From a bacterium (lineage in GTDB: Bacteria; Desulfobacterota; Binatia; UBA12015), in NCBI GenBank assembly GCA_030430245.1, contig JAUIFY010000001.1, forward strand, positions 12,878-76,877: a DNA stretch of 64,000 bases, given 5' to 3'. The notes under the pieces were generated by a model that did no database searches, was not told the origin of the DNA, and worked only from the letters and a program-made list of their open reading frames with translations. The position numbers were made by a program, and so were the translations under genes. Positions within the stretch are counted from its first letter, which is position 1. Every line of letters begins with the position of its first letter. This document shows, in pieces, positions 1 through 64,000 of the stretch.

Positions 1-1491
1 CGTTCCGATGTTCTCGTAGTGGAGCGTGTACGTGATCCGTTGACCGGCGCTCGTGATGCCGTGTCCGAACACGTTCACGGGGGGATCGGCCTCCTTGTAG
101 TTCGGGTCGACCGGCATGCCCATCCACGTGAGCGCGCCCGTCTGCTCCTGGCTCACCTGGCACTCGGGCGGAAGGCTGCTCAGCTGAGCGAAGGCATCCT
201 GGACGCAATCGGTCGCCGTCTGCAGCCACTCCGCCGTGTTGGACGGGGGCGGGTCGCAGCAGACCTGGTCCATGCTGAGGCTCACTCCGCCGCAGGCGGT
301 CGGGAACGAGCAGGGCCGCGACTCGGAGTCGGGAAGCTCGTCGGGGGCACCCTCGCGCGTGATGAGGTTGCCGCACGAATCGAGAACGCCCACGCCCGGT
401 AGATGTACGAGCCCGCCCCAGCAGATCGGACTCGGGGGCGCCGGGGGGGTGGGCGGGCGACACCGTGGATGGGAGCCGCACTCGGAGTCGCTGCAGTCCG
501 GTCGCCCGTCGCAATCGTCGTCGTAGGCGTTCGTGCAGATCTCGCCAAGGCCCGCACGCGACGCGCTGTCGAAGCGGACGCTCGACGTCGCGACGTTGTT
601 CGCGCCGTCGAAATCGAGTGCCGTCCCCGTCGCGACCGCGACGTTCGTGAGAACGGAGTTGCAGTAGGTGCCGTCACCGAACGGAGGCGGCAGGATCTCG
701 ACGGTCGGCGTGTGGCTGCCGCCCAGGGGCAGGTCCGCGAGGGCCATTCCGACGACGGGATGAGCCGGGCCCGCGTTCAACACCGTGGTCGCGACGCTCG
801 ACGAAGCGAGCGCCGAGAGCTGCGGCAGGAAGTCGACCACCTGAACGCCGGTCGCGGTGTCGGGGCCGAGGTTGGAGACGCCGAGGTCGAAGCGGGTGGT
901 CGCGAGGTCGGTGTACGGGTCGAGGGCGTTCTTGACCGAGGCCAAGTCGGCCTCGTCGGTCGGGGGCGGCGTGATGGAGGCGACGAAGTGCATGTCGCTC
1001 CACCAGGCAGCGAAGCACTGGCCGTTCAGGACGGCCGAGTCGATCGCGCCGATGTTCGCGGCGCCCAGCAGCGGACTGAAGCCGCCGAACGGGAACTGGA
1101 AGCTCTCGGTGTTCGCGCTTCCGTTGAACTCGGCCTGACCGGCGCACTCGGCCCCGAGGTAGCCGAAGCCCACCGCACCGACGGGTGGGCTGAAGTCGAT
1201 CGTCACACCGTCGGGCCAGAAGCTCGCGAGGCGGGGAGCGCCGTCGGTCAACCCTCCCGCGGCGGTCGTCGTGAACGTGATGGTCACGCCGTTGCGCACG
1301 ATCGTGTGGGTCATCTGTCCCGGGACCACCCCGAAGCTCGCGTCGAACGGCACGACCGTCGCGCCGGCGAGCTCGGGAGCCGTGGGACTGAACAGGAGCG
1401 TCGCCTCGGCCGGGAGCGGGCTCCCGGCCGTGACCATGAGGATGCAGAGTGCGCTCCAGCCCAAGAGAATGCTTCTGCCACTCGTCTTCAT
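1..1491 (-). CDS. Secreted cell-surface repeat protein, 5'-partial at window edge (signal peptide, DUF11-like beta repeat, Cys/Asp-rich patch)
   Basis: Hand translation of the minus frame that is absent from the ORF track because it runs off the edge. ATG at 1491..1489 gives [30 protein letters not shown] (signal peptide), then 497 codons with no stop down to nt 1. The window-edge segment reads [15 protein letters not shown] (DUF11-like). Contains [27 protein letters not shown]. Confidence 0.6.
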
Positions 1492-1783
1492 CGTCGTTCC
1501 TCCGCTGTCGTCCCGCGGTTCCCGCGGGTGCTGCGACGACGTTCGGGCAGGTCGCCGCGCGGGACCATCCTCGGAAATGGGGAGGGGGCGACGAGGGCCC
1601 GCCAGGCCTGCGCTCGCCGCGGAGGCCTCCCCAGAATTGGGGAGGCCTCTCTCGGGTCGGCGGGGTCGCGGCGGGAGGGGCGGCACTGGAAGTGGAGCCG
1701 ACTCTCGGCGTATGGGCAGGGCGAGATCGCGGACGCCGTCCGCGACCGATCGTTTCTACGAGGAACGCAGAGGAGAAGATCGC

Positions 1784-2185
1784 ATGAGCATGGTCCAGGA
1801 GTTCAAAGAGTTCGCGATGCGCGGCAACGTCATCGACATGGCCGTCGGTGTCATCGTGGGCGGAGCGTTCGGGAAGATCACGACGTCGCTGGTGAACGAC
1901 GTGGTCATGCCGCCGATCGGTTACGTGTTGGGCAACGTCGATTTCAGCGACCTCGCGGTCGTGCTCGTGCCGAAGGCGGAGGGGGTCGACGAAGTCGCGA
2001 TCAACTACGGTCTCTTCCTGAACAACGTCATCAACTTCCTCATCATCGCCTTCAGCATCTTCGTCGTCGTGAAGGGCATCAACTCCCTGAAGCGCAAGGA
2101 GGAGGCGAAGCCGGAGGAGCCGCCCGCGCCATCGAAGGAGGAGGTGCTCCTGACCGAGATCCGGGACGCGCTCCAGAGCCGCTGA
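1784..2185 (+). CDS. mscL: Large-conductance mechanosensitive channel MscL
   Basis: [47 protein letters not shown]... is the canonical MscL N-terminus and TM1. 133 aa. aggagaag Shine-Dalgarno upstream. It is the last 133 aa of track ORF 1271..2185. Confidence 0.9.
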
Positions 2186-2216
2186 TCGGACCCTTACGAT
2201 ACGTCAGTGGCCGACT

Positions 2217-2237
2217 TTAGTATCTCTTGAATACTAA
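2217..2237. promoter_or_regulatory. Perfect inverted repeat TTAGTAT-N7-ATACTAA in an AT-rich patch upstream of the HxlR-family gene, candidate operator
   Basis: Seen in sequence: ttagtat ctcttga atactaa. The surrounding 2186..2256 is locally AT-rich in a ~70% GC window. Confidence 0.4.
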
Positions 2238-2256
2238 CATCGTTGTCATGTAGATA

Positions 2257-3015
2257 GTGAGGGTGCCGTCGGGCTCCCCTCAGGCCGCAAAGGCCGTCGG
2301 AGTTCCGCGGCCGGGTCAGATCTTCGATCCGGTCGCGCGAGCTCTCGACGTGATCGGCGATCGCTGGACCCTCGTTCTCGTGCGCCAGCTGATCGGAGGC
2401 GCGAAGGGGTTCACCGAGCTCCGGCAACGCACGGGAATCGCCCCCCGGGTGCTCTCGGGGCGCCTGCGCCAGTTGACGACCGACGGGTTCGTCGAGCAGG
2501 TCGAGAACGGCGCGCGCTCCGTCTACGCGGTGACGGAGCGCGGGCGCTCGCTCGAGCCCCTGATCTCCTCTCTCGCTCGCTGGTGGATTCACCACGGAAT
2601 CCAGGAGCTGGCGATCGACGTCGACCGTTTCAATGCGACGTCTCCGCAATCGATTCTGGAATCCCTCCCGTTCCTCCTCCGCGAGGAGCGCGCGATGGGT
2701 GAGAACGTCGTCTTCGAGATTCGCCTTCAGGGTGAAGGAGGCGGCGTGTGGTCCGTGGCGATTCGCGACGGACGCTGTGAGGTCGCGCGCGGTTTCGCCG
2801 AGCGCGCGGACGTTCGGTACACCGCCGATGCGAGCGCATGGTGCGGTGTTGCGCTGGGCCTGCTCGACGCACGCGACGTGGTCAAGAAGGGCCTCATGAC
2901 GAAGGACGGGGGCTCTCAGGCCCTCGACCACTACTTCCACCAGCCCACGGCTCTCAGCGGCGGTGGCGCGGGGCGTGAAAAGAAGGCGCGCTCCGAAAGG
3001 AGGAAAGCACCATGA
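2257..3015 (+). CDS. HxlR-family winged-helix transcriptional regulator fused to a C-terminal SCP2-like (sterol carrier / lipid-binding) domain
   Basis: GTG start. VIGDRWTLVLVRQL...FTEL matches the HxlR (DUF24) helix. C-terminal VVFEIRLQGEGGGVWSVAIRDGRCEVARGFAERADVRYTADASAWCGVALGLLDARDVVKKGLMTKDGGSQAL fits an SCP2 fold. Stop overlaps the next gene's ATG (ATGA). Confidence 0.7.
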   Translation: MRVPSGSPQAAKAVGVPRPGQIFDPVARALDVIGDRWTLVLVRQLIGGAKGFTELRQRTGIAPRVLSGRLRQLTTDGFVEQVENGARSVYAVTERGRSLEPLISSLARWWIHHGIQELAIDVDRFNATSPQSILESLPFLLREERAMGENVVFEIRLQGEGGGVWSVAIRDGRCEVARGFAERADVRYTADASAWCGVALGLLDARDVVKKGLMTKDGGSQALDHYFHQPTALSGGGAGREKKARSERRKAP

Positions 3016-4109
3016 TCTCGTTCGGGTTGACCGAAGAGCAAGATGCGATTCGCGGAGCGATTCGCGAGTTCGCGCAAGGAGTGGTTCGACCCCTCGCGCG
3101 CGATTGTGACGAGCAGTCGAAGCTTCCCGACGACTTCCTGCAACAGGTGTGGGAGCTCGGTCTCACGACGACGCAGGTGCCGGAAGCGTTCGGCGGCATG
3201 GGCGCGGATCGGTCGCAGACGACGACGGCGATCGCGCTCGAGGAGCTCGCGTACGGCGATGCCGGGCTCGCGGTGGCCGCTCTCGCTCCGTCGGGGTTCG
3301 TGAACGCGCTCCTGGATCACGGCACCGAGGAGCAGAAGCAGCGCCTGCTTCCCGGGCTCTGCGGCACCGAGTTCGCGTGTGGCACGTTGGCCGTCGTCGA
3401 GCCCGGCGCCATGGCCGACGCGTCGAGGCCGAAGACGACGGCGACGGCGAAGAGCGGGGGCTACGTCCTGAAGGGGACGAAGCGCTTCGTCCCGTTCGGG
3501 GATCGCGCGACGCACTTCCTGGTGGTTGCGGCGCTCGACAGCGAGATCGCCGCCTTCATCGTCGCCCGCGACGCGGCCGGACTGACGATCGGCGCCGAGG
3601 CCGAGAAGAATCTCGGCCTGCGGGCCGTGCCCGTGCACACGCTCGAGCTCGACGGCGTCGAGGTGTCCGACGGCGATCGTCTGGGTGGCTCGGCCGGGGG
3701 CAACGTCCGCGCTCTGCTCGACACCAGCCGCGCCGCACTCGCCTCGTGTCTGGTGGGCGTCGCGCGGGCGGCGGTGGAGTACTGTGTCCCGTACGCGAAA
3801 GAGCGCGTGGCGTTCGGCGAGGAGATCGCGAAGAAGCAGGCGATCGCCTTCATGCTCGCCGAGTCGCACACCGAGGTCGAGGCGATGCGCTGGCTCGTAT
3901 GGCAGGCCGCCTCGAAGCTGGAGAAGGGGCTGGACGCGACGAAGGCCAGCTACCAGGCGTGGAGCTATGCCGGCGAGAAGGGCCTCTGGGTCGCCGACAA
4001 CGGCATTCAGGTGCTGGGTGGTCACGGCTTCACCCGTGAGCACCCGGTCGAGCTGTGGTTCCGCAGTGCGCGCACGCTCGGCGTGCTCGAAGGCACCGTG
4101 TCCATCTAA
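3012..4109 (+). CDS. Acyl-CoA dehydrogenase family protein (first subunit of a tandem ACAD pair)
   Basis: MISFGLTEEQDAIRGAIREFAQ...GGMGADRSQTTTAIALEELAYGDAG...VLGGHGFTREHPVELWFRSARTLGVLEGT is the ACAD N-terminal, middle and C-terminal domain pattern. 365 aa. Confidence 0.8.
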   Translation: MISFGLTEEQDAIRGAIREFAQGVVRPLARDCDEQSKLPDDFLQQVWELGLTTTQVPEAFGGMGADRSQTTTAIALEELAYGDAGLAVAALAPSGFVNALLDHGTEEQKQRLLPGLCGTEFACGTLAVVEPGAMADASRPKTTATAKSGGYVLKGTKRFVPFGDRATHFLVVAALDSEIAAFIVARDAAGLTIGAEAEKNLGLRAVPVHTLELDGVEVSDGDRLGGSAGGNVRALLDTSRAALASCLVGVARAAVEYCVPYAKERVAFGEEIAKKQAIAFMLAESHTEVEAMRWLVWQAASKLEKGLDATKASYQAWSYAGEKGLWVADNGIQVLGGHGFTREHPVELWFRSARTLGVLEGTVSI

Positions 4110-4122
4110 GGGAGACCATCTG

Positions 4123-5307
4123 ATGATCAGTTTCGAATTGAGCGAGTACGACCGCGCGAAGCTCGACGCCATCAAGGAAGAGGGGCTCATCTGCCGCAAG
4201 TACGCGCGGTACTACGACGAGCACGAGGAGACCGAGATTCCGCCGGACGAGCTGCCGGAGGCGAAGGACTTCGCGCCGACGCCGAATCTGGCCTCGAGGC
4301 AGAGCGAGGAGGACTCGGGCCCGTCGGTGATGGCGATGCTCTACACCGTCTACCGGTGCTGGGGCGACTACGCCGTGAAGCTGCGTCAGCCGAAGGCGGG
4401 CGGACTGGGCAACGCCGCGCTGATGGCGGCAGGCACCGACGAGCAGAAGCAGCGATGGATCAACAACTTTCTCGCGATGGCGATCACCGAGCCGGGCTGC
4501 GGCTCCGATCCGTCGCGCGTCACGGCCTCGGCGGTTCTCGACGAAGAGACGAACGAGTGGATCCTGAACGGAGAGAAGATCTTCGTGACGGGAGGTGTTC
4601 GCGCCGACGGCGTCGTGATGTGGGCGACGGTCGACAAGTCGGCGGGCCGCGCCGGAATCAAGTCGTTCCTGGTGATGAAGGGGACGCCCGGCTTCGAGGT
4701 GGCGAAGAAGGAGAAGAAGCTCGGCATCCGCGGTGAGGATACCGCGACGTACGTCTTCTCCGACTGCCGGATTCCGCGTGACCAGCTCCTCGGGGGCAAC
4801 GAAGAGGTTCAGAAGAAGGGCTCGGGCGGCTTCCGGGGCGTGATGAAGACCTTCAACATGACGCGCCCCGCAGTGGCGGCGTTCGGAATCGGCATCTCCG
4901 AGGCGGCGCTGGACTTCACGCGCGAAGAGCTCGAGAAGGCCGGGGTGGATCTGGACTATGGCGCGGGGATGGGCAATCGGTCCGCCGTCGCCGAGAAGTT
5001 CATGAAGCTCGAGGCGCTGCACGAGGCGAGCAAGCTCACGGTTCTCCGTGCCGCCTGGCTCGCGGACCAGGGCCAGCCGAACAACATGGAGTCCTCCGTG
5101 TGCAAGGCGCACGCGGGGTCGGCCGTGCGGGAGATCACGCAGGGGTGCATCGACATCCTGGGGCCGCTCGGCGTGTCGCGCGACAACCTCGTCGAGAAAT
5201 GGATGCGCGATTGCCGCATCATCGACATCTACGAGGGGACGGGGCAGATTCAGCGACTCATCATCGCGCGCGGTCTGTTCGACTACACCCGCGACGACCT
5301 GAACTGA
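4123..5307 (+). CDS. Acyl-CoA dehydrogenase family protein (second subunit of a tandem ACAD pair)
   Basis: The internal ATG (MISFELSEYDRAKLDAIKEEG...) of track ORF 3685..5307 has an aagggagacc RBS. AITEPGCGSDPSRV, YEGTGQIQRLIIAR are ACAD signatures. 394 aa. Confidence 0.8.
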   Translation: MISFELSEYDRAKLDAIKEEGLICRKYARYYDEHEETEIPPDELPEAKDFAPTPNLASRQSEEDSGPSVMAMLYTVYRCWGDYAVKLRQPKAGGLGNAALMAAGTDEQKQRWINNFLAMAITEPGCGSDPSRVTASAVLDEETNEWILNGEKIFVTGGVRADGVVMWATVDKSAGRAGIKSFLVMKGTPGFEVAKKEKKLGIRGEDTATYVFSDCRIPRDQLLGGNEEVQKKGSGGFRGVMKTFNMTRPAVAAFGIGISEAALDFTREELEKAGVDLDYGAGMGNRSAVAEKFMKLEALHEASKLTVLRAAWLADQGQPNNMESSVCKAHAGSAVREITQGCIDILGPLGVSRDNLVEKWMRDCRIIDIYEGTGQIQRLIIARGLFDYTRDDLN

Positions 5308-5501
5308 CCGACGGTATCCGTTCGTTCGGTTCTCGCGGCCGTCGCTCCGTGCGGGGCGGCGGCCGCGTTGCGTTCGGGCGGGGATTCTTCGCGGCCCGCA
5401 GCCCCGCGTCGCGTCGTCGGTACCTCGCGGGCGGCTCTTTCGCCCGTCGGGGTGCCTGGTAACCTCTGCCGAGGTCACGCACTGGGGTTCGCCGCGGCAC
5501 G

Positions 5502-6902
5502 ATGCTCTTCAACTCCCTTCAGTTCGTCGGGTTTCTGCTCGTCGTCCTCACGGTTCACTTCTGGGTCATCCCGGCGTCGCAGGAGCGGGCGCGGCGGCTC
5601 TTTCTCCTGCTCGCGAGCTACGTCTTCTACGGCTCGTGGAATCCGCCGTTCGTCCTCCTCCTCCTCTACTCGACGGTTCTCGACTACGCCGTCGCCCTCC
5701 GGATGGCGCGCACCGAGTCGAGGGCGGGGCGCCGTGGTCTCCTGGGGCTCAGCTTGCTGGGCAACCTCGGCGTTCTCGCCTTCTTCAAGTACGGCAACTT
5801 CCTCGCGGAGACCTACCTGACGCTCGTCTCGCTCGGCCCGGCCCAGCAGAGTGGGCCGGTCGTGGACGTCATCCTCCCCGTCGGGATCTCGTTCTACACG
5901 TTCCAGAGCCTCAGCTACTCGATGGACGTTTACCGGGGGCGCCTCGAGCCGGCGAAGAGCTTCTGGGACCTGGCGCTCTACGTTTCGTTCTTCCCGCAGC
6001 TGGTGGCCGGGCCGATCGTGCGTGCGCGGGAGTTCCTTCCCCAGCTCGAACGCGAGCGCGTCGTTCGGGGCGCGGACGTCGAGTCGAGCCTGGCTCGCAT
6101 CGCGGGCGGGTTGATCAAGAAGGTCGTGTTCGCCGACACCCTCGCGCTCTACGTGGACCAGGTGTGGGCGGACCCGAGCGCGCACGGCGGGCCGGGTTTG
6201 CTTCTCGCGGCGTATGCGTTCGCCTATCAGATCTACTTCGACTTCTCGGGGTACTCGGACATGGCGATCGGGCTCGCACGGCTGTTCGGATTCGAGCTGC
6301 CGGAGAACTTCCTGCGGCCGTACCTCTCGTCGAGTCCGCGGGAGTTCTGGCGCCGCTGGCACGTGACCCTGTCTTCGTGGCTGCGCGACTATCTCTACAT
6401 CTCGCTCGGCGGAAATCGCGGCTCGGAGGCGAGGACGCGGCTGAACCTCCTGATCACCATGTTGCTGGGCGGCCTCTGGCACGGGGCGGGCTGGGCGTTC
6501 GTCGTCTGGGGCGGGTTCCACGGGGGCTTGCTCGTCGCGCAGCGTTGGGCGACCCCGCGCTTTCCGGCGCTCGGCGCGCTGCCGGGTTGGGTTCGAGTCG
6601 GCATCACGTTCCATCTCGTGGTCGTCGGCTGGATTTTCTTCCGGTCGCCGGATCTCTCGACGGCCGGGCAGTTCTTCGCCGGGCTGGTCCGGCCGGGCTT
6701 CGAGCCGAATCCGGACGTGATTCGGGCTCTCGCGGTGCTCTCCGTGGCCGCCCTCGCGCACGTGGTCGGAGTGCCCCAACAATGGCAGCGCGGCCTGGCC
6801 CGTCGGGGTCCGTGGGTCCAGGGCGTCGCGTACGCGTGCGTGGCGGTCCTGGTCTACTTGTTCTCGCCGGCGACGAACCAGTTCATCTACTTCCAGTTCT
6901 GA
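5502..6902 (+). CDS. MBOAT-family membrane-bound O-acyltransferase (AlgI/PatA/DltB-like)
   Basis: MLFNSLQFVGFLLVV... multi-TM protein. FYTFQSLSYSMDVYRG and WRRWHVTLSSWLRDYLYISLGGNRG...WHG carry the MBOAT conserved His region. Confidence 0.8.
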   Translation: MLFNSLQFVGFLLVVLTVHFWVIPASQERARRLFLLLASYVFYGSWNPPFVLLLLYSTVLDYAVALRMARTESRAGRRGLLGLSLLGNLGVLAFFKYGNFLAETYLTLVSLGPAQQSGPVVDVILPVGISFYTFQSLSYSMDVYRGRLEPAKSFWDLALYVSFFPQLVAGPIVRAREFLPQLERERVVRGADVESSLARIAGGLIKKVVFADTLALYVDQVWADPSAHGGPGLLLAAYAFAYQIYFDFSGYSDMAIGLARLFGFELPENFLRPYLSSSPREFWRRWHVTLSSWLRDYLYISLGGNRGSEARTRLNLLITMLLGGLWHGAGWAFVVWGGFHGGLLVAQRWATPRFPALGALPGWVRVGITFHLVVVGWIFFRSPDLSTAGQFFAGLVRPGFEPNPDVIRALAVLSVAALAHVVGVPQQWQRGLARRGPWVQGVAYACVAVLVYLFSPATNQFIYFQF

Positions 6903-6914
6903 GAAGATCCTCTC

Positions 6915-7946
6915 GTGAGTCGACTCGTCACCATCGCCCTCGTTTTCGGCGCGTGTCTCGCGGCGTTCGTCGCCGTGGTTCTGTTGCGGGCCGGAGGCGA
7001 GGTCATGGAGGCGGGTGTTTTCCTGCGGCCGACGCGTGTCGAGCTCGGTGTCACCATGGAGCAGCTCGAGGAGAAGGACGCGCGGGTCGTCTGGCTCGGG
7101 GACTCCACGGTGCTCGATTCGATCGACATCCCATCCTACGCCGACATCGTCGCGGAGCGGATCGCGAAGTCGGGAGACGAGATGCCGCCCCACGGCGTGG
7201 TCGCGATGGTGGGCCTGGATTTCTACCACTACTACTGCATGCTGGGGCGAATCCTCGAGAGAAACCCCGAGGTGGTGGTGCTCGTGGCCCATCTGCGGAT
7301 GTTCGTCGATGGAGCACGCGCGTTCATGGATCTCTGCAGCTCCCTTCCACCGAGCGAGCTTCCCCGGGCGATGCTCCTTCCGTTTCGGGAGCGCGACGTC
7401 GGGCCTCTCGATCTGCTCGGATACCAGCTGCTGCGGCTGCCGGGCGCGGAGACGAGCTTCCTGGCGTACGAAGGGGCGCAGCGACTCTTCCAGGACAGGG
7501 ACCCGACGGGGCTGCTCGCCAAGACGCCGACCTACTTCGAGCGTCTCGGCATGGGCGGCCGGAAGCCGGCGTTGGAGTACCTGCGTTCGTACGCGCTCGA
7601 CCTGGATCGCGAGGATCCCGTGGTTCGAATGATGGGGGCCACCGTCGACATGGCGCGGCGTCACGGGGCCGAGGTGCTCGTCGTCGCGAGCCCGATTCCC
7701 TACGAGAAGCTGGAGGCGCGCGACTGGTATCGGCCGCAGACGATCGACGTCCTTCGCCGCGTCGTCGAGGAGAACGGAGGACACTTCTTCGACGGTCATC
7801 GGGTCCTCCAGAAGCGGCACTACCGCGACGAGTCGGGACACTACACGACCGAGGGCGCGGAGATCCTGGCGGAGGCTCTCGAGCCGACGCTGCGAGAGGT
7901 CCTGGAGGATGGTGCTTCGGCCGGACGTGCTACGGGGGCACCATGA
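6915..7946 (+). CDS. Membrane-anchored SGNH/GDSL-fold protein, AlgJ/AlgX/PatB/DltD-type partner of the MBOAT
   Basis: N-terminal TM segment MSRLVTIALVFGACLAAFVAVVLL. VVWLGDSTV is SGNH block I (GDS). DESGHYTTEGAEILA is block V (DxxH). Lies 12 nt after the MBOAT gene. Confidence 0.65.
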   Translation: MSRLVTIALVFGACLAAFVAVVLLRAGGEVMEAGVFLRPTRVELGVTMEQLEEKDARVVWLGDSTVLDSIDIPSYADIVAERIAKSGDEMPPHGVVAMVGLDFYHYYCMLGRILERNPEVVVLVAHLRMFVDGARAFMDLCSSLPPSELPRAMLLPFRERDVGPLDLLGYQLLRLPGAETSFLAYEGAQRLFQDRDPTGLLAKTPTYFERLGMGGRKPALEYLRSYALDLDREDPVVRMMGATVDMARRHGAEVLVVASPIPYEKLEARDWYRPQTIDVLRRVVEENGGHFFDGHRVLQKRHYRDESGHYTTEGAEILAEALEPTLREVLEDGASAGRATGAP

Positions 7947-9874
7947 GCGAGGGAATCCGTCCCCAGGGCGAGCCGTTCGACGACGACGACGAGACCGTCG
8001 CGGAGGCGCTCGAGAGCGCGAACATCCCCGCGCTCCTGATGAGTCTCGTCCATCTCACGGGTGAGACCGAAGTCCTCCGGGGACCGATCCGTCCTACGAA
8101 GGTCGTCGGGCGGATGAGTCCCGGGATGCCGAAGAGCGAGAAGGCGGAAGTGCGAGCGATGCTGCTCGAGGCGCTGCGCGACTATCGGGATCGGGGCTTC
8201 ACCCTCCCGCCGCCTCCTTCGAGTGAAACCATCCACCGCATGATGAGCTTCGCGACGGGGGACGACGTTCCCGCGGAATACGTGCCGATGATGCGCGAGG
8301 AGATGGCGCTCGACGGATGCGACGCGCGGGAGGTGTCGTGGGACGACGTGCCGCCGGAGGCACGCGAGAAGGTTCGTGTGCTGGTGATCGGTGCGGGGAT
8401 GTCGGGACTACTCGCTGCGATCCGACTCGAGGAGCATGGTGTTCCGTACGACGTCGTCGAGAAGAACGACGCGGTCGGAGGGACCTGGCTCGAGAATTCG
8501 TACCCGGGGTGCCGTGTCGACGTCGCGAATCACTTCTACTGCTACTCGTTCGAGCCGAACCCCGATTGGACCGAGTACTTCGCCCGGCAGCCGGAGCTGC
8601 GGGCGTACTTCGAGGGCTGTGCGACGAAGTACGGGGTGAGGCCGCACATTCGATTCCGGACGGAGGTCGTTTCCGCCGCGTGGGACGAGGCGCGGTCCGT
8701 CTGGGACGTGCGCCTGCGGGGTCCCGATGGTCGCGAGGAGGAGCGGGCCTACCACGTGGTCATCAGCGGCGTCGGGCAGCTCAACCGCCCTCGGCTTCCG
8801 GAGATCGAGGGCCGCGAGACCTTCGCCGGTCCGTGGTTCCACTCGGCGCGTTGGGACCATGAGGTGCCCCTCGAGGGAAAGCGCGTCGGCGTGATCGGCA
8901 CGGGGGCGAGCGCGCTCCAGCTCGTCCCGGAAGTGGCGAAGCGCGCCGAGCGGCTCCACGTGTTTCAGCGCTCGGGCGCGTGGATGAGCCCGAATCCGAG
9001 CTACCACCGCAAGGTTCCGGCCGGAAAGCGGTGGCTTCTGCGCCACGTCCCCTACTACGCGCGGTGGTACCGCTTTCTTCTCTTCTGGCCGGCTTCCGAC
9101 GGACTCCTGCCGTCGCTGATCGTCGATCCCGCGTGGCCCCACCAGCATCGCTCCGTGAACGAGCAGAACGACCAGGTGCGCATCGCGTTCACCGAGTACA
9201 TGAAGCACCAGATCGGCGGCGATCCGGAGCTTCTCGCGAAGGTCGTCCCGACCTATCCGCCGTTCGTGAAGCGGATGCTGCAGGACAACGGGAGCTGGCT
9301 GGGAGCACTCACCCAGGATCACGTGGAGCTCGTCACCGACCCCATCGCGCGCATCACGCCTCGAGGGGTCGAGCTCGCCGGGGGGCGTTTGGTGGACCTC
9401 GACGTGATCGTCTTCGCGACCGGCTTCCTCGCGAACAAGTTCCTCTGGCCGATGAAGATCGTCGGCCGCAACGGTGCGACGCTGCGCGAAGTCTGGGGGG
9501 AGGATCCCTTCGCGTACCTGGGCATCACCGTTCCGCGGTTTCCGAACCTCTTCTGCCTCTACGGCCCGGGAACGAACCTGGCGCACGCCGGCAGCATCAT
9601 CTTCCACTCGGAGTGTCAGGTCCGGTACGTCATGGGGTGCCTGCGGGCCCTTCTGCGGGACGGCCACGCCTCGATGGAGTGCCGCGAGGACGTCGCGGCC
9701 GCATACGAGAAGCGACGGCTCGAGGCCACGGAGCGCACGGTGTGGGCGCATCGGGGAACGCGGAGCTGGTACAAGAACGACGCGGGGCGCGTGACCACCG
9801 TCTCGCCCTGGCGACTCGTGGACTACTGGGGCTGGACGCGCGAGCCGGACCTGGGCGACTTCGAGCTGCGGTAG
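7943..9874 (+). CDS. Baeyer-Villiger-type flavin monooxygenase with ~130-aa N-terminal extension
   Basis: Internal start MSEGIRPQG... of track ORF 5636..9874, with ATGA overlap onto the upstream stop. VLVIGAGMSGLLAAIRL is the FAD GxGxxG motif. FAGPWFHSARWD matches the BVMO fingerprint FxGxxxHxxxW[P/D]. GKRVGVIGTGASALQ is the NADPH site. Confidence 0.8.
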   Translation: MSEGIRPQGEPFDDDDETVAEALESANIPALLMSLVHLTGETEVLRGPIRPTKVVGRMSPGMPKSEKAEVRAMLLEALRDYRDRGFTLPPPPSSETIHRMMSFATGDDVPAEYVPMMREEMALDGCDAREVSWDDVPPEAREKVRVLVIGAGMSGLLAAIRLEEHGVPYDVVEKNDAVGGTWLENSYPGCRVDVANHFYCYSFEPNPDWTEYFARQPELRAYFEGCATKYGVRPHIRFRTEVVSAAWDEARSVWDVRLRGPDGREEERAYHVVISGVGQLNRPRLPEIEGRETFAGPWFHSARWDHEVPLEGKRVGVIGTGASALQLVPEVAKRAERLHVFQRSGAWMSPNPSYHRKVPAGKRWLLRHVPYYARWYRFLLFWPASDGLLPSLIVDPAWPHQHRSVNEQNDQVRIAFTEYMKHQIGGDPELLAKVVPTYPPFVKRMLQDNGSWLGALTQDHVELVTDPIARITPRGVELAGGRLVDLDVIVFATGFLANKFLWPMKIVGRNGATLREVWGEDPFAYLGITVPRFPNLFCLYGPGTNLAHAGSIIFHSECQVRYVMGCLRALLRDGHASMECREDVAAAYEKRRLEATERTVWAHRGTRSWYKNDAGRVTTVSPWRLVDYWGWTREPDLGDFELR

Positions 9875-9904
9875 GGTCTCGCACCGGGTCGACGGCACGA
9901 CGAC

Positions 9905-12844
9905 ATGTCCGATTGGAAAGCGCTGCTCGCGGAAGTGAAGGGCGAGTGCCCCTCCGGGCTCTGGTCGCAGGGAGTCGAGCTCGCGCGCGGAAATGCCGTC
10001 GCCGGCGACTCGCGCGATGGCGCGGAGTGGACGTTTCGCGTTCGTCTGCCGGGCGACGACGTCGCGCCGACCGTGATCCTCTACCCGGAGGACGCCGAAT
10101 GGGATTGCGACTGCGAGGGACCGTGCGATCCGTGTGAGCACGTCGCCGCGTGCGCCATCGCCGCGGCGCAGGATGCGGAGTCGCTCTTTCGGGGAGCGGG
10201 GCGTGTCGGTTCTCTCCGCTACGTGCTGCGCCGGACGGACGCCGGTGTGGTGGTCGATCGCTTTCTCGTGCTCGAGGAGGAAGAGCCGCGTCGCTTGGAA
10301 GAGTCGATCTACGATCTTCTCGAGCGCGAGGGAGCCGATCTGAACTTCGAGCCGAGTCGGGAGGATCTGGATCTCGACGTTCTCCTGGCGCGCCGGGACG
10401 AGCCGATCTCGTTCGAGCGTGCAAAGACGGTGTTGTCGGGGTTGGTCGGCGTGAAGGATCTGCGCCTCGACGGGCGGGAGGTGCGGGCCTCGGCCCAGGC
10501 GTCGTATCCCCGCGCCCGAATCGTCGATGGAACGGGAGGCGGAGTCGAGCTCGTTCTGGAGACGGATCCCGAGGTGGACGAGGTGGTCTCTCCGGGGATC
10601 GCGCGCCTCGGCGACCGTCTTCATCCGTTCGGTGCGGGGGCTCGCTTCGGGAAGGCCTGGGAGCGGCTTCCGTTTCGACGGGCGTTCGCGCGCGACGAGG
10701 TCGGTGAGCTCGTCGGCAAGGTCGTGCCGGAGCTCGAGCGCCACATCCGGGTCGACGTGCAGACCGATCGGCTCCCGGACCGGCAGAAGCGCGGGGAGCG
10801 CCTCGCGCCGTGGATCCAGTTCGAGATCGACACCGTTCCCGAGGGGACGGACGTTCTCGCCCGGATCGTCTACGGCGATCCTCCCGTCGCCCGACTGGAG
10901 GGCGACGAGCTGATCCATCTCCGAGGGGCGGTCCCGACGCGCGACCGGCCGGCCGAGAGGTCTCTCGCCCTGCGGCTGCGCGACGAGCTGAATCTCGCGT
11001 TGGAGCGGCGTGTTCGCTTCGACGCCGGCGATGCGGCGCGACTGCTCTCGGCGCTTTCTTCGTTCGACGACGGGCGGCCCGCCGCGAAGCGAAAGGAGCT
11101 CGAAGACAGGCCGGAGCTCGCGCCACGCCTCCTCTCGGATCCGTCGGGCGGCTCGGGGCCGGAGCTCGTGTTCGATCCGGTGGGAGCCGCGGGCACCGAT
11201 CTGGCATCGGTCGGCGCGGAAGCGGTTCTCGCGGCCTGGCGGCAGGGCCAGAGCCTCGTCCCGCTCGCCGGCGGCGGCTTCGCGAGGGTTCCGGAGGGCT
11301 GGCTGGAGCGGCACGGGCACCTCGTGGCGGACCTTCTCGCGGCGCGCGAGCAGAACGAGGGGCGGATTCCGACGGCCGCGCTTCCGGTCCTGGCCGAGCT
11401 GTGCGAGGCCATGGAGGCGCCGCCCCCCTTCGAGGTGGAGCGCCTGCGCGGCCTTCTCGACGGTGCGGGGTCGGCCGATGCGGTGTCCCTCCCGGCCGGC
11501 TTCCGCGGCGATCTACGGGCGTACCAGCAGGAGGGCGTCGGGTGGCTCACGCGTCTTCGCGACGCGGGGTTGGGTGCGATCCTGGCGGACGACATGGGTC
11601 TCGGGAAGACGGTGCAGGCCCTCTGCGCGATTCGCGGTCGAACGCTGGTCGTCTGTCCGCGGAGCGTCATTCACAACTGGAGCCGAGAGACCGCACGCTT
11701 TCGCCCGGATCTCTCGGTCGCCCTCTATCACGGTCCGCGGCGCGCGTTGACGGACGCGGACGTGACGCTCACGACCTATGCCACGATGCGGAACGACGTC
11801 GACGTGCTGGCCGACGTCGAGTGGGATGCGGTCGTTCTCGACGAGGCGCAGGCGATCAAGAATCCCGACAGCCAGGTCGCCCGCGCGACGTACCGACTCC
11901 GCGCCGGCTTTCGCCTCTCGCTCTCCGGCACGCCCGTGGAGAATCGGCTGGACGAGCTGTGGAGCCAGATGCATTTCGCGAACCGAGGCCTCCTCGGAGG
12001 CCGTCGCGACTTCGCGGAGCGCTACGAGAAGCCGATCCTCGACGGGAGCGCGGAAGTGACCGATCGGTTGCAGCGGCGGCTGCGCCCCTTCCTGCTGCGT
12101 CGCCTCAAGAGAGAGGTGGCGCGAGACCTGCCGCCGCGGACCGAAGCGCTTCTGTATTGCGAGCTCGACGACGAGGAGCGCGCGCTCTACGACGGGGTGC
12201 GTGCGGCGTCACGGGCGGACGTCGTGAAGCAGCTCGGGGAGGGGACGAACGTCATCGCCGCGCTCGAAGCGCTGCTCCGACTACGGCAGGCCGCGTGTCA
12301 TCGCGGGCTCCTTCCGGGGCGCTCGGCGGAGTCGTCGTCGAAGGTGGATGCCCTGTGCGACGCTCTCGACGACGCGGTCGCCGATGGGCACAAGGCGCTC
12401 GTGTTCTCGCAGTGGACGGGAATGCTCGACCTCGTCGAGCCTCATCTCGAACGGCACGAGATCCGCTTCGCGCGGATCGACGGGTCGACGAGGGATCGTG
12501 CCGCCGTCGTGGACGCCTTCCAGGACGAAGCCGGGCCTCCGGTGCTTCTCATCTCCCTGACCGCGGGGGGCACGGGTCTGAACCTGACGGCGGCCGATCA
12601 CGTCTTCCTGCTCGACCCCTGGTGGAACCCGGCGGTCGAAGAGCAGGCGGCGGATCGCGCGCACCGCATCGGCCAGGATCGTCCGGTGATGATCTATCGA
12701 CTGGTGGCCAAGGACACCGTCGAGGAGCGTGTCCTCGATCTCCAGGCGCGGAAGCGGGAGATCGCCGAGAGCGCCCTCTCGGGCGCCGCCGTCGGTCGGG
12801 GCGGCGTCACGCGTGAGGAGATCCTGGCGCTCCTGGCCGACTGA
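9905..12844 (+). CDS. SNF2-family DNA-dependent ATPase/helicase with N-terminal SWIM zinc finger
   Basis: SWIM motif [19 protein letters not shown]2 motifs [52 protein letters not shown] and helicase C-terminal [23 protein letters not shown]. 979 aa. Confidence 0.85.
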
Positions 12845-12847
12845 GCC

Positions 12848-14473
12848 TCACTTGCAGAATCCACCGCCGAGAAACTCGTACGGCTGGCAGTCGTAGATCA
12901 GTCGTCCGGCTTCCCCGTGCATCCAATCCAGCGATCGGATCGCGTGGGGCGGCGGCATGCCGGGCGCGGGGGCGTCCTGCAGCAGGTCCAGAGGGATCGG
13001 GTAGGTGGCCCAGTCCTTCGGTGCACGCCAGCCGGGCGGTGGCACGAGCTGGTGGCGCGTTCCGGCGATCGGATGGATCTGGCGCCACTGGTGGATCGCC
13101 TTGGCCATCTCGGCCACGGTCTCGGGATGCTCCTGGGCCAGGTTGACGTACTCGTAGGGGTCCTCGGACGTGCGGAAGAGGTTGTTCGTGACCTGGACCG
13201 ACATGAGGCCCGTCCGTACCTGCTGAACGAGCTTCCACTCGTCGTTGAAGGCGGTGAGGTTGAAGTAGCCGCTGATCGGCGTCTCCGAAGCGAAGAACAG
13301 ATACTCTTCCCGCGGCACGTGCCGCTGCTCGCGGATCGCGTTCCAGAGGTTGCGGCCGTCGAGGTCGAAGTGGTTCCCGCGGGGGACGCCGGCGGCGGCG
13401 GTGAGTGTCGGGAACAGATCCATCGCCGACATGATGCTGTCGAAGCGTGTTCCCGGCTGGATCTCGGCAGGGTAGCGCAGGGCCGCCACGACGCGGATGC
13501 CTCCTTCGAACGTGTCGCCCTTGCCGCCGCGGAGCGGCACGTTGTCGGCACCGCCGGTCGCGTACGCGGCTCCGCCGTTGTCGCTGAACACGAGGACGAT
13601 CGTGTTCTCGGCGATGCCCTCGGCGTCGAGCGTGTCGAGAACGCGGCCGATCGCTCGATCCATCGCATCGACGACGGCGGCATACACGGGCCGGGCACTG
13701 GGCTGGAGCAGGAGGCGGCGCATCAAGCGTGACTGCTCGGTTTGCGGGCTCCTCGTGTCCTCGCGGTCGTCTTCCATGTCGGCGTACTTCGCGAGCAGAT
13801 CATCGGGCGCCTCGAGCGGCGTGTGCGGCGCGATGAACGGCATGTAGAGAAAGAAGGGGCGGCTCGCGTCGCGTGCCTTGATCCAGCGTTCCGCCTCGTC
13901 GGCGAGCACGAACGTCTCGTAGCCCTCTCCCTCGATCGACGTGCCGTTCGACTGGAAGTCGCGTCCGTTCTGTGCCGCGAAGGGGGGAAAGTAGCCGACC
14001 TCGGTGTGAAGATGGCCGTAGAAGTGGTCGAAGCCGCGCTCGTTGGGGTGGTAGGTTTGCTGTGCGTGTCCGAGATGCCACTTGCCGACCATCGCCGTCT
14101 GGTAGCCGGCGGCCTGGAAGCTCTGCGGCATGAAGTGCTCCGAGGGATGAACGCCGTTCGTCATCCACGGCATGATCACCCCGTACGCGACCCCGAGACG
14201 CATGGGGTCCCGACCGGTCATGAGAGCCGCCCGCGTCGGCGAGCAGATTGGAGTGCTGTAGAAGCGATGCAGCTCGACGCCTTCCGCGGCGATCCGGTCG
14301 ATCGCCGGCGTCTCGATCACTTCCTCGCCATGGAAGCCGACATCGGACCATCCGAGGTCGTCGGCCAGGAAGATCACGACGTTCGGTCGCGCGTCCGGCG
14401 CCGCCAGCGCGGTGGCCGGGCCGAGTGCGAGGAACGAGGCGAGGAGGGCGGTGCGCAGGAGCATGGGGAGCAC
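12848..14473 (-). CDS. Arylsulfatase (formylglycine-dependent sulfatase family), secreted
   Basis: Signal peptide MLPMLLRTALLASFLALGPATALA. Sulfatase signature CSPTRAALMTGR (C-x-P-x-R) and GKWHLG. Confidence 0.85.
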   Translation of the reverse strand: MLPMLLRTALLASFLALGPATALAAPDARPNVVIFLADDLGWSDVGFHGEEVIETPAIDRIAAEGVELHRFYSTPICSPTRAALMTGRDPMRLGVAYGVIMPWMTNGVHPSEHFMPQSFQAAGYQTAMVGKWHLGHAQQTYHPNERGFDHFYGHLHTEVGYFPPFAAQNGRDFQSNGTSIEGEGYETFVLADEAERWIKARDASRPFFLYMPFIAPHTPLEAPDDLLAKYADMEDDREDTRSPQTEQSRLMRRLLLQPSARPVYAAVVDAMDRAIGRVLDTLDAEGIAENTIVLVFSDNGGAAYATGGADNVPLRGGKGDTFEGGIRVVAALRYPAEIQPGTRFDSIMSAMDLFPTLTAAAGVPRGNHFDLDGRNLWNAIREQRHVPREEYLFFASETPISGYFNLTAFNDEWKLVQQVRTGLMSVQVTNNLFRTSEDPYEYVNLAQEHPETVAEMAKAIHQWRQIHPIAGTRHQLVPPPGWRAPKDWATYPIPLDLLQDAPAPGMPPPHAIRSLDWMHGEAGRLIYDCQPYEFLGGGFCK

Positions 14474-14625
14474 TTAGCGCGGTGGCGCGGGGCGGTCCAC
14501 GTCGCTTCGCCGGGACCGAGGCCCGCACCGATCTCGCGTCGACGGCCGAGGCGTGTGATTTCGCACGTCGCCGATTGATCGAACGACGGACTCCGTGCTG
14601 GAACGGATCGAATGGATGCGTACGA

Positions 14626-16005
14626 ATGAGCACGGAGGGTGGGGAGACCGGTCGCGAGATCGGGACCGTCGGTGCGACCGCGATCGTCGCCGGGGCGATG
14701 CTCGGCGTCGGCATCTTCCTGACGCCGCATCTGGTCGCGCAGAGCATCTCGTCGCCGGGGCTCTTCCTTCTACTCTGGGCTCTCGGGGGGGTGCTCGCGG
14801 TGGCCGGCGCCGTGACCTACGGCGAGCTCGGCGCGATGATGTCCGATGCGGGCGGCGACTACGTCTACCTCGGGCGCGCGTTCGGGCCGACGCTGGGCTT
14901 CGCCGCCGGTGTCGTGCTGTTCGTCGGCGTGTTCGGTGGTTCGATCGCGAGCATGTCGGCGGCGTTGAGCCAGTACCAGCTGAGCCTCCTCTTCGGACGG
15001 GTCGGGGTCGATCTGGCCGCCCCGTGGGTTCCTCTCGGCGGAGACGCGAGCCTCACGGGCGTCGAGATCGTCGCGATCGCTCTCGTCCTCGGGCTGACGA
15101 CGTTGAACGTACTGGGCGTGCGGTTGTCTGCGCACACACAGACGCTCCTCACCCTCGTGCCGGTCGTCGTGCTGTCCGGGTTCGCCGTGTTCGCGCTCCT
15201 CACCGCACCCCACGCGACCGCCGTGCCGCCCTCCGCTCCGTCCGGTGGGTCCGCGGCGATCGGAGAGGCGCTCCTGAACATCTACTTCGCGTACGCCGGC
15301 TGGAACGCGGTGGCGTACGTGGGGGGGGAGGTCGCGAATCCGGGGCGCACGATTCCCCGGGCGCTCCTTCTCGGTACGGGCCTCGTGACCGGCCTGTATC
15401 TCCTGTTGTGCGCTTCGTGGATCGCGGTGCTCGGCATGGGTGGCATCGCGCACGCCTTCGAGTCGGGGACCGCGGCGGCCCGCGCCCTGTTCGGACCGAA
15501 CGCCGAGTGGATGGTCGCCCTCATCATCGCGATCGCCCTCGTCGGTTCGGTGAACGCGACCGTCCTGGGCGGGGCGCGCATCGGGTACGCGATGGGAAGG
15601 GACGGCGCGCTGCCGGCGTCCCTCGGCGAGCTGTCTCCGGGTGCTCGGGTTCCCGCGCGGGCGCTCTGGGCGCAAGCGGCCTTGTCGATCGCGCTCGTGG
15701 TGACGGGAACGTTCGAGGAGCTCGTCCAGCTCACCAGCGTGGCGATGTTTCTCCTGGGGTCGCTCACCGTGCTCGCGCTGTTCACGCTCCGACGCCGCGA
15801 GCCGGACGTCGAGCGCCCCTACCGGGCGAGTCTCTACCCGGTTCTGCCGAGCCTCTACCTGCTGACCGCCGTCGCCGTCGTCGGGCTCGAGGTGCGGAAC
15901 TACGTGGCGGGGGACGCGGAATCGGGCCTGCCCCTCCTCGGCATCGGCGTGTTCGTGGGCGTCTGGTCCATACGCCGCGCCTTTCGCGGTCGGGGCGCGG
16001 CGTGA
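14626..16005 (+). CDS. APC-superfamily amino acid permease
   Basis: MSTEGGETGREIGTVGATAIVAGAMLGVGIFLTP... about 12 TM helices. The in-frame ATG inside track ORF 14248..16005 was chosen because upstream residues are Arg-rich junk. Confidence 0.8.
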   Translation: MSTEGGETGREIGTVGATAIVAGAMLGVGIFLTPHLVAQSISSPGLFLLLWALGGVLAVAGAVTYGELGAMMSDAGGDYVYLGRAFGPTLGFAAGVVLFVGVFGGSIASMSAALSQYQLSLLFGRVGVDLAAPWVPLGGDASLTGVEIVAIALVLGLTTLNVLGVRLSAHTQTLLTLVPVVVLSGFAVFALLTAPHATAVPPSAPSGGSAAIGEALLNIYFAYAGWNAVAYVGGEVANPGRTIPRALLLGTGLVTGLYLLLCASWIAVLGMGGIAHAFESGTAAARALFGPNAEWMVALIIAIALVGSVNATVLGGARIGYAMGRDGALPASLGELSPGARVPARALWAQAALSIALVVTGTFEELVQLTSVAMFLLGSLTVLALFTLRRREPDVERPYRASLYPVLPSLYLLTAVAVVGLEVRNYVAGDAESGLPLLGIGVFVGVWSIRRAFRGRGAA

Positions 16006-16508
16006 GCTCGACCGTCGAGATCGCCGTGATCGGTCGCGCGCGCACGCCGTGGACGCGACGGGAAGATGCTCCCCACCAGCCGACCGCTTCGCCGGGACGC
16101 GAGGGAGTGCTGGAGATCGCGGCGGAATATGCGCCCGCCCTGGCCGATCTCGAGACGTTCGACCGGATCTGGATCGTGTTCCTGTTCGATCGGAGTCGAG
16201 GCTGGACGGCTCGCGTGAAGCCGCCGCGCGGTGGTCCGAAGCGGGGAGTGTTCGCGACGCGGGCTCCCGACCGGCCGTCGAGGATCGGGCTCACGAACGT
16301 CGAGGTCGACGAGGTCGACGTCGCTTCGGGCATCGTGCGCGTCCGTGGGCTCGACCTCCTCGATGGCACGCCCGTCCTCGATGTGAAGCCCTACCTTCCG
16401 GCGACCGACGCGTGGCCGGACGCGGGCAGCGGCTGGCTCGAGGAGTATCTCGAGGCGGGAATCGAGCCCCGCTTGAAGAAGCCCTACCGGCCGATCCGTC
16501 CTCGTTGA
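16002..16508 (+). CDS. trmO: TrmO/TsaA (YaeB)-family tRNA methyltransferase-like protein
   Basis: GTG start with GTGA overlap onto the permease stop. RIGLTNVEVDEVDVASGIVRVRGLDLLDGTPVLDVKPY is the conserved TsaA beta-barrel motif. It is the C-terminal 168 aa of track ORF 14595..16508. Confidence 0.65.
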   Translation: MSSTVEIAVIGRARTPWTRREDAPHQPTASPGREGVLEIAAEYAPALADLETFDRIWIVFLFDRSRGWTARVKPPRGGPKRGVFATRAPDRPSRIGLTNVEVDEVDVASGIVRVRGLDLLDGTPVLDVKPYLPATDAWPDAGSGWLEEYLEAGIEPRLKKPYRPIRPR

Positions 16509-16582
16509 ACCGGAGGCGCCGTCGGCGACCCAGGGCGTGGAGAGAAGGTGCGGCTCCGTCGCCCCGATCTCGCGTGAGCCGG

Positions 16583-17272
16583 CTACGGGCGGAGAAACGC
16601 GAACGCCTCTCGCAACCGATCGCGGCCGCCGGTCTCGAGCACGACGCCGTGCGAGACCACGACGCGGTCGAAGTCCCAGGCGAGGATGCGGTCGAGGGAG
16701 CGGGCGGCCGCGGCGCGGTCCCGGAGGCCGAAGCGGACGATCCGGTGTGGGCCGAAGCGGCCGTTCGCACCGACGAGACGGTGAAACAGCGGCGCACCGT
16801 CGGGTGTGCCCGCAGGACGGTGGAACGCGAGATCGGTCAGGATCAGCGTCCGGCTCGGCCGGTGGTGGAACGCGACCTCGTTCATGAGGGGAGCCCCCTC
16901 GACGGCGACGAGATCGAGCACGCCCTCCCACTCGGCGGGCGTCTCGGCCGGGATCTCGCGCACGAACGGCAGGTCGCGGCGCTTCTCCGCGAGACCGGGG
17001 GCGCCGCAGAGCACGGCCTCGGGATACGCGGCGAGCCAGTCGGCGAGGTAGAAGTGGTGGACGAGGCACGGGCCGACGATCCAGCGAACGGTGCCGAGCG
17101 CGTCGACGGCTTCGCGCGTCGCGTCGTCGAGCTCGACCGGCGAGTGCAGGACGAGGGCGCCGTCGGCGAGGCGAACGACGGTCATGCGCGATCCGACGTC
17201 CCCGATCCAGAGTCGCAGCGGACGGCTGGCGATCCAGAGGTCGGAGTCGAGCTGCTCGAGCGGCGTTTCCAC
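16583..17272 (-). CDS. DUF4336-like domain protein
   Basis: WIASRPLRLWIGDVGSRMTVVRLADGALVLHSPVELDDATREAVDALGTVRWIVGP. GTG start chosen inside track ORF 16583..17458, whose upstream part is Arg-rich junk. Confidence 0.5.
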   Translation of the reverse strand: METPLEQLDSDLWIASRPLRLWIGDVGSRMTVVRLADGALVLHSPVELDDATREAVDALGTVRWIVGPCLVHHFYLADWLAAYPEAVLCGAPGLAEKRRDLPFVREIPAETPAEWEGVLDLVAVEGAPLMNEVAFHHRPSRTLILTDLAFHRPAGTPDGAPLFHRLVGANGRFGPHRIVRFGLRDRAAAARSLDRILAWDFDRVVVSHGVVLETGGRDRLREAFAFLRP

Positions 17273-17300
17273 GTCGGGAAGGCTAGACCATCCGACGAGG

Positions 17301-17570
17301 ATGCAAAGGGGAGTCGTCTCGAAGCCCGGATCCGCACCGAAACCGGGGGGCGATCGTGCGAGCGGGCGCCGTCGTCGAAGCCTGGCGCTCGCGCTCTTCG
17401 CGCTTGCCGCCTGCGATCTCGGGCCGGTCACCGAGGCGCCGGTCCCGGCGGAGTGCACGGCGATCGGGGCGCGGTGCCAGCGGCCCGATGGTCCGATCGG
17501 CGTCTGCCAGATGACGAACTGTGCTCCGGGTGTCGCGCCCCCGTGCTACGCCTGTACGCCGCAGCACTGA
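17301..17570 (+). CDS. Small Cys-rich lipoprotein (89 aa)
   Basis: MQRGVVSKPGSAPKPGGDRASGRRRRSLALALFALAACDLG has a lipobox LAAC. The mature part has 6 further Cys (ECTAIGARCQRPDGPIGVCQMTNCAPGVAPPCYACTPQH). Confidence 0.4.
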   Translation: MQRGVVSKPGSAPKPGGDRASGRRRRSLALALFALAACDLGPVTEAPVPAECTAIGARCQRPDGPIGVCQMTNCAPGVAPPCYACTPQH

Positions 17571-17587
17571 CCGGCGGGAGGTGGCCG

Positions 17588-18040
17588 ATGGACGAATTCG
17601 AGGAGACCGCGTCCTCCGCGACGCGAGAGGTTCTGCTGGCGTTCTACCAGGAGAACGCCCTTCAATCGCGCAGCTACGAGCAGCAACGGCAGCTCGTCAC
17701 CGCCACGGTCGTGGTCGCCGCGGCGGTCGTGATCGGACTCGCGCCGAGGGCGGGCATGGCCGGGGTGATCTCCGGACTCTTCCTCGTGGTTCTCGGCGGG
17801 CACGGATTTCTCGCGTGTCTGCGGCACTACGAGCGCGGCCGGCTGCACGTCGAGAGGGTTCACGCGGTGCGCAAGGAGATCTCGCGGACGGTACCGGTTC
17901 TGGACCTCTACGCCGAGGCGAACGAGAAGCACGCGAAGCGCTTTCCGTTCCTCAGCGAGAAGACGGCGCGCACCAACCTCATCTGGTTGGGCCTCCACCT
18001 CGCGATCGCCACTCTCGGTCTGCTGACGATCGTCTCGTGA
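17588..18040 (+). CDS. Small integral membrane protein (2 to 3 TM), unknown function
   Basis: ATG follows ggaggtg, 18 nt after the lipoprotein stop. LVTATVVVAAAVVIGLAP and GVISGLFLVVLGGHGFLACL are TM helices. It is the last 150 aa of track ORF 16049..18040. Confidence 0.45.
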   Translation: MDEFEETASSATREVLLAFYQENALQSRSYEQQRQLVTATVVVAAAVVIGLAPRAGMAGVISGLFLVVLGGHGFLACLRHYERGRLHVERVHAVRKEISRTVPVLDLYAEANEKHAKRFPFLSEKTARTNLIWLGLHLAIATLGLLTIVS

Positions 18041-18091
18041 TGGGCGCTCCGCTCCGCGGGCACGTCGGGCGATCGCTCTCGACGATCGTCG

Positions 18092-18637
18092 TCAGTCCCC
18101 GTGCTTGCGCTCCTGGGCCGAGCGGTAGTCGCTCATCGGCTGGAAGTCCGCCTCGGGGCCGAAGTGCTTCTCGGTCGCTTCGCGGAGCTGCACCTCGTCC
18201 ATCGCGAGATCCCAGCCGTCGAGCTGGGGCTGCTTCACGTGGAAGGGGGAGTCGCAGAAGACCTCGATCCGATTCCCCTCGGGATCGCGGAAATACACGG
18301 ACCATGCGTTGCCGTGGTTCACGGGGCCGAGCTCGGAGGCCCGCCCGTCGGCCTGGAGCTTGGCGGCCATCTCCTTCACGTCGGAGAACGAGCCCACCCG
18401 GAAGGCGAGGTGGTCGAGCGTGTTGGACGGCGCTTCGTCCTGGCGGACGTTCGCGAATGCGAGCTGATGATGGTCCGATCCGGTTTGGGTCATGAAGACG
18501 ACCTGGATGCCCTCGGGATCGTTCGGATCGAGCGGGCCGCGGTCGGACACCGAGAAGCCCAGGGTTCCCGTGTAGAAATCGAGCATCGGCTCGAGGTCGC
18601 GGACGTACAGAACGGCGTGCGAAAGGCGGAGCTGCAT
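18092..18637 (-). CDS. VOC-family (glyoxalase / extradiol dioxygenase-like) protein
   Basis: MQLRLSHAVLYVRDLEPMLDFYTGTLGFSV...HLAFRV...GNRIEVF is the paired beta-alpha-beta-beta-beta VOC pattern. Confidence 0.75.
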   Translation of the reverse strand: MQLRLSHAVLYVRDLEPMLDFYTGTLGFSVSDRGPLDPNDPEGIQVVFMTQTGSDHHQLAFANVRQDEAPSNTLDHLAFRVGSFSDVKEMAAKLQADGRASELGPVNHGNAWSVYFRDPEGNRIEVFCDSPFHVKQPQLDGWDLAMDEVQLREATEKHFGPEADFQPMSDYRSAQERKHGD

Positions 18638-18660
18638 CTTGGCCTCCTTGCGTTGATTTC

Positions 18661-18694
18661 CTTGCACTTAGCGCATACTTGCACTTAGTGCAAG
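18661..18694. promoter_or_regulatory. Candidate TetR operator: direct repeat CTTGCACTTAG x2, the second copy part of the perfect palindrome CTTGCAC-TTA-GTGCAAG
   Basis: Seen in sequence between the divergent VOC gene (start 18637) and the TetR gene (start 18699): cttgcacttagcgcatacttgcacttagtgcaag. Confidence 0.5.
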
Positions 18695-18698
18695 TTTT

Positions 18699-19385
18699 AT
18701 GGTAGATCCCGTGTCGAGCATGACGGTCACGGCGGAATCGATCCCGGAGGGCCGCGTCGCCCGGCGCCGGGCCGAGGTGCGCGAACGCCTGTTGCGGGTC
18801 GCAGAGGAGCTGATGCTCGAGCGGGGCGTCGACGGCGTCACCATCGAGGACATCACCGAGGCGGCGGACATCTCGCGGCGCAGCTTCTACCACCACTTCG
18901 CGAGCAAGCATGAGATCCTGATCCCGATCGCGCGGGGACGGAGCGAAGCCCTGAATCGTCGCCTCGACCGCCTCGTCGCGTCGATCGACGATCCCGCCGA
19001 AGGCATGGCGACGGCGATGCGCCACGGGCTGCGCAGCATTCCGTCGGATCCGCTCTGTCGTTGGTTCGCCCTCCACTCGGGACTCCCCATCGAGCGTCTG
19101 CACGAAGGCTTCGGAGAGAGCGCGCTCCGTGACGTGCGCCGGGCGACCCAGGCCGGACGGTTCCACGTCGCCAACGCGGAGGCGGTTCGTCAGCTCCTGT
19201 CCGGAGCCTTCGTCGCCGTCATCACCGCCCGAGTGGACGGGCGATTCTCGGACGAGGACCTCGACGATGCCGTCGAGCACGTGCTCCGCATGTTCGGTGT
19301 CGAACGTGGGGAGGCTCGACGCATCGCGCATCGACCCCTGCCACCCCTCCCGGCCGATCCGGCCGACGAACACGAAGGAGACTGA
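18699..19385 (+). CDS. TetR/AcrR-family transcriptional regulator
   Basis: VTIEDITEAADISRRSFYHHFASKHEIL is the TetR HTH signature. Confidence 0.85.
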   Translation: MVDPVSSMTVTAESIPEGRVARRRAEVRERLLRVAEELMLERGVDGVTIEDITEAADISRRSFYHHFASKHEILIPIARGRSEALNRRLDRLVASIDDPAEGMATAMRHGLRSIPSDPLCRWFALHSGLPIERLHEGFGESALRDVRRATQAGRFHVANAEAVRQLLSGAFVAVITARVDGRFSDEDLDDAVEHVLRMFGVERGEARRIAHRPLPPLPADPADEHEGD

Positions 19386-19387
19386 CC

Positions 19388-20236
19388 ATGGCCTTTCGCC
19401 TCGGAACCAAGAACGACCGAGCCGTCCTGATCGCGAACGACGGCATCTACGATCTCGAGAAGCACGGGGGCGGGAAGTTCTCCTCCGATCCGATGGAGGC
19501 GTTGGGTCGTCACACCGAGCTGCACGCGGTCGCGTCGGGTCTGCCCGCGTCGCCCGACGAGAAGCTCGACGAGGGCTCGCTCGGGATCTGCGTTCCCCGT
19601 CCCAAGAAGATCTTCGGGATCGGCTTGAACTACCGGGCGCACGCCGAAGAGTCGAAGATGGAGATCCCCCCGAATCCGCTCGTCTTCGCGAAGTTCGTCA
19701 ACTGCCTCGCGGCCGGGAACGCCGACGTGATCGTGTTCGGGCCGACGACGGACTACGAGGCGGAGCTCGTCGTCGTGATGGGGGCGTACGCGCGCGACAT
19801 CCCCGAGGCCGAGGCGTGGGACCACATCGCCGGGCTCACGTGCGGTCAGGACGTCTCCGAGCGGGGAACGCAGTTCGCGTCGAAGCCTCCGCACTTCGAC
19901 CTGGGGAAGTCGTACGACACGTTCGGGCCGATCGGCCCGGCGGTGGTCTCGGTCGACTCGTTCGAGGATCCGGCGAACCTCGCGCTCACGTGCGATCTGA
20001 ACGGCGACCGCGTCCAGGACACGCGCACGAACGATCTGATCTTCGACGTGCCGAAGCTCGTCTCCTACATCTCCGGGATCTGCACCCTCGAACCGGGGGA
20101 TCTCATCTTCACCGGCACGCCGTCGGGGGTGGGCTTCATGACCGGAACGTTCTTGAAGCCCGGCGACGTCCTCACCACGACCATCGAGGGCATCGGCAGC
20201 ATCACGAACCACTGCGTCGCGAAGGAAGGGGCATGA
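19388..20236 (+). CDS. Fumarylacetoacetate hydrolase (FAH)-family hydratase/hydrolase
   Basis: IFGIGLNYRAHAEE...ELVVVMG...LIFTGTPSGVG are FAH-fold motifs. ATGA overlap with the downstream gene. Confidence 0.85.
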   Translation: MAFRLGTKNDRAVLIANDGIYDLEKHGGGKFSSDPMEALGRHTELHAVASGLPASPDEKLDEGSLGICVPRPKKIFGIGLNYRAHAEESKMEIPPNPLVFAKFVNCLAAGNADVIVFGPTTDYEAELVVVMGAYARDIPEAEAWDHIAGLTCGQDVSERGTQFASKPPHFDLGKSYDTFGPIGPAVVSVDSFEDPANLALTCDLNGDRVQDTRTNDLIFDVPKLVSYISGICTLEPGDLIFTGTPSGVGFMTGTFLKPGDVLTTTIEGIGSITNHCVAKEGA

Positions 20237-21707
20237 TCGACGTCGCCATCGTGGGCGGCGGGCCGACGGGGGTCGTCGCCGCCAATCTCTGTGGGCAGTA
20301 TGGTCTCTCGGCCCTCGTGCTTGACCGCGAGCCCGACGTCTACGATCTTCCGCGCGCGGCCGGGATGCACGACGACGTCCAGCGCATCCTGGGCAACGCG
20401 GAGCTCCTGGACGCGGTCTTGCCGGGCACGGTCGAGCACGTCGGCGCGGAGTTCGTCGATCGCGACGGGAAGCGGCTGATCGGCATCGAGTTCCCCGGCT
20501 TGAACACGCCGAACGGCTTTCCGCCCGTCCTCGCGATCGCGCAGCCGGAGATCGAGCGCGCGCTCCGTGGACGGCTCGATCGATTCCCGGACGTCGAGCT
20601 CCGCGTCTCGCAGGAGCTGCGCGGCTTCGAGCAGCACGACGACCACGTCGAGCTTCACGTGCACGACCTCGCGCGGGACGAATCGCGAACCGTTCGTGCG
20701 CGCTGGCTCGTCGGTGCGGACGGGGCGAGCAGCTTCGTGCGCAAGAGCTGCGGCATCTCGTGGAACAGCCTCGGCTACGATCGCGAGTGGCTCGTCATCG
20801 ACGTCGAGCGCACCGCTCCGGTCGACCTGCCGCGCTTCGCGACCCAGGTGTGCGACCCGGCCCGCCCGACGACGATCGTCCCGATGCCGCCCCCGCTTCA
20901 TCGCTGGGAGTTCCAGCTCCGGCCGGGCGAGACCCGCGAGGAGATGGAGAGCCGCGATCGGGTTTGGGAGCTCTTGCGGCCCTGGATCTCGCGTGAGCAG
21001 GCGAACCTCCTGCGTGCGGTCGTGTACCGCTTTCACGCCACGATCGCGGAGACGTTCCGGTGCGGTCGAGTCTTCCTCGCGGGAGACGCCGCACATCAGA
21101 CGCCGCCGTTCATGGGCCAGGGGCTCTGCACGGGAGTGCGCGACGCGGAGAACTCGTCTGGAAGATGGCCGCGGTGAAGGCGGGCCTCGCGACGGACGCC
21201 CTCCTCGACACCTACTCCGAGGAACGACACCCGATGGCGGTCGCGATGGTGCAGCACTCGACGAACACCGGGAAGCTCATCGACGCGTACGCGGAGATGA
21301 CGGTGACGGGGGTACCGCCACCGGACGAGCTGATCCAGTACGGGTACGGCGGCAGCAAGCAGCTCCCCAGCCTCTCGACGGGGCTGCTCGGTGCGGGGGA
21401 GAGCCGGTGGATCGGTCAGCTCGTGCCCCAGTGCGTCGTCGCGAACGGTGCGACGTCGGGGACGTTCGACGAGGTCGCCGGAACCCAATGGGTCCTTCTC
21501 GCGAGGACCGATCCCCGTGGGCTGGTTTCCGCCGACCTGCGAGGGGCCTGGGAGAAGCTCGGCGCGGCGTTCCTCACACTCGAGGATCCGAATGCCGCGT
21601 CGTTGCTCGGGGACTCCGACGTCGCACTCATCCGCCCGGATCGCATCATCTTCTCGCTCGGCCCGGACGCGCGTCTCCCCGAGCCGTTCGCGCACGCCGC
21701 GACCTGA
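20233..21707 (+). pseudogene. FAD-dependent aromatic-ring monooxygenase (PHBH/MhpA fold) interrupted by an apparent -1 frameshift near 21151..21156
   Basis: MIDVAIVGGGPTGVVAANL is the FAD motif. The frame 19129..21177 ends ...GQGLCTGVRDAENSSGRWPR*. The frame 21060..21707 continues ELVWKMAAVKAGLATDALLDTYSEERHP. Together they restore the family motif GQG..G.RDA.NL.WK.A if one base is inserted after gag-aac. Confidence 0.65.
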
Positions 21708-21750
21708 TTCTCGTTGCGTCCGGTCGGGCCGCGGCCATAGGCTCTCGGCC

Positions 21751-23553
21751 ATGACACTCCGAGCCCTGGTCGTCTCTCTCTCCCTGATCGGATTCGCCCT
21801 CACGGACGCGAACGCGAAGGTCTACCCGGTGAACACGTGCGTGAGCCGGAAGCAGCAGGAAGCAGCGAAGTACTGCCAAGCCTCGCTGCAGGCGTGGGGC
21901 AAGTGGGAGAGGAAGCAGGACGCCGCGGATCGGGACCAGAAGATCGCCGACGCCGCGACGAAGCTCGGCACGAAGTGGGTCGAGATCGAGGCGCAGTCGG
22001 CGGATCATGGTGTGGATTGCGCCGATACGACCCTCGCGTCGGCCGATGCGATCGCCACGATCGATGCCGAGGTCGCCGCGATCGTGGCGGACGTGAACGG
22101 CGGACTCGATCTCGGAGTGAAGGCCGACGCCCGGTGTGGCAAGAAGCTCCTCGCGGCGGCGGGCGCCCTGTGTCGCAAGGCGCTCTTCGCCGACGCCAAG
22201 CGCATCAAGAAGCCGAGCAAGGACGCCGACGGTGCGAAGCGCGACACGCGAGTGGACAAGGCCGTCGCCGCGGCCACGAAGGTCTTCGAGAAGCAGGTCG
22301 CGAAGGGCTGCCCGACGACCAGCGCGCCGCTCGATGCGAGCCACCCGGTCCTGACGAGCATCCGCGAGTCCATCGTCCGGGAAACCACGATCTCCCCAAA
22401 CGTCGACGATGCGCAGTTCTCGACGATCCTTCCCGTCGGCCCGATCGAGTACCTGGGGCAGCAGCTGACGCCGCGCTGTCTGAACGACGGAGCCTACCGC
22501 TACTTCGTCAAGCGCGGCAGCGTGAACAAGGTGCTCATGTACTACCAGGGCGGCGGTGCGTGTTGGGAGGGGCTCACGTGCGGCATCCCGGTCTGCGCGA
22601 ACACCGCCACCGCGGGCGATAACCCGCAGAACGCGTCGACCGGGTTCGCCGACCTCTCCAACCCGGACAATCCGTTCCGTGACTGGAACGTCGTCTTCGT
22701 GACGTACTGCTCGTGCGACATCCACTTCGGCGATTCCGAGCAGCAGTACACGCCGAGCCTCCTCGTGCAGCATCGCGGTTACCACAACGCGCGTGTGGCG
22801 GAGAAATGGGCGCGCGAGCACTTCGTCGATCCCGAAGTCGTCTTCGTCACGGGCTCGAGTGCCGGGGCCTACGGGGCGTGGTTCCACGGACCGTTGCTTC
22901 ACGACGTGTGGCCCGGTGCGCAGTTCCACATCCTGGCGGACGCGGGGAACGGCGTCATCACACAGGACTTTCTCGTGGAGTCGTTCCCGAACTGGAACTT
23001 CCGAGAGAACCTGCCGAAGGATGTCCCCGGTCTGCGGGAGGTCCTCGACTCCAACGAGGGAATCGTCGGCTACACCGAGCTCGCCGCGAGCTACTTCCCG
23101 AACACCAACTGGGCCCACTACACGACGGCATTCGACGGCGGAACGGGCGGACAGACCGGATTCTACAACGTCATGCTGAACGACAACGATCCGATCGCCG
23201 CCCTCAGCTGGTGGGAGGGGAGCTGCCAGTTCTTCGATCAGATGCTCACGCAGTCGCAGCAGACCGCGGCGCTCGTGCCGTCGAACTACCGCTACTACGT
23301 CGGAACCGGCTCCCGGCACACGATGTGGGGCAGCAACAAGGTCTACTCCGACACGACCGGCGGCGTTCCGGCGATCGTCGATTGGGTGAACGGCATGCTC
23401 GCGAGCGGCCCCGGTGCGCCGGATCCGGCGTGGACGAACGTCGAGTGCACGAACTGCGGTCTGACCCTGCCGGGCGACCCCACGCCGCCGGTGATCCCGA
23501 CGCCGCCCTTCGTGCAGCAGGGCTCGGACGTCGTCATCGACTGCGGGCCGTAG
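21751..23553 (+). CDS. Secreted pectinacetylesterase/Notum-family (PAE) esterase with duplicated Cys-helical N-terminal domain
   Basis: Signal peptide MTLRALVVSLSLIGFALTDANA. YYQGGGACWEGLTC and FVTGSSAGAYGAW are PAE-family motifs. N-terminal 200 aa has two C-x11-C ... C helical modules. Confidence 0.75.
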   Translation: MTLRALVVSLSLIGFALTDANAKVYPVNTCVSRKQQEAAKYCQASLQAWGKWERKQDAADRDQKIADAATKLGTKWVEIEAQSADHGVDCADTTLASADAIATIDAEVAAIVADVNGGLDLGVKADARCGKKLLAAAGALCRKALFADAKRIKKPSKDADGAKRDTRVDKAVAAATKVFEKQVAKGCPTTSAPLDASHPVLTSIRESIVRETTISPNVDDAQFSTILPVGPIEYLGQQLTPRCLNDGAYRYFVKRGSVNKVLMYYQGGGACWEGLTCGIPVCANTATAGDNPQNASTGFADLSNPDNPFRDWNVVFVTYCSCDIHFGDSEQQYTPSLLVQHRGYHNARVAEKWAREHFVDPEVVFVTGSSAGAYGAWFHGPLLHDVWPGAQFHILADAGNGVITQDFLVESFPNWNFRENLPKDVPGLREVLDSNEGIVGYTELAASYFPNTNWAHYTTAFDGGTGGQTGFYNVMLNDNDPIAALSWWEGSCQFFDQMLTQSQQTAALVPSNYRYYVGTGSRHTMWGSNKVYSDTTGGVPAIVDWVNGMLASGPGAPDPAWTNVECTNCGLTLPGDPTPPVIPTPPFVQQGSDVVIDCGP

Positions 23554-24100
23554 CCTCGCGACCCCTCGCCGGCTCCGGGGCCGAGTCCCGCGCCGTCGCG
23601 TGGGGAGAGAGAACGGTAGCCGAGCTCGCCGCCGAACGTGACCGGGGAGGCGTAGCCCTGGGTGGAGATGGTCGTCCTGCTTCGCCGAGAGCCGGCCGAC
23701 ACCGGCCCGAGGTGCCCATTCCTCGGCCAGTGCCCATCGCCTGGTCGCCCTCGACGTCCGCGGGACACAAAAAGGGTCCGTCGGCGCGAGGGACCGCGGT
23801 CGGCACGACGGTTGCTCTCCTTCCGCGGCGCAGCGTTCCTCGGAGCGCCGTGACCCTTCAGGCTCGACGGAAAGGAGGCAGATAGAAGCGGTTGGTCGTC
23901 CGGGCGGCGCGGTGGTGCACGCACGCCGCGCCGCCCGCCCTCTCGGCCGGTCGCTCCGCGCGCCCGTTTTCGTGGCAGGCCCGCGCCGTTGCTGCCTCGT
24001 TCTTGCACAGTACCTTCCGACTGCCCCGCGAAGAGTGAGTCGTCCTCTCGGGAAGTCCGCAGGTGTGGCCTGGTACGCTCGTTGCGACTACGCTCGACCC

Positions 24101-25600
24101 ATGGACCGGGATTACACCTTCACGAACTACGACCCGGGCGAGTTCTACGACGAGCTCTTCGACGCCGACGGGAACGCTCGCTCCGACGTCGGCCCGCTCG
24201 TCGAGCAGATCGACGCCCTCGCGCCGGGCGAGCTCGCCGAGCGGCAGCAGTCGATCGAGCGAGCGCTCCTGCGGATGGGCATCACCTTCGCCGTCTACGG
24301 GGACGAAGAGGGAACCGACAAGATCTTCCCGTTCGACATCGTTCCCCGGATCGTCTCCGGTCAGGAGTGGCTCCGGGTCGAAGCCGGCCTCGGGCAGCGG
24401 ATCCGGGCTCTGAACCACTTCATCGGAGACGTCTACGGCGCGCAGAACATCGTCCGGGACGGCGTGTTGCCCGGCGAGATCCTGAGCGAGGCGAAATCGT
24501 TCCGGGAGGTCTGTCGAGGTCTGGAGCCGCCGCGGGGGATCTGGTGCCACGTGACCGGGACGGACCTGGTGCGCGACGCCGACGGCACACTGTACGTGCT
24601 CGAGGACAACCTCCGTTGCCCGTCCGGAGTCTCCTACGTTCTCCAGAACCGTCTCCTCATGAAGCGCAGCTTCCCGGAGATCTTCCAGGCGTCGCAGGTT
24701 CGGCCGGTGATCGACTATCCCCACCGCTTGTACCGCACCCTCCAGTACCTGGCGCCCGATCACATCGACGACGCGACGATCGTCGTGCTCACGCCGGGCA
24801 TCTACAACTCTGCCTACTACGAGCACTCCTTCCTCGCGCAGCAGATGGGCGTGGAGCTCGTCGAGGGCCGGGACCTCGTGGTGAAGGACGGCTTCGTCTT
24901 CATGCAGACCACCGATGGTCTGCAGCGGGTCGACGTCATCTACCGGAGGATCGACGACGACTTCATCGATCCCGAGGCGTTTCGCGAGGACTCGATGCTC
25001 GGTGTGCCCGGGCTGATGAACGTCTACCGCCAGGGTCGTGTCGCGCTGGCCAACGCGCCCGGCACGGGCATCGCCGACGACAAGGTCATCTACGCGTTCG
25101 TTCCCGACATGATTCGCTACTACCTCGGCGAGGATCCGATCCTGCCGAACGTTCCGACGTACGTCTGCGCGCGCGAAGACGACCGCCGCTACGTTCTCGA
25201 TCATCTGGGCGAGCTGGTCGTGAAGCCCGCCAACGAGGCGGGCGGGTACGGAATGCTCATCGGCCCCCACTCCTCCGAGGGGGAGCGGGCCGAGTTCGCG
25301 GACCGCATCCGCGCGAATCCGCGCAACTACATCGCGCAGCCGACGCTCTCCCTTTCCCGGGTGCCGACGCTCGTCGGCGGTCACTTCGAGGGACGCCACG
25401 TCGACCTGCGACCGTACATCCTCTTCGGAGAAGACACCTGGGTTCTGCCGGGAGGCCTCACGCGTGTCGCGTTGCGAAAGGGGTCCCTGGTCGTCAACTC
25501 CTCGCAGGGGGGCGGAAGCAAGGACACGTGGGTGCTGGCGCTCTCGCCCGGCGAGGCGGCGGCCGCGGACGACCATCTCTCCGAGCGAACGGAGGCGTGA
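24101..25600 (+). CDS. Circularly permuted ATP-grasp type 2 protein
   Basis: [21 protein letters not shown]... has the CP_ATPgrasp_2 (DUF404/407) signature run ...[15 protein letters not shown]...VVKP...GGYGM. Confidence 0.8.
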
Positions 25601-25603
25601 GCC

Positions 25604-26581
25604 ATGCTGTCCCGGGTCGCGAACTCGATCTACTGGATGGCCCGCTACGTGGAGCGGGCCGAGAACCTGGCTCGCTTCGTCGACGTGAACCTGAGCCTCA
25701 TTCTGGACCAGCCGGCCGGGACCGAGCCGCAATGGCAGCCTCTCGTCGCCGCCACCGGAGAGAGCAAGGCCTTCGCCGAGCGCTACGGTGCGGCGACGCC
25801 GGAGAGCGTGGTGCAGTTTCTGACGTTCGATCGCAAGTATCCGAGCTCGATGCTCGCGAGTCTGGAGGTGGCACGGGAGAACGCCAGAACGGTTCGTGAG
25901 GCCATCTCCTCCGAAGCCTGGGAGCAGCTGAACGACTTCTACCACTTCGTTCGCGCGGCGGAGCGCGACGTGAAGCGAGGTGACGCGCTCTCGCAATTCT
26001 ATCAGTCGGTGAAGCAGCACAGCCATCTCTTCTCGGGCGTCCTCGACGCGACGATGTCTCACGGCGAGGGGTGGCACTTCGCGAATCTCGGGCGACTGCT
26101 CGAGCGCGCGGACATGACGAGCCGAATCCTCGACGTGAAGTACTTCACCCTCCTGCCCCGTATCGAGGCCGTGGGGACCACCGTGGACGACCTCCAGTGG
26201 TCGGCCGTTCTGCGGTCGGTCAGCGGATTCGAGGTCTACCGCAAGCGCCATCATGCGATTACCATCGAGCGCATCGTGGGCTTCCTCGTACTCGACAATG
26301 AATTCCCCCGTGCCATCCATGCGTGCGTGACCCGCGCGGACGAGTCGCTCCACCGGATCTCGGGCAGTCCGGTGGGCTCGTACCGGAACGCGGCAGAGCA
26401 GAGCTTGGGCCGCCTTCGCTCCGAGCTCGACTACTCCGACGTCGCGACGATCGTCGACATGGGCTTGCACGAGTTCATCGACGGCCTGCAGACGCGGCTG
26501 AACCGCATCGACGAGAACGTTCGCTCGACGTTCTTCGCCCCGCGCCCCGTCGCGGTGCAAACGCAGCGCGCCTGGAGCTGA
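25604..26581 (+). CDS. Alpha-E domain protein (DUF403)
   Basis: MLSRVANSIYWMARYVERAENLARFVDVN... is the canonical alpha-E N-terminus. It lies 4 nt after the ATP-grasp stop. Confidence 0.8.
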   Translation: MLSRVANSIYWMARYVERAENLARFVDVNLSLILDQPAGTEPQWQPLVAATGESKAFAERYGAATPESVVQFLTFDRKYPSSMLASLEVARENARTVREAISSEAWEQLNDFYHFVRAAERDVKRGDALSQFYQSVKQHSHLFSGVLDATMSHGEGWHFANLGRLLERADMTSRILDVKYFTLLPRIEAVGTTVDDLQWSAVLRSVSGFEVYRKRHHAITIERIVGFLVLDNEFPRAIHACVTRADESLHRISGSPVGSYRNAAEQSLGRLRSELDYSDVATIVDMGLHEFIDGLQTRLNRIDENVRSTFFAPRPVAVQTQRAWS

Positions 26582-26586
26582 GCGTC

Positions 26587-29500
26587 GTGGCCATTCGCGT
26601 CGCGCTGCACCATCGAACGTCCTATCGGTACGACCGGCCGGTGAGGCTCGGCCCGCAGGTGGTGCGCCTGCGTCCCGCACCTCATTGCCGCACACCGGTC
26701 CCGAGCTACTCGCTGGTGGTTCGTCCTTCCGAGCACTTCGTGAACTGGCAGCAGGACCCGCACGGGAACTACCTCGCGCGGCTGGTCTTCCCCGAGCCGG
26801 CGGAGGAGTTCTCGGTCGAGGTCGACCTCACGGCCGACCTCACCGTCCACAATCCGTTCGATTTCTTCCTGGAGGAGTCGGCGCGGCACGTTCCGTTCGG
26901 CTACGACGAGAGCGTCGCGATGGACCTGCGTCCGTTCCTCGAGGCCGAGGCGCCGGGCCCGCTCCTGCGGCAGTTCCTCGCGTCGATCGACCTCTCGACG
27001 CCGACGACCACGGTGGATTTCCTGGTGGACCTGAATCGACGGGTCTCCGAGGAGGTCCGCTACCTCGTACGCATGGAGCCGGGCGTGCAGACCCCGGAAG
27101 AGACGCTGCGCATCGGGTCGGGCTCGTGCCGCGACTCGGGCTGGCTCCTCGTGCAGGTGCTCCGGCATCTCGGTCTCGCCGCGCGGTTCGTGTCCGGCTA
27201 TCTGATCCAGCTCGTCGCCGATCAGAAATCGCTCGACGGTCCGTCGGGCCCGCCCGCCGATTTCACCGATCTGCACGCGTGGGCGGAGGTGTACCTGCCC
27301 GGAGCCGGCTGGGTCGGACTCGACCCGACGTCGGGCCTGCTCGCGGGGGAGGGGCATCTCCCGCTCGCCTGCACGCCGGTGCCGGGGAGCGCCGCCCCGA
27401 TCTCGGGTGCGGTCGACCGCGCCGAGGTGGAGTTCGAGTTCGACATGAAGGTCGAGCGGATCCACGAGGATCCGCGCGTGACGAAGCCCTACACCGAGGA
27501 GCAATGGGCCGAGATCGACCGGCTCGGTCGCGCGGTCGACGAGCGGCTCGAGCGCGGCGGTGTTCGTCTGACGATGGGGGGCGAGCCGACCTTCGTCTCG
27601 ATCGACGACTTCGACGGAGAAGAGTGGACGATCGCCGCGCTGGGCCCCGAGAAGCTGCGTCTCGCCCAGCGCCTCCTGAAGCGGTTGAAGCGGCGGTTCG
27701 CGACGGGTGGGGTTCTGCAGAACGCGCAGGGGAAGTGGTATCCCGGAGAGCCGCTGCCGCGTTGGGCGCTCGGCTGCTACTGGCGTCGCGATGGCGTGCC
27801 GCTGTGGCAGGACGACGATCTCTTCGCCGACGAGGAGGCGCCGGGACGATTCGACGCGTCTCACGCGGAGCGGCTCGCGGCGGAGATCGCGGCGCGACTG
27901 TCGGTCGATGATCGCTTCCTCGTGCCGGCGTTCGAGGACGCCGTCTATCACCTCTGGGTCGAGAACCGACTCCCGACCGACATCGACGTGGGCGACGAGC
28001 GCCTGGCCGACGACAGCGAGCGTCGTCGGCTGGCCCGGATCCTGGACCAGGGCCTCCATCGCCCGGTGGGGCACGTCTTGCCGCTGCGGCGCGCGTGGTG
28101 GAGCGAGGGCGACCCGTGGCAGTCCGGTGCGTGGCCGGTGCGCGCCGAGCGGATGTTTCTCGTTCCGGGCGATTCCCCCATGGGACTCCGGCTCCCGCTG
28201 GATTCGCTGCCGTTCGCGACGCGCGCCCACGAGCCGTATCCGCAGGACCCGATGGCGCCGCGTTCCGCGCTCTCCCCGCGGCCCGAGGCCCGACGTCCCC
28301 TGGAGCAGGCCCGCGACTGGAGCGGAGACGACGACCGCGACGAGGACGACGCGGTCGCGCGCCGCTCCCGACCCGAGCCCTCGGACGAGATCCGCACCGG
28401 TCTGTGCGTGGAGCCCCGGGAGGGGCGCCTCAACGTGTTCCTGCCGCCGGTGGATCGATTGGAGGACTACGTCGACCTGGTGCAGGCGGTCGAGGGCGCG
28501 GCGCGCGCCTTGTCGATGCCGGTGGCCCTCGAGGGGTACCCGCCCCCGAGCGACTCCCGGCTGCGCCGGCTCCAGCTGACCCCGGATCCCGGCGTCATCG
28601 AGGTGAACATCCAGCCGTCGTCGTCGTGGCAGGAGCTGATCGACACGACGGAGGGCTTGTACGAAGACGCGAGGCTGAGCCGCCTCACGACGGAGAAGTT
28701 CGACCTCGACGGGAGTCACACGGGCACCGGAGGCGGGAATCACGTCGTCCTCGGCGCCGAGACGACCGACGAGAGCCCGTTCCTGCGCCGACCGCGCCTC
28801 CTGCGAAGCCTGCTCGGGTTCTGGCAGAACCACCCGTCGCTCTCCTATCTCTTCAGCGGCAAGTTCGTGGGGCCGACGAGTCAGGCGCCGCGCGTCGACG
28901 AGGGACGCACGGATGCGCTGTACGAGTTGGAGGTCGCGTTCGCGGAGATCGCGGCGCTGCCCGAGGACAGCCCTCCGTGGAAGGTGGACCGGATCTTCCG
29001 GCACCTGCTCACGGACCTGACGGGCAACACGCATCGCGCCGAGTTCAGCATCGACAAGCTGTACTCTCCGGACCAGTCGACCGGTCGTCTCGGCCTTCTG
29101 GAGATGCGCGGCTTCGAGATGCCGCCCCACGCGCGGATGAGCCTGACGCAGCAGCTTCTCGTCCGCTCGCTCGTCGCCCGGTTCTGGGACGAGCCCTACG
29201 ACACGCCTCCCACGGACTGGGGGACGGCCCTCCACGATCGGTTCCTGCTCCCCCACTACGCCTGGCGGGATTTCTGCAACGTGCTCGAGGATCTCGGTCG
29301 CGCGGGCTTCCCCTTCGAGCCCGAGTGGTTCCACTCTCACTTCGAGTTCCGCTTCCCCGTTCTGGGGCGCGTCTCGTACGACGACGTCGAGCTCGAGCTG
29401 CGTTCCGCCATCGAACCGTGGTACGTTCTCGGCGAAGAGCCGGTCGGAGGTGCTACGGCGCGGTTCGTCGACTCTTCGGTGGAGAGACTGCAGGTGAGAG

Positions 29501-29904
29501 TGAGCGGGTTCTCGGGCGAGCGCTTCGTGCTCGCGTGCAACGGTCGGCGCGTGCCGCTCGCGACGACCGGGGCGTCGGGGGAGCACGTCGCCGGCGTGCG
29601 CTACCGGGCGTGGGCGCCGCCGAGCTGCCTCCATCCGACGATTCCCCGCCACGCGCCGTTGCGGTTCGATCTCGTCGATACCTGGAGCGGTCGCGTCGCG
29701 ACCGGTGCGGAGTATCACGTCGGACACCCGGGCGGGCGTCACTTCGACACGTTCCCGGTCAACGCGAACGAGGCCGAGGGGCGCCGTTCGGCGCGCTTCG
29801 TTCCCACCGTCCACTCGGCCGGGACGGTCGAGATCCCTCCGGCCGAGTACAATCCCAAATTCCCGACGACGCTGGATCTCCGCCGCCCGACGAGGGCCGC
29901 GTGA
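26587..29904 (+). CDS. Large transglutaminase-family protein (DUF2126 type: N-terminal bacterial-transglutaminase region plus transglutaminase-like core)
   Basis: GTG start. (M)VAIRVALHHRTSYRYDRPV is the typical N-terminus. RIGSGSCRDSGWLLVQVLRHLGLAARFVSGY has the transglutaminase-core Cys. 1105 aa. Confidence 0.8.
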   Translation: MAIRVALHHRTSYRYDRPVRLGPQVVRLRPAPHCRTPVPSYSLVVRPSEHFVNWQQDPHGNYLARLVFPEPAEEFSVEVDLTADLTVHNPFDFFLEESARHVPFGYDESVAMDLRPFLEAEAPGPLLRQFLASIDLSTPTTTVDFLVDLNRRVSEEVRYLVRMEPGVQTPEETLRIGSGSCRDSGWLLVQVLRHLGLAARFVSGYLIQLVADQKSLDGPSGPPADFTDLHAWAEVYLPGAGWVGLDPTSGLLAGEGHLPLACTPVPGSAAPISGAVDRAEVEFEFDMKVERIHEDPRVTKPYTEEQWAEIDRLGRAVDERLERGGVRLTMGGEPTFVSIDDFDGEEWTIAALGPEKLRLAQRLLKRLKRRFATGGVLQNAQGKWYPGEPLPRWALGCYWRRDGVPLWQDDDLFADEEAPGRFDASHAERLAAEIAARLSVDDRFLVPAFEDAVYHLWVENRLPTDIDVGDERLADDSERRRLARILDQGLHRPVGHVLPLRRAWWSEGDPWQSGAWPVRAERMFLVPGDSPMGLRLPLDSLPFATRAHEPYPQDPMAPRSALSPRPEARRPLEQARDWSGDDDRDEDDAVARRSRPEPSDEIRTGLCVEPREGRLNVFLPPVDRLEDYVDLVQAVEGAARALSMPVALEGYPPPSDSRLRRLQLTPDPGVIEVNIQPSSSWQELIDTTEGLYEDARLSRLTTEKFDLDGSHTGTGGGNHVVLGAETTDESPFLRRPRLLRSLLGFWQNHPSLSYLFSGKFVGPTSQAPRVDEGRTDALYELEVAFAEIAALPEDSPPWKVDRIFRHLLTDLTGNTHRAEFSIDKLYSPDQSTGRLGLLEMRGFEMPPHARMSLTQQLLVRSLVARFWDEPYDTPPTDWGTALHDRFLLPHYAWRDFCNVLEDLGRAGFPFEPEWFHSHFEFRFPVLGRVSYDDVELELRSAIEPWYVLGEEPVGGATARFVDSSVERLQVRVSGFSGERFVLACNGRRVPLATTGASGEHVAGVRYRAWAPPSCLHPTIPRHAPLRFDLVDTWSGRVATGAEYHVGHPGGRHFDTFPVNANEAEGRRSARFVPTVHSAGTVEIPPAEYNPKFPTTLDLRRPTRAA

Positions 29905-32453
29905 GCGAAGCGAAGCCGGCGCCCGAAGAGCCCGGTTCGTCTCTGTCCGGCTACCGGCCCGCCCGGCCCTCGTCGGACGAAGCGATCGATCCCGGAGGAG
30001 GACTGCGACCGCATTGGCGCGAGCTGTTCTCGAAGCTGGAAGCCATCGGCGACCTGGAGCTGCAGCGTCGCTGGGAGCACGCACAGCAGGATGCGGCCTC
30101 CGACGGGGTGACCTTCAACCCACACGACGCGGATGGCGAGGGCGCGCGCCCCTGGATCCTGGATGCGATCCCCTTCCCGTTGCCGGAGCGGAGCTGGAGG
30201 GTTCTTTCCGAAGGGTTGGCCCAGCGAGCGATGCTGCTCGACCACGTGCTCCGCGACCTGCTCGGACCGCAGGTTCTGCTCCGCGAGAAGGTGCTCCCCC
30301 CCGACGTCCTGTTCGGAAGCCCCGCCTACCATCCGTCGTTTCACGGTCTGCGGCCGGCCGGGCGCCGCCATCTCGATCTCTACGCGGCCGACGTGGCGCG
30401 TGGCTCCAACGAGGGCTGGTACGTCACGGGCGACCGCACGCGAACGGTTTCCGGACTCGGCTACGCGCTCGAGAATCGGGTCATCGCGTCGCGCATGCTG
30501 TCGGCCGTCTTCCGCCGGTCCCACGTCCGCCGCCTGGCGGAGTTCTTCTCCGCGCTCAAGGAGATGATCCGCGCGCAGGCGCCACGCTCGCAGGACAACC
30601 CCCGCGTCGTCCTGTGGACCCAGGGCCCGACCGGGACCCGATACTTCGAGGACGCCTACCTCGCGCGATACCTGGGCTACACGTTGGTCGAGGGCGGCGA
30701 TCTGGCGGTTCGTGCGAACCGGCTCCACCTGAAGACGTTGGGAGGCCTGCAGCCGGTCGAGGTGGTGCTCCGCCGCCTGGACGACGGGCTGTGCGACCCG
30801 GTGGAGCTGCGTGCCGACTCGCAGGCGGGCGTCTCGGGTCTGCTCGAGGTGCTCCGAGCGCGCAACGTCGCCGTGGTGAACTCGCCGGGATCGAGCCTGG
30901 CGGAGGCCCCGATCCTGCTGCCGTTCCTGCGGGCCGCCTGCCAGCGGCTCCTCGACGCGGACCTGAAGCTGCCCTCGATCGCGACGTGGTGGTGTGGCCA
31001 GAAGAAGGAGCGCACGTACGTGCTCGAGCATCTGGACGACTTGATCGTGCGCCCCGCGTTCTCGCCGGCGACGGCGTCGGTCTGGCGTCCGGATCGCATG
31101 ACGAGCGACGAGCGCGCCGATCTGGCTGCCGCCATCGAAGCCCGGCCCGCGAGCTTCGTCGCGCAGCAGGCCCCGGTACGGTCCACGACGCCGGTCTGGA
31201 ACCCGCAGGGCGTGGAGTCCTGGTACCTCGCGTTGCGCACGTTCCTCGTGGCACGGGACGACGCGTACGTCCGCATGCCCGGGGGCCTCGCGCGCGTCGC
31301 TCCCGACGCGGCGGCGCTCGATCATACGATGAGCTCCGGCGAGCGGAGTCAGGACGTCTGGATCCTGAGCGAAGGGCCGGTCGACACGGCGAGCCTGCTG
31401 TCGCCGCCGGGAGAGACGATCGCGCTGCGGCGGGGCGGTGCCGAGCTGCCGAGCCGCGTCGCGGACAATCTCTTCTGGCTGGGGAGAGCCGTGGAGGGGG
31501 CCGAGGGATGTGCGCGGCTTCTGCGGACGCTCCTCTCGACGTCGGCGGGTGAGGCGCCGGAGGCGCCGGAGCTCCCGTATCTCCTCTCGGCACTCGCCCA
31601 GATCGAGCAGATCGACAAGGACGACTTCGCCGCGCTCGGTCCGGCCGACCTGACGCGGATCGCGGCCGGCGTCGCGTCGGCCCTCTTCGACGAGGGCCGC
31701 TCGGGAAGTCTCCGCTCCCGCATCCTCGAGGCGCAGCGGGTCGCCTCGCTGGTGCGAGATCGGGTGTCGATGGACGCCTGGCGCATCATTCAGCGTCTGG
31801 AGGAGGTGAGCCGCAAGCCGCGGTGGAGAGTGGGGAGCTACGAGTCCTTGCGGACGGTCGAGCTCGTCCTGCAGGAGCTCGCGGCGTTCGCCGGAATGGT
31901 CGGCGAGAGCATGACCCGAGCTCCGTCGTGGCGCTTCCTGGACCTCGGCCGTCGCATCGCGCGCGCTTGGCACACGGCGCGCCTGCTGTCCGCGACTCTG
32001 GTCCCGGTCGTGAAGGACGAGCGGGCCGTGTTCGAGGCGGTCCTCGCGACCGCGGACAGCCTGATGACGTACCGGTCGCGCTATCTCGCGACTCTGCAGG
32101 CGGCGCCCGTGATCGACCTCCTGCTCACCGACGATACGAACCCGCGCTCGATCGGACATCAGCTGGCGGTCGTCGTCGACCACGTGGGAGAGCTCCCACG
32201 AGACGACACGAAGGCGACCCTCGGTCCGGAGCAGCGCGTCGCCCTGTCGCTGCAGAACGCGGTGCGTCTGGCCGACGCGGTCGAGATGAGTCGAATCGAG
32301 GGCTCTCCGGGACGGAGAGCCGGCTTGGAGCGATTGCTGCAGCGCCTGGCCGAGCAGCTTCCGCGGCTCTCCGACGCGCTCTCGAGCCGGTTCCTCACGC
32401 ACGCCGGTCTCCCGCGCCACCTGGCGTCCGCTCTGGAGCCGCCGGGCTCATGA
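29901..32453 (+). CDS. Fused circularly permuted ATP-grasp type 2 plus alpha-E domain protein
   Basis: GTG start with GTGA overlap. The N-terminal half parallels gene 24101 (LFGSPAYHPSFHGL..., VVNSPGSSLAEAPIL). The C-terminal half parallels alpha-E (NLFWLGRAVEGAEGCARLL). 850 aa. Confidence 0.8.
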   Translation: MSEAKPAPEEPGSSLSGYRPARPSSDEAIDPGGGLRPHWRELFSKLEAIGDLELQRRWEHAQQDAASDGVTFNPHDADGEGARPWILDAIPFPLPERSWRVLSEGLAQRAMLLDHVLRDLLGPQVLLREKVLPPDVLFGSPAYHPSFHGLRPAGRRHLDLYAADVARGSNEGWYVTGDRTRTVSGLGYALENRVIASRMLSAVFRRSHVRRLAEFFSALKEMIRAQAPRSQDNPRVVLWTQGPTGTRYFEDAYLARYLGYTLVEGGDLAVRANRLHLKTLGGLQPVEVVLRRLDDGLCDPVELRADSQAGVSGLLEVLRARNVAVVNSPGSSLAEAPILLPFLRAACQRLLDADLKLPSIATWWCGQKKERTYVLEHLDDLIVRPAFSPATASVWRPDRMTSDERADLAAAIEARPASFVAQQAPVRSTTPVWNPQGVESWYLALRTFLVARDDAYVRMPGGLARVAPDAAALDHTMSSGERSQDVWILSEGPVDTASLLSPPGETIALRRGGAELPSRVADNLFWLGRAVEGAEGCARLLRTLLSTSAGEAPEAPELPYLLSALAQIEQIDKDDFAALGPADLTRIAAGVASALFDEGRSGSLRSRILEAQRVASLVRDRVSMDAWRIIQRLEEVSRKPRWRVGSYESLRTVELVLQELAAFAGMVGESMTRAPSWRFLDLGRRIARAWHTARLLSATLVPVVKDERAVFEAVLATADSLMTYRSRYLATLQAAPVIDLLLTDDTNPRSIGHQLAVVVDHVGELPRDDTKATLGPEQRVALSLQNAVRLADAVEMSRIEGSPGRRAGLERLLQRLAEQLPRLSDALSSRFLTHAGLPRHLASALEPPGS

Positions 32454-33343
32454 AGTACCGAATCCGCCACGTCTCGAGCTACCACTACTCCGCGCCGGTG
32501 AGCGTCTGCCACAACTTCTTGATGTTGACGCCACGCGAGGGCGGTCGAGTGCACAGCCTCTCGCACCGTCTCGTCATTCGACCCACACCTCTCTTCTCGT
32601 CTCGGCGGACCGACTCGTTCGGCAACACGGTGCACTCGTTCGCGATCGAGGAGAACCACCGGCAGCTGGCGGTGACCGCGACGAGCCACGTCGACGTCGC
32701 CGAAGCGCGGCCGCCCGAGAAGACACCACCCTGGGAGACGGTGGTGGGTGGGGTCGTCGCGCAGACCGATCCAGATTGGCTCGAGGCCTGTCGCTTCGCG
32801 TTCGATTCCCCGCGGATCTCGCGCGCGCCCGAGTTCGCCGACTACGCGATCGCCTCCTTCGTCCCGGAGCGTCCGATCCTCGACGCGGCGTTCGATCTCA
32901 CGAAGCGCATCCACGAGGACTTCGAGTACGACAAGGCGGCGACGTCCGTCGGTACCCCGACGCGGGAGGCCTTCGACATCCGAAAGGGCGTCTGTCAGGA
33001 CTTTGCGCACGTCCAGATCTCGTGCCTGCGCTCGCTCGGCGTTCCGGCCCGATACGTGAGTGGCTACCTGCGGACGGTCTCCCGCCCCGGGCAACCGCGC
33101 ATCGTCGGGGCCGACCAGTCTCACGCGTGGCTGGCGGTCTACTGCGGTGCCGCGGGCTGGGTCGAGGTCGACCCGACCAATGCCTGCTTGAGCTCGCAGG
33201 ACCACATCCCCATCGCCTGGGGCCGGGACTACGACGATGTGGTGCCGGTGAAGGGCGTCGTGCTCGGAGGTGGGGATCACCAGCTCTCGGTCTCGGTCGA
33301 CGTCGAGTCGGAGGACGACGCCTCCGAGGCCGCTCGGCCGTAG
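32450..33343 (+). CDS. Transglutaminase-like protein (N-terminal bacterial-transglutaminase region plus transglutaminase core)
   Basis: ATGA overlap with the upstream gene. MKYRIRHVSSYHYSAPV... and GVCQDFAHVQISCLRSLGVPARYVSGY carry the transglutaminase-core Cys. Confidence 0.8.
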   Translation: MKYRIRHVSSYHYSAPVSVCHNFLMLTPREGGRVHSLSHRLVIRPTPLFSSRRTDSFGNTVHSFAIEENHRQLAVTATSHVDVAEARPPEKTPPWETVVGGVVAQTDPDWLEACRFAFDSPRISRAPEFADYAIASFVPERPILDAAFDLTKRIHEDFEYDKAATSVGTPTREAFDIRKGVCQDFAHVQISCLRSLGVPARYVSGYLRTVSRPGQPRIVGADQSHAWLAVYCGAAGWVEVDPTNACLSSQDHIPIAWGRDYDDVVPVKGVVLGGGDHQLSVSVDVESEDDASEAARP

Positions 33344-33414
33344 AGCTCCGCATCGCTCGGATGGGCGTCGAGGTGCGGCTGGAGTCGGCGCCGCATTTCG
33401 CGCACAATTCCGGG

Positions 33415-33573
33415 ATGGGTCGATCCCTGCAGAGCTTGATCGTTTTCGTGTTGGTGCTTCTCGGGCTGAACTGGTTTCTCGGCGAGATGAACTACGGCCT
33501 CCACATCTCGATCGTCGGCAGCATCGTGCTGACGCTCGTGGTGTCGATGATCATGAACGGGCTGAATCGCTGA
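33415..33573 (+). CDS. Possible small hydrophobic membrane peptide (52 aa)
   Basis: MGRSLQSLIVFVLVLLGLNWFLGEMNYGLHISIVGSIVLTLVVSMIMNGLNR. It overlaps the convergent oxidoreductase stop by 23 nt and has no clear RBS. Confidence 0.2.
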   Translation: MGRSLQSLIVFVLVLLGLNWFLGEMNYGLHISIVGSIVLTLVVSMIMNGLNR

Positions 33574-34591
33574 CGTCGTCCGGCCGGACCCGCACGACCG
33601 ACTTGCCGAAATTCCTGCCCTCGAAGAGGTGGCAGAAGCCGATCCCGGCTCGGTCGACTCCTTCGTGCACGTACTCGACGCTGCGAAGCTCTCCCGCGTC
33701 GAGCCAACCGGCCAGCGCGGCGCGTGCCTCGGGGTAGCGGTCGATCTGCATGTGCGTCATGAACCCCTGGAGGCGCGCCCCCTTCAGGACCAGCTCGAAC
33801 AGGTTGGATGGCCCGGGCAGGGGTTCTTCCGCGTTGTAGGCGGTGACCGCGCCGCAGAAGGGGATGCGCGCGCCTTCGTTGATGTGGGCGAGGACGTGCT
33901 CGAGGAGCGGGCCGCCGACGTTGTCGAAGTAGACGTCGATGCCGTCGGGGCAGGCCGCGCGCAGCTCCTCGGCCAGTCGGGCGGACCGATGGTGGACGGC
34001 GGCGTCGTAGCCGAGCTCCGTGCGAAGCCGCTCGCACTTCTCGTTCGAGCCCGCGAAGCCCACCGTGCGCGCTCCGTGGATCTTTGCGATCTGGCCCGCG
34101 ACGGAGCCCACCGCCCCGCCGGCCGCGCTGATCACGACGGTCTCGCCCGGCTGGGGCGTCCCGATGTCGGTCAGGCCGAAGTAGGCCGACATGCCCGTGT
34201 CGCCCAGGACGCCGAGGTGGTAGCTCAGCGGATACGGCCAGCTCGCGTCCAGGCGGACGATGAAGTCGCCCCCGTCGCTGATCGAGTACTCCTCCCACGC
34301 GAGGCGGGCCATCAGGAGCTCTCCCTCCCGGTAGTCGGACCGTCTCGATTGCTTGACGCGCCCGAGGGTGAGCCCCATCACGGGTTGGTCGAGCGGCATG
34401 GCGGGGAGGACGTCGTCGCCGCTCCCCTCGTTCATCCAGTTCCGGAATCCGGCATCGAGCGAGAGGTAGAGATTCTCGATGAGCATCTCGCCGTTGCGGA
34501 TCTCGCGCACCTCGGCCGTCGCGACGCGGAAGTCGCTCTCGCGGGGGAGGCCCGCCGGTCGGCGGGCGAGGAGGACTCGAGTGTTCTTCAT
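33551..34591 (-). CDS. NADP-dependent oxidoreductase, zinc-independent MDR family (alkenal/prostaglandin reductase YncB-like)
   Basis: VVISAAGGAVGSVAGQIAKIHGARTVG is the Rossmann motif. Overall MDR architecture. 346 aa. Confidence 0.8.
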   Translation of the reverse strand: MKNTRVLLARRPAGLPRESDFRVATAEVREIRNGEMLIENLYLSLDAGFRNWMNEGSGDDVLPAMPLDQPVMGLTLGRVKQSRRSDYREGELLMARLAWEEYSISDGGDFIVRLDASWPYPLSYHLGVLGDTGMSAYFGLTDIGTPQPGETVVISAAGGAVGSVAGQIAKIHGARTVGFAGSNEKCERLRTELGYDAAVHHRSARLAEELRAACPDGIDVYFDNVGGPLLEHVLAHINEGARIPFCGAVTAYNAEEPLPGPSNLFELVLKGARLQGFMTHMQIDRYPEARAALAGWLDAGELRSVEYVHEGVDRAGIGFCHLFEGRNFGKSVVRVRPDDVSDSARS

Positions 34592-34730
34592 GGCTCTCGC
34601 GGCGTGGAATCGTCGGATTGACGCCAGGCGCCCGACGTATACCCTCGCCCGTCATGAATCCAGGTACCGCGGCGCGACGCGGTGCGGCGGACCGTGCGCG
34701 CGACCGCCAAGACCGGGGTAGGAAGAGACA

Positions 34731-34982
34731 TTGCCACGAAAGCTCCACATGTTGACCGGTGCCGTCTACGAGACGGACGGTGCGGGCGTCGTTCGCGTCA
34801 CCACCCGGCAGGGGAGAGTCGGTCGCTTCGACTCCCACGGCGCGTGGATCGACGGCGAGCTTCGCGAGGCCGACCCCCACCTGTGCCTCTGGGTGGGAGG
34901 CCGCCAACTGCCGGAGGGCAAGGCGGCGAGCTTCAAGGACCTCCCGCTCAAGACCGGTCGCGAGGAGGGAGCCGACGCATGA
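34731..34982 (+). CDS. Small conserved-looking protein (83 aa) translationally coupled to the Rieske oxygenase
   Basis: MPRKLHMLTGAVYETDGAGVVRVTTRQGRVGRFDSHGAWIDGELREADPHLCLWVGGRQL... is not Arg-rich junk. Its stop overlaps the Rieske ATG (ATGA). The true start may be the internal Met at residue 7. Confidence 0.45.
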   Translation: MPRKLHMLTGAVYETDGAGVVRVTTRQGRVGRFDSHGAWIDGELREADPHLCLWVGGRQLPEGKAASFKDLPLKTGREEGADA

Positions 34983-36319
34983 CCGCCCCGCGCCATCCCG
35001 GAGCGATCACCTACCAGGAGCTGCTCGACACCGACACGCGCGAGGTGCCCCCGGTCCTCCGGATCGACTCGCGCATCGACGACGCCCCGGATCGCGTCCC
35101 GGTCGAGCGATACGTCTCTCGCGAGTTCTTCGAGCTCGAGATCGAGAAGGTGTGGCGCCGCGTCTGGCAGGTGGCCTGTCGGGAGGAGGACGTGCCCGAC
35201 GTGGGCGACCACCTGGTCTACGACATCGCGGGGATGTCGATCCTCGTCGTTCGGTCGAAGCCGGACGAGATCAAGGCGTACTGGAACGCGTGTCTCCACC
35301 GTGGGCGGATGCTGCGCGACCAGCGCGGACGCTCCAGCGACCTTCGGTGCCCGTTCCACGGTTGGTGCTGGCGCCTCGACGGCAGCCTGAAGGAGATCCC
35401 GGCCGGGTGGGACTTTCCGCACGTCGATGCGGCGGAGAACTCGCTGCCCGAGGTTCGGGTCGACACCTGGGGCGGGTTCGTCTTCGTGAACCTCGATCCG
35501 AGCTGCGGTCCCCTGGCGGATCATCTCGGTGACCTCCCGAAGCACTTCGAGCGCTGGCCGCTGGAGAAGCGCTACAAGGCGGCGCACGTGGCGAAGATCC
35601 TGCGATGCAACTGGAAGGTCGCGCAGGAGGCGTTCATGGAGGCGTACCACGTCGTGGGGACGCACCCGCAGCTCATGTGCAGCCTCGGCGACTCGAACAC
35701 CCAGAACGACGTCTTCCCGACGTTCTCGCGCTCCCTGACGCCCAACGGGACGCCCAGTCCGCATCTTCCCGAGCGACCGAGCGAGCAGGCGATGGCCGAC
35801 AACGTGCTCGATCTCGACTACGAGGCGCCGTCCCGCGTGCCCGTGCCGGAGGGGGCGACGGCGCGCGAGACGCTGGCCGAGGTGCGCCGGGCCGCCCTTC
35901 GAGGCGTGCTGAACGGAGGAGCCGACGAGCTCTGCGACGCGGAGCTGATGGACAGCTTCTACTACACGCTCTTCCCGAATCTGCACCCGTGGGGCGCGTA
36001 CAATCGCATCGTCTACCGGTTCCGGCCGCACGGCACCGACCATCGGCAGAGCATCATGGAGGTGATGTTCCTCGAGCCGCTGCCCGACGGACCCCGGCCG
36101 AAGGCGGCGCCCATCCACTGGCTCGGCCCGGACGACGACTGGGTGGATGCCGACGAGCTCGGGATGCTCGCGCGGGTCTTCAATCAAGACAACTTCAACC
36201 TGCCGCGTCAGCAGCGGGGGCTCGAGACGACGCGGAAGACGCACGTGCAGCTCGCGCACTACAACGAGTCGCGGCTTCGTCACTTCCACCGCCTCCTGGG
36301 CGAGTGGATGGAGCGCTGA
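34979..36319 (+). CDS. Rieske [2Fe-2S] non-heme iron ring-hydroxylating oxygenase, alpha-subunit only (KshA-like class)
   Basis: Rieske CLHRGRML...CPFHGWCW (CxH...CxxH). No adjacent beta subunit. 446 aa. Confidence 0.8.
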   Translation: MTAPRHPGAITYQELLDTDTREVPPVLRIDSRIDDAPDRVPVERYVSREFFELEIEKVWRRVWQVACREEDVPDVGDHLVYDIAGMSILVVRSKPDEIKAYWNACLHRGRMLRDQRGRSSDLRCPFHGWCWRLDGSLKEIPAGWDFPHVDAAENSLPEVRVDTWGGFVFVNLDPSCGPLADHLGDLPKHFERWPLEKRYKAAHVAKILRCNWKVAQEAFMEAYHVVGTHPQLMCSLGDSNTQNDVFPTFSRSLTPNGTPSPHLPERPSEQAMADNVLDLDYEAPSRVPVPEGATARETLAEVRRAALRGVLNGGADELCDAELMDSFYYTLFPNLHPWGAYNRIVYRFRPHGTDHRQSIMEVMFLEPLPDGPRPKAAPIHWLGPDDDWVDADELGMLARVFNQDNFNLPRQQRGLETTRKTHVQLAHYNESRLRHFHRLLGEWMER

Positions 36320-36337
36320 GCGGATCCGCGGCCGCGC

Positions 36338-37408
36338 TCAGTCCAGAAGGTCGAGCGCGCCGGTCTCGTGGATGGTCTCGGCCGAGCGTGAGGCGAGGGC
36401 GCGGACCATGTTCGCGCCCCGCTCGTTCGCGTGGTCGAGCGTTCCCGCGATCACGACGGCGAACGTGAAGAGGTAGAGGACCGATGCGCGGTAGTCCTTC
36501 CAGCACTGGTCGAAGTCGTAACCGCGGACGCCGCGCGCGCAGATCCCGTCGTAGTAGCGCCGGACGAGCGCGTCCTGGTGGCGGCGTCGCTCGTCGGATC
36601 GCAGGCTCTGGCTCATGAAGTAGCCGAGGTCGTGCGGCCCGCAGGATTTCGAGATCCCCTGCCAGTCGAACATCGCGACCCCGTCGGGGTCGCCGTCGAC
36701 GTCGAAGAAGAGATTGTCGAGGCGGAAGTCGCCGTGCGCGACCGTGAGGACGCCGGCGCACATCCGGGCCAGACAGGCGCCGGTCTGCGGTCCGATCTTC
36801 GCGTACTGCTCGGCCAGGCCCGACGGAAGCACGTCCCCGAACTTCTCCAGAAACACCGGCCACCCGGCGGCGAATCCCTGGCTCATCCCGCCGACCTGCG
36901 TCGGGTTGTCGTGCACGGGGATCCAGGCGAGATCGGGATGGTCCGTCTTGCCCCACCACGTCGCGTGGAGCTCGGTCATCTGGTCGATCGCACTCCGGGC
37001 GTCCTTCAGGCCGCAGCCTGCGAGTTGGTCGCCGAAGCGGCAGGTCGACATGTCCTCGAGGAGCAGGATGAAGTCGCTGTTGTCCGGGTTCAGCTCGGCG
37101 CAGTAGGGCCTGGGCGAACGGGCCGGCGTTCGCCCAGCGAGCGTCTGGTAGAAACGGACCTCGCGCCCGTACATGTCGAACGTCTCCGCGACGACGCGAT
37201 TGCCCGGCGTCTCGCTCGGAAACTTCGCGATCAGCGTTGCCGGTCCCGCGTCGGGACGCTCGTACGTGAGGGCGATTCGCTTCGAGGTGCCGATCATGCC
37301 GGCCCCCTCGCCGAGGGATTCGATCTCGAACGCGGTGACGGGCGCGCCGAGAACGCCCGAGAGCCAGTCCGCGGTCAGGTCTTCGGGTCGGCTCGGGAAC
37401 GCCGTCAT
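36338..37408 (-). CDS. Phosphotransferase-family protein (APH/choline-kinase-like kinase fold)
   Basis: HGDFRLDNLFF is the Brenner HxDxxxxN motif. AMFDWQ is the DFG-equivalent. Confidence 0.7.
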   Translation of the reverse strand: MTAFPSRPEDLTADWLSGVLGAPVTAFEIESLGEGAGMIGTSKRIALTYERPDAGPATLIAKFPSETPGNRVVAETFDMYGREVRFYQTLAGRTPARSPRPYCAELNPDNSDFILLLEDMSTCRFGDQLAGCGLKDARSAIDQMTELHATWWGKTDHPDLAWIPVHDNPTQVGGMSQGFAAGWPVFLEKFGDVLPSGLAEQYAKIGPQTGACLARMCAGVLTVAHGDFRLDNLFFDVDGDPDGVAMFDWQGISKSCGPHDLGYFMSQSLRSDERRRHQDALVRRYYDGICARGVRGYDFDQCWKDYRASVLYLFTFAVVIAGTLDHANERGANMVRALASRSAETIHETGALDLLD

Positions 37409-38205
37409 GGGATGGACTCCTCGTCCTCGAAGCCGTACTCGGCCTTGAGGTCGGCCACCTTGAGGACCTGGCCGGTGCGCGACATCAGGTTCGGGTCGGT
37501 CGCGAGCGCGACGACGGCGCGTCCGCTGAGCAACGGCGACTGCGCGCGCGTCGGATCGATCTTCGCCTTCCCTTGCGCGACCTGCTCCAGGATGAACTCG
37601 GTCTTGACCGCGCTCGGCCAGATCGAGACGGCGGCGACGCCGTGGCTCTCGAGCTCGACCGCCATGTCCTGGGCCAGGCGGTCGACGCCGATCTTGCCGA
37701 CGCCGTAGGCCACGCTGTGGGCGTAGCCGGCTGCGCCGCGTGAAGAGACGTTCACGATGAGCGCGCCCTTGCGCTCGAGCATCATGGGCGCGGCGTGGTG
37801 GCTCGCGACGTAGTGCGCGCGGAGCCCGATCCCCACCATGTCGTCCCAGATCGAGATCGGGTGCTTCCAGAACTCGCCTTCCCAGACCGGCTCGTCGGGG
37901 ACCTTGAAGACGTTGTTCACCAGGATGTCGAGCCCGTCCTGCTCGGAGCGGATGCGCTCGAAGAGAGCCTCGATCTGGCCATCGTCGCCGTGGTCGACCT
38001 GCACCGCGATGCCCTTGCCTCCGCGACGCGTCACCTCCTCGGCGGTGGCGCCGATGGTGCCGGGCAGGGGCGCGCTCCCTTCCCGCACGGTTCGGCCGGT
38101 GACGTAGACCGTCGCACCCGCCTCACCGAGGCCCATCGCGATGCCCTTGCCGATGCCCCGGCTCGCGCCCGTCACGACGCAGATCTTGCCCGTCAAGCTA
38201 CTCAT
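37405..38205 (-). CDS. SDR-family oxidoreductase
   Basis: Internal Met of track ORF 37405..38436. MSSLTGKICVVTGASRGIGKG is TGxxxGxG. YGVGK is YxxxK. ATGA overlap with the APH-like gene. Confidence 0.8.
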   Translation of the reverse strand: MSSLTGKICVVTGASRGIGKGIAMGLGEAGATVYVTGRTVREGSAPLPGTIGATAEEVTRRGGKGIAVQVDHGDDGQIEALFERIRSEQDGLDILVNNVFKVPDEPVWEGEFWKHPISIWDDMVGIGLRAHYVASHHAAPMMLERKGALIVNVSSRGAAGYAHSVAYGVGKIGVDRLAQDMAVELESHGVAAVSIWPSAVKTEFILEQVAQGKAKIDPTRAQSPLLSGRAVVALATDPNLMSRTGQVLKVADLKAEYGFEDEESIP

Positions 38206-38267
38206 CGGTGCACCTCTTACACATCTGGCTTCGAGAAGGGTATAGGAACGCCCGGAAGGAGACCGAA

Positions 38268-39047
38268 ATGCGACTCGAAGGCAAAGTCGCCGCCGTGACC
38301 GGCGGTAGCCGAAGCATCGGCCGGGCGATCGTCGAGGCGTTCTTGCGCGAAGGCGCGCGCGTGTGCCTGAACGGTCGCAGTGAAGAGAAGGGCGCTCGAG
38401 CCCTGGCCGAGATCGGTGCCGGCGACCGGGCCGCATTCGTCGCGGGCGACGTGCGAAGCTCGGCGGACATCGAGCGCCTCGTCGAGACGACCGTCTCGAA
38501 GTTCGGGCGGATCGACATCATGGTCAACAACGCCGGCGGGATCACCGAGCCCGCACCGGTGATCGCTCTCAGCGACGACGCGTGGGCCAACGACGTGCAG
38601 TGGAACCTGACGAGCGTGTTCTATGGTACGAAGCACGCTCTCAAGCACATGGTTCCTCAGAAGTTCGGCCGCATCATCAACATCTCGTCCGTCGAGGGGA
38701 AGATGGGGGTGCCGGGCATGGCGGGCTACGCGGCGTCGAAGCACGGGGTGAACGGGCTCACGAAGGCCACGGCGGGCGAGGTGGGCCGCGAAGGCGTCAC
38801 GGTGAACGCGATCTGCCCCGGGCTGATCCTGACCGACGCCGTCACCGAGGGCGGTCCCCAGACGGCCGAGGCCATGGGGATGACGTTCGAGGACATGGTC
38901 GAGAACGTCTTCAAGGCCAAGACGATGACGGGCGAGCTGAACACGGTCGAGCAGGTCGCGGAGCTGGCGGTGCTGCTCGCCAGCGATCTCGGAGCGGGCT
39001 TCACCGGAGCCCAGCTCTCGGTGGACGGGGGAATCGCACCGTACTGA
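38268..39047 (+). CDS. SDR-family oxidoreductase (3-oxoacyl-ACP reductase-like)
   Basis: MRLEGKVAAVTGGSRSIGRA...NNAG...YAASK. ggagaccgaa RBS. It is the internal start of track ORF 38208..39047. Confidence 0.8.
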   Translation: MRLEGKVAAVTGGSRSIGRAIVEAFLREGARVCLNGRSEEKGARALAEIGAGDRAAFVAGDVRSSADIERLVETTVSKFGRIDIMVNNAGGITEPAPVIALSDDAWANDVQWNLTSVFYGTKHALKHMVPQKFGRIINISSVEGKMGVPGMAGYAASKHGVNGLTKATAGEVGREGVTVNAICPGLILTDAVTEGGPQTAEAMGMTFEDMVENVFKAKTMTGELNTVEQVAELAVLLASDLGAGFTGAQLSVDGGIAPY

Positions 39048-39060
39048 GCCCGTTTCCGGG

Positions 39061-40332
39061 TCAGCCACCGGGCTTCTTGTCGACGATCAGGTCGAGTCCG
39101 GCGAGGCCGCGCAGGACGAAGCTCGGCTCGTACTCGACCTGGTAGCCGGGGGCGAACCGAAACGACTCGATGCGTCGCGCGAACTCCTCGAAGGCGATTT
39201 GCGCCTCGAGTCGAGCCAGCGGCGCGCCGGGACAGACGTGGGTGCCTTTCCCGAAGGCGATGTGATCCTTCACGTTCGCCCGCGTCGGATCGAACCGGTC
39301 GGGATCGGGGAAGTACGTCTCGTCGCGATTCGCCGAGCCGAAGATGATCCAGAGCCGGGCCCCCTCGGGGAGCTTCGTCCCGCAGAGCTCGGTGTCGGCC
39401 GTGACCGTGCGGAAGAGCCCCTGGTTCGGGCTGCTCAGCCGGAGTGCCTCTTCGACCATCGCGGGGATCGTCGACGGATCGTCCTGGATCCGTCGCCACT
39501 CGGCCGGGTTCTCGATCAAGAGACGGATGGCCTCGGCGAGGAGCTTCGTCGTGGTCTCGTTCCCCGCGACCATGAACTGGCGCATCATGCTGATGAACTC
39601 CGCGACGTCGAGCTTGCGGACCGCCCCGGTGTGGTCCTCGAAGTCCGCGTTCACGAGGTTCGAGACGATGTCGTCGCGCGGGTTCTTTCTGCTCTCCTCG
39701 TAGCGGCCGGCCCAGTAGTGCTGGGATTCGACGACGCCGCGCGCCGCCTCGATCCGCCGCTCGTCGGAGATCCTCGTTCCGAGGGTCGCGACGGAGTCGT
39801 CCGACCAGCGGCGTACGTCCTTCGCCCGCTCGGCTTCGATCGAGAGAGCGTACGAGATCGCCTTGATCGGGAACGGGGTTCCGAAGCTCGGGTCGAAGGC
39901 GATCTCTCCGTGGTCGGGCCACGCGTCGATGAGCTGGTTCGTCACGTCGCGCAGCAGCGGCTCGAACTCCCGGATCCGGCGCGGGGTGAAGGGCTTGCCG
40001 ATCGCCTTGCGATACCGCGTTTGCGCGGGAGGATCGGCCGTCAGCATCGTGGGCACCATCGGGTAGCCCTCGGCCGCGATCTTCTTGATCTCCTCGTCGA
40101 CCTCGGGCCGTCCGCCACGGTCGGTTCGCGCCTTGGCCGATTCCGAGGAGAACAGGTTGGGTCGCCCGAGAACCTCGAGGACGGCGTCCATGGTCGAAAC
40201 GAAGTAGAGGCCCGACTTCTCGTGATGAAAGACCGGCGCGGTGCGGCGCAGAGCCGCGTAGTAGGGAAACGGGTTCTGCTGCGCTGTTCGCTCGATCGGG
40301 TCGTACGTCGAGAGATCGATCTCGCTGCTCAC
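39061..40332 (-). CDS. Cytochrome P450
   Basis: Heme loop FGKGTHVCPGAPLAR (FxxGxxxCxG). ExxR (EEALRL). GTG start VSSEIDLSTYDPIERTAQQNPFPYYAALR chosen inside track ORF 39061..40581. 424 aa. Confidence 0.85.
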   Translation of the reverse strand: MSSEIDLSTYDPIERTAQQNPFPYYAALRRTAPVFHHEKSGLYFVSTMDAVLEVLGRPNLFSSESAKARTDRGGRPEVDEEIKKIAAEGYPMVPTMLTADPPAQTRYRKAIGKPFTPRRIREFEPLLRDVTNQLIDAWPDHGEIAFDPSFGTPFPIKAISYALSIEAERAKDVRRWSDDSVATLGTRISDERRIEAARGVVESQHYWAGRYEESRKNPRDDIVSNLVNADFEDHTGAVRKLDVAEFISMMRQFMVAGNETTTKLLAEAIRLLIENPAEWRRIQDDPSTIPAMVEEALRLSSPNQGLFRTVTADTELCGTKLPEGARLWIIFGSANRDETYFPDPDRFDPTRANVKDHIAFGKGTHVCPGAPLARLEAQIAFEEFARRIESFRFAPGYQVEYEPSFVLRGLAGLDLIVDKKPGG

Positions 40333-40682
40333 GTGTCGTCCTCGGTCGTGAAGAAGTCCGCGCGCGGCTTGCCGTCGCGGTCGTAGACGGGCTCTTGCAC
40401 GTCGATGCGATATTTCGAGATGTCCGTGGAGAGGCGCCGGAACGATCCGAGGGTCTTGCGCATCTCCCGATAGAGGGGGCCTTCGAAGTGCGCGGAGAGA
40501 GACGCTTCGTCCTCCCACCGCTCGAAGACGTACATGCGCTCCGGCACCGCGGGATCCGGGGTCCACACGTAGTCGAGGCACCCGGGCAGCTCTCGCGTCC
40601 GGGCGGAGAGCTCGCGTGCGGCTTCCACGGCGGCATCGCGCTCGTCGGGGGCGAAGTCCAGGGTGCCAGCGATGATGATCAT
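40329..40682 (-). CDS. ABM-domain (antibiotic-biosynthesis-monooxygenase-like) small protein
   Basis: It is the last 117 aa of shadow ORF 40329..42647: MIIIAGTLDFAPDERDAAVEAARELSARTRELPGCLDYVWTPDPAVPERMYVFERWEDEASLSAHFEGPLYREM. 4-nt overlaps with both neighbours. Confidence 0.6.
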   Translation of the reverse strand: MIIIAGTLDFAPDERDAAVEAARELSARTRELPGCLDYVWTPDPAVPERMYVFERWEDEASLSAHFEGPLYREMRKTLGSFRRLSTDISKYRIDVQEPVYDRDGKPRADFFTTEDDT

Positions 40683-41863
40683 TTCCTTCCCTTGCCGGTG
40701 CGGGGCAGACCGAGGATGCGCTCGGCGATGATGTTGCGTTGGATCTCGCTGCTGCCGCCGAAGATCGTATAGGCGCGCGACCAGAGCTCGCGCCACTGCC
40801 AGATGCCGCGGTCGATCCCGTCGTCCAACCAGTGCTGCGCGGCCAGGCCCTGCGCCTCGTTCGCCAGACGCGAGAGGCGTTGGTCGTACTCGGACATCTG
40901 GAGCTTCAGGAGGCTCGACGCGGGCCCGGCCTTCCGGCCGGTGCGCACCTCTTCGACCGACTGGAGCACCTGTTGCTTCAGGACCTCGAACTCGATGCGG
41001 CACTGCGCGAATCGCTGCCGGAAGCTCGGGTCGTCCGCGAGCGATCTGCCCGCGCGGTGCGTGATTCGTGCGCGCTCCGCGATCTGGTCCAGGAAATCGC
41101 CGAACCGGAGCATCGCCAGGTTGGCGCCGCGCTCGTGCGCGAGGACGTGGTTCGCGACCTCCCAGCCCTGGGTCGGCCGGCCGACCATGTGGGCCGCCGG
41201 GACGCGGACGTCCTCGAAGAACACCTGACAGAAGTCGACGTCGGTCGTGATGTTCACGATCGGCGCGACCTCGATCCCGGGGCTCTTCATGTCGATCAGC
41301 AAGAAGCCGATGCCGGCCTGCTTGCGCGCTTCGGGATCGGTGCGCACCAGGGCGAAGATCCAGTCGGCGTGCGTGCCGTAGGTGGTCCAGATCTTCGTCC
41401 CGTTCACGACGTAGTCGTCGCCGTCGAGCACCGCGCGCGTTTGGAGGCTCGCCAGATCCGACCCCGCTCCCGGCTCCGAGTAGCCCTGACACCAGATCTC
41501 GTCGGCCGAGAGGATGCCCGGCAAGAAGCGGCGCTTCTGCTCTTCGGTGCCGTACTCGAGGAGCGCGGGGACGCACTGCTTGACGCCTACCTGGTTGGCG
41601 ATGGGAGGTGCGCTCGCCCGGACCATCTCCTCGGCCCGGATCAGCTCGTGCTCGGCGGAGAGTCCCTGGCCGCCGTACGCGCGCGGGAGGGTCAGGCCCA
41701 TGTAGCCGGCGTCGAACAGCGTGCGCTGCCACGCGCGGATCTCGTCGAACCGACGCTCCGGGACCTCGTAGGGGGTCGCGGCGAACTCCTCCTGCCACCA
41801 CGCCGGCACGTGGTCGTCGAGCCAGCGGCGCAGATCGGTGCGCCAGTCGTCGAGTGCGCTCAT
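40679..41863 (-). CDS. Acyl-CoA dehydrogenase (second gene of a tandem ACAD pair)
   Basis: MSALDDWRTDLRRWLDDHVPAWW...CQGYSEPGAGSDLASL...IFGGSSEIQRNIIAERILGLP. It is the last 394 aa of track ORF 40679..42985. Confidence 0.8.
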   Translation of the reverse strand: MSALDDWRTDLRRWLDDHVPAWWQEEFAATPYEVPERRFDEIRAWQRTLFDAGYMGLTLPRAYGGQGLSAEHELIRAEEMVRASAPPIANQVGVKQCVPALLEYGTEEQKRRFLPGILSADEIWCQGYSEPGAGSDLASLQTRAVLDGDDYVVNGTKIWTTYGTHADWIFALVRTDPEARKQAGIGFLLIDMKSPGIEVAPIVNITTDVDFCQVFFEDVRVPAAHMVGRPTQGWEVANHVLAHERGANLAMLRFGDFLDQIAERARITHRAGRSLADDPSFRQRFAQCRIEFEVLKQQVLQSVEEVRTGRKAGPASSLLKLQMSEYDQRLSRLANEAQGLAAQHWLDDGIDRGIWQWRELWSRAYTIFGGSSEIQRNIIAERILGLPRTGKGRK

Positions 41864-42963
41864 AGTCCGGCTCCGCGCGCGATCCGCTCGCGGTGCTCGT
41901 CCGGGTGCCCGGCCGTGATCTCGTTGGCGCGTGCGCGCTTGTAGAAGAGGTGGCAGTCGAACTCCCACGTGAACCCGACGCCGCCGTGGATCTGGATCCC
42001 CTCGGCGGCGACCTCCCGGTAGGCCTCGGTCGCGTAGGCCTTGGCCATCGAGCAGGCGAACGCGCCGTCGTCCCGATGGCGCTCGAGCTCGCGGGCCGCG
42101 TGGTAGGTGATCGCACGCGCCCCTTCCGTTCGTACGAGCATGTCCGAGCACTTGTGCTTGATCGCCTGGTTCGCTCCGATCGGCGCGCCGAACTGGACGC
42201 GCTCCTTCGCGTAGGCGACGGTGCTCTCCAGGACCCGTGCGCATCCCCCCACCGCCTCGGCCGCGAGGGCGAGCCAGTGGATGGGCTCGGCGTGGGGCCA
42301 CAGCGCCGCGAGCCGACCGACGAGGCGGGCCGGGGTGCCTTCGAACGTGACGCGATGGAGCGGTCGCGTCTCGTCCATCGTCGCCGGGGACTCGACGGTG
42401 ACGCCGTCCGCGTCTCGGTCGACGAGGACCCAGACGAGATCGTCGTGGGCGTCGCGTACGGCGACGACGATCTGGTCGGCCACCGGCACGTCCGCGACGA
42501 ACGCCTTGGTGCCCGTGACACCCGCAGCCTCCGACCAGTGCGCCGCGAACGTCGTCGGGTCGTCTCCCTCGACCTCCGCGAACGCGACGGCGAGAACGAG
42601 GTCGCCGGCCGCGACGCGCGGGCACGCCTCGCGTGCGAGGCCCGCATCGTCGCTCCGTGCGAGGAGGGCGGTTCCGAGCAGGGTGCTCAGGTACGCGGAC
42701 GGAACGAGACCGCGCCCCAGCTCCTCGAGGACGATGGTCTGCTCGACGAACGTGAGCGCCATGCCGCCGTGCTCTTCGGGAAGGAGCAGCCCGAGCCAGC
42801 CCATCTCTGCGAACTGCTTCCACAGCGCGGCGTGCATCTCGGCCCGCCGTGTCGGCTCGGACCGGGTCCACTCCCGAACCCGGGCGATCGGATGGCGCGC
42901 GGCGAGGAGCTCGCGGGCGGAATCGCGCAGCAGGAGCTGCTCGTCGGTCAGGAGCGTCGTCAC
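41860..42963 (-). CDS. Acyl-CoA dehydrogenase family protein (first gene of a tandem ACAD pair)
   Basis: GTG start VTTLLTDEQLLLRDSARELLAARHP...FGAPIGANQAIKHKCSDMLV...IQIHGGVGFTWEFDCHLFYKRA. It is the last 367 aa of track ORF 41860..43686. Confidence 0.75.
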   Translation of the reverse strand: MTTLLTDEQLLLRDSARELLAARHPIARVREWTRSEPTRRAEMHAALWKQFAEMGWLGLLLPEEHGGMALTFVEQTIVLEELGRGLVPSAYLSTLLGTALLARSDDAGLAREACPRVAAGDLVLAVAFAEVEGDDPTTFAAHWSEAAGVTGTKAFVADVPVADQIVVAVRDAHDDLVWVLVDRDADGVTVESPATMDETRPLHRVTFEGTPARLVGRLAALWPHAEPIHWLALAAEAVGGCARVLESTVAYAKERVQFGAPIGANQAIKHKCSDMLVRTEGARAITYHAARELERHRDDGAFACSMAKAYATEAYREVAAEGIQIHGGVGFTWEFDCHLFYKRARANEITAGHPDEHRERIARGAGL

Positions 42964-43727
42964 GCCCCCTCCGGACGAACCGCATCGAGGCCGCCGATCG
43001 CCCAGCGGAGGCCCCGGCGCAAGAGCTCGTAGTAGACGGGCAGCTCCCAGGAGCCGCGCTCGATCTTCGGGTACACGTCCATACGCGGCCGCATGTCGTG
43101 CTTCCCGCGGCAATGGCCGAGCGTCAGGTAGAGGACCTCGCCCCGTCCTTCGGGGTGCAGGTACATCACGAGTCGCGGATCGTCGTTCGGCCAGTCGCGG
43201 TCGACGAAGCCGCGCGCTTCGCCGGTGAAGCGCGTCTCCAGAAGGGGCTCGATCTCTCCGTAGTAGTCGCAGAGATAGAGCTCGTCGTCGGTCTCGAAGT
43301 CCTCGATTCCGGCGACCAGGGGGTGGTCGGGCCGTGTCGTGCGGACGCGGTAGGGGGCGATCGGTGGGTGGGCGAGGAAGCGCGATCCGAGCGCCCGCAT
43401 CATCACCGCGTGGGTGCGCAGCGCCTTCACGCCGTCGTCCCGGAACTCGAAGACGGAGTTCGTGCCGTGCAGCGCGAACCAGCGGCGGCCGCTGGCGACG
43501 TACGCGGCCAGCGCTTCCTGCTGCTCGGTCGGCACGGGATCGAGATCGCAGGTGTAGGTCACGAGGAAGTCGGACGCATCGAGGGCGGCCAGGTCGGAGA
43601 AGTTCTCGGCGAGGCGGGTCCGAACGTCCTCGTGCTCGCCGAGGAGCTTCAGCAGCTCGAGGCGTGCGAAGTCGAAGTCGTGCCATCGTCCTCCGCAGAC
43701 GAGGTATGCCGAGACCGGGCTACTCAC
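42960..43727 (-). CDS. ThuA-like (class I glutamine-amidotransferase-like fold) protein
   Basis: MSSPVSAYLVCGGRWHDFDFARLELLKLL...WFALHGTNSVFEF resembles ThuA/DUF1037. Assignment is tentative. Confidence 0.5.
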   Translation of the reverse strand: MSSPVSAYLVCGGRWHDFDFARLELLKLLGEHEDVRTRLAENFSDLAALDASDFLVTYTCDLDPVPTEQQEALAAYVASGRRWFALHGTNSVFEFRDDGVKALRTHAVMMRALGSRFLAHPPIAPYRVRTTRPDHPLVAGIEDFETDDELYLCDYYGEIEPLLETRFTGEARGFVDRDWPNDDPRLVMYLHPEGRGEVLYLTLGHCRGKHDMRPRMDVYPKIERGSWELPVYYELLRRGLRWAIGGLDAVRPEGA

Positions 43728-43752
43728 GCCGACATCTCTCCGGAGGACGGGC

Positions 43753-44511
43753 TCAGAAGTTCACCCTCTTCGTGTACCCGCCGTCCACGATGAGGTGGAC
43801 TCCGGTGATGTGCTTCGCGGCCGGGCTCGAGAGGAACACGACCGCGTTCGCCACATCCTGCGCTTCGCCCATCTTCCCGCCGGGATGGTCGGCGAGCGCC
43901 GCTTCGTACATCGCGGGTCGTCCCTGCTTGATGCGGTCCCACGAGCCGCCTTCGATGAAGATCGGCCCCGGTGAGACGGTATTCACCCGGATGCCCTTCG
44001 CGCCGAGGCTCTGCGACAGTCCGTTTGCGTGCGTCACCAGGGCCGCCTTCATGGCGTTGTAGGAGGTCGGCCCCATGAAGGTCTCGACGGCCGCAGTCGT
44101 TCCGATGAACATCACGCTGGCCGCGTCCGAGGCCTCGAGCGCCTCCTGCGCCGCCTCCACGCTCCGTACGGCACCGAGCACGTCCACCTCGAAGTTCGCC
44201 CGCCAGGCGGCTTCGTCCACACCGTTGCCGCCGCTCGGATTGCTCACGAGGATGTCGAGCCCGCCCAGGGCTTCGATCGAGGCAGAGATGAAGGCCCGGA
44301 GAGCGTCTCCGTCGCCGACGTCCGCCACCTGTCCGTGGACGCGAACGCCCTTCGCCTCGAGATCCTTCTTCGTCGCGTCCACGGCTTCCTGCGTGCGGGA
44401 GCAGATCGCGAGATCGACGCCTTCGCCCGCGAGCGTCTCCGCGATCGCACGGCCGATGCCGCGCGTTGCTCCGGTGACGAGCGCCTTCTTTCCCTTCAAT
44501 CCCAGGTCCAC
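43753..44511 (-). CDS. SDR-family oxidoreductase
   Basis: KKALVTGATRGIGRAIA...YNAMK. Confidence 0.85.
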   Translation of the reverse strand: MDLGLKGKKALVTGATRGIGRAIAETLAGEGVDLAICSRTQEAVDATKKDLEAKGVRVHGQVADVGDGDALRAFISASIEALGGLDILVSNPSGGNGVDEAAWRANFEVDVLGAVRSVEAAQEALEASDAASVMFIGTTAAVETFMGPTSYNAMKAALVTHANGLSQSLGAKGIRVNTVSPGPIFIEGGSWDRIKQGRPAMYEAALADHPGGKMGEAQDVANAVVFLSSPAAKHITGVHLIVDGGYTKRVNF

Positions 44512-44520
44512 GTTCGACTC

Positions 44521-45294
44521 CTATGCGCAGTAGCCGCCATCGACGGGGATCTCGGCGCCCGTGATGAAGCTCGATTCGTCGGATGCGAGGAAGACGGCCA
44601 CGGCGGCGATCTCCTCTGGTTGGCCGATCCGTCCCATCGGATGACGAGATCCGAACGCGGCGATACCGGCGTCTCGGGTCGGGCTCGCCGAAAGATACCG
44701 GTCGAGAATCGGTGTCTCGACGACGCCGGGGCAGATCGCGTTGCAGCGGATGTTCCACTTCTCTTCGGCGCAGCGAAGAGCGACCGATCGCGTCAGCGCG
44801 AGTACCGCCGCTTTGCTCGCGCAGTAGGCCGGGTACTTCGAGCCAGCTCGGATCGCCAGCGACGAGGCGATGTTGACGATCGTGCCGCCGCCCGCCCGGC
44901 GGAGCGCGTCCACGCCGTGCTTGCAGCCGAGGAAGACGCCGTCGGCGTTCACGCGCATCACGTGGCTCCAGTGGTCCAGCGTCGCCTCGTCGATGGTTGC
45001 AGGTACGCTGATGCCGGCGCAGTTGAGCACCGTGTCGACCTTGCCGAACTTCGCTTCCGCGGCAGCGACCGCCTGGTGCCAGTCGCTCTCCGAGGTCACG
45101 TCGAGGTGGACCGCCAAGGCCGCCGTGCCGATCTCGTTCGCGAGCGAGGCGGTCACGGTGTCCTGCAGGTCTCCGATCGCGACCTTCGCGCCCGCCGCGG
45201 CCATGGCGCGACAGCTCGCCGCGCCGATCCCGGAGGCTCCCCCGGTGACGAGCGCTACTTTGCCGTCCAGGCGCGGAGACGGGGCGTGGGTCAT
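44521..45294 (-). CDS. SDR-family oxidoreductase
   Basis: GKVALVTGGASGIGAA...NCAG...YCASK. Confidence 0.85.
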   Translation of the reverse strand: MTHAPSPRLDGKVALVTGGASGIGAASCRAMAAAGAKVAIGDLQDTVTASLANEIGTAALAVHLDVTSESDWHQAVAAAEAKFGKVDTVLNCAGISVPATIDEATLDHWSHVMRVNADGVFLGCKHGVDALRRAGGGTIVNIASSLAIRAGSKYPAYCASKAAVLALTRSVALRCAEEKWNIRCNAICPGVVETPILDRYLSASPTRDAGIAAFGSRHPMGRIGQPEEIAAVAVFLASDESSFITGAEIPVDGGYCA

Positions 45295-45321
45295 GCGGTC
45301 GGTTTCCTCCTCGGGGGTTGT

Positions 45322-45341
45322 GCGGTCTAGCTAGTGACCGC
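45322..45341. promoter_or_regulatory. Imperfect palindrome GCGGTC-tagctagt-GACCGC (with self-complementary CTAGCTAG core) in the divergent promoter region
   Basis: Seen between the SDR operon start (45294, minus) and the acyl-CoA synthetase start (45397, plus). Confidence 0.2.
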
Positions 45342-45396
45342 TACGGAGGTTCTACCTGTTCCTGGTCGGTGATCAACGCGCCGGCCCACCGTCCGC

Positions 45397-46920
45397 ATGA
45401 GACTCTTCGCCGAGATCGCCGCCGCTCGCCCCGACGAGGTGGCGTTGCAGGATGCCGGCCGTGCGTACCGGTGGGCCGAGGTGGACGACGTGCTGAACCG
45501 CGTCGTGGAGACGCTCCTGGGCGCGGATCTGGGCGAGAGGCGCCGCGTCGCCGTCTTCGCGGAGAACTCGGCCGAGACGGTGCTTGCCCACGTCGGTGGC
45601 TTGCTGGGGAGCGCGTCGGTCGTGCCCGTGAACTTTCATCTGAAGGCGTCCGAGGCGGCGTACATCCTCTCCGATTCGGAGGCGCGGCTATTGTTCGTCG
45701 GTCCCGAGAACCTCGAGGCGGGACTCGCGGCCGCGGCCGAGGCGGGCGTGCCGGCGGTCGTGGGCTGGCGCTGCCCGGAGCGCGACGGCGTGACGGCGTG
45801 GGAGGCGTGGATCGCCGAGGCTTCGGGCGACCCGGCTCCGGAGGGGCACGCGCCTCGTCCGAACCTCATGTACACGTCGGGGACGACGGGCCGACCCAAG
45901 GGTACGGAGCTTCCCCCGACGATGTTCGCGGGGGGCGCGAGCATCACGGACCTCCAGCGTCAGCTTCGCGAGGAGAGCTGGTGCAAATACGGTCGGCACC
46001 TCGTCGTCGGGCCGCTCTACCACACCGGCCCCTTGCGCGCGGTCCGCATTCTCGGTGGGGGCGTGCCGATCGTCGTTGGGGGGAGGTTCGACGCGGAAGA
46101 GACGCTGCGCACGATCGAGCGCCATGCGGTCGAGTCGACGATCATGGTGCCGACGCACTTCATCCGCCTTCTCGCGCTGCCGCCCGAGGTACGCGATCGC
46201 TACGACGTCTCGAGTCTGCGCATGGTCTACCACACCGGAGCCGCGTGCCCGATCGACGTGAAGCGAGCGATGCTCGAATGGTGGGGGCCCGTTTTGCACG
46301 AGGCGTATGGCGCCACCGAGGTCGGGACGACGTGCCGGATCGGACCCGAGGAGTGGCTGGAGCATCCCGGATCGGTCGGACGCCCCGTGCCTCCGTACGA
46401 CGTGATCGTCTGCGACGACGACGGAAACGAGCTGCCGGTGGGCGAGACCGGACGGCTCTTCTTCCGGGACGAGACCGGGCGCGGCGTCGTCTACCACAAC
46501 GATCGGGCCAAGTCGGAGGCCGCGCACCTGCGGCCGGGGGTCTTCACGCTCGGCGAGATCGGCCGTGTCGACGAGGCAGGCTACGTCTACATCACGGATC
46601 GATTCTCGGACATGATCGTGTCGGGGGGCGTGAACGTCTACCCGGCGGAAGCCGAGCAGACGCTCGCCGAGCATCCGCGGGTGCGGGACGTCGCGTGCGT
46701 GGGAGCGCCGCATCCCGAGATGGGCGAGGAGCTCGTCGCCATCGTGCAGCCGATCGACGCGGCCGATCCTCCGGAGGTCGCCGAGCTTCTCGCGTTCTGT
46801 CGCGAGCGACTCTCGCACTACAAGTGCCCGCGTCGGGTCGAGCTGAGGCCCGATCTCGGGCGAAACGCGATGGGTAAGATCGACAAGCGCGCGCTGCGCG
46901 CGAGCGTCGCCGGAGCGTGA
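45397..46920 (+). CDS. AMP-dependent acyl-CoA synthetase/ligase (FadD-like)
   Basis: MYTSGTTGRPKG is the AMP-binding motif. YGATE, GEIGRVDEAGYVYITDR, and the C-terminal GKIDKRAL. Confidence 0.85.
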   Translation: MRLFAEIAAARPDEVALQDAGRAYRWAEVDDVLNRVVETLLGADLGERRRVAVFAENSAETVLAHVGGLLGSASVVPVNFHLKASEAAYILSDSEARLLFVGPENLEAGLAAAAEAGVPAVVGWRCPERDGVTAWEAWIAEASGDPAPEGHAPRPNLMYTSGTTGRPKGTELPPTMFAGGASITDLQRQLREESWCKYGRHLVVGPLYHTGPLRAVRILGGGVPIVVGGRFDAEETLRTIERHAVESTIMVPTHFIRLLALPPEVRDRYDVSSLRMVYHTGAACPIDVKRAMLEWWGPVLHEAYGATEVGTTCRIGPEEWLEHPGSVGRPVPPYDVIVCDDDGNELPVGETGRLFFRDETGRGVVYHNDRAKSEAAHLRPGVFTLGEIGRVDEAGYVYITDRFSDMIVSGGVNVYPAEAEQTLAEHPRVRDVACVGAPHPEMGEELVAIVQPIDAADPPEVAELLAFCRERLSHYKCPRRVELRPDLGRNAMGKIDKRALRASVAGA

Positions 46921-46932
46921 GGGCCGGCCACA

Positions 46933-48462
46933 TCAGGGCACGCCGGCGACCGGCTGCATCTCGACGTCGCACACGCCCCCCACGGTCGCGCTCTCGACTC
47001 GAGGCGCGTCCCGACAGCTCTCGCCGCGCACCTGCATCCGGCAGGTGAGCTCGATCGGCTTTCCTGCGGAGAGCCAGCTCGGAACCTTTCGATGTCGGCC
47101 GATCGTGGCGAATCGACAGCCGGTCGGCGTTCCATAGGCGCGGCAGCCCGACGCTTGGCGAAGGGACACCTTGCGCGGGTCGAGGAGGAAGCCCGGGTAG
47201 TCGTCCCGAGCGGTGACGACGTCCCTTCGGGGAAGTGTCTCGATCGAGACCGACTCGAACTCGTAGCCGGCCGGCCGCTTCCGGCCGACCTCGACCCGCG
47301 TGTTCGCGATCAGGGCGAAATCCGAGCCCTTCCGCGCGACGGCGCCGGACATGTACTCGACGCGCTCGTGACCGGGAAAGCACTTCCCCATCGCCGGTGG
47401 GTGGTAGTAGTGGCGCAGTCGCTTGCTCTGCGCGGGAGGAGTGCCGACGAAGAGGGGCGCGAGCTTCGCGTCGTCCCCGAAGAGGATCGTCTCGACGTCC
47501 GCGCGGTTCTGCGCGTACATCGCCTGCAGCTGCGCGTAGCTCTCGTGTCCCGCCAGATCCGGACGTAGGAAGCACGACGTCAGTCCGGAGACCTGCGTCA
47601 GGTACTCGTCCCAGATGTTGTACTGCGAGACCTTCGACGCGACGCCTTCGAAGTCGCCCTCGAACCGGCAGCCCTGCCCGCGGGAGCACGCGTCGCGTGC
47701 GCGATTGCGGATCGAGAGCGCGATCACGTTCCTCTCGCACGCGCCGTACGCGCTGCAGCCGCGGTCGAGGTGTCCCTCGTAGATCGCCGTGCGCATTGCG
47801 TAGTCGAGGTGCCGGGCGCGGGCGAGGGCGTCCTTCGGCCAACGGCGCGCGCCCTCGCCCGCAAACGACGTCCATGCGTTCGCGAGCGCCCCGCGGCGGC
47901 CGACGAGCTGGGTCTGCGCCTGTCGGCACTGCGGCGAAGCGTGGAACGCGCGCACGATCGCGTCGAGCTCACTCGCGGGACGCACCGGCTCGGCCGCGCC
48001 CGACGGGGGAGGATCGAAGAACGGTGCCTTCGACATCTCGTACAGGTTTCGCACGCTCAAGACGTGGCGTACGGACGGGTCGCAGTGGTGGTTCTTCACC
48101 TGTCCGCGTTTTCTCTCCGCGAAGATGGAGCGGAACTTCGCGGTCGAGGCCGGGCTCGCGATGCGGGAGTCGACGACGATCTGGAAACCGACGTAGGGCG
48201 TGCCCCGGGGGTCGGTCAGCGGCTTCCCGCCGCGGAGGACGAGGCACGGGACGACGGAAGTCCCCTGGGTGAGCGTGCCTGCGGCGTTCGCCTGGGTGCC
48301 GCGACGCGCGAATGCTTCGATCTCCCAGAACGGCACGTCCAGCGGCCCGTTGAAGCGGTAGAGGGTCATGACCGGGGTCGCGGGGATGGCGCTCGCCGGA
48401 AGGGGGCCGGCGAGCGCCAGCAGCAGGACGACTCCGGCGAGGACGAAGCGCGCTCTCTCCAC
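46933..48462 (-). CDS. Secreted Cys-rich hypothetical protein (about 16 Cys)
   Basis: GTG start giving VERARFVLAGVVLLLALAGPLPASA as signal peptide. No recognisable domain. The upstream part of track ORF 46933..48696 is Arg-rich junk. Confidence 0.5.
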   Translation of the reverse strand: MERARFVLAGVVLLLALAGPLPASAIPATPVMTLYRFNGPLDVPFWEIEAFARRGTQANAAGTLTQGTSVVPCLVLRGGKPLTDPRGTPYVGFQIVVDSRIASPASTAKFRSIFAERKRGQVKNHHCDPSVRHVLSVRNLYEMSKAPFFDPPPSGAAEPVRPASELDAIVRAFHASPQCRQAQTQLVGRRGALANAWTSFAGEGARRWPKDALARARHLDYAMRTAIYEGHLDRGCSAYGACERNVIALSIRNRARDACSRGQGCRFEGDFEGVASKVSQYNIWDEYLTQVSGLTSCFLRPDLAGHESYAQLQAMYAQNRADVETILFGDDAKLAPLFVGTPPAQSKRLRHYYHPPAMGKCFPGHERVEYMSGAVARKGSDFALIANTRVEVGRKRPAGYEFESVSIETLPRRDVVTARDDYPGFLLDPRKVSLRQASGCRAYGTPTGCRFATIGRHRKVPSWLSAGKPIELTCRMQVRGESCRDAPRVESATVGGVCDVEMQPVAGVP

Positions 48463-48720
48463 TCTGAACCTCAGTCGAAGACGCTCCGCGCGACCGCTCC
48501 GTCGGTCCCGCGGAGGCCGCCGTGGCAGGTGCCGGCGGCGGAGGTAGGGACCTGCACGTCGGCCGGTGCCGCGGCGTCGAGCGGGACGTCGGCGCCCCGG
48601 AGGGGCACCTTCTTCTCGGACGGAGGGGCGGCGGCTCGCACTCCCGGATCTTCGCATGCGGGGTGGCCATTTCGCCACACGACCGATCGTGGGCACCGAG
48701 GTTCTCGACGGCTCGCGCCG

Positions 48721-50412
48721 ATGATAGAAACGAATTCGATGCGATGGTGGCAGCGGCTCCTGGGGCTTCTCGGGTTGGTGACGACGATCGTGGCGTTCCC
48801 GGCGGACGTGCAGGCGCTCGACGACGGATCACTCTCGTTCAAGGACGCCGAGGTGCGGCTGGGCGACCGACTGTTCTTCGAGACCCGGTTCTCGCAGTTC
48901 TACTTCGCGAACGCCGATGGCGACTCGAACGCGACCCTCCCGAAGGGCGATCCGCTCATGGAGAAGGTTCCGGTCGTCCTCGGCGAGGATCTCCCCGGGC
49001 CCTTCGCCGGTCAGGGAATCAACTGCCGTCAGTGCCACCTGGGGTCCGACTTCCTGCCCGAGCATCTCCGCGCCGGCCGAACCTACGGCGACTTCAGTCG
49101 GCGGAGCCCGGTCCCGAATCGCGACGACGGTCAGACCGTCGCGACCCGCAACTCGCCCATCATGATCGACATCGGGATGCCGCGCGAGGTTCCGATGCTG
49201 CTCCATCTCGACGGAGAGTTCGTCACGCACGAAGACCTGATCGTGGACACGATGACCGGCCGGAACTTCGGCTGGCTGCCGACGGAGGTCGAGACCGCGA
49301 AGAAGCACATCGCGAAGGTGGTGCGCGAGGACGAGGGGATGAACCCCCGACACATCCGCGATCCCGACGGGAACGGCATCCCCTACAAGACGGTGCTGAA
49401 GGGCGAGGACCCGCTGCTGCAGCACCAGCTCATCCCGGCCGAGTATCGCATCGACGTCGAGACCGCGTCGGACGACGAGATCCTGACGGCGGTCGCGAAG
49501 CTCATCCACGCGTACATGGACTCGCTGCGCTTCGGCACGAAGAACACGTTTCGCGAGTCTGGCTCTCCGTACGATCTCTTCCTCGAGAAGAACGCACTCC
49601 CGGCGAAGCCGGACCCGGGCGAGAAGGCGGCGGCCTACTCGAAGCGCCTCCTCGCCGAGATCGAGAAGCGGAACAGCTTCGACTTCGTGCGGCCGAGCGA
49701 CGACTATTTCCTTCTCCACCAGCAGCCGTATCAGTTCGGCCCGGAGGAGCTGCGCGGTCTGAAGATCTTCTTCTCGTCGGGAGCGCGGAAGAAGGCCGAC
49801 GCCGGGAACTGCATCGCGTGCCATCCGGCCCCGCGCTTCTCGGATTTCAGTCTCCACAACAACGGGGTGTCGCAGGTCGAGTACGACGCGATCTTCGGCG
49901 ACGGTGCGTTCGCGAAGCTCGAGATCCCGGACCTGAAGACGCGCAACGCGAATCACGACGAGTATCTCCCCGCCACGCCGGCGCATCCGACTGCGAAGGG
50001 GCGCTTTCGTCAGATCCCGGCAAAGAGCCGGCCCGGCGTGACCGATCTCGGCGTCTGGAGCATCTACGCGAACCCGGACTTTCCGAAGCCGCAGGTGGCC
50101 CTGAACCAGATCCTGTGCGGGGAGGGGGGGCCGGCAGAGGAGGGCTGCAGGCCGGAGGAGGTCCTTCCGCTCACCGTCGGGTACTTCAAGACTCCGGCGG
50201 TGCGGGACCTCGGCCAGTCCGAGCCCTACTTCCACACGGGAGAGATCGATACGATCGAGGAGGCGCTGCGCTTCTACGTGTCGGTCGCGGAGCTCGCGCG
50301 CGAGGGGAAGCTGCGCAACGCGTCTCCCGAGATGAAGGACATCCACATCGACGAGGAGGACGTGGCACCTCTCGCCGCGTTCCTCCGTTCGCTCAACGAG
50401 GATTATCATTGA
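48721..50412 (+). CDS. Di-heme cytochrome c peroxidase / MauG-family protein, secreted
   Basis: Signal peptide MIETNSMRWWQRLLGLLGLVTTIVAFPADVQA (alternative start 48739). Two CxxCH motifs: CRQCH and CIACH. 563 aa, long for the family. Confidence 0.8.
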   Translation: MIETNSMRWWQRLLGLLGLVTTIVAFPADVQALDDGSLSFKDAEVRLGDRLFFETRFSQFYFANADGDSNATLPKGDPLMEKVPVVLGEDLPGPFAGQGINCRQCHLGSDFLPEHLRAGRTYGDFSRRSPVPNRDDGQTVATRNSPIMIDIGMPREVPMLLHLDGEFVTHEDLIVDTMTGRNFGWLPTEVETAKKHIAKVVREDEGMNPRHIRDPDGNGIPYKTVLKGEDPLLQHQLIPAEYRIDVETASDDEILTAVAKLIHAYMDSLRFGTKNTFRESGSPYDLFLEKNALPAKPDPGEKAAAYSKRLLAEIEKRNSFDFVRPSDDYFLLHQQPYQFGPEELRGLKIFFSSGARKKADAGNCIACHPAPRFSDFSLHNNGVSQVEYDAIFGDGAFAKLEIPDLKTRNANHDEYLPATPAHPTAKGRFRQIPAKSRPGVTDLGVWSIYANPDFPKPQVALNQILCGEGGPAEEGCRPEEVLPLTVGYFKTPAVRDLGQSEPYFHTGEIDTIEEALRFYVSVAELAREGKLRNASPEMKDIHIDEEDVAPLAAFLRSLNEDYH

Positions 50413-52079
50413 TGACGAAGTCGCTCTCGACGTTGGTCGGCCTGGCCGTGCTCGTCGCCGCTGTCGCGCCCGACGAAGCGGCGGCTCTGAGCCGCGAGCG
50501 CTGGACGAACCCGGAGCCCTATGGGGTCTTCTTCAACAACTACGATCCGAACTTCTACACCGGGTTCGTGCCGCGCGTGCAGGACGCGGATCGCATCAAG
50601 ATCCACCTCGGTCGGGGAAACCAGCTGCGCGTTCGGATGATCCTGCCCGACGAGGCGATCGACAACTTCGTCGTCGATCAGGTCAAGAAGCACGACCTCT
50701 ATCAGGAGGTGATCGATGCCGGCGTCATCGAGCTCACCGCGAACACCGCCTGGGAGGACTACGACGCGAAGTTCGAGCAAGCGGGGCTTCGTGAGATCGC
50801 GGCGAAGAAGGGAACCGTCTCGCCCGAGGAGTGGCGGGAGCTCAACGTCGAGGCTTTGCAGAAGCTCCAGCCCGAGCGCGTCTACCACATCCAGAAGGAC
50901 TTCGAGCAGATGACCAAGGCCTTCTACGACTCGCTCGCCGCTGCGCCCGAGCCGAAGAATCTGAGCCAGAAGCTCGATCTCGTGAACGGGTACTTCGAGA
51001 ATCGCATCTTCGCCTACGAGCTCACGAAGGAGCAGGAGGCCGAGCTCTCCGCGCTGCAGGCCCTGGCCAAGGCGGGGAACGAGGCGGACTTCGGGCCGAA
51101 GGCCGCGGCGTTCTTCCAGGACGTCACCGGTGGGCTCTATCCCGTCGAAGACGGAAAGATCGACTACTACGAGTACACGGCGGTCTGGGCCGCCGGCACG
51201 TACGACAAGATGACGAAGGTGAATGGCGAGGAGATGCCGTGGATCACGACTCCGGGCGTCTGGACCTTCATCCCGCGCATGCACGGCAAGGGCATCACGG
51301 GGATGGTCGATTACATCTCGTCGGCCGGATACTACGGCCTGATTCCCATGTTTCCGTACGAGTACGGTGGGGGCATCGCCTACAACGCGATTCACAACAC
51401 CGGCATCAGCAACTGGATCCAGGGCCACCCCCTGCTGCCGAAGGAGTGGAAGACCTACACGGAGGGAAGCCGCAACGGAAAGCCCTACAATCGCGTCGCG
51501 GTGACGAGTCGGGGCCCGGTCTCGCACGGCTGCACGCGACTCGGCTCGGGGCACCTCGCCGAGCTGCGCGAGATGCTTCCTTCGACTTCGGACGACATGA
51601 AGGGCATCGTCAACTATCGGAACGTCTCGCAGTGCTACGACGTCTTCGATCGCAAGGGTGACGGCGAGGAAGAGGTGATGGGCGTTCAGTACTACATCGC
51701 CTTCCGTCACACGAACGAGCGAGTCGCCAAGCACATCTGGGCGCAGAACAATCGCCAGGACTTCTACGAGTGGTTGTACGGCGACGACATGAACTACGGC
51801 CCGATCGGCGAGGTCACGTTCGACGAGGTCTGCACCGGCAAGTTCGTCGGCAAGAAGGCCGTCGAGGGCGCGACGTACCAGAACGTCAAGCTCTACGAGG
51901 CGCCGTACGAACCGGAGACGATCCAGTTCTACAAGATCAAGGGCGTCAGCCAGCTCTCGCGTGAGGGCATGGATTTCAACCGGGAGCTGCGTCGCGTGGG
52001 CTACGGATACGACATCGATCGAAAGAAGCTGCGCCTTCCGCCGACGAAGACGGCTTCGGCGGAGGCCGCGGAGGGGTAA
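50412..52079 (+). CDS. Secreted 555-aa protein with C-terminal L,D-transpeptidase-like (YkuD) catalytic motif
   Basis: Signal peptide MTKSLSTLVGLAVLVAAVAPDEAAA. SRGPVSHGCTRLGSGHLAELREML resembles the YkuD SHGC(I/T)R active site. The N-terminal 430 aa has no recognisable domain. The start overlaps the upstream stop (TGATG). Confidence 0.6.
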   Translation: MTKSLSTLVGLAVLVAAVAPDEAAALSRERWTNPEPYGVFFNNYDPNFYTGFVPRVQDADRIKIHLGRGNQLRVRMILPDEAIDNFVVDQVKKHDLYQEVIDAGVIELTANTAWEDYDAKFEQAGLREIAAKKGTVSPEEWRELNVEALQKLQPERVYHIQKDFEQMTKAFYDSLAAAPEPKNLSQKLDLVNGYFENRIFAYELTKEQEAELSALQALAKAGNEADFGPKAAAFFQDVTGGLYPVEDGKIDYYEYTAVWAAGTYDKMTKVNGEEMPWITTPGVWTFIPRMHGKGITGMVDYISSAGYYGLIPMFPYEYGGGIAYNAIHNTGISNWIQGHPLLPKEWKTYTEGSRNGKPYNRVAVTSRGPVSHGCTRLGSGHLAELREMLPSTSDDMKGIVNYRNVSQCYDVFDRKGDGEEEVMGVQYYIAFRHTNERVAKHIWAQNNRQDFYEWLYGDDMNYGPIGEVTFDEVCTGKFVGKKAVEGATYQNVKLYEAPYEPETIQFYKIKGVSQLSREGMDFNRELRRVGYGYDIDRKKLRLPPTKTASAEAAEG

Positions 52080-52113
52080 GTCCGCCCCATTTTGCGAGGA
52101 GATGAGGAAGACA

Positions 52114-52827
52114 ATGACGAAGATCGTTTCGAGGTTGGCGGCGCTGGCAACGTGTCTGGCGGTGGCGGGATGGACCGCGGCGCCGGTTGCGTGGGCCGAA
52201 GATGAGAAGCTCGAGCTCCAGACCGAGGTCGACCAGGCGCGGACCATCCTGAACCAGTTCCAGAAGATCCCGGAGAAGGGCATTCCCGACGCGGTGCTTC
52301 GCAACGCGAAGGGACTCGCGTTCCTCACCGTGCTCCGCGCCGGCTTCATCATCAGCGGTTCCGGTGGCAAGGGCGTCGTCGTCGCGAAGAACGACGATGG
52401 CACCTGGACCGGGCCTTCGTTCATCGGGACGGGCGGCGCCGGATTCGGCTTTCAGATCGGCGCCCAGGTGAGCGAGTTCGTCATGGTGTTGAATACGCCG
52501 GAGGCGGTGAACGCCTTCGCGAAGGGGGGCAACGTCTCGATCGGCGCGCAGGTGAGCGCGGCGGCGGGGCCGGTCGGCCGAAGCCTGGGCGCCGACGTCA
52601 TGCCGCAGGCGGCGATCTACACGTACAGCCGCGCGCAGGGTCTCTTCGGCGGCGTCTCCCTCGACGGGACGGTCGTCGCCACGCGCAAGGAGGCGAACAC
52701 GGAGTACTACGGCGAGGCGGTCTCCTCGCTGGCGATCCTCTCGGGCAAGGTCGAGGCTCCGGCCGGCGCCGAGAAGCTCCGCGCCGATCTCGCCAAGCTC
52801 ACGGCCGAGGCCAACGCCGACGAGTAG
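52114..52827 (+). CDS. SYLF (Ysc84/DUF500) lipid-binding domain protein, secreted
   Basis: Signal peptide MTKIVSRLAALATCLAVAGWTAAPVAWA. YTYSRAQGLFGGVSLDG and GFQIGAQVSEFVMVLNT are SYLF repeats. Alternative start 52102. Confidence 0.7.
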   Translation: MTKIVSRLAALATCLAVAGWTAAPVAWAEDEKLELQTEVDQARTILNQFQKIPEKGIPDAVLRNAKGLAFLTVLRAGFIISGSGGKGVVVAKNDDGTWTGPSFIGTGGAGFGFQIGAQVSEFVMVLNTPEAVNAFAKGGNVSIGAQVSAAAGPVGRSLGADVMPQAAIYTYSRAQGLFGGVSLDGTVVATRKEANTEYYGEAVSSLAILSGKVEAPAGAEKLRADLAKLTAEANADE

Positions 52828-52830
52828 AAC

Positions 52831-53742
52831 TCACCGGGTCCAGGAGAGTCGCTGCTGCACTCCGCGCCGCTCGTCGAGGCCCGCGTTGTAGGTCTCGACG
52901 AGCGCGTTGCGGGTCGCGATGGCCTCGTCCATCTCCGCGGTGAGAAGCTCGATCGCATCGGCGAGTTCGCGTGCGTGCGCGAACTCGGGGGGCGGGAGGG
53001 CGTTCCCGAACCGATCCGTCAGGTCATCGATCCGTGCCGCGTACCGGGCGCGCTCCGCGTCGTGTTGCGCGACGAGGGCGACGAGACGATCGATCTCGCC
53101 CTTTTGCCGGCCGAGGCCCTCGTCGATCGCACCGATCTCCGCGAGGAGCGCGGATTGCGCGCTCCGGACCGCCGCCGCCTCCTCGCGGTGAAACTCCTCG
53201 TGACGCCCTCGGGTGCGCCGGGTCTGCTCGTCGATGAGCCGTTCGACCTGCGCGTTGCACGCTTCCGCCGAAGCGCCGGGAGCCTCGATGGTCTGTCGCT
53301 CCAGGGCGGCCTGGAGCTCCTGCACGCCGCGGAACTCGATCTCGACGTGGCGGTACTCGTGGAACTCGACGAGGGCCTCGTACGCCTCCCACTGCCTGCG
53401 GGTCGTCGTGTTCATCCGGCTCGGCCAGGCGTGCTTCGGAAGTGTGACGAGTACGTCGGCCCGCAGGGTGATCGCTTCGACGCGGCACGAGGCGCCGTCG
53501 GAGCGCACGGACAGAGAGAAGGCGATCTCGCTCTCCGTGAGTCCGCTCGCGGAGAGACCGGCCTCCCCGCCCAGCCGCTTGCGTCCGATCGACGCGAAGA
53601 TCTCGTCCGCACTCGTGCCGCGGACGTCGTAGAACCTCTCCTGGACGTCCGTCTCGACCCGCACCGTGGTCGCCGCGGCGGCGTCGCAGAGCATCAGGGT
53701 CGCGACGGCCCCGAGGGCGAGCCGGCCGGCGCGATGGAGCAT
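52831..53742 (-). CDS. DUF922-like secreted putative zinc metallopeptidase (HExxH) with C-terminal coiled coil
   Basis: MLHRAGRLALGAVATLMLCDAAAA is a signal peptide. EFHEYRHVEIE contains the HExxH motif. Alternative start at 53811. Confidence 0.55.
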   Translation of the reverse strand: MLHRAGRLALGAVATLMLCDAAAATTVRVETDVQERFYDVRGTSADEIFASIGRKRLGGEAGLSASGLTESEIAFSLSVRSDGASCRVEAITLRADVLVTLPKHAWPSRMNTTTRRQWEAYEALVEFHEYRHVEIEFRGVQELQAALERQTIEAPGASAEACNAQVERLIDEQTRRTRGRHEEFHREEAAAVRSAQSALLAEIGAIDEGLGRQKGEIDRLVALVAQHDAERARYAARIDDLTDRFGNALPPPEFAHARELADAIELLTAEMDEAIATRNALVETYNAGLDERRGVQQRLSWTR

Positions 53743-54124
53743 CCCGTGAGCGTGCCCCGAGGCCGACGCCGCTGCAAGTAGCGGCGGCTGGATGGTATCG
53801 AGCCAACGCATGGCGTACCGCGATGGGATCGCTCGGCGCCGGCTCTCTCCCCGGGTCGCTCTTGCGGTCTGCCTTGCCGGTTGCGGAGAGGACGCCCGCG
53901 GGCCGACGACGGTGACGGATGCTCGCGGGACCCCGCGTGCGTCGACCTGATGGAGGGGAGCTTCCTCGAAGACCTCGCCGCGACCGTCTCCGAGTTCGGC
54001 GCCGAGCCGTGCGAGCTCGAGGGAATCGACGAGCGGACGGCCATCACGTACGATTTGAGGCTCGACGGTGCCGACGTCTTCGCCGGAATCTTCAATGCGT
54101 CGATCGCGGGCGCCCCCTTCGAGC

Positions 54125-54862
54125 TCAGAGGACCAGTGTCGTGCCGCCGTCCACGACGAAGATCTGGCCCGTCATGTACTGGTTGTCGACGCAGCTCAGG
54201 ACGGCCTTCGAGACGTCCACGGGTGTCGCCGAGCGGCCGGCGGGCACGATGGCCGCGACGCCGGCGTGCAGGTCGGCCCAGTCCTCGGTCCACGGCGTCT
54301 GAACGAGGCCGGGCGCGACCGCGTTCACGCGGACGGGCTTGCAGTTCCGCGCGAGGTCCATCGTGAGGTTGTTCATGGCGGCCTTCGCCATGCCGTACGC
54401 GGTCGAGCTCCCGATCGCGCGGAGCCCGGCGACCGACGACACGTTCACGATGCAACCCCTGCCGGCCTCCTTCAGGTGCGGCATGGCGGCGCGGGTGAGC
54501 CACCAGGTTCCGTAGACGTTGACCTCGATCGTCTTGAAGAGGATCTCGTTGGTCAGTGCGTCGAGGTCGTCGTGCGGAACGCGCGTCGTCCAGCCGGCGT
54601 TTTTCACGAGGATGTCGAGGCGTCCGAACTTCTCGCCGGTGGTCGCCACGAGAGCCTTGTCGTCGTCTTCCTTGCTGATGTCGGCTCGGACGTAGATCGA
54701 TTTCGTGGGGAGCCCCTTCGCGACCGCCTCGCCCTGCTCCACCGAGCTGGAGGAGTTGACCACCACGTGGGCGCCGGCTTCGGCGAGATCCCGCGCGACC
54801 TGCTCTCCGATCCCGCTCGAGGATCCCGAAACGATGGCGACCTGTCCGTCCAATCTGTCCAT
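54125..54862 (-). CDS. SDR-family oxidoreductase
   Basis: Internal Met of track ORF 54125..55048. MDRLDGQVAIVSGSSSGIGEQ...NAG...YGMAK. Confidence 0.8.
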   Translation of the reverse strand: MDRLDGQVAIVSGSSSGIGEQVARDLAEAGAHVVVNSSSSVEQGEAVAKGLPTKSIYVRADISKEDDDKALVATTGEKFGRLDILVKNAGWTTRVPHDDLDALTNEILFKTIEVNVYGTWWLTRAAMPHLKEAGRGCIVNVSSVAGLRAIGSSTAYGMAKAAMNNLTMDLARNCKPVRVNAVAPGLVQTPWTEDWADLHAGVAAIVPAGRSATPVDVSKAVLSCVDNQYMTGQIFVVDGGTTLVL

Positions 54863-54888
54863 GGATCCTCCCTTAGCAGGCGCCCGCG

Positions 54889-55848
54889 CTACCGATAGCC
54901 CCACTCGTTGATGAAGGGCGCGACGAGCTGGGTGTACGTGTCGCGAATCGCCGCGTTCCGATGCTCGCTTCCCGCCTCCTCGCTCACCGAGGCCACGTCC
55001 CAGAACGCCGCCCGGCTCGGGAAGTTGTTCAGCCGGAACTCGCTCCACGTGCGGCCGTCGCCGATCAGCTCGCCCTCGATGTCCACCCAGAGACCGGGGC
55101 GCACGCCTCGACCGATCACGTCCTGCTGCTCGCGCCCCTGCTCGTACAGCGCCATGGCCTCGCGACCCGTGAGCGTCGTCTCCCGACCGTCCTGGTACTG
55201 CGCGATCTCGTGGAATCCGAGAAGGTGCGCCATGGTGATCGGTGGATCCGGGGTGGGGGGATGGGGGACGGACGACATGTCGACCCGGTAGAACTCGTCC
55301 GGGAACGGGGCCTGCTGCGGAACGCTCACCAGGACGAGCGTCTTCTCGACGCCGGCGACCTTGTGCTGTGAGACCGCGCGGAAGTCCTGGCGCTCGAGCA
55401 TCTCGAAGAACTTCGCTCGGCTCGGATAGCGGACCATGCCGATCTGGTCCCAGGTCTCACCGTCGCTCGAGATCAGGTTGAGCTCGGCGTCGCCCACGAA
55501 GACCGGCCGCGCACCGATGTCGAGCAGGATGGGAAGGACGCTCTGTCCGTACAGCCCGTCGGCTTCGGCCCCGGTGAGATCGGTTTCACGGCCGTCGGGG
55601 TACTCCGCGCGCTCTCGGTGGCGGATCAGATTCACCATGTAGAACGGCCCGTCTTCCGCGGCGGGCACCTGCATCATTCGACGGACCTGGTCGCGGTTCG
55701 TCGTTCCGAACGGCGGGTCGGCTGGGAAGAGCTCCTGGATCCGCTGATCGATCGCCGAGGTCGAGGCGGGCTGGCTGCCGTCCCCACAGCCGGTGCCGAG
55801 GAGGGCCGCGGTGCACGCGAGAAGGGTCCGAAGCACGAGCGTCTTCAT
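54889..55848 (-). CDS. Lipoprotein with tandem DUF1330-like domains
   Basis: MKTLVLRTLLACTAALLGTGC is a lipobox. Two paralogous halves: ...FYMVNLIRHRERAEYPDGRETDLTGAEA... and ...MAHLLGFHEIAQYQDGRETTLTGREA.... Confidence 0.6.
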   Translation of the reverse strand: MKTLVLRTLLACTAALLGTGCGDGSQPASTSAIDQRIQELFPADPPFGTTNRDQVRRMMQVPAAEDGPFYMVNLIRHRERAEYPDGRETDLTGAEADGLYGQSVLPILLDIGARPVFVGDAELNLISSDGETWDQIGMVRYPSRAKFFEMLERQDFRAVSQHKVAGVEKTLVLVSVPQQAPFPDEFYRVDMSSVPHPPTPDPPITMAHLLGFHEIAQYQDGRETTLTGREAMALYEQGREQQDVIGRGVRPGLWVDIEGELIGDGRTWSEFRLNNFPSRAAFWDVASVSEEAGSEHRNAAIRDTYTQLVAPFINEWGYR

Positions 55849-55929
55849 CTTGTGGCAACCTATGTGTCAAAAGATCGAGGGAGTCAACCTCCTTCGTGGA
55901 TGGGGCGTACGCTGTGCTACGCGCGACGC

Positions 55930-57201
55930 ATGGACTTCGATCTTCCAGAGGAGCTCGCGAGCTACCTCCGCACCCTGGACGACTTCATCGAGCGCGAGAT
56001 CCGGCCGCTCGAGGAGCAGGACGACAACATCCGCTTCTTCGATCATCGGCGCGAAGACGCGCGGACGGATTGGGAGCGCGGCGGTCTTCCGAACGAAGAG
56101 TGGGAAGCGCTTCTCGCCGAGGCGCGACGACGGGCCGACGCGGCCGGTCACTATCGCTACCCGTACCCGAAGGCGTTCGGAGGGCAGGACGGCACGAATC
56201 TCGGGATGGCGGTGATTCGCGAGCACCTCGCCACGCGCGGCCTCGGTCTGCACAATGATCTCCAGAACGAACACTCGATCGTCGGCAACAACGTCGGACT
56301 CCTGCTGATGCTGAGCTACGGGTCGGAGCGTCAGAAAGAGGAGTGGATTCCCGCTCTGCTCGAGGGGCGCATGGGTTTCGCGTTCGGCATCACCGAGCCC
56401 GAGCACGGGTCGGACGCGACCTACATGGAGACGACGGCGGTGCGCGAGGGGGATGTCTGGCGCATCAACGGCGAGAAGACGTGGAACACCGGCATTCACA
56501 AGGCGAAGTACGATCTCATCTTTGCGCGTACGAGTGGCAAGGCCGGAGACGGAGACGGGATCACCGCGTTCCTCGTCCCGGCCGACGCCGACGGCTTCAA
56601 GGTCGAGGAGATGCTCTGGACCTTCAACATGCCGACCGACCACGGCCACGTGTCGCTGAAGGACGTGCGCGTTCCGCACGACGCGATCTTCGGAGAGGAA
56701 GGGCGAGGCCTCATGGTCGTGCAGCACTTCTTCAACGAAAACCGTATCCGCCAGGCGGCCTCGAGCCTCGGCGCAGCGCAGTTCTGCATCAACGAGTCCG
56801 TCGAATACGCCAAGGTACGCGCCCCCTTCGGCAAGCCCCTCGCGACCAACCAGGCGATCCAGTTTCCGCTCGTCGAGCTCCAGACCCAGTGCGAAATGCT
56901 CCGTGCGCTCATCCACAAGACCGCGTGGGGCATGGACGAGCACGGGGCGTTCTCGGTTTCCGACAAGGTCTCGATGTGCAACTACTGGTCGAACCGCCTC
57001 TGCTGCGAGGCCGCCGACCGGGCGATGCAGGTGCACGGCGGCCTCGGCTACTCGCGCCACAAGCCGTTCGAGCACATCTATCGCCACCATCGTCGCTACC
57101 GGATCACGGAGGGCGCGGAGGAGATCCAGATGCGGCGCGTCGCGGGTTACATGTTCGGGTTCATGAAGCAGCGCGCCCCGAAGGGGGTCGTCGAAAGCTG
57201 A
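55930..57201 (+). CDS. Acyl-CoA dehydrogenase
   Basis: MDFDLPEELASYLRTLDDFIE...FGITEPEHGSDATYM...GAEEIQMRRVAGYMFG. Internal start of track ORF 55618..57201. Confidence 0.8.
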   Translation: MDFDLPEELASYLRTLDDFIEREIRPLEEQDDNIRFFDHRREDARTDWERGGLPNEEWEALLAEARRRADAAGHYRYPYPKAFGGQDGTNLGMAVIREHLATRGLGLHNDLQNEHSIVGNNVGLLLMLSYGSERQKEEWIPALLEGRMGFAFGITEPEHGSDATYMETTAVREGDVWRINGEKTWNTGIHKAKYDLIFARTSGKAGDGDGITAFLVPADADGFKVEEMLWTFNMPTDHGHVSLKDVRVPHDAIFGEEGRGLMVVQHFFNENRIRQAASSLGAAQFCINESVEYAKVRAPFGKPLATNQAIQFPLVELQTQCEMLRALIHKTAWGMDEHGAFSVSDKVSMCNYWSNRLCCEAADRAMQVHGGLGYSRHKPFEHIYRHHRRYRITEGAEEIQMRRVAGYMFGFMKQRAPKGVVES

Positions 57202-57289
57202 CGGCTTGCGATTCGGCTGCGCCCGTGCCCACCCTTGAAGCTCGAACGACAGTGGCGCGGCCGGAAGGCCGCCGATGGAAGGAGGCACC

Positions 57290-57769
57290 ATGGCTTCGAT
57301 GCACGACTTCACGATGACCTCGGCGACCGGTGAGCAAGTGAGCCTGTCCGACTACGCGGGCAAGGTCTGCCTGGTCGTCAACGTCGCCAGTGAGTGCGGT
57401 CTCACGCCACAGTACGAAGGTCTGCGTGCCCTGAACGACAAGTACGGCTCCAACGGCTTCACCGTTCTCGGCTTCCCCTGCAACCAATTCGGCGCTCAGG
57501 AGCCCGGCACCGACGCCGAGATCCTCGAGTTCGCCACCTCGAGGTACGGCGCCGACTTCCCGATCTTCTCGAAGATCGAGGTGAACGGCGACGGCGCGTG
57601 CGACCTCTACCGGTTCCTCAAGTCCTCGCGGGCCGACGAAGAGGGCAAGGAGGACATCGCGTGGAACTTCACGAAGTTCCTCGTCGATGGCGACGGACAG
57701 GTCGTCGCGCGCTTCGGGCCGACGACGACGCCCGAACAGATCGAGGCGGAGCTCGGCGCGCACCTCTGA
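57290..57769 (+). CDS. Glutathione peroxidase
   Basis: VVNVASECGLT with the catalytic Cys, and LGFPCNQFGAQEPG. ggagg RBS. Confidence 0.85.
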   Translation: MASMHDFTMTSATGEQVSLSDYAGKVCLVVNVASECGLTPQYEGLRALNDKYGSNGFTVLGFPCNQFGAQEPGTDAEILEFATSRYGADFPIFSKIEVNGDGACDLYRFLKSSRADEEGKEDIAWNFTKFLVDGDGQVVARFGPTTTPEQIEAELGAHL

Positions 57770-57790
57770 GCGTCCGAGGATCTCGAACGG

Positions 57791-57826
57791 GGAGCCGGCG
57801 GTGTGCCACGTGGCGCCGTCGGCTCC
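57791..57826. terminator. Imperfect GC-rich hairpin between the convergent gpx and CAP-domain genes (candidate bidirectional terminator)
   Basis: ggagccggcggtg-tgccac-gtggcgccgtcggctcc. The arms are largely complementary. No clear U-tract. Confidence 0.3.
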
Positions 57827-57833
57827 TCGGCTC

Positions 57834-58886
57834 TCAGTTGCAGCTGGGCTCGTTCGCGCCGCCGAAATCCATGACCCAGTAGTGGCCGAACGGTCCGCCG
57901 CACGCGTGGCCGATGCCGGCGACCGTGTAGTTCGAGCTTCCCATGATGAAGTCGTGGCCGGGCGAGTTCAGCCACTGGTCGAGGATGCCCTGAGCCGTCG
58001 CGTCCGATGCGGCGATGATCTCTCCCATCCACGTGAGAGGCCCGCAGCCGGCCGTGTACCCGGCCTCGCACGCGCGTTCCCAGAACTCGGTGCCGCCCGG
58101 TCCGACGTGGGCGTAGTATCCGCGGTTGCGCATGTCGTTCGCGTGGTCCTGGGCGCTGCGGTTCAGTGCCGAGCAGGTCGTGACCGGCGGCTCTCCCTGA
58201 GACGCGCGGTACGCGTTCACGAGATCGAAGAGCTGTTGCTCGACCGCCGCGAGCCCGTGGGTCGGCGTGCCGTTGCCGGTGCATGACGTTCCGCCATCGT
58301 CGCTCCCGCCCGGAGTGCAGCCGGGGACGTCGACGTGGACGCATCCGTCGCTAGACTCACACCAGTCGATCGTACATGGATCGGCGTCGTCGCACTCCAC
58401 GTCCTCCCAGCACGTCGGACCGGACGCGTTGGCACAGGCATCGAGGCACGTGTCGGTCTCGCCCAGTTCGGCGAACTTGTTCGGCGTCTCCGCGCAGAGC
58501 TCCTCGGTCCTACGCGCCTTGCACGACTGCTTGCCCTTTCGTGTCGTGTAGCAGCACGTCGTCCACTCCGGCGGTCTCGAGCACGTCGACTTCTTCGCAC
58601 CCGACAGGAGCGTCGACCGGCACTTCGCTCGGATCGTCTCGTCGACGACGGCCTGCGTGGCGACCGTGCGCGCACAGGAGACGAAGCTGCGGAACTCCGG
58701 CTTCCACGACTCGGTGCGCGCGGGGCTGCACCCGCAGGTCGCCTCGAGCCGCTGCCACGCGGTCGCCAGATCCGCCTCGTCGCCGGCGACGGTGCCGCAC
58801 TTCTCGGCCGCGGCCACCGGCAGAACCGACGCGAGCAGAAGGCCGAGCGCGCACGCCGACCGTCGATACCTCCGCACCCCTTTCAT
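57834..58886 (-). CDS. Secreted CAP/SCP/PR-1-domain protein with Cys/Asp-rich N-terminal region
   Basis: It is the last 350 aa of shadow ORF 57834..61673. MKGVRRYRRSACALGLLLASVLPVAAA is a signal peptide. C-terminal YYAHVGPGG...LNSPGH...NYTVAGIGHA...GHYWVMDFG are CAP motifs. N-terminal CWEDVECDDADPCTIDWCESSDGC. Confidence 0.75.
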   Translation of the reverse strand: MKGVRRYRRSACALGLLLASVLPVAAAEKCGTVAGDEADLATAWQRLEATCGCSPARTESWKPEFRSFVSCARTVATQAVVDETIRAKCRSTLLSGAKKSTCSRPPEWTTCCYTTRKGKQSCKARRTEELCAETPNKFAELGETDTCLDACANASGPTCWEDVECDDADPCTIDWCESSDGCVHVDVPGCTPGGSDDGGTSCTGNGTPTHGLAAVEQQLFDLVNAYRASQGEPPVTTCSALNRSAQDHANDMRNRGYYAHVGPGGTEFWERACEAGYTAGCGPLTWMGEIIAASDATAQGILDQWLNSPGHDFIMGSSNYTVAGIGHACGGPFGHYWVMDFGGANEPSCN

Positions 58887-59042
58887 GCACCCATCTCTAC
58901 CTCGGCGACCAGGCCGAGTGTCGGGATCAGAGGATAGGGAATGGCACGGCCTCGGGAAAGTGATTTTCGGTGCGAACCGCAGCGATCTTCGGGAAGACTG
59001 GGGGTCGGCGGTGGCGTTCGATACGATCTCCGTCGGATCGTG

Positions 59043-60497
59043 ATGGAGCGAGCGGACGAGACCTTCGATGCCGTCGTCGTCGGGAGCGGCCCGAACGGGC
59101 TCGCGGCGGCGGTGGAGCTGGCGCGAGCCGGAGCTTCGGTGCTGGTCCTCGAGGGCGCCGGCACGATCGGCGGGGGGACGCGGACCGCCGAGCTCACGCT
59201 TCCCGGGTTCCGGCACGACGTGTGCTCCGGGGTGCACACGATGGGCATCGTGTCTCCTTTCTTCCGCGAGCTTCCGCTCGAGGATCACGGGCTCGTCTGG
59301 CTCCAGGGGGGAGCCTCGGTCGCCCATCCTCTCGACGATGGTCCCGCCGTGATGCTCTGGCGCTCGTTGGAGCAGACCGCCGAGCAGCTCGGTCGAGACG
59401 CGCGGGCGTATCGGCGACTCGTGGAGCCGTTCCTTCGCGACCCGCACGCGCTGTTGCGCGACGGACTGGGGCCGCTTCGATGGCCGTCGCGTCCGTTGCA
59501 GTTCGCCCGATTCGGGATGACCGGGTTCTGGCCGTCGACCTGGCTGGGCAGCGTCGTCTTCCGTGAGGCGCCGGCCCGCGCGCTTCTCGCCGGTTGTGCG
59601 GCCCATTCGATCCTGCCGCTCAGCCACCTTCTCACGTCGGCGATGGCGCTGATGTTCCTCGTCGTCGGACACGTCGAGCCGTGGCCGGTGGCGCGCGGCG
59701 GCTCGGCGGCCATCACCGACGCTCTCGCGAGCTATCTCCGGTCGCTCGGAGGAGTCGTTCGCACGGGGCGTTGGGTGCGTTCGGCCGCCGATCTCCCGCC
59801 GGCCCGCGCTTATCTCTTCGACACCGATCCGCACCAGCTCGCCCGGATCGTGGGCGACGCACTGCCGGCCGGCTACCGCCGACGACTCGAGCGCTATCGA
59901 ATGGGGCCGGGCGTCTTCAAGGTCGACTGGGCGCTCGACGGGCCCATCCCCTGGAAGGACGCGACCTGCCTCGAGGCGTCGACGGTTCACGTCAGTGGCA
60001 CGATGGAGGAGACGGCGGCCAGCGAGGCCGCGATGTTCCGAGGTCGGGAGCCCGAGCGCCCGTTCTTGATCGTCCTCCAACAGAGCCAGATCGATGCGAC
60101 GCGGGCTCCCGACGGGAGGCACACGGGATACGCGTACTGCCACGTTCCGAGTGGATCGACGTTCGACATGACCGACCGCATCGAGGCCCAGATCGAGCGC
60201 TTCGCCCCTGGCTTTCGCGAACGGATTCTCGCGCGGCACGGCACGTCGACCGCGGAGCTCGAGCGGGAGAACCCGAACTACGTCGGAGGAGCCATCACGG
60301 GCGGAATGGCCGACGTCACGCAGTTCTTCACGCGCCCGGTCGTTCGCGCCGACCCCTACGCCACGCCGCATCCGCGCGTCTTCCTCTGCTCCGGTTCGAC
60401 GCCCCCGGGCGGGGGCGTGCACGGGATGTGCGGCCATCACGCGGCGCGGAGCGTGCTGCGTCGGCTCGAGCGTGCCGAGCTCGCGCCCCTGGCCTGA
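59043..60497 (+). CDS. NAD(P)/FAD-dependent oxidoreductase (phytoene-desaturase/amine-oxidase-like)
   Basis: Internal Met of track ORF 58941..60497. FDAVVVGSGPNGLAAAVELARAGASVLVLE. Confidence 0.75.
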   Translation: MERADETFDAVVVGSGPNGLAAAVELARAGASVLVLEGAGTIGGGTRTAELTLPGFRHDVCSGVHTMGIVSPFFRELPLEDHGLVWLQGGASVAHPLDDGPAVMLWRSLEQTAEQLGRDARAYRRLVEPFLRDPHALLRDGLGPLRWPSRPLQFARFGMTGFWPSTWLGSVVFREAPARALLAGCAAHSILPLSHLLTSAMALMFLVVGHVEPWPVARGGSAAITDALASYLRSLGGVVRTGRWVRSAADLPPARAYLFDTDPHQLARIVGDALPAGYRRRLERYRMGPGVFKVDWALDGPIPWKDATCLEASTVHVSGTMEETAASEAAMFRGREPERPFLIVLQQSQIDATRAPDGRHTGYAYCHVPSGSTFDMTDRIEAQIERFAPGFRERILARHGTSTAELERENPNYVGGAITGGMADVTQFFTRPVVRADPYATPHPRVFLCSGSTPPGGGVHGMCGHHAARSVLRRLERAELAPLA

Positions 60498-60545
60498 CGC
60501 GGGTCGCGCTTGCCAACACGGCGCGGACCCAGGAGAGAGACCTGC

Positions 60546-61751
60546 ATGAACATCACACTCGAAGAAGGCGCGGCGCCGTCCGGGCCGCTCGCGGGAGTCC
60601 GGGTTCTGGACCTCTCGGCCGTCGTCTCGGGGCCGCTCTGCGGCCAGGTGCTCGGTGACCTGGGCGCGGACGTCGTCAAGGTCGAGGCGCCGACCGGGGA
60701 CGCCACGCGACGCCTCGGCCTCCCCGACGTCTGCGGCTTCACCGGCTGGTACCTCAACTTCAATCGGAACAAGCGGGGGATCTCGGTCGATCTCAAGACG
60801 GAGGCAGGCGTGGAGGTCGTGCGCAGGCTCGCCCGCGAGGCCGACGTCGTTCTCGAGAACTTCCGCCCGGGCGTCGCCGACCGGTTGGGGGTCGGGTACG
60901 AGTCCCTCGCCGCCGAGAACCCCGCTCTGATCTACGTCGCGATCAGCGGCTTCGGCCCCGACGGCCCCTATCGGGACCGGCCGGCGTACGACTCGGTGAT
61001 CCAGGGCTACGCCGGGTTCATGCCGACCCAGGGGGGAGGGAGCGAGCCGGCTCTGGTGCGCTCGATCGCCGCGGACAAGGTGAGCGGAATGACGGCGACG
61101 TACGCGGTTCTCGCCGCCCTCTTCGCCCGCGAGAAGAACGGAGGGCGGGGGCAGCGGATCGACATCCCCATGCTCGACAGCTGGGTGGCCTACATCCTGC
61201 CCGACGTGTTCCTCGACCGCGCCTACGCCGATCGGCCCGAGCCCGGCCCCGCGCCGAACATTCACCGGACGTGGGCGACCAAGGACGGCCACATCGTGAT
61301 GATGCTCATCGAGGATCACCAGTTTCACGCGATGTGCCGCGTGCTGGACCGCGAGGACATGATCGAGGATCCGCGGTGCAGGACGATCCTCGATCGCTTC
61401 GCCAACGCCGAGACGCTGTTCAAGGAGGTGGAGGACGAGCTGAAGAAGTGGACGACCCGGGAGCTCGTCGATCGTGCCGATCGGTTCGGGGCCCCGATCG
61501 CCCCCGCGAACGACATCAAGGATCTGATGGCGGACCCCCAGGCGCGCCACGCGAAGATCGTCGTCGACGTCGCGCACGACGAGGCGGGCAATCTGCGATA
61601 CCTGCGGAGCCCGGCCCGCTTCTCCGAGACGCCGACCTCGTTTCGGGCGCACCCCCCGAAGCTGGGGGAGCACAACGAGACGGTCCTGCGCGAAGCCGGC
61701 TACTCCGACGATGAGATCCGTGGCCTTCGCGAGGCGGGCGCGATCGGCTAG
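60546..61751 (+). CDS. CoA-transferase family III (CaiB/BaiF/alpha-methylacyl-CoA racemase family)
   Basis: GPLAGVRVLDLSAVVSGPLCGQVLGDLGADVVKVEAPTGDATR is the family N-terminal signature. ggagagag RBS. Confidence 0.85.
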   Translation: MNITLEEGAAPSGPLAGVRVLDLSAVVSGPLCGQVLGDLGADVVKVEAPTGDATRRLGLPDVCGFTGWYLNFNRNKRGISVDLKTEAGVEVVRRLAREADVVLENFRPGVADRLGVGYESLAAENPALIYVAISGFGPDGPYRDRPAYDSVIQGYAGFMPTQGGGSEPALVRSIAADKVSGMTATYAVLAALFAREKNGGRGQRIDIPMLDSWVAYILPDVFLDRAYADRPEPGPAPNIHRTWATKDGHIVMMLIEDHQFHAMCRVLDREDMIEDPRCRTILDRFANAETLFKEVEDELKKWTTRELVDRADRFGAPIAPANDIKDLMADPQARHAKIVVDVAHDEAGNLRYLRSPARFSETPTSFRAHPPKLGEHNETVLREAGYSDDEIRGLREAGAIG

Positions 61752-61766
61752 CGTCCGAGGCCCGCT

Positions 61767-62651
61767 CTACTTTGGTTTGCGCGGGCGCTCGCCGTAGTCG
61801 CCCCACGGCGCGTCGCGCTCGCGGATGACTTCGCGGAACCCCTTCTCGCGAAACGACTCGGCCCAGCGAAGTGCGTCCTCGGTGTGCCGCGTCACGCCGT
61901 CGAAGAGGGTGCCGAGGAGCTGGGTGGTGCGCAAACCCATGTTTTCGTAGGCCTGGTTGATCAGGAGCTTGTTCAACGCGAGCTGGTTCGCCGGGATGTG
62001 CTGGAACCGTGCCGCGTACTCCTCGACTCGCGTCGCCAGCTCGGCGGCGGGGAAGGCGCGCGACACCAGGCCGATCCGTACCGCGGTCGGGGCGTCGATC
62101 GCCTCGCCGGTGAGCAGGAACTGCTTGGCGTGCTCCAGGCCGAGGCGGTAGACCCAGATCATCGTCGTCGGCGTGCCGAAGACACGCGACGGCGCGTAGC
62201 CGATGTAGGCGTCGTCGGCCATGAAGAGCTGATCGCAGCACAGGACGAGATCCGTCGCGCCTCCGACGGCGAAGCCGTGGATCTGTCCGATCACCGGCTT
62301 CGGGCAGTGCCAGACCTTCATGAAGCGCTGCACGTTCTTGTTCATGAATTGATAGTCGCGCACCGGGTCCCAGGCGCCCTCGCGAGGCTCCGGTCCCGGT
62401 GCGTCGAACGGGCTCGACCAGCCGCCGCGGCCCATCGCGACGAGGTCGTAGCCCGCGGTGAACACCCGGCCTTCGCCGCGCAGCACGATCGCTCGGACGT
62501 TCCTCGACGCAGTGGCCTCGTCGATGCCGTCCGCGACCCCCTGCACGACGGCCTCGGTCAGGGTGTTGAGCTTCTCCGGGCGGTTGAGGGTGATGATCGC
62601 GATCGAGTCGCGCTCTTCGTAGCGGACCGTGTTCTCTTCCGAGGTCGACAT
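61767..62651 (-). CDS. Enoyl-CoA hydratase/isomerase (crotonase) family protein
   Basis: Internal Met of track ORF 61767..62888. IAIITLNRPEKLNTL...FTAGYDL...HGFAVGGATDLVLCCD. Confidence 0.8.
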   Translation of the reverse strand: MSTSEENTVRYEERDSIAIITLNRPEKLNTLTEAVVQGVADGIDEATASRNVRAIVLRGEGRVFTAGYDLVAMGRGGWSSPFDAPGPEPREGAWDPVRDYQFMNKNVQRFMKVWHCPKPVIGQIHGFAVGGATDLVLCCDQLFMADDAYIGYAPSRVFGTPTTMIWVYRLGLEHAKQFLLTGEAIDAPTAVRIGLVSRAFPAAELATRVEEYAARFQHIPANQLALNKLLINQAYENMGLRTTQLLGTLFDGVTRHTEDALRWAESFREKGFREVIRERDAPWGDYGERPRKPK

Positions 62652-62719
62652 GGGGTCTGTGGTAGCAGCCTCGGCCGGCGTCTTGACAGCCCCGAAGCCG
62701 TGGGGAATGGAATCCCGCC

Positions 62720-63160
62720 GTGATGCACATTCGTGACTGCAGGCTGATTCCGGCCGGGCTCGTCTCGGTTCTCTGTCTTCTCGTCGCCGCCGGATGCACC
62801 TCGTCCGACGCGCCCGCACCGTCGGCCGACACCCCCGGCGAAGCTCCGCTGGCCGAGGCTCCTCCCGCGGCCGAGGGGGGCGCGCCACCGCTCGTCGTGA
62901 CCGAGCTGTTCGTCGACGTGGAGGCGGAGCCGGACGAAGGCTCTCCGCCCCTCTCGGTCCAGTTCACCGCGATCGTCGAAGACAATACCGGCGCCGTCGA
63001 ATGCGAGTGGGATTTCGGGGATGGCTCGCCGAAGAAGAAGGGCACGAGCCCGATGCACGTCTACTCGACGGTCGAGGACTACGAGATCATCGTTCGGTGC
63101 AGGGACGAGGCGGGCGTCGAGGGTGAGGGCGAGATCGACGTCTTCGTCGAGGAGGAGTAG
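62720..63160 (+). CDS. Lipoprotein with PKD domain
   Basis: Lipobox LLVAAGC. PLSVQFTA...WDFGDGS...HVYSTVEDYEIIVRCRD is PKD. Confidence 0.65.
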   Translation: MMHIRDCRLIPAGLVSVLCLLVAAGCTSSDAPAPSADTPGEAPLAEAPPAAEGGAPPLVVTELFVDVEAEPDEGSPPLSVQFTAIVEDNTGAVECEWDFGDGSPKKKGTSPMHVYSTVEDYEIIVRCRDEAGVEGEGEIDVFVEEE

Positions 63161-63166
63161 GGGACG

Positions 63167-63547
63167 CTACGTGTCCTCGCGCGTGTACCACCACGCCCAC
63201 ACGCCGAAGAGGAGCTGGAACGGCAGACGGACCCAGTTGACGACCGGGTTGCCGGTGCCCGGTCCCTCGGGCCCCACGTTCTCGAGCATCATGTAGACGT
63301 TCGCCGGGTACACGGCGATCAGCAGCGCGATCGTTCCCCATGCCGCGAGTACGCGCGTCTTGGGCTCGAGCAGGTAGACGCCGAGCACGATCTCGATGAG
63401 CCCGGAGATCACGTTCAGCCACTCGGGATTCGGGAGCTCGGGCGGGATGATCGCGACGAAGAAGCCCGGGTTGATCAGGTGGAGAAAGCCCGTGAGGCAC
63501 AGCTGGAAGGAGAGGAGGTAGAGGAGGGGCTTCTTGAATCTCGCCAT
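63167..63547 (-). CDS. Small DoxX-like integral membrane protein
   Basis: It is the last 126 aa of track ORF 63167..63991: MARFKKPLLYLLSFQLCLTGFLHLINPGFF...IALLIAVYPANVYMM. 3 to 4 TM. Confidence 0.45.
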   Translation of the reverse strand: MARFKKPLLYLLSFQLCLTGFLHLINPGFFVAIIPPELPNPEWLNVISGLIEIVLGVYLLEPKTRVLAAWGTIALLIAVYPANVYMMLENVGPEGPGTGNPVVNWVRLPFQLLFGVWAWWYTREDT

Positions 63548-63594
63548 CGGGCGAGTGTGCTCCTCTCCGTCCTCGATTCCAAGCGCGATTCGAC

Positions 63595-64000
63595 TCAGCG
63601 GCTCGGGTCCATGAGCTGGGCGCCGAGCCACGCCCCGACGAGAATGCAGCTGGGGCCTCGGTGGTGCAGGCCATCGTACTTGGGGAAGCTCGGAAACTCG
63701 AAGTCGACGAGCTTCTCCGCCCGCATCGCCGCGGTCAACCGATCGTTCCAGGCGGCGTATCGGTCGATCAGTCCCGGCGAGATCTCGTCGATGGTGCGAT
63801 TCTTGGGATCGACCTCGTGCGGTGCCGTGACCCAGGTCGTGGCTGGCGCGAAGCGCGCGGCGATCTCGCGGATCCGCTCGATGGTGGCTCTCGGGTCGTC
63901 GCCCTCGAAGTCGTTGATGCCGAGTGTGATGACCACGGCATCGATCCGGGGGTGTCTTCGCTTCACGCGACGCACGTGGGTGCGGAGCCACTGGCTCGTG
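63595..64000 (-). CDS. SGNH/GDSL-hydrolase family protein, 5'-partial (runs off window end)
   Basis: DAVVITLGINDF is the SGNH block III GxND motif. The frame stays open upstream of the annotated Met through nt 64000, so the N-terminal GDS block lies outside the window. Confidence 0.5.
   Translation of the reverse strand, partial: TSQWLRTHVRRVKRRHPRIDAVVITLGINDFEGDDPRATIERIREIAARFAPATTWVTAPHEVDPKNRTIDEISPGLIDRYAAWNDRLTAAMRAEKLVDFEFPSFPKYDGLHHRGPSCILVGAWLGAQLMDPSR

Follow-up and report, generated by a model that had tools for sequence, protein, structure and literature searches.

MauG of Paracoccus denitrificans and MbnH of the methanobactin operon act on partner proteins, whose genes are mauA/B and mbnP, respectively. 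A Tyr-ligated heme of the MauG type is typical of such oxidisers of protein partners, and not of simple peroxide scavengers. The same superfamily includes the bacterial di-heme cytochrome c peroxidases (bCCPs; e.g., PDB 1iqc, 3hq6 and 3o5c) and BthA of Burkholderia thailandensis (PDB 6nx0), a MauG-type di-heme protein of extended length (477 aa). A separate group, the YkuD-type L,D-transpeptidases with the DpaA/LdtF amidase (PF03734), consists of secreted enzymes having an invariant Cys in the motif (S/T)xGC(V/I/T)R(L/M), after which come a helix and a Pro.

Two adjacent genes of the window (the whole 64-kb stretch of DNA analysed here) were compared with these systems. The product of the first, hereafter the peroxidase, shares with MauG and MbnH the two c-type heme motifs, an N-terminal LGxxLFF(D/E)xR(L/F)(S/A) segment and a C-terminal FKTPxxR(D/N)..PY(F/M)HxG segment, and with MauG also a Tyr at the position of the ligand Tyr294. 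MauG has a chain of 373 residues; the peroxidase exceeds it by about 190, its two heme domains being separated by a long insert and, unlike for MauG and MbnH, no substrate gene of the mauA/mauB or mbnP type is conserved next to it. The second product, hereafter the partner, has in common with the YkuD-type enzymes secretion, the invariant Cys, the motif and the helix plus Pro that follow, but differs in its 555-aa single architecture, with about 430 residues lacking any known relative. A literature search returned nothing on the pairing of these two proteins, nor on any secreted dikinase, the type of protein encoded beside the partner family in other phyla (see below).

Organisation of the locus

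The first-pass annotation had proposed genes for a Cys-rich secreted protein, the peroxidase and the partner at 46933-52079, and all three were found there, with a further gene downstream of the partner:

46933..48462, minus strand: Cys-rich secreted protein gene (GTG start, 509 aa; from ORF and translation)
48721..50412, plus strand: di-heme enzyme gene (peroxidase; 563 aa, bCCP/MauG superfamily, signal-peptide-like N-terminus)
50408..50414, plus strand: TGATG stop/start overlap of peroxidase and partner (read from the sequence)
50412..52079, plus strand: partner gene (555 aa, secreted, unannotated family)
52102..52827, plus strand: Ysc84/SYLF-domain lipoprotein gene (Pfam Ysc84; start chosen by reading the sequence)

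The Cys-rich protein is 100% identical to NCBI protein P0391, and the source annotation starts the peroxidase at the ATG at 48739, giving a 557-aa product (P0121, 100% identical). The N-termini of the Cys-rich, peroxidase and partner proteins are all signal-peptide-like, as judged by eye from the sequence. The overlap between the peroxidase stop and the partner start, also claimed beforehand, is indeed present: in the junction TGATG the final base of the stop doubles as the A of the ATG, which suggests translational coupling of the two genes. The fourth gene matched Pfam Ysc84 (7.2e-42) and, weakly, the NCBIfam BPSL1445 lipoprotein family. Scanning the locus for promoters and terminators gave results at chance level, with no regulator or stress-response signal.

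A MauG/MbnH-like di-heme enzyme

The assignment of the peroxidase to the MauG/CCP family proved sound, two CxxCH motifs being accompanied by colinear matches to MbnH, BthA, bCCPs and MauG; by these features it is a divergent member of the bCCP/MauG superfamily. The family comprises over 1850 proteins about 560 aa long, and the following residues are invariant in an alignment of 20 homologs (A4):

49024..49038, plus strand: first heme-binding motif CRQCH, residues 102-106 (C102, C105 and H106 invariant)
49810..49824, plus strand: second heme-binding motif CIACH, residues 364-368 (C364, C367 and H368 invariant)
50275..50277, plus strand: Tyr519, candidate axial ligand of the six-coordinate heme (invariant)

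The CCP_MauG model (PF03150) scores 18.4 bits, below the cut-off of 25.6, and the NCBIfam matches to MbnH (6.8e-13; score 48 versus a cut-off of 363) and MauG (5.3e-10; 39 versus 444) are likewise partial. A profile search of the PDB with the peroxidase family retrieved MbnH (6e1c) as the best match (E 1.6e-6), then BthA, bCCPs and MauG. Three segments align in order with MbnH, BthA and bCCPs, namely an N-terminal LGxxLFFDxRLS-like segment, the second heme motif and a C-terminal FKxPxLRN..PY(F/M)HxG segment, the CIACH region being aligned with the second heme motif of BthA. BthA, the first or second PDB sequence match, is alignable over just 40-75 residues or so, and its extra domains bear no sequence relation to those of the peroxidase.

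In an ungapped HMMER alignment Tyr519 is paired with residue 294 of the MauG chains (..ailfYnky..), the heme ligand of MauG. Tyr519 is thus a candidate MauG-type axial ligand, unlike the Met of peroxidases. The bCCPs have the superfamily motifs in common with the window protein, but the position just past the aligned block, which carries the Met ligand in bCCPs and lies outside the alignments shown, is an invariant Tyr in the window family, and no electron-donor gene occurs near the latter. The protein is probably a His/Tyr-ligated di-heme enzyme resembling MauG and MbnH.

The partner family and its YkuD-like motif

More than 500 homologs of the partner were collected, all labelled as hypothetical, and the protein had no sequence match in Pfam, NCBIfam or PDB. 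An AlphaFold run with 30 close homologs modelled residues 260-450 poorly; when distant family members were added a confident AlphaFold2 model was obtained (pLDDT 94.1, pTM 0.91). Conservation was assessed in alignment A1 and in alignment A2, the latter made of partner-family sequences 24-83% identical to the window partner, and highlighted three sites:

51504..51542, plus strand: TSRGPVSHGCTRL, YkuD-like active-site motif, residues 365-377 (holds invariant Cys374; invariant in A1)
51393..51395, plus strand: His328, candidate catalytic base in an N-x-x-H-N segment (sole family-wide invariant His, A2)
51639..51665, plus strand: DVFDRKGDG loop, residues 410-418, candidate Ca2+ site near the motif (D410, D413 and G418 invariant in A2)

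Within the motif, A2 shows no variation at R367, S371, G373 and C374, but H372 is replaced by Ser or Arg in a few members. Weak EF-hand Pfam matches on the equivalent loop of the homologs P0246 and P0270 are in line with the possibility that the DVFDRKGDG loop binds Ca2+.

The first-pass annotation had likened the HGC motif to the YkuD catalytic site, and this held in part, at the level of the motif. The core VSHGCTRL fits the YkuD active-site pattern (S/T)xGC(I/V)R(L/M) and is aligned with the YkuD motif by HHalign as well as in comparisons with PDB. HHalign of the partner against a YkuD profile combining LdtB, LdtC, LdtD and DpaA of E. coli with eight plasmid genes gave P of about 1e-4, with none of 120 shuffled controls reaching the real score. 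The similarity is local, covering about 25-87 columns with the SHGCxRL motif and the next helix; weak colinear matches extend over up to 87-136 columns. On the other side, the window partner has no match to the YkuD HMM (PF03734) at E up to 1, 6 of 30 distant family members reach only 12-16 bits with Pfam YkuD (cut-off 23.4), and Foldseek with the partner model found no neighbour in PDB or BFVD, hence no YkuD match. Moreover, the catalytic His of YkuD enzymes lies on an (I/L)HG(T/S) strand and precedes the Cys by about 14-20 residues, an interval in which the partner has no His; His328 (AIHNT) is 46 residues upstream of Cys374, and HHalign does not pair it with the His of the YkuD IHGT. A hypothetical long loop insertion could reconcile the two positions.

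YkuD genes were not present among the homolog loci examined. Another window ORF (14224-16002), carrying SNGCVRM, was considered as a YkuD candidate and discarded, the motif falling upstream of the true start of an amino-acid permease gene. Clade-specific positions of the partner amount to 3 of 555, W277 and Y194 being among them.

Conservation of the gene pair

Adjacency of peroxidase and partner genes was observed only in a close clade (the window and the loci L003-L005, L008, L049 and L071). Six related metagenomic loci (L003/L004, L005, L008, L049 and L071) retain the TGATG junction, which is conserved only within this clade, the peroxidases of the six members with the overlap being 75-94% identical. 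The Ysc84 gene is syntenic in L003-L005, L008 and L049 and, within the clade, is never found without the partner. In a related MAG lineage represented by two assemblies (L060/L061) the gene order is Cys-rich, ADH, peroxidase, DUF922, SDR and ACAD, with both the partner and the Ysc84 gene missing.

Outside the clade, every locus of the partner family lacks an adjacent peroxidase. Among them, 31 species-level genomes in which 3 kb or more of DNA is available upstream of the partner gene have no peroxidase there, including the Desulfobacterota delta proteobacterium NaphS2 and Desulfopila sp. IMCC35008, both presumably strict anaerobes. Across the phyla sampled the family is 62-70% identical to the window partner and keeps the same invariant core. 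Conversely, 83 of 84 peroxidase-family loci are without a partner gene, and no other neighbour is universal. The proposal that the partner is the substrate of the peroxidase therefore finds co-conservation in a single clade and fails beyond it (31 genomes; 83/84 loci). Since the two families almost never occur together, a dedicated enzyme-substrate pair appears unlikely from these genomic comparisons. It was the sampling of other genomes that reversed the enzyme-substrate inference, and adjacency, even with a start/stop overlap, is insufficient for it here.

A secreted dikinase beside the partner family in other phyla

The gene of a PEP-synthase-like dikinase adjoins that of the partner family in 19 loci from Myxococcota, Gammaproteobacteria and Desulfobacterota; its product is a secreted protein of about 1010-1200 aa in which a swivel-His motif (GNVVSHVQLLAR) accompanies a PPDK_N ATP-grasp domain. 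These loci often also carry a partner paralog, and a subset adds a TLC-like NTP/NDP transporter and a UshA-like 5'-nucleotidase. Neither a dikinase-like gene nor a partner paralog was found within the 64-kb window, and about 30 partner-family loci are without a dikinase in the available flanks.

The Cys-rich protein

The Cys-rich protein had been credited with 16 Cys and a possible place in the same module as the other two; neither point stood. It has 14 Cys, all invariant (14/14) in 20 homologs, and belongs to a separate widespread family of more than 800 homologs of about 500 aa that share about 60% identity and come from different phyla, Methylococcus capsulatus and Thiocystis being among the sources. 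No Pfam or NCBIfam match was obtained, and a PDB sequence search gave nothing usable. L064-L066, as well as 81 of the 84 peroxidase loci, show no linkage of its gene to those of the other two proteins, and in some relatives an alcohol dehydrogenase gene lies between the Cys-rich and the peroxidase genes.

Interpretation of the locus

On balance, and by a modest preference, we read the locus as three autonomous secreted families, neighbours only in one Binatia-like lineage and two of them placed in a clade-specific operon, with no dedicated maturase-substrate module. The peroxidase would then be a MauG/MbnH-like di-heme enzyme whose substrate is not encoded by a conserved neighbour. The partner would most likely be a periplasmic cysteine-dependent enzyme, with Cys374 as the nucleophile, His328 as the probable base and the DxxDxxGDG loop nearby; its chemistry may proceed through a thioester acyl-enzyme, as in L,D-transpeptidases and related amidases, on what may be a cell-envelope peptide. 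In the clade, the partner gene, accompanied by the Ysc84 gene, lies directly downstream of the peroxidase gene and would have become translationally coupled to it through TGATG, so that peroxidase and partner would be co-expressed there. Any functional link between the two would be clade-specific and needed by neither family. Three observations count against this reading: retention of the 1-nt overlap across six clade members suggests selection for co-expression; a Tyr-ligated heme of the MauG type would, by analogy, point to an oxidiser of protein partners; and the clade-specific aromatics W277 and Y194 of the partner could be modification sites.

The same observations, together with MbnH and MauG, both acting on partner proteins, being the closest solved relatives by sequence, speak for a clade-specific maturation of the MauG kind, in which the di-heme enzyme, with H2O2 or O2, would oxidise or cross-link the co-translated partner to give a protein-derived cofactor or cross-link lacking in other phyla. 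We consider this quite improbable, given that the partner family maintains its identity and core across phyla with no peroxidase, presumed anaerobes included, that the peroxidase family is almost always without the partner, that it is missing from a syntenic relative, and that clade-specific positions of the partner are so few. The co-transcribed, coupled arrangement would also suit a co-regulated envelope-stress pair, in which the di-heme enzyme clears periplasmic peroxide and so shields the catalytic thiol of a wall-remodelling partner, the two being coupled in aerobes and the coupling being dispensable in anaerobes. The essential-looking free Cys374 of a secreted protein and the absence of the peroxidase beside the partner in Desulfobacterota loci fit this scenario; nevertheless, a Tyr ligand instead of Met speaks against efficient peroxide turnover, as established for MauG and BthA, the partner occurs without the peroxidase in probably aerobic Myxococcota and Gammaproteobacteria, and the locus scan brought up no stress-related signal. 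We hold this pair, a version of which the first-pass annotation had offered as its alternative, to be improbable as well, if a little less so; it would be a clade-specific arrangement.

A different reading, which we regard as possible though rather unlikely, is that the partner is not a peptidoglycan enzyme and belongs to a periplasmic ATP-dependent dikinase system, its YkuD-like motif being convergent or re-purposed and the other components being located elsewhere or replaced in the window organism. The recurrence of the dikinase neighbour in other phyla, the frequent paralog, the transporter and nucleotidase of one subset and the lack of a Foldseek match to YkuD favour it; the window without dikinase and paralog, the roughly 30 loci with no dikinase in their flanks and the statistically real similarity to the YkuD active site weigh against it, and a dikinase link and peptidoglycan chemistry are in any case mutually compatible. 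In a broader and, to our judgement, unlikely form, the partner would represent an undescribed family of periplasmic cysteine enzymes that elsewhere acts with the secreted dikinase, the paralog and, in some lineages, the NTP/NDP transporter and UshA-like nucleotidase in an ATP-spending modification of the envelope, and that was rewired to a MauG-like oxidase in the window lineage.

Returning to the reading of three autonomous families, the locus unites three large, strongly conserved and unannotated secreted families: a MauG-like di-heme family, the partner family and one with 14 invariant Cys. Should the partner family be a true cell-wall enzyme, it would form an unrecognised branch of carbapenem-target-like enzymes; should its link with the dikinase be functional, it would imply ATP-dependent chemistry in the periplasm.

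Base and amino acid composition

Peroxidase and partner had been described as rich in Lys, Asp and Tyr and as differing in composition from their Ala/Arg-rich neighbours, in accordance with an Ala+Arg content of 14-15% versus 17-28% in the neighbouring genes. Lys reaches 6.1% and Tyr 6.3% in the partner, and Asp 7.8% in the peroxidase. Local GC dips to 0.63-0.65. Recent horizontal transfer was considered as the source of this dip and ruled out, third-position GC being native (0.888 for the peroxidase and 0.894 for the partner; 0.86-0.92 in neighbours); the dip therefore reflects amino-acid content.

Genes and composition of the locus

ORF prediction and translation placed three genes for secreted proteins where the first-pass annotation had them:

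46933-48462, - strand: Cys-rich secreted protein, 509 aa, 14 Cys
48721-50412, + strand: di-heme secreted protein (the peroxidase), 563 aa
50412-52079, + strand: secreted protein of 555 aa (the partner)

For the Cys-rich product, originally credited with 16 Cys, and for the di-heme product in a shorter version of 557 aa, NCBI has a called protein that matches at 100% identity; the partner, too, has an exact match in the protein collection. The ATG of the partner and the TGA of the peroxidase have one base in common (TGATG). The unusual composition attributed to these two genes was borne out, with Ala plus Arg at 14–15% versus 17–28% in adjacent genes, higher Lys, Tyr, Asn and Phe, and a total GC dropping to 0.63–0.65 in a window of about 68% GC overall. 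Since their third-position GC (0.888 and 0.894) equals that of the adjacent genes (0.86–0.92), the dip reflects amino-acid content rather than recent transfer.

The di-heme protein

The peroxidase scored 18.4 bits with Pfam CCP_MauG, under the cut-off of 25.6, and showed partial NCBIfam matches to MbnH (6.8e-13) and MauG (5.3e-10). A profile built from 20 homologs, searched against the PDB, matched MbnH best (6e1c, 1.6e-6); BthA, several bacterial cytochrome c peroxidases and MauG ranked next. The segments that align (N-terminus, second heme motif and C-terminal FKTPxxRD..PYFHxG segment) are colinear. Both CxxCH motifs are invariant in the family alignment, as is Tyr519, which in an ungapped alignment stands opposite residue 294 of MauG chains. 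Tyr294 of MauG is the axial ligand of the six-coordinate heme; in true peroxidases Met occupies the equivalent position. Judging from the colinear matches, the invariant CxxCH motifs and Tyr519, the protein is by sequence a divergent MauG/MbnH-type member of the superfamily, so that the initial MauG/CCP-family assignment was right and can be refined to MauG type. The family counts more than 1850 matches of about 560 aa, many carrying the JGI label cytochrome c peroxidase.

In a peroxidase subclade 44–51% identical to the window protein (L109, L117, L124, L127, L137, L138, L140, L142, L145 and L148), a conserved 461-aa gene lies upstream of the peroxidase (e.g., L138:1465-2850, + strand). Its product weakly matches the TonB-dependent-receptor beta-barrel and is a possible outer-membrane partner.

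The partner and its YkuD-like motif

No sequence match to the partner was found in Pfam, NCBIfam or PDB, and its more than 500 homologs (62–95% identical; from Binatia, Myxococcota, Desulfobacterota and Gammaproteobacteria) are all labelled hypothetical. When 1.8 billion cluster representatives were searched exhaustively with a family profile, just 253 matched, among them distant members aligned over their full length of about 600 aa. Residues that stay invariant even where identity to the window protein falls to 24% include N325, H328, R367, S371, G373, C374, R386, P390, D410, D413 and G418; a few members have Ser or Arg in place of H372, the His of SHGC. The AlphaFold model computed with 30 close homologs was poor in the motif region; with 78 sequences including distant members, pLDDT was 94.1 and pTM 0.91. 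Foldseek found no significant neighbour of the model in PDB (best E 0.15) or BFVD.

Several comparisons of the family give weak individual signals of similarity to YkuD. The PDB profile search picked Bacillus subtilis YkuD at the motif (E 2.6), and Pfam YkuD matched 6/30 members at 12–16 bits, with the catalytic end of the Pfam model aligned in register. HHalign gave P 1.4e-3 to 1.9e-4 against E. coli LdtB, LdtC, LdtD and DpaA, and a score of 34.5 (P 1.1e-4, probability 33–57%) against a 12-sequence YkuD profile. None of 120 column-shuffled control profiles scored above 19.1; the real score lies beyond all of them and the similarity is therefore real. It is carried by 25 columns (VSHGCxRL, the next helix and one Pro), and His328 was not aligned by HHalign with the YkuD catalytic His. 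The active-site motif is thus YkuD-like, and the resemblance first noted holds at the level of the motif only; the protein may or may not have the YkuD fold. In the likely chemistry, Cys374 would form a thioester intermediate with His328 as base.

Elsewhere in the window, SNGCVRM in a stop-to-stop ORF (14224-16002, + strand) mimics the YkuD motif; it was discarded as spurious because the amino-acid permease gene of this ORF probably starts only downstream of it, at ATG 14626. Partner-family genes were also seen in L046 and L055, contigs of the MAG JAIVTC01 labelled Candidatus Bathyarchaeota; as all other hosts are Gram-negative bacteria, this archaeal placement is probably a binning artefact.

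The Cys-rich protein

The Cys-rich protein belongs to a separate, unannotated family with more than 800 matches of about 500 aa, about 60% identical across phyla; cultured organisms that have it are Methylococcus capsulatus, Thiocystis and Imhoffiella, purple sulfur bacteria included. All 14 Cys are invariant, and the segments NHHC and HYYHPPAMGKC are conserved. In the neighbourhoods of this family examined elsewhere, peroxidase and partner genes are absent, and its suggested membership in their module was not upheld. The Cys-rich and peroxidase genes are separated by an alcohol dehydrogenase gene in some relatives.

Association of partner and peroxidase

Scanning one genome per species yielded 52 partner-family loci. 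By tblastn, the peroxidase, the Cys-rich protein, the Ysc84 lipoprotein and DUF922 occur near the partner solely in close relatives (partner at least 83% identical), where the whole neighbourhood is syntenic. In 31 genomes where 3 kb or more of sequence precedes the partner-family gene, the peroxidase is absent. Delta proteobacterium NaphS2 and Desulfopila sp. IMCC35008 belong to this set; Desulfobacterota are generally known as strict anaerobes. The partner is present at one of 84 peroxidase-family loci, L071, itself a member of the window's clade of Binatia-like relatives, and the Cys-rich gene at three; the peroxidase gene has no universal neighbour among these loci. Two assemblies of one related MAG lineage (L060:5619-8201 and L061:4961-7543; peroxidase 67% identical) keep the gene order of the window with DUF922 directly after the peroxidase and with partner and Ysc84 missing, so that this pair behaves like an inserted or deleted two-gene block.

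We lean, if only slightly, towards a clade-specific operon joining two autonomous secreted enzymes, the peroxidase and the partner. The first-pass annotation had suggested the partner as a possible substrate of the peroxidase and named a lack of co-conservation as refuting it. Co-conservation failed outside the clade (the 31 genomes, and 83 of the 84 peroxidase loci), which leaves that proposal unsupported. Six loci of the clade keep the TGATG junction, and just three partner residues are clade-specific (N183, Y194 and W277, present in all peroxidase-linked partners and in 0/25 unlinked ones). A maturation of the partner by the peroxidase restricted to this clade seems quite improbable. That the overlapping genes form a co-regulated oxidative and envelope-stress pair is an unlikely reading as well. 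The value of the locus resides in three unannotated families and in the secreted-dikinase lead described below, rather than in the proposed MauG-substrate pair. Two of the three clade-specific residues are aromatic gains.

Neighbours of the partner family elsewhere

A protein of about 1010–1200 aa adjoins the partner-family gene in 19 distinct loci of three phyla (L001/L002/L048, L009, L011-L016, L018, L023, L027, L029, L030, L034, L042, L051, L054, L057 and L059). It has a signal-peptide-like N-terminus, a conserved PEP-utilizer swivel-His motif, GN(V/A/M)VSH(V/M/I)QLLAR (GNVVSHVQLLAR), and, at the C-terminus, a PPDK_N ATP-grasp domain (Pfam 7e-26); NCBIfam models for PEP synthase, water dikinase and rifampin phosphotransferase match it in part. 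If a dikinase carries a signal peptide, ATP would have to be used outside the cytoplasm; our literature search found no description of a secreted dikinase. At 14 loci (L009, L011, L015, L016, L018, L027, L029, L030, L034, L040, L051, L054, L055 and L057) a partner paralog of about 560 aa, 36–46% identical and with S(H/S)GCTH(V/L/I) instead of SHGCTRL, is found a few kb at most from the main copy, frequently with the dikinase gene between the two (main copy, dikinase, paralog). In a subset of Desulfobacterota the cluster further includes a TLC-type NTP/NDP exchanger-like membrane protein and a UshA-like 5'-nucleotidase. Examples are:

L018:3060-6110, - strand: dikinase-like gene
L034:9653-12703, + strand: dikinase-like gene
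L018:73-1758, - strand: partner paralog
L040:2357-4024, + strand: partner paralog
L018:1742-3034, - strand: TLC-like transporter
L018:6206-7978, + strand: UshA-like nucleotidase (transporter and nucleotidase also in L027, L051, truncated L021, L025, L058)

The window holds no dikinase-like, paralog, TLC-like or UshA-like gene of this kind. The exchanger and the nucleotidase would fit with a supply of ATP to the periplasm and a removal of AMP from it, and these neighbourhoods suggest a periplasmic ATP-dependent module.
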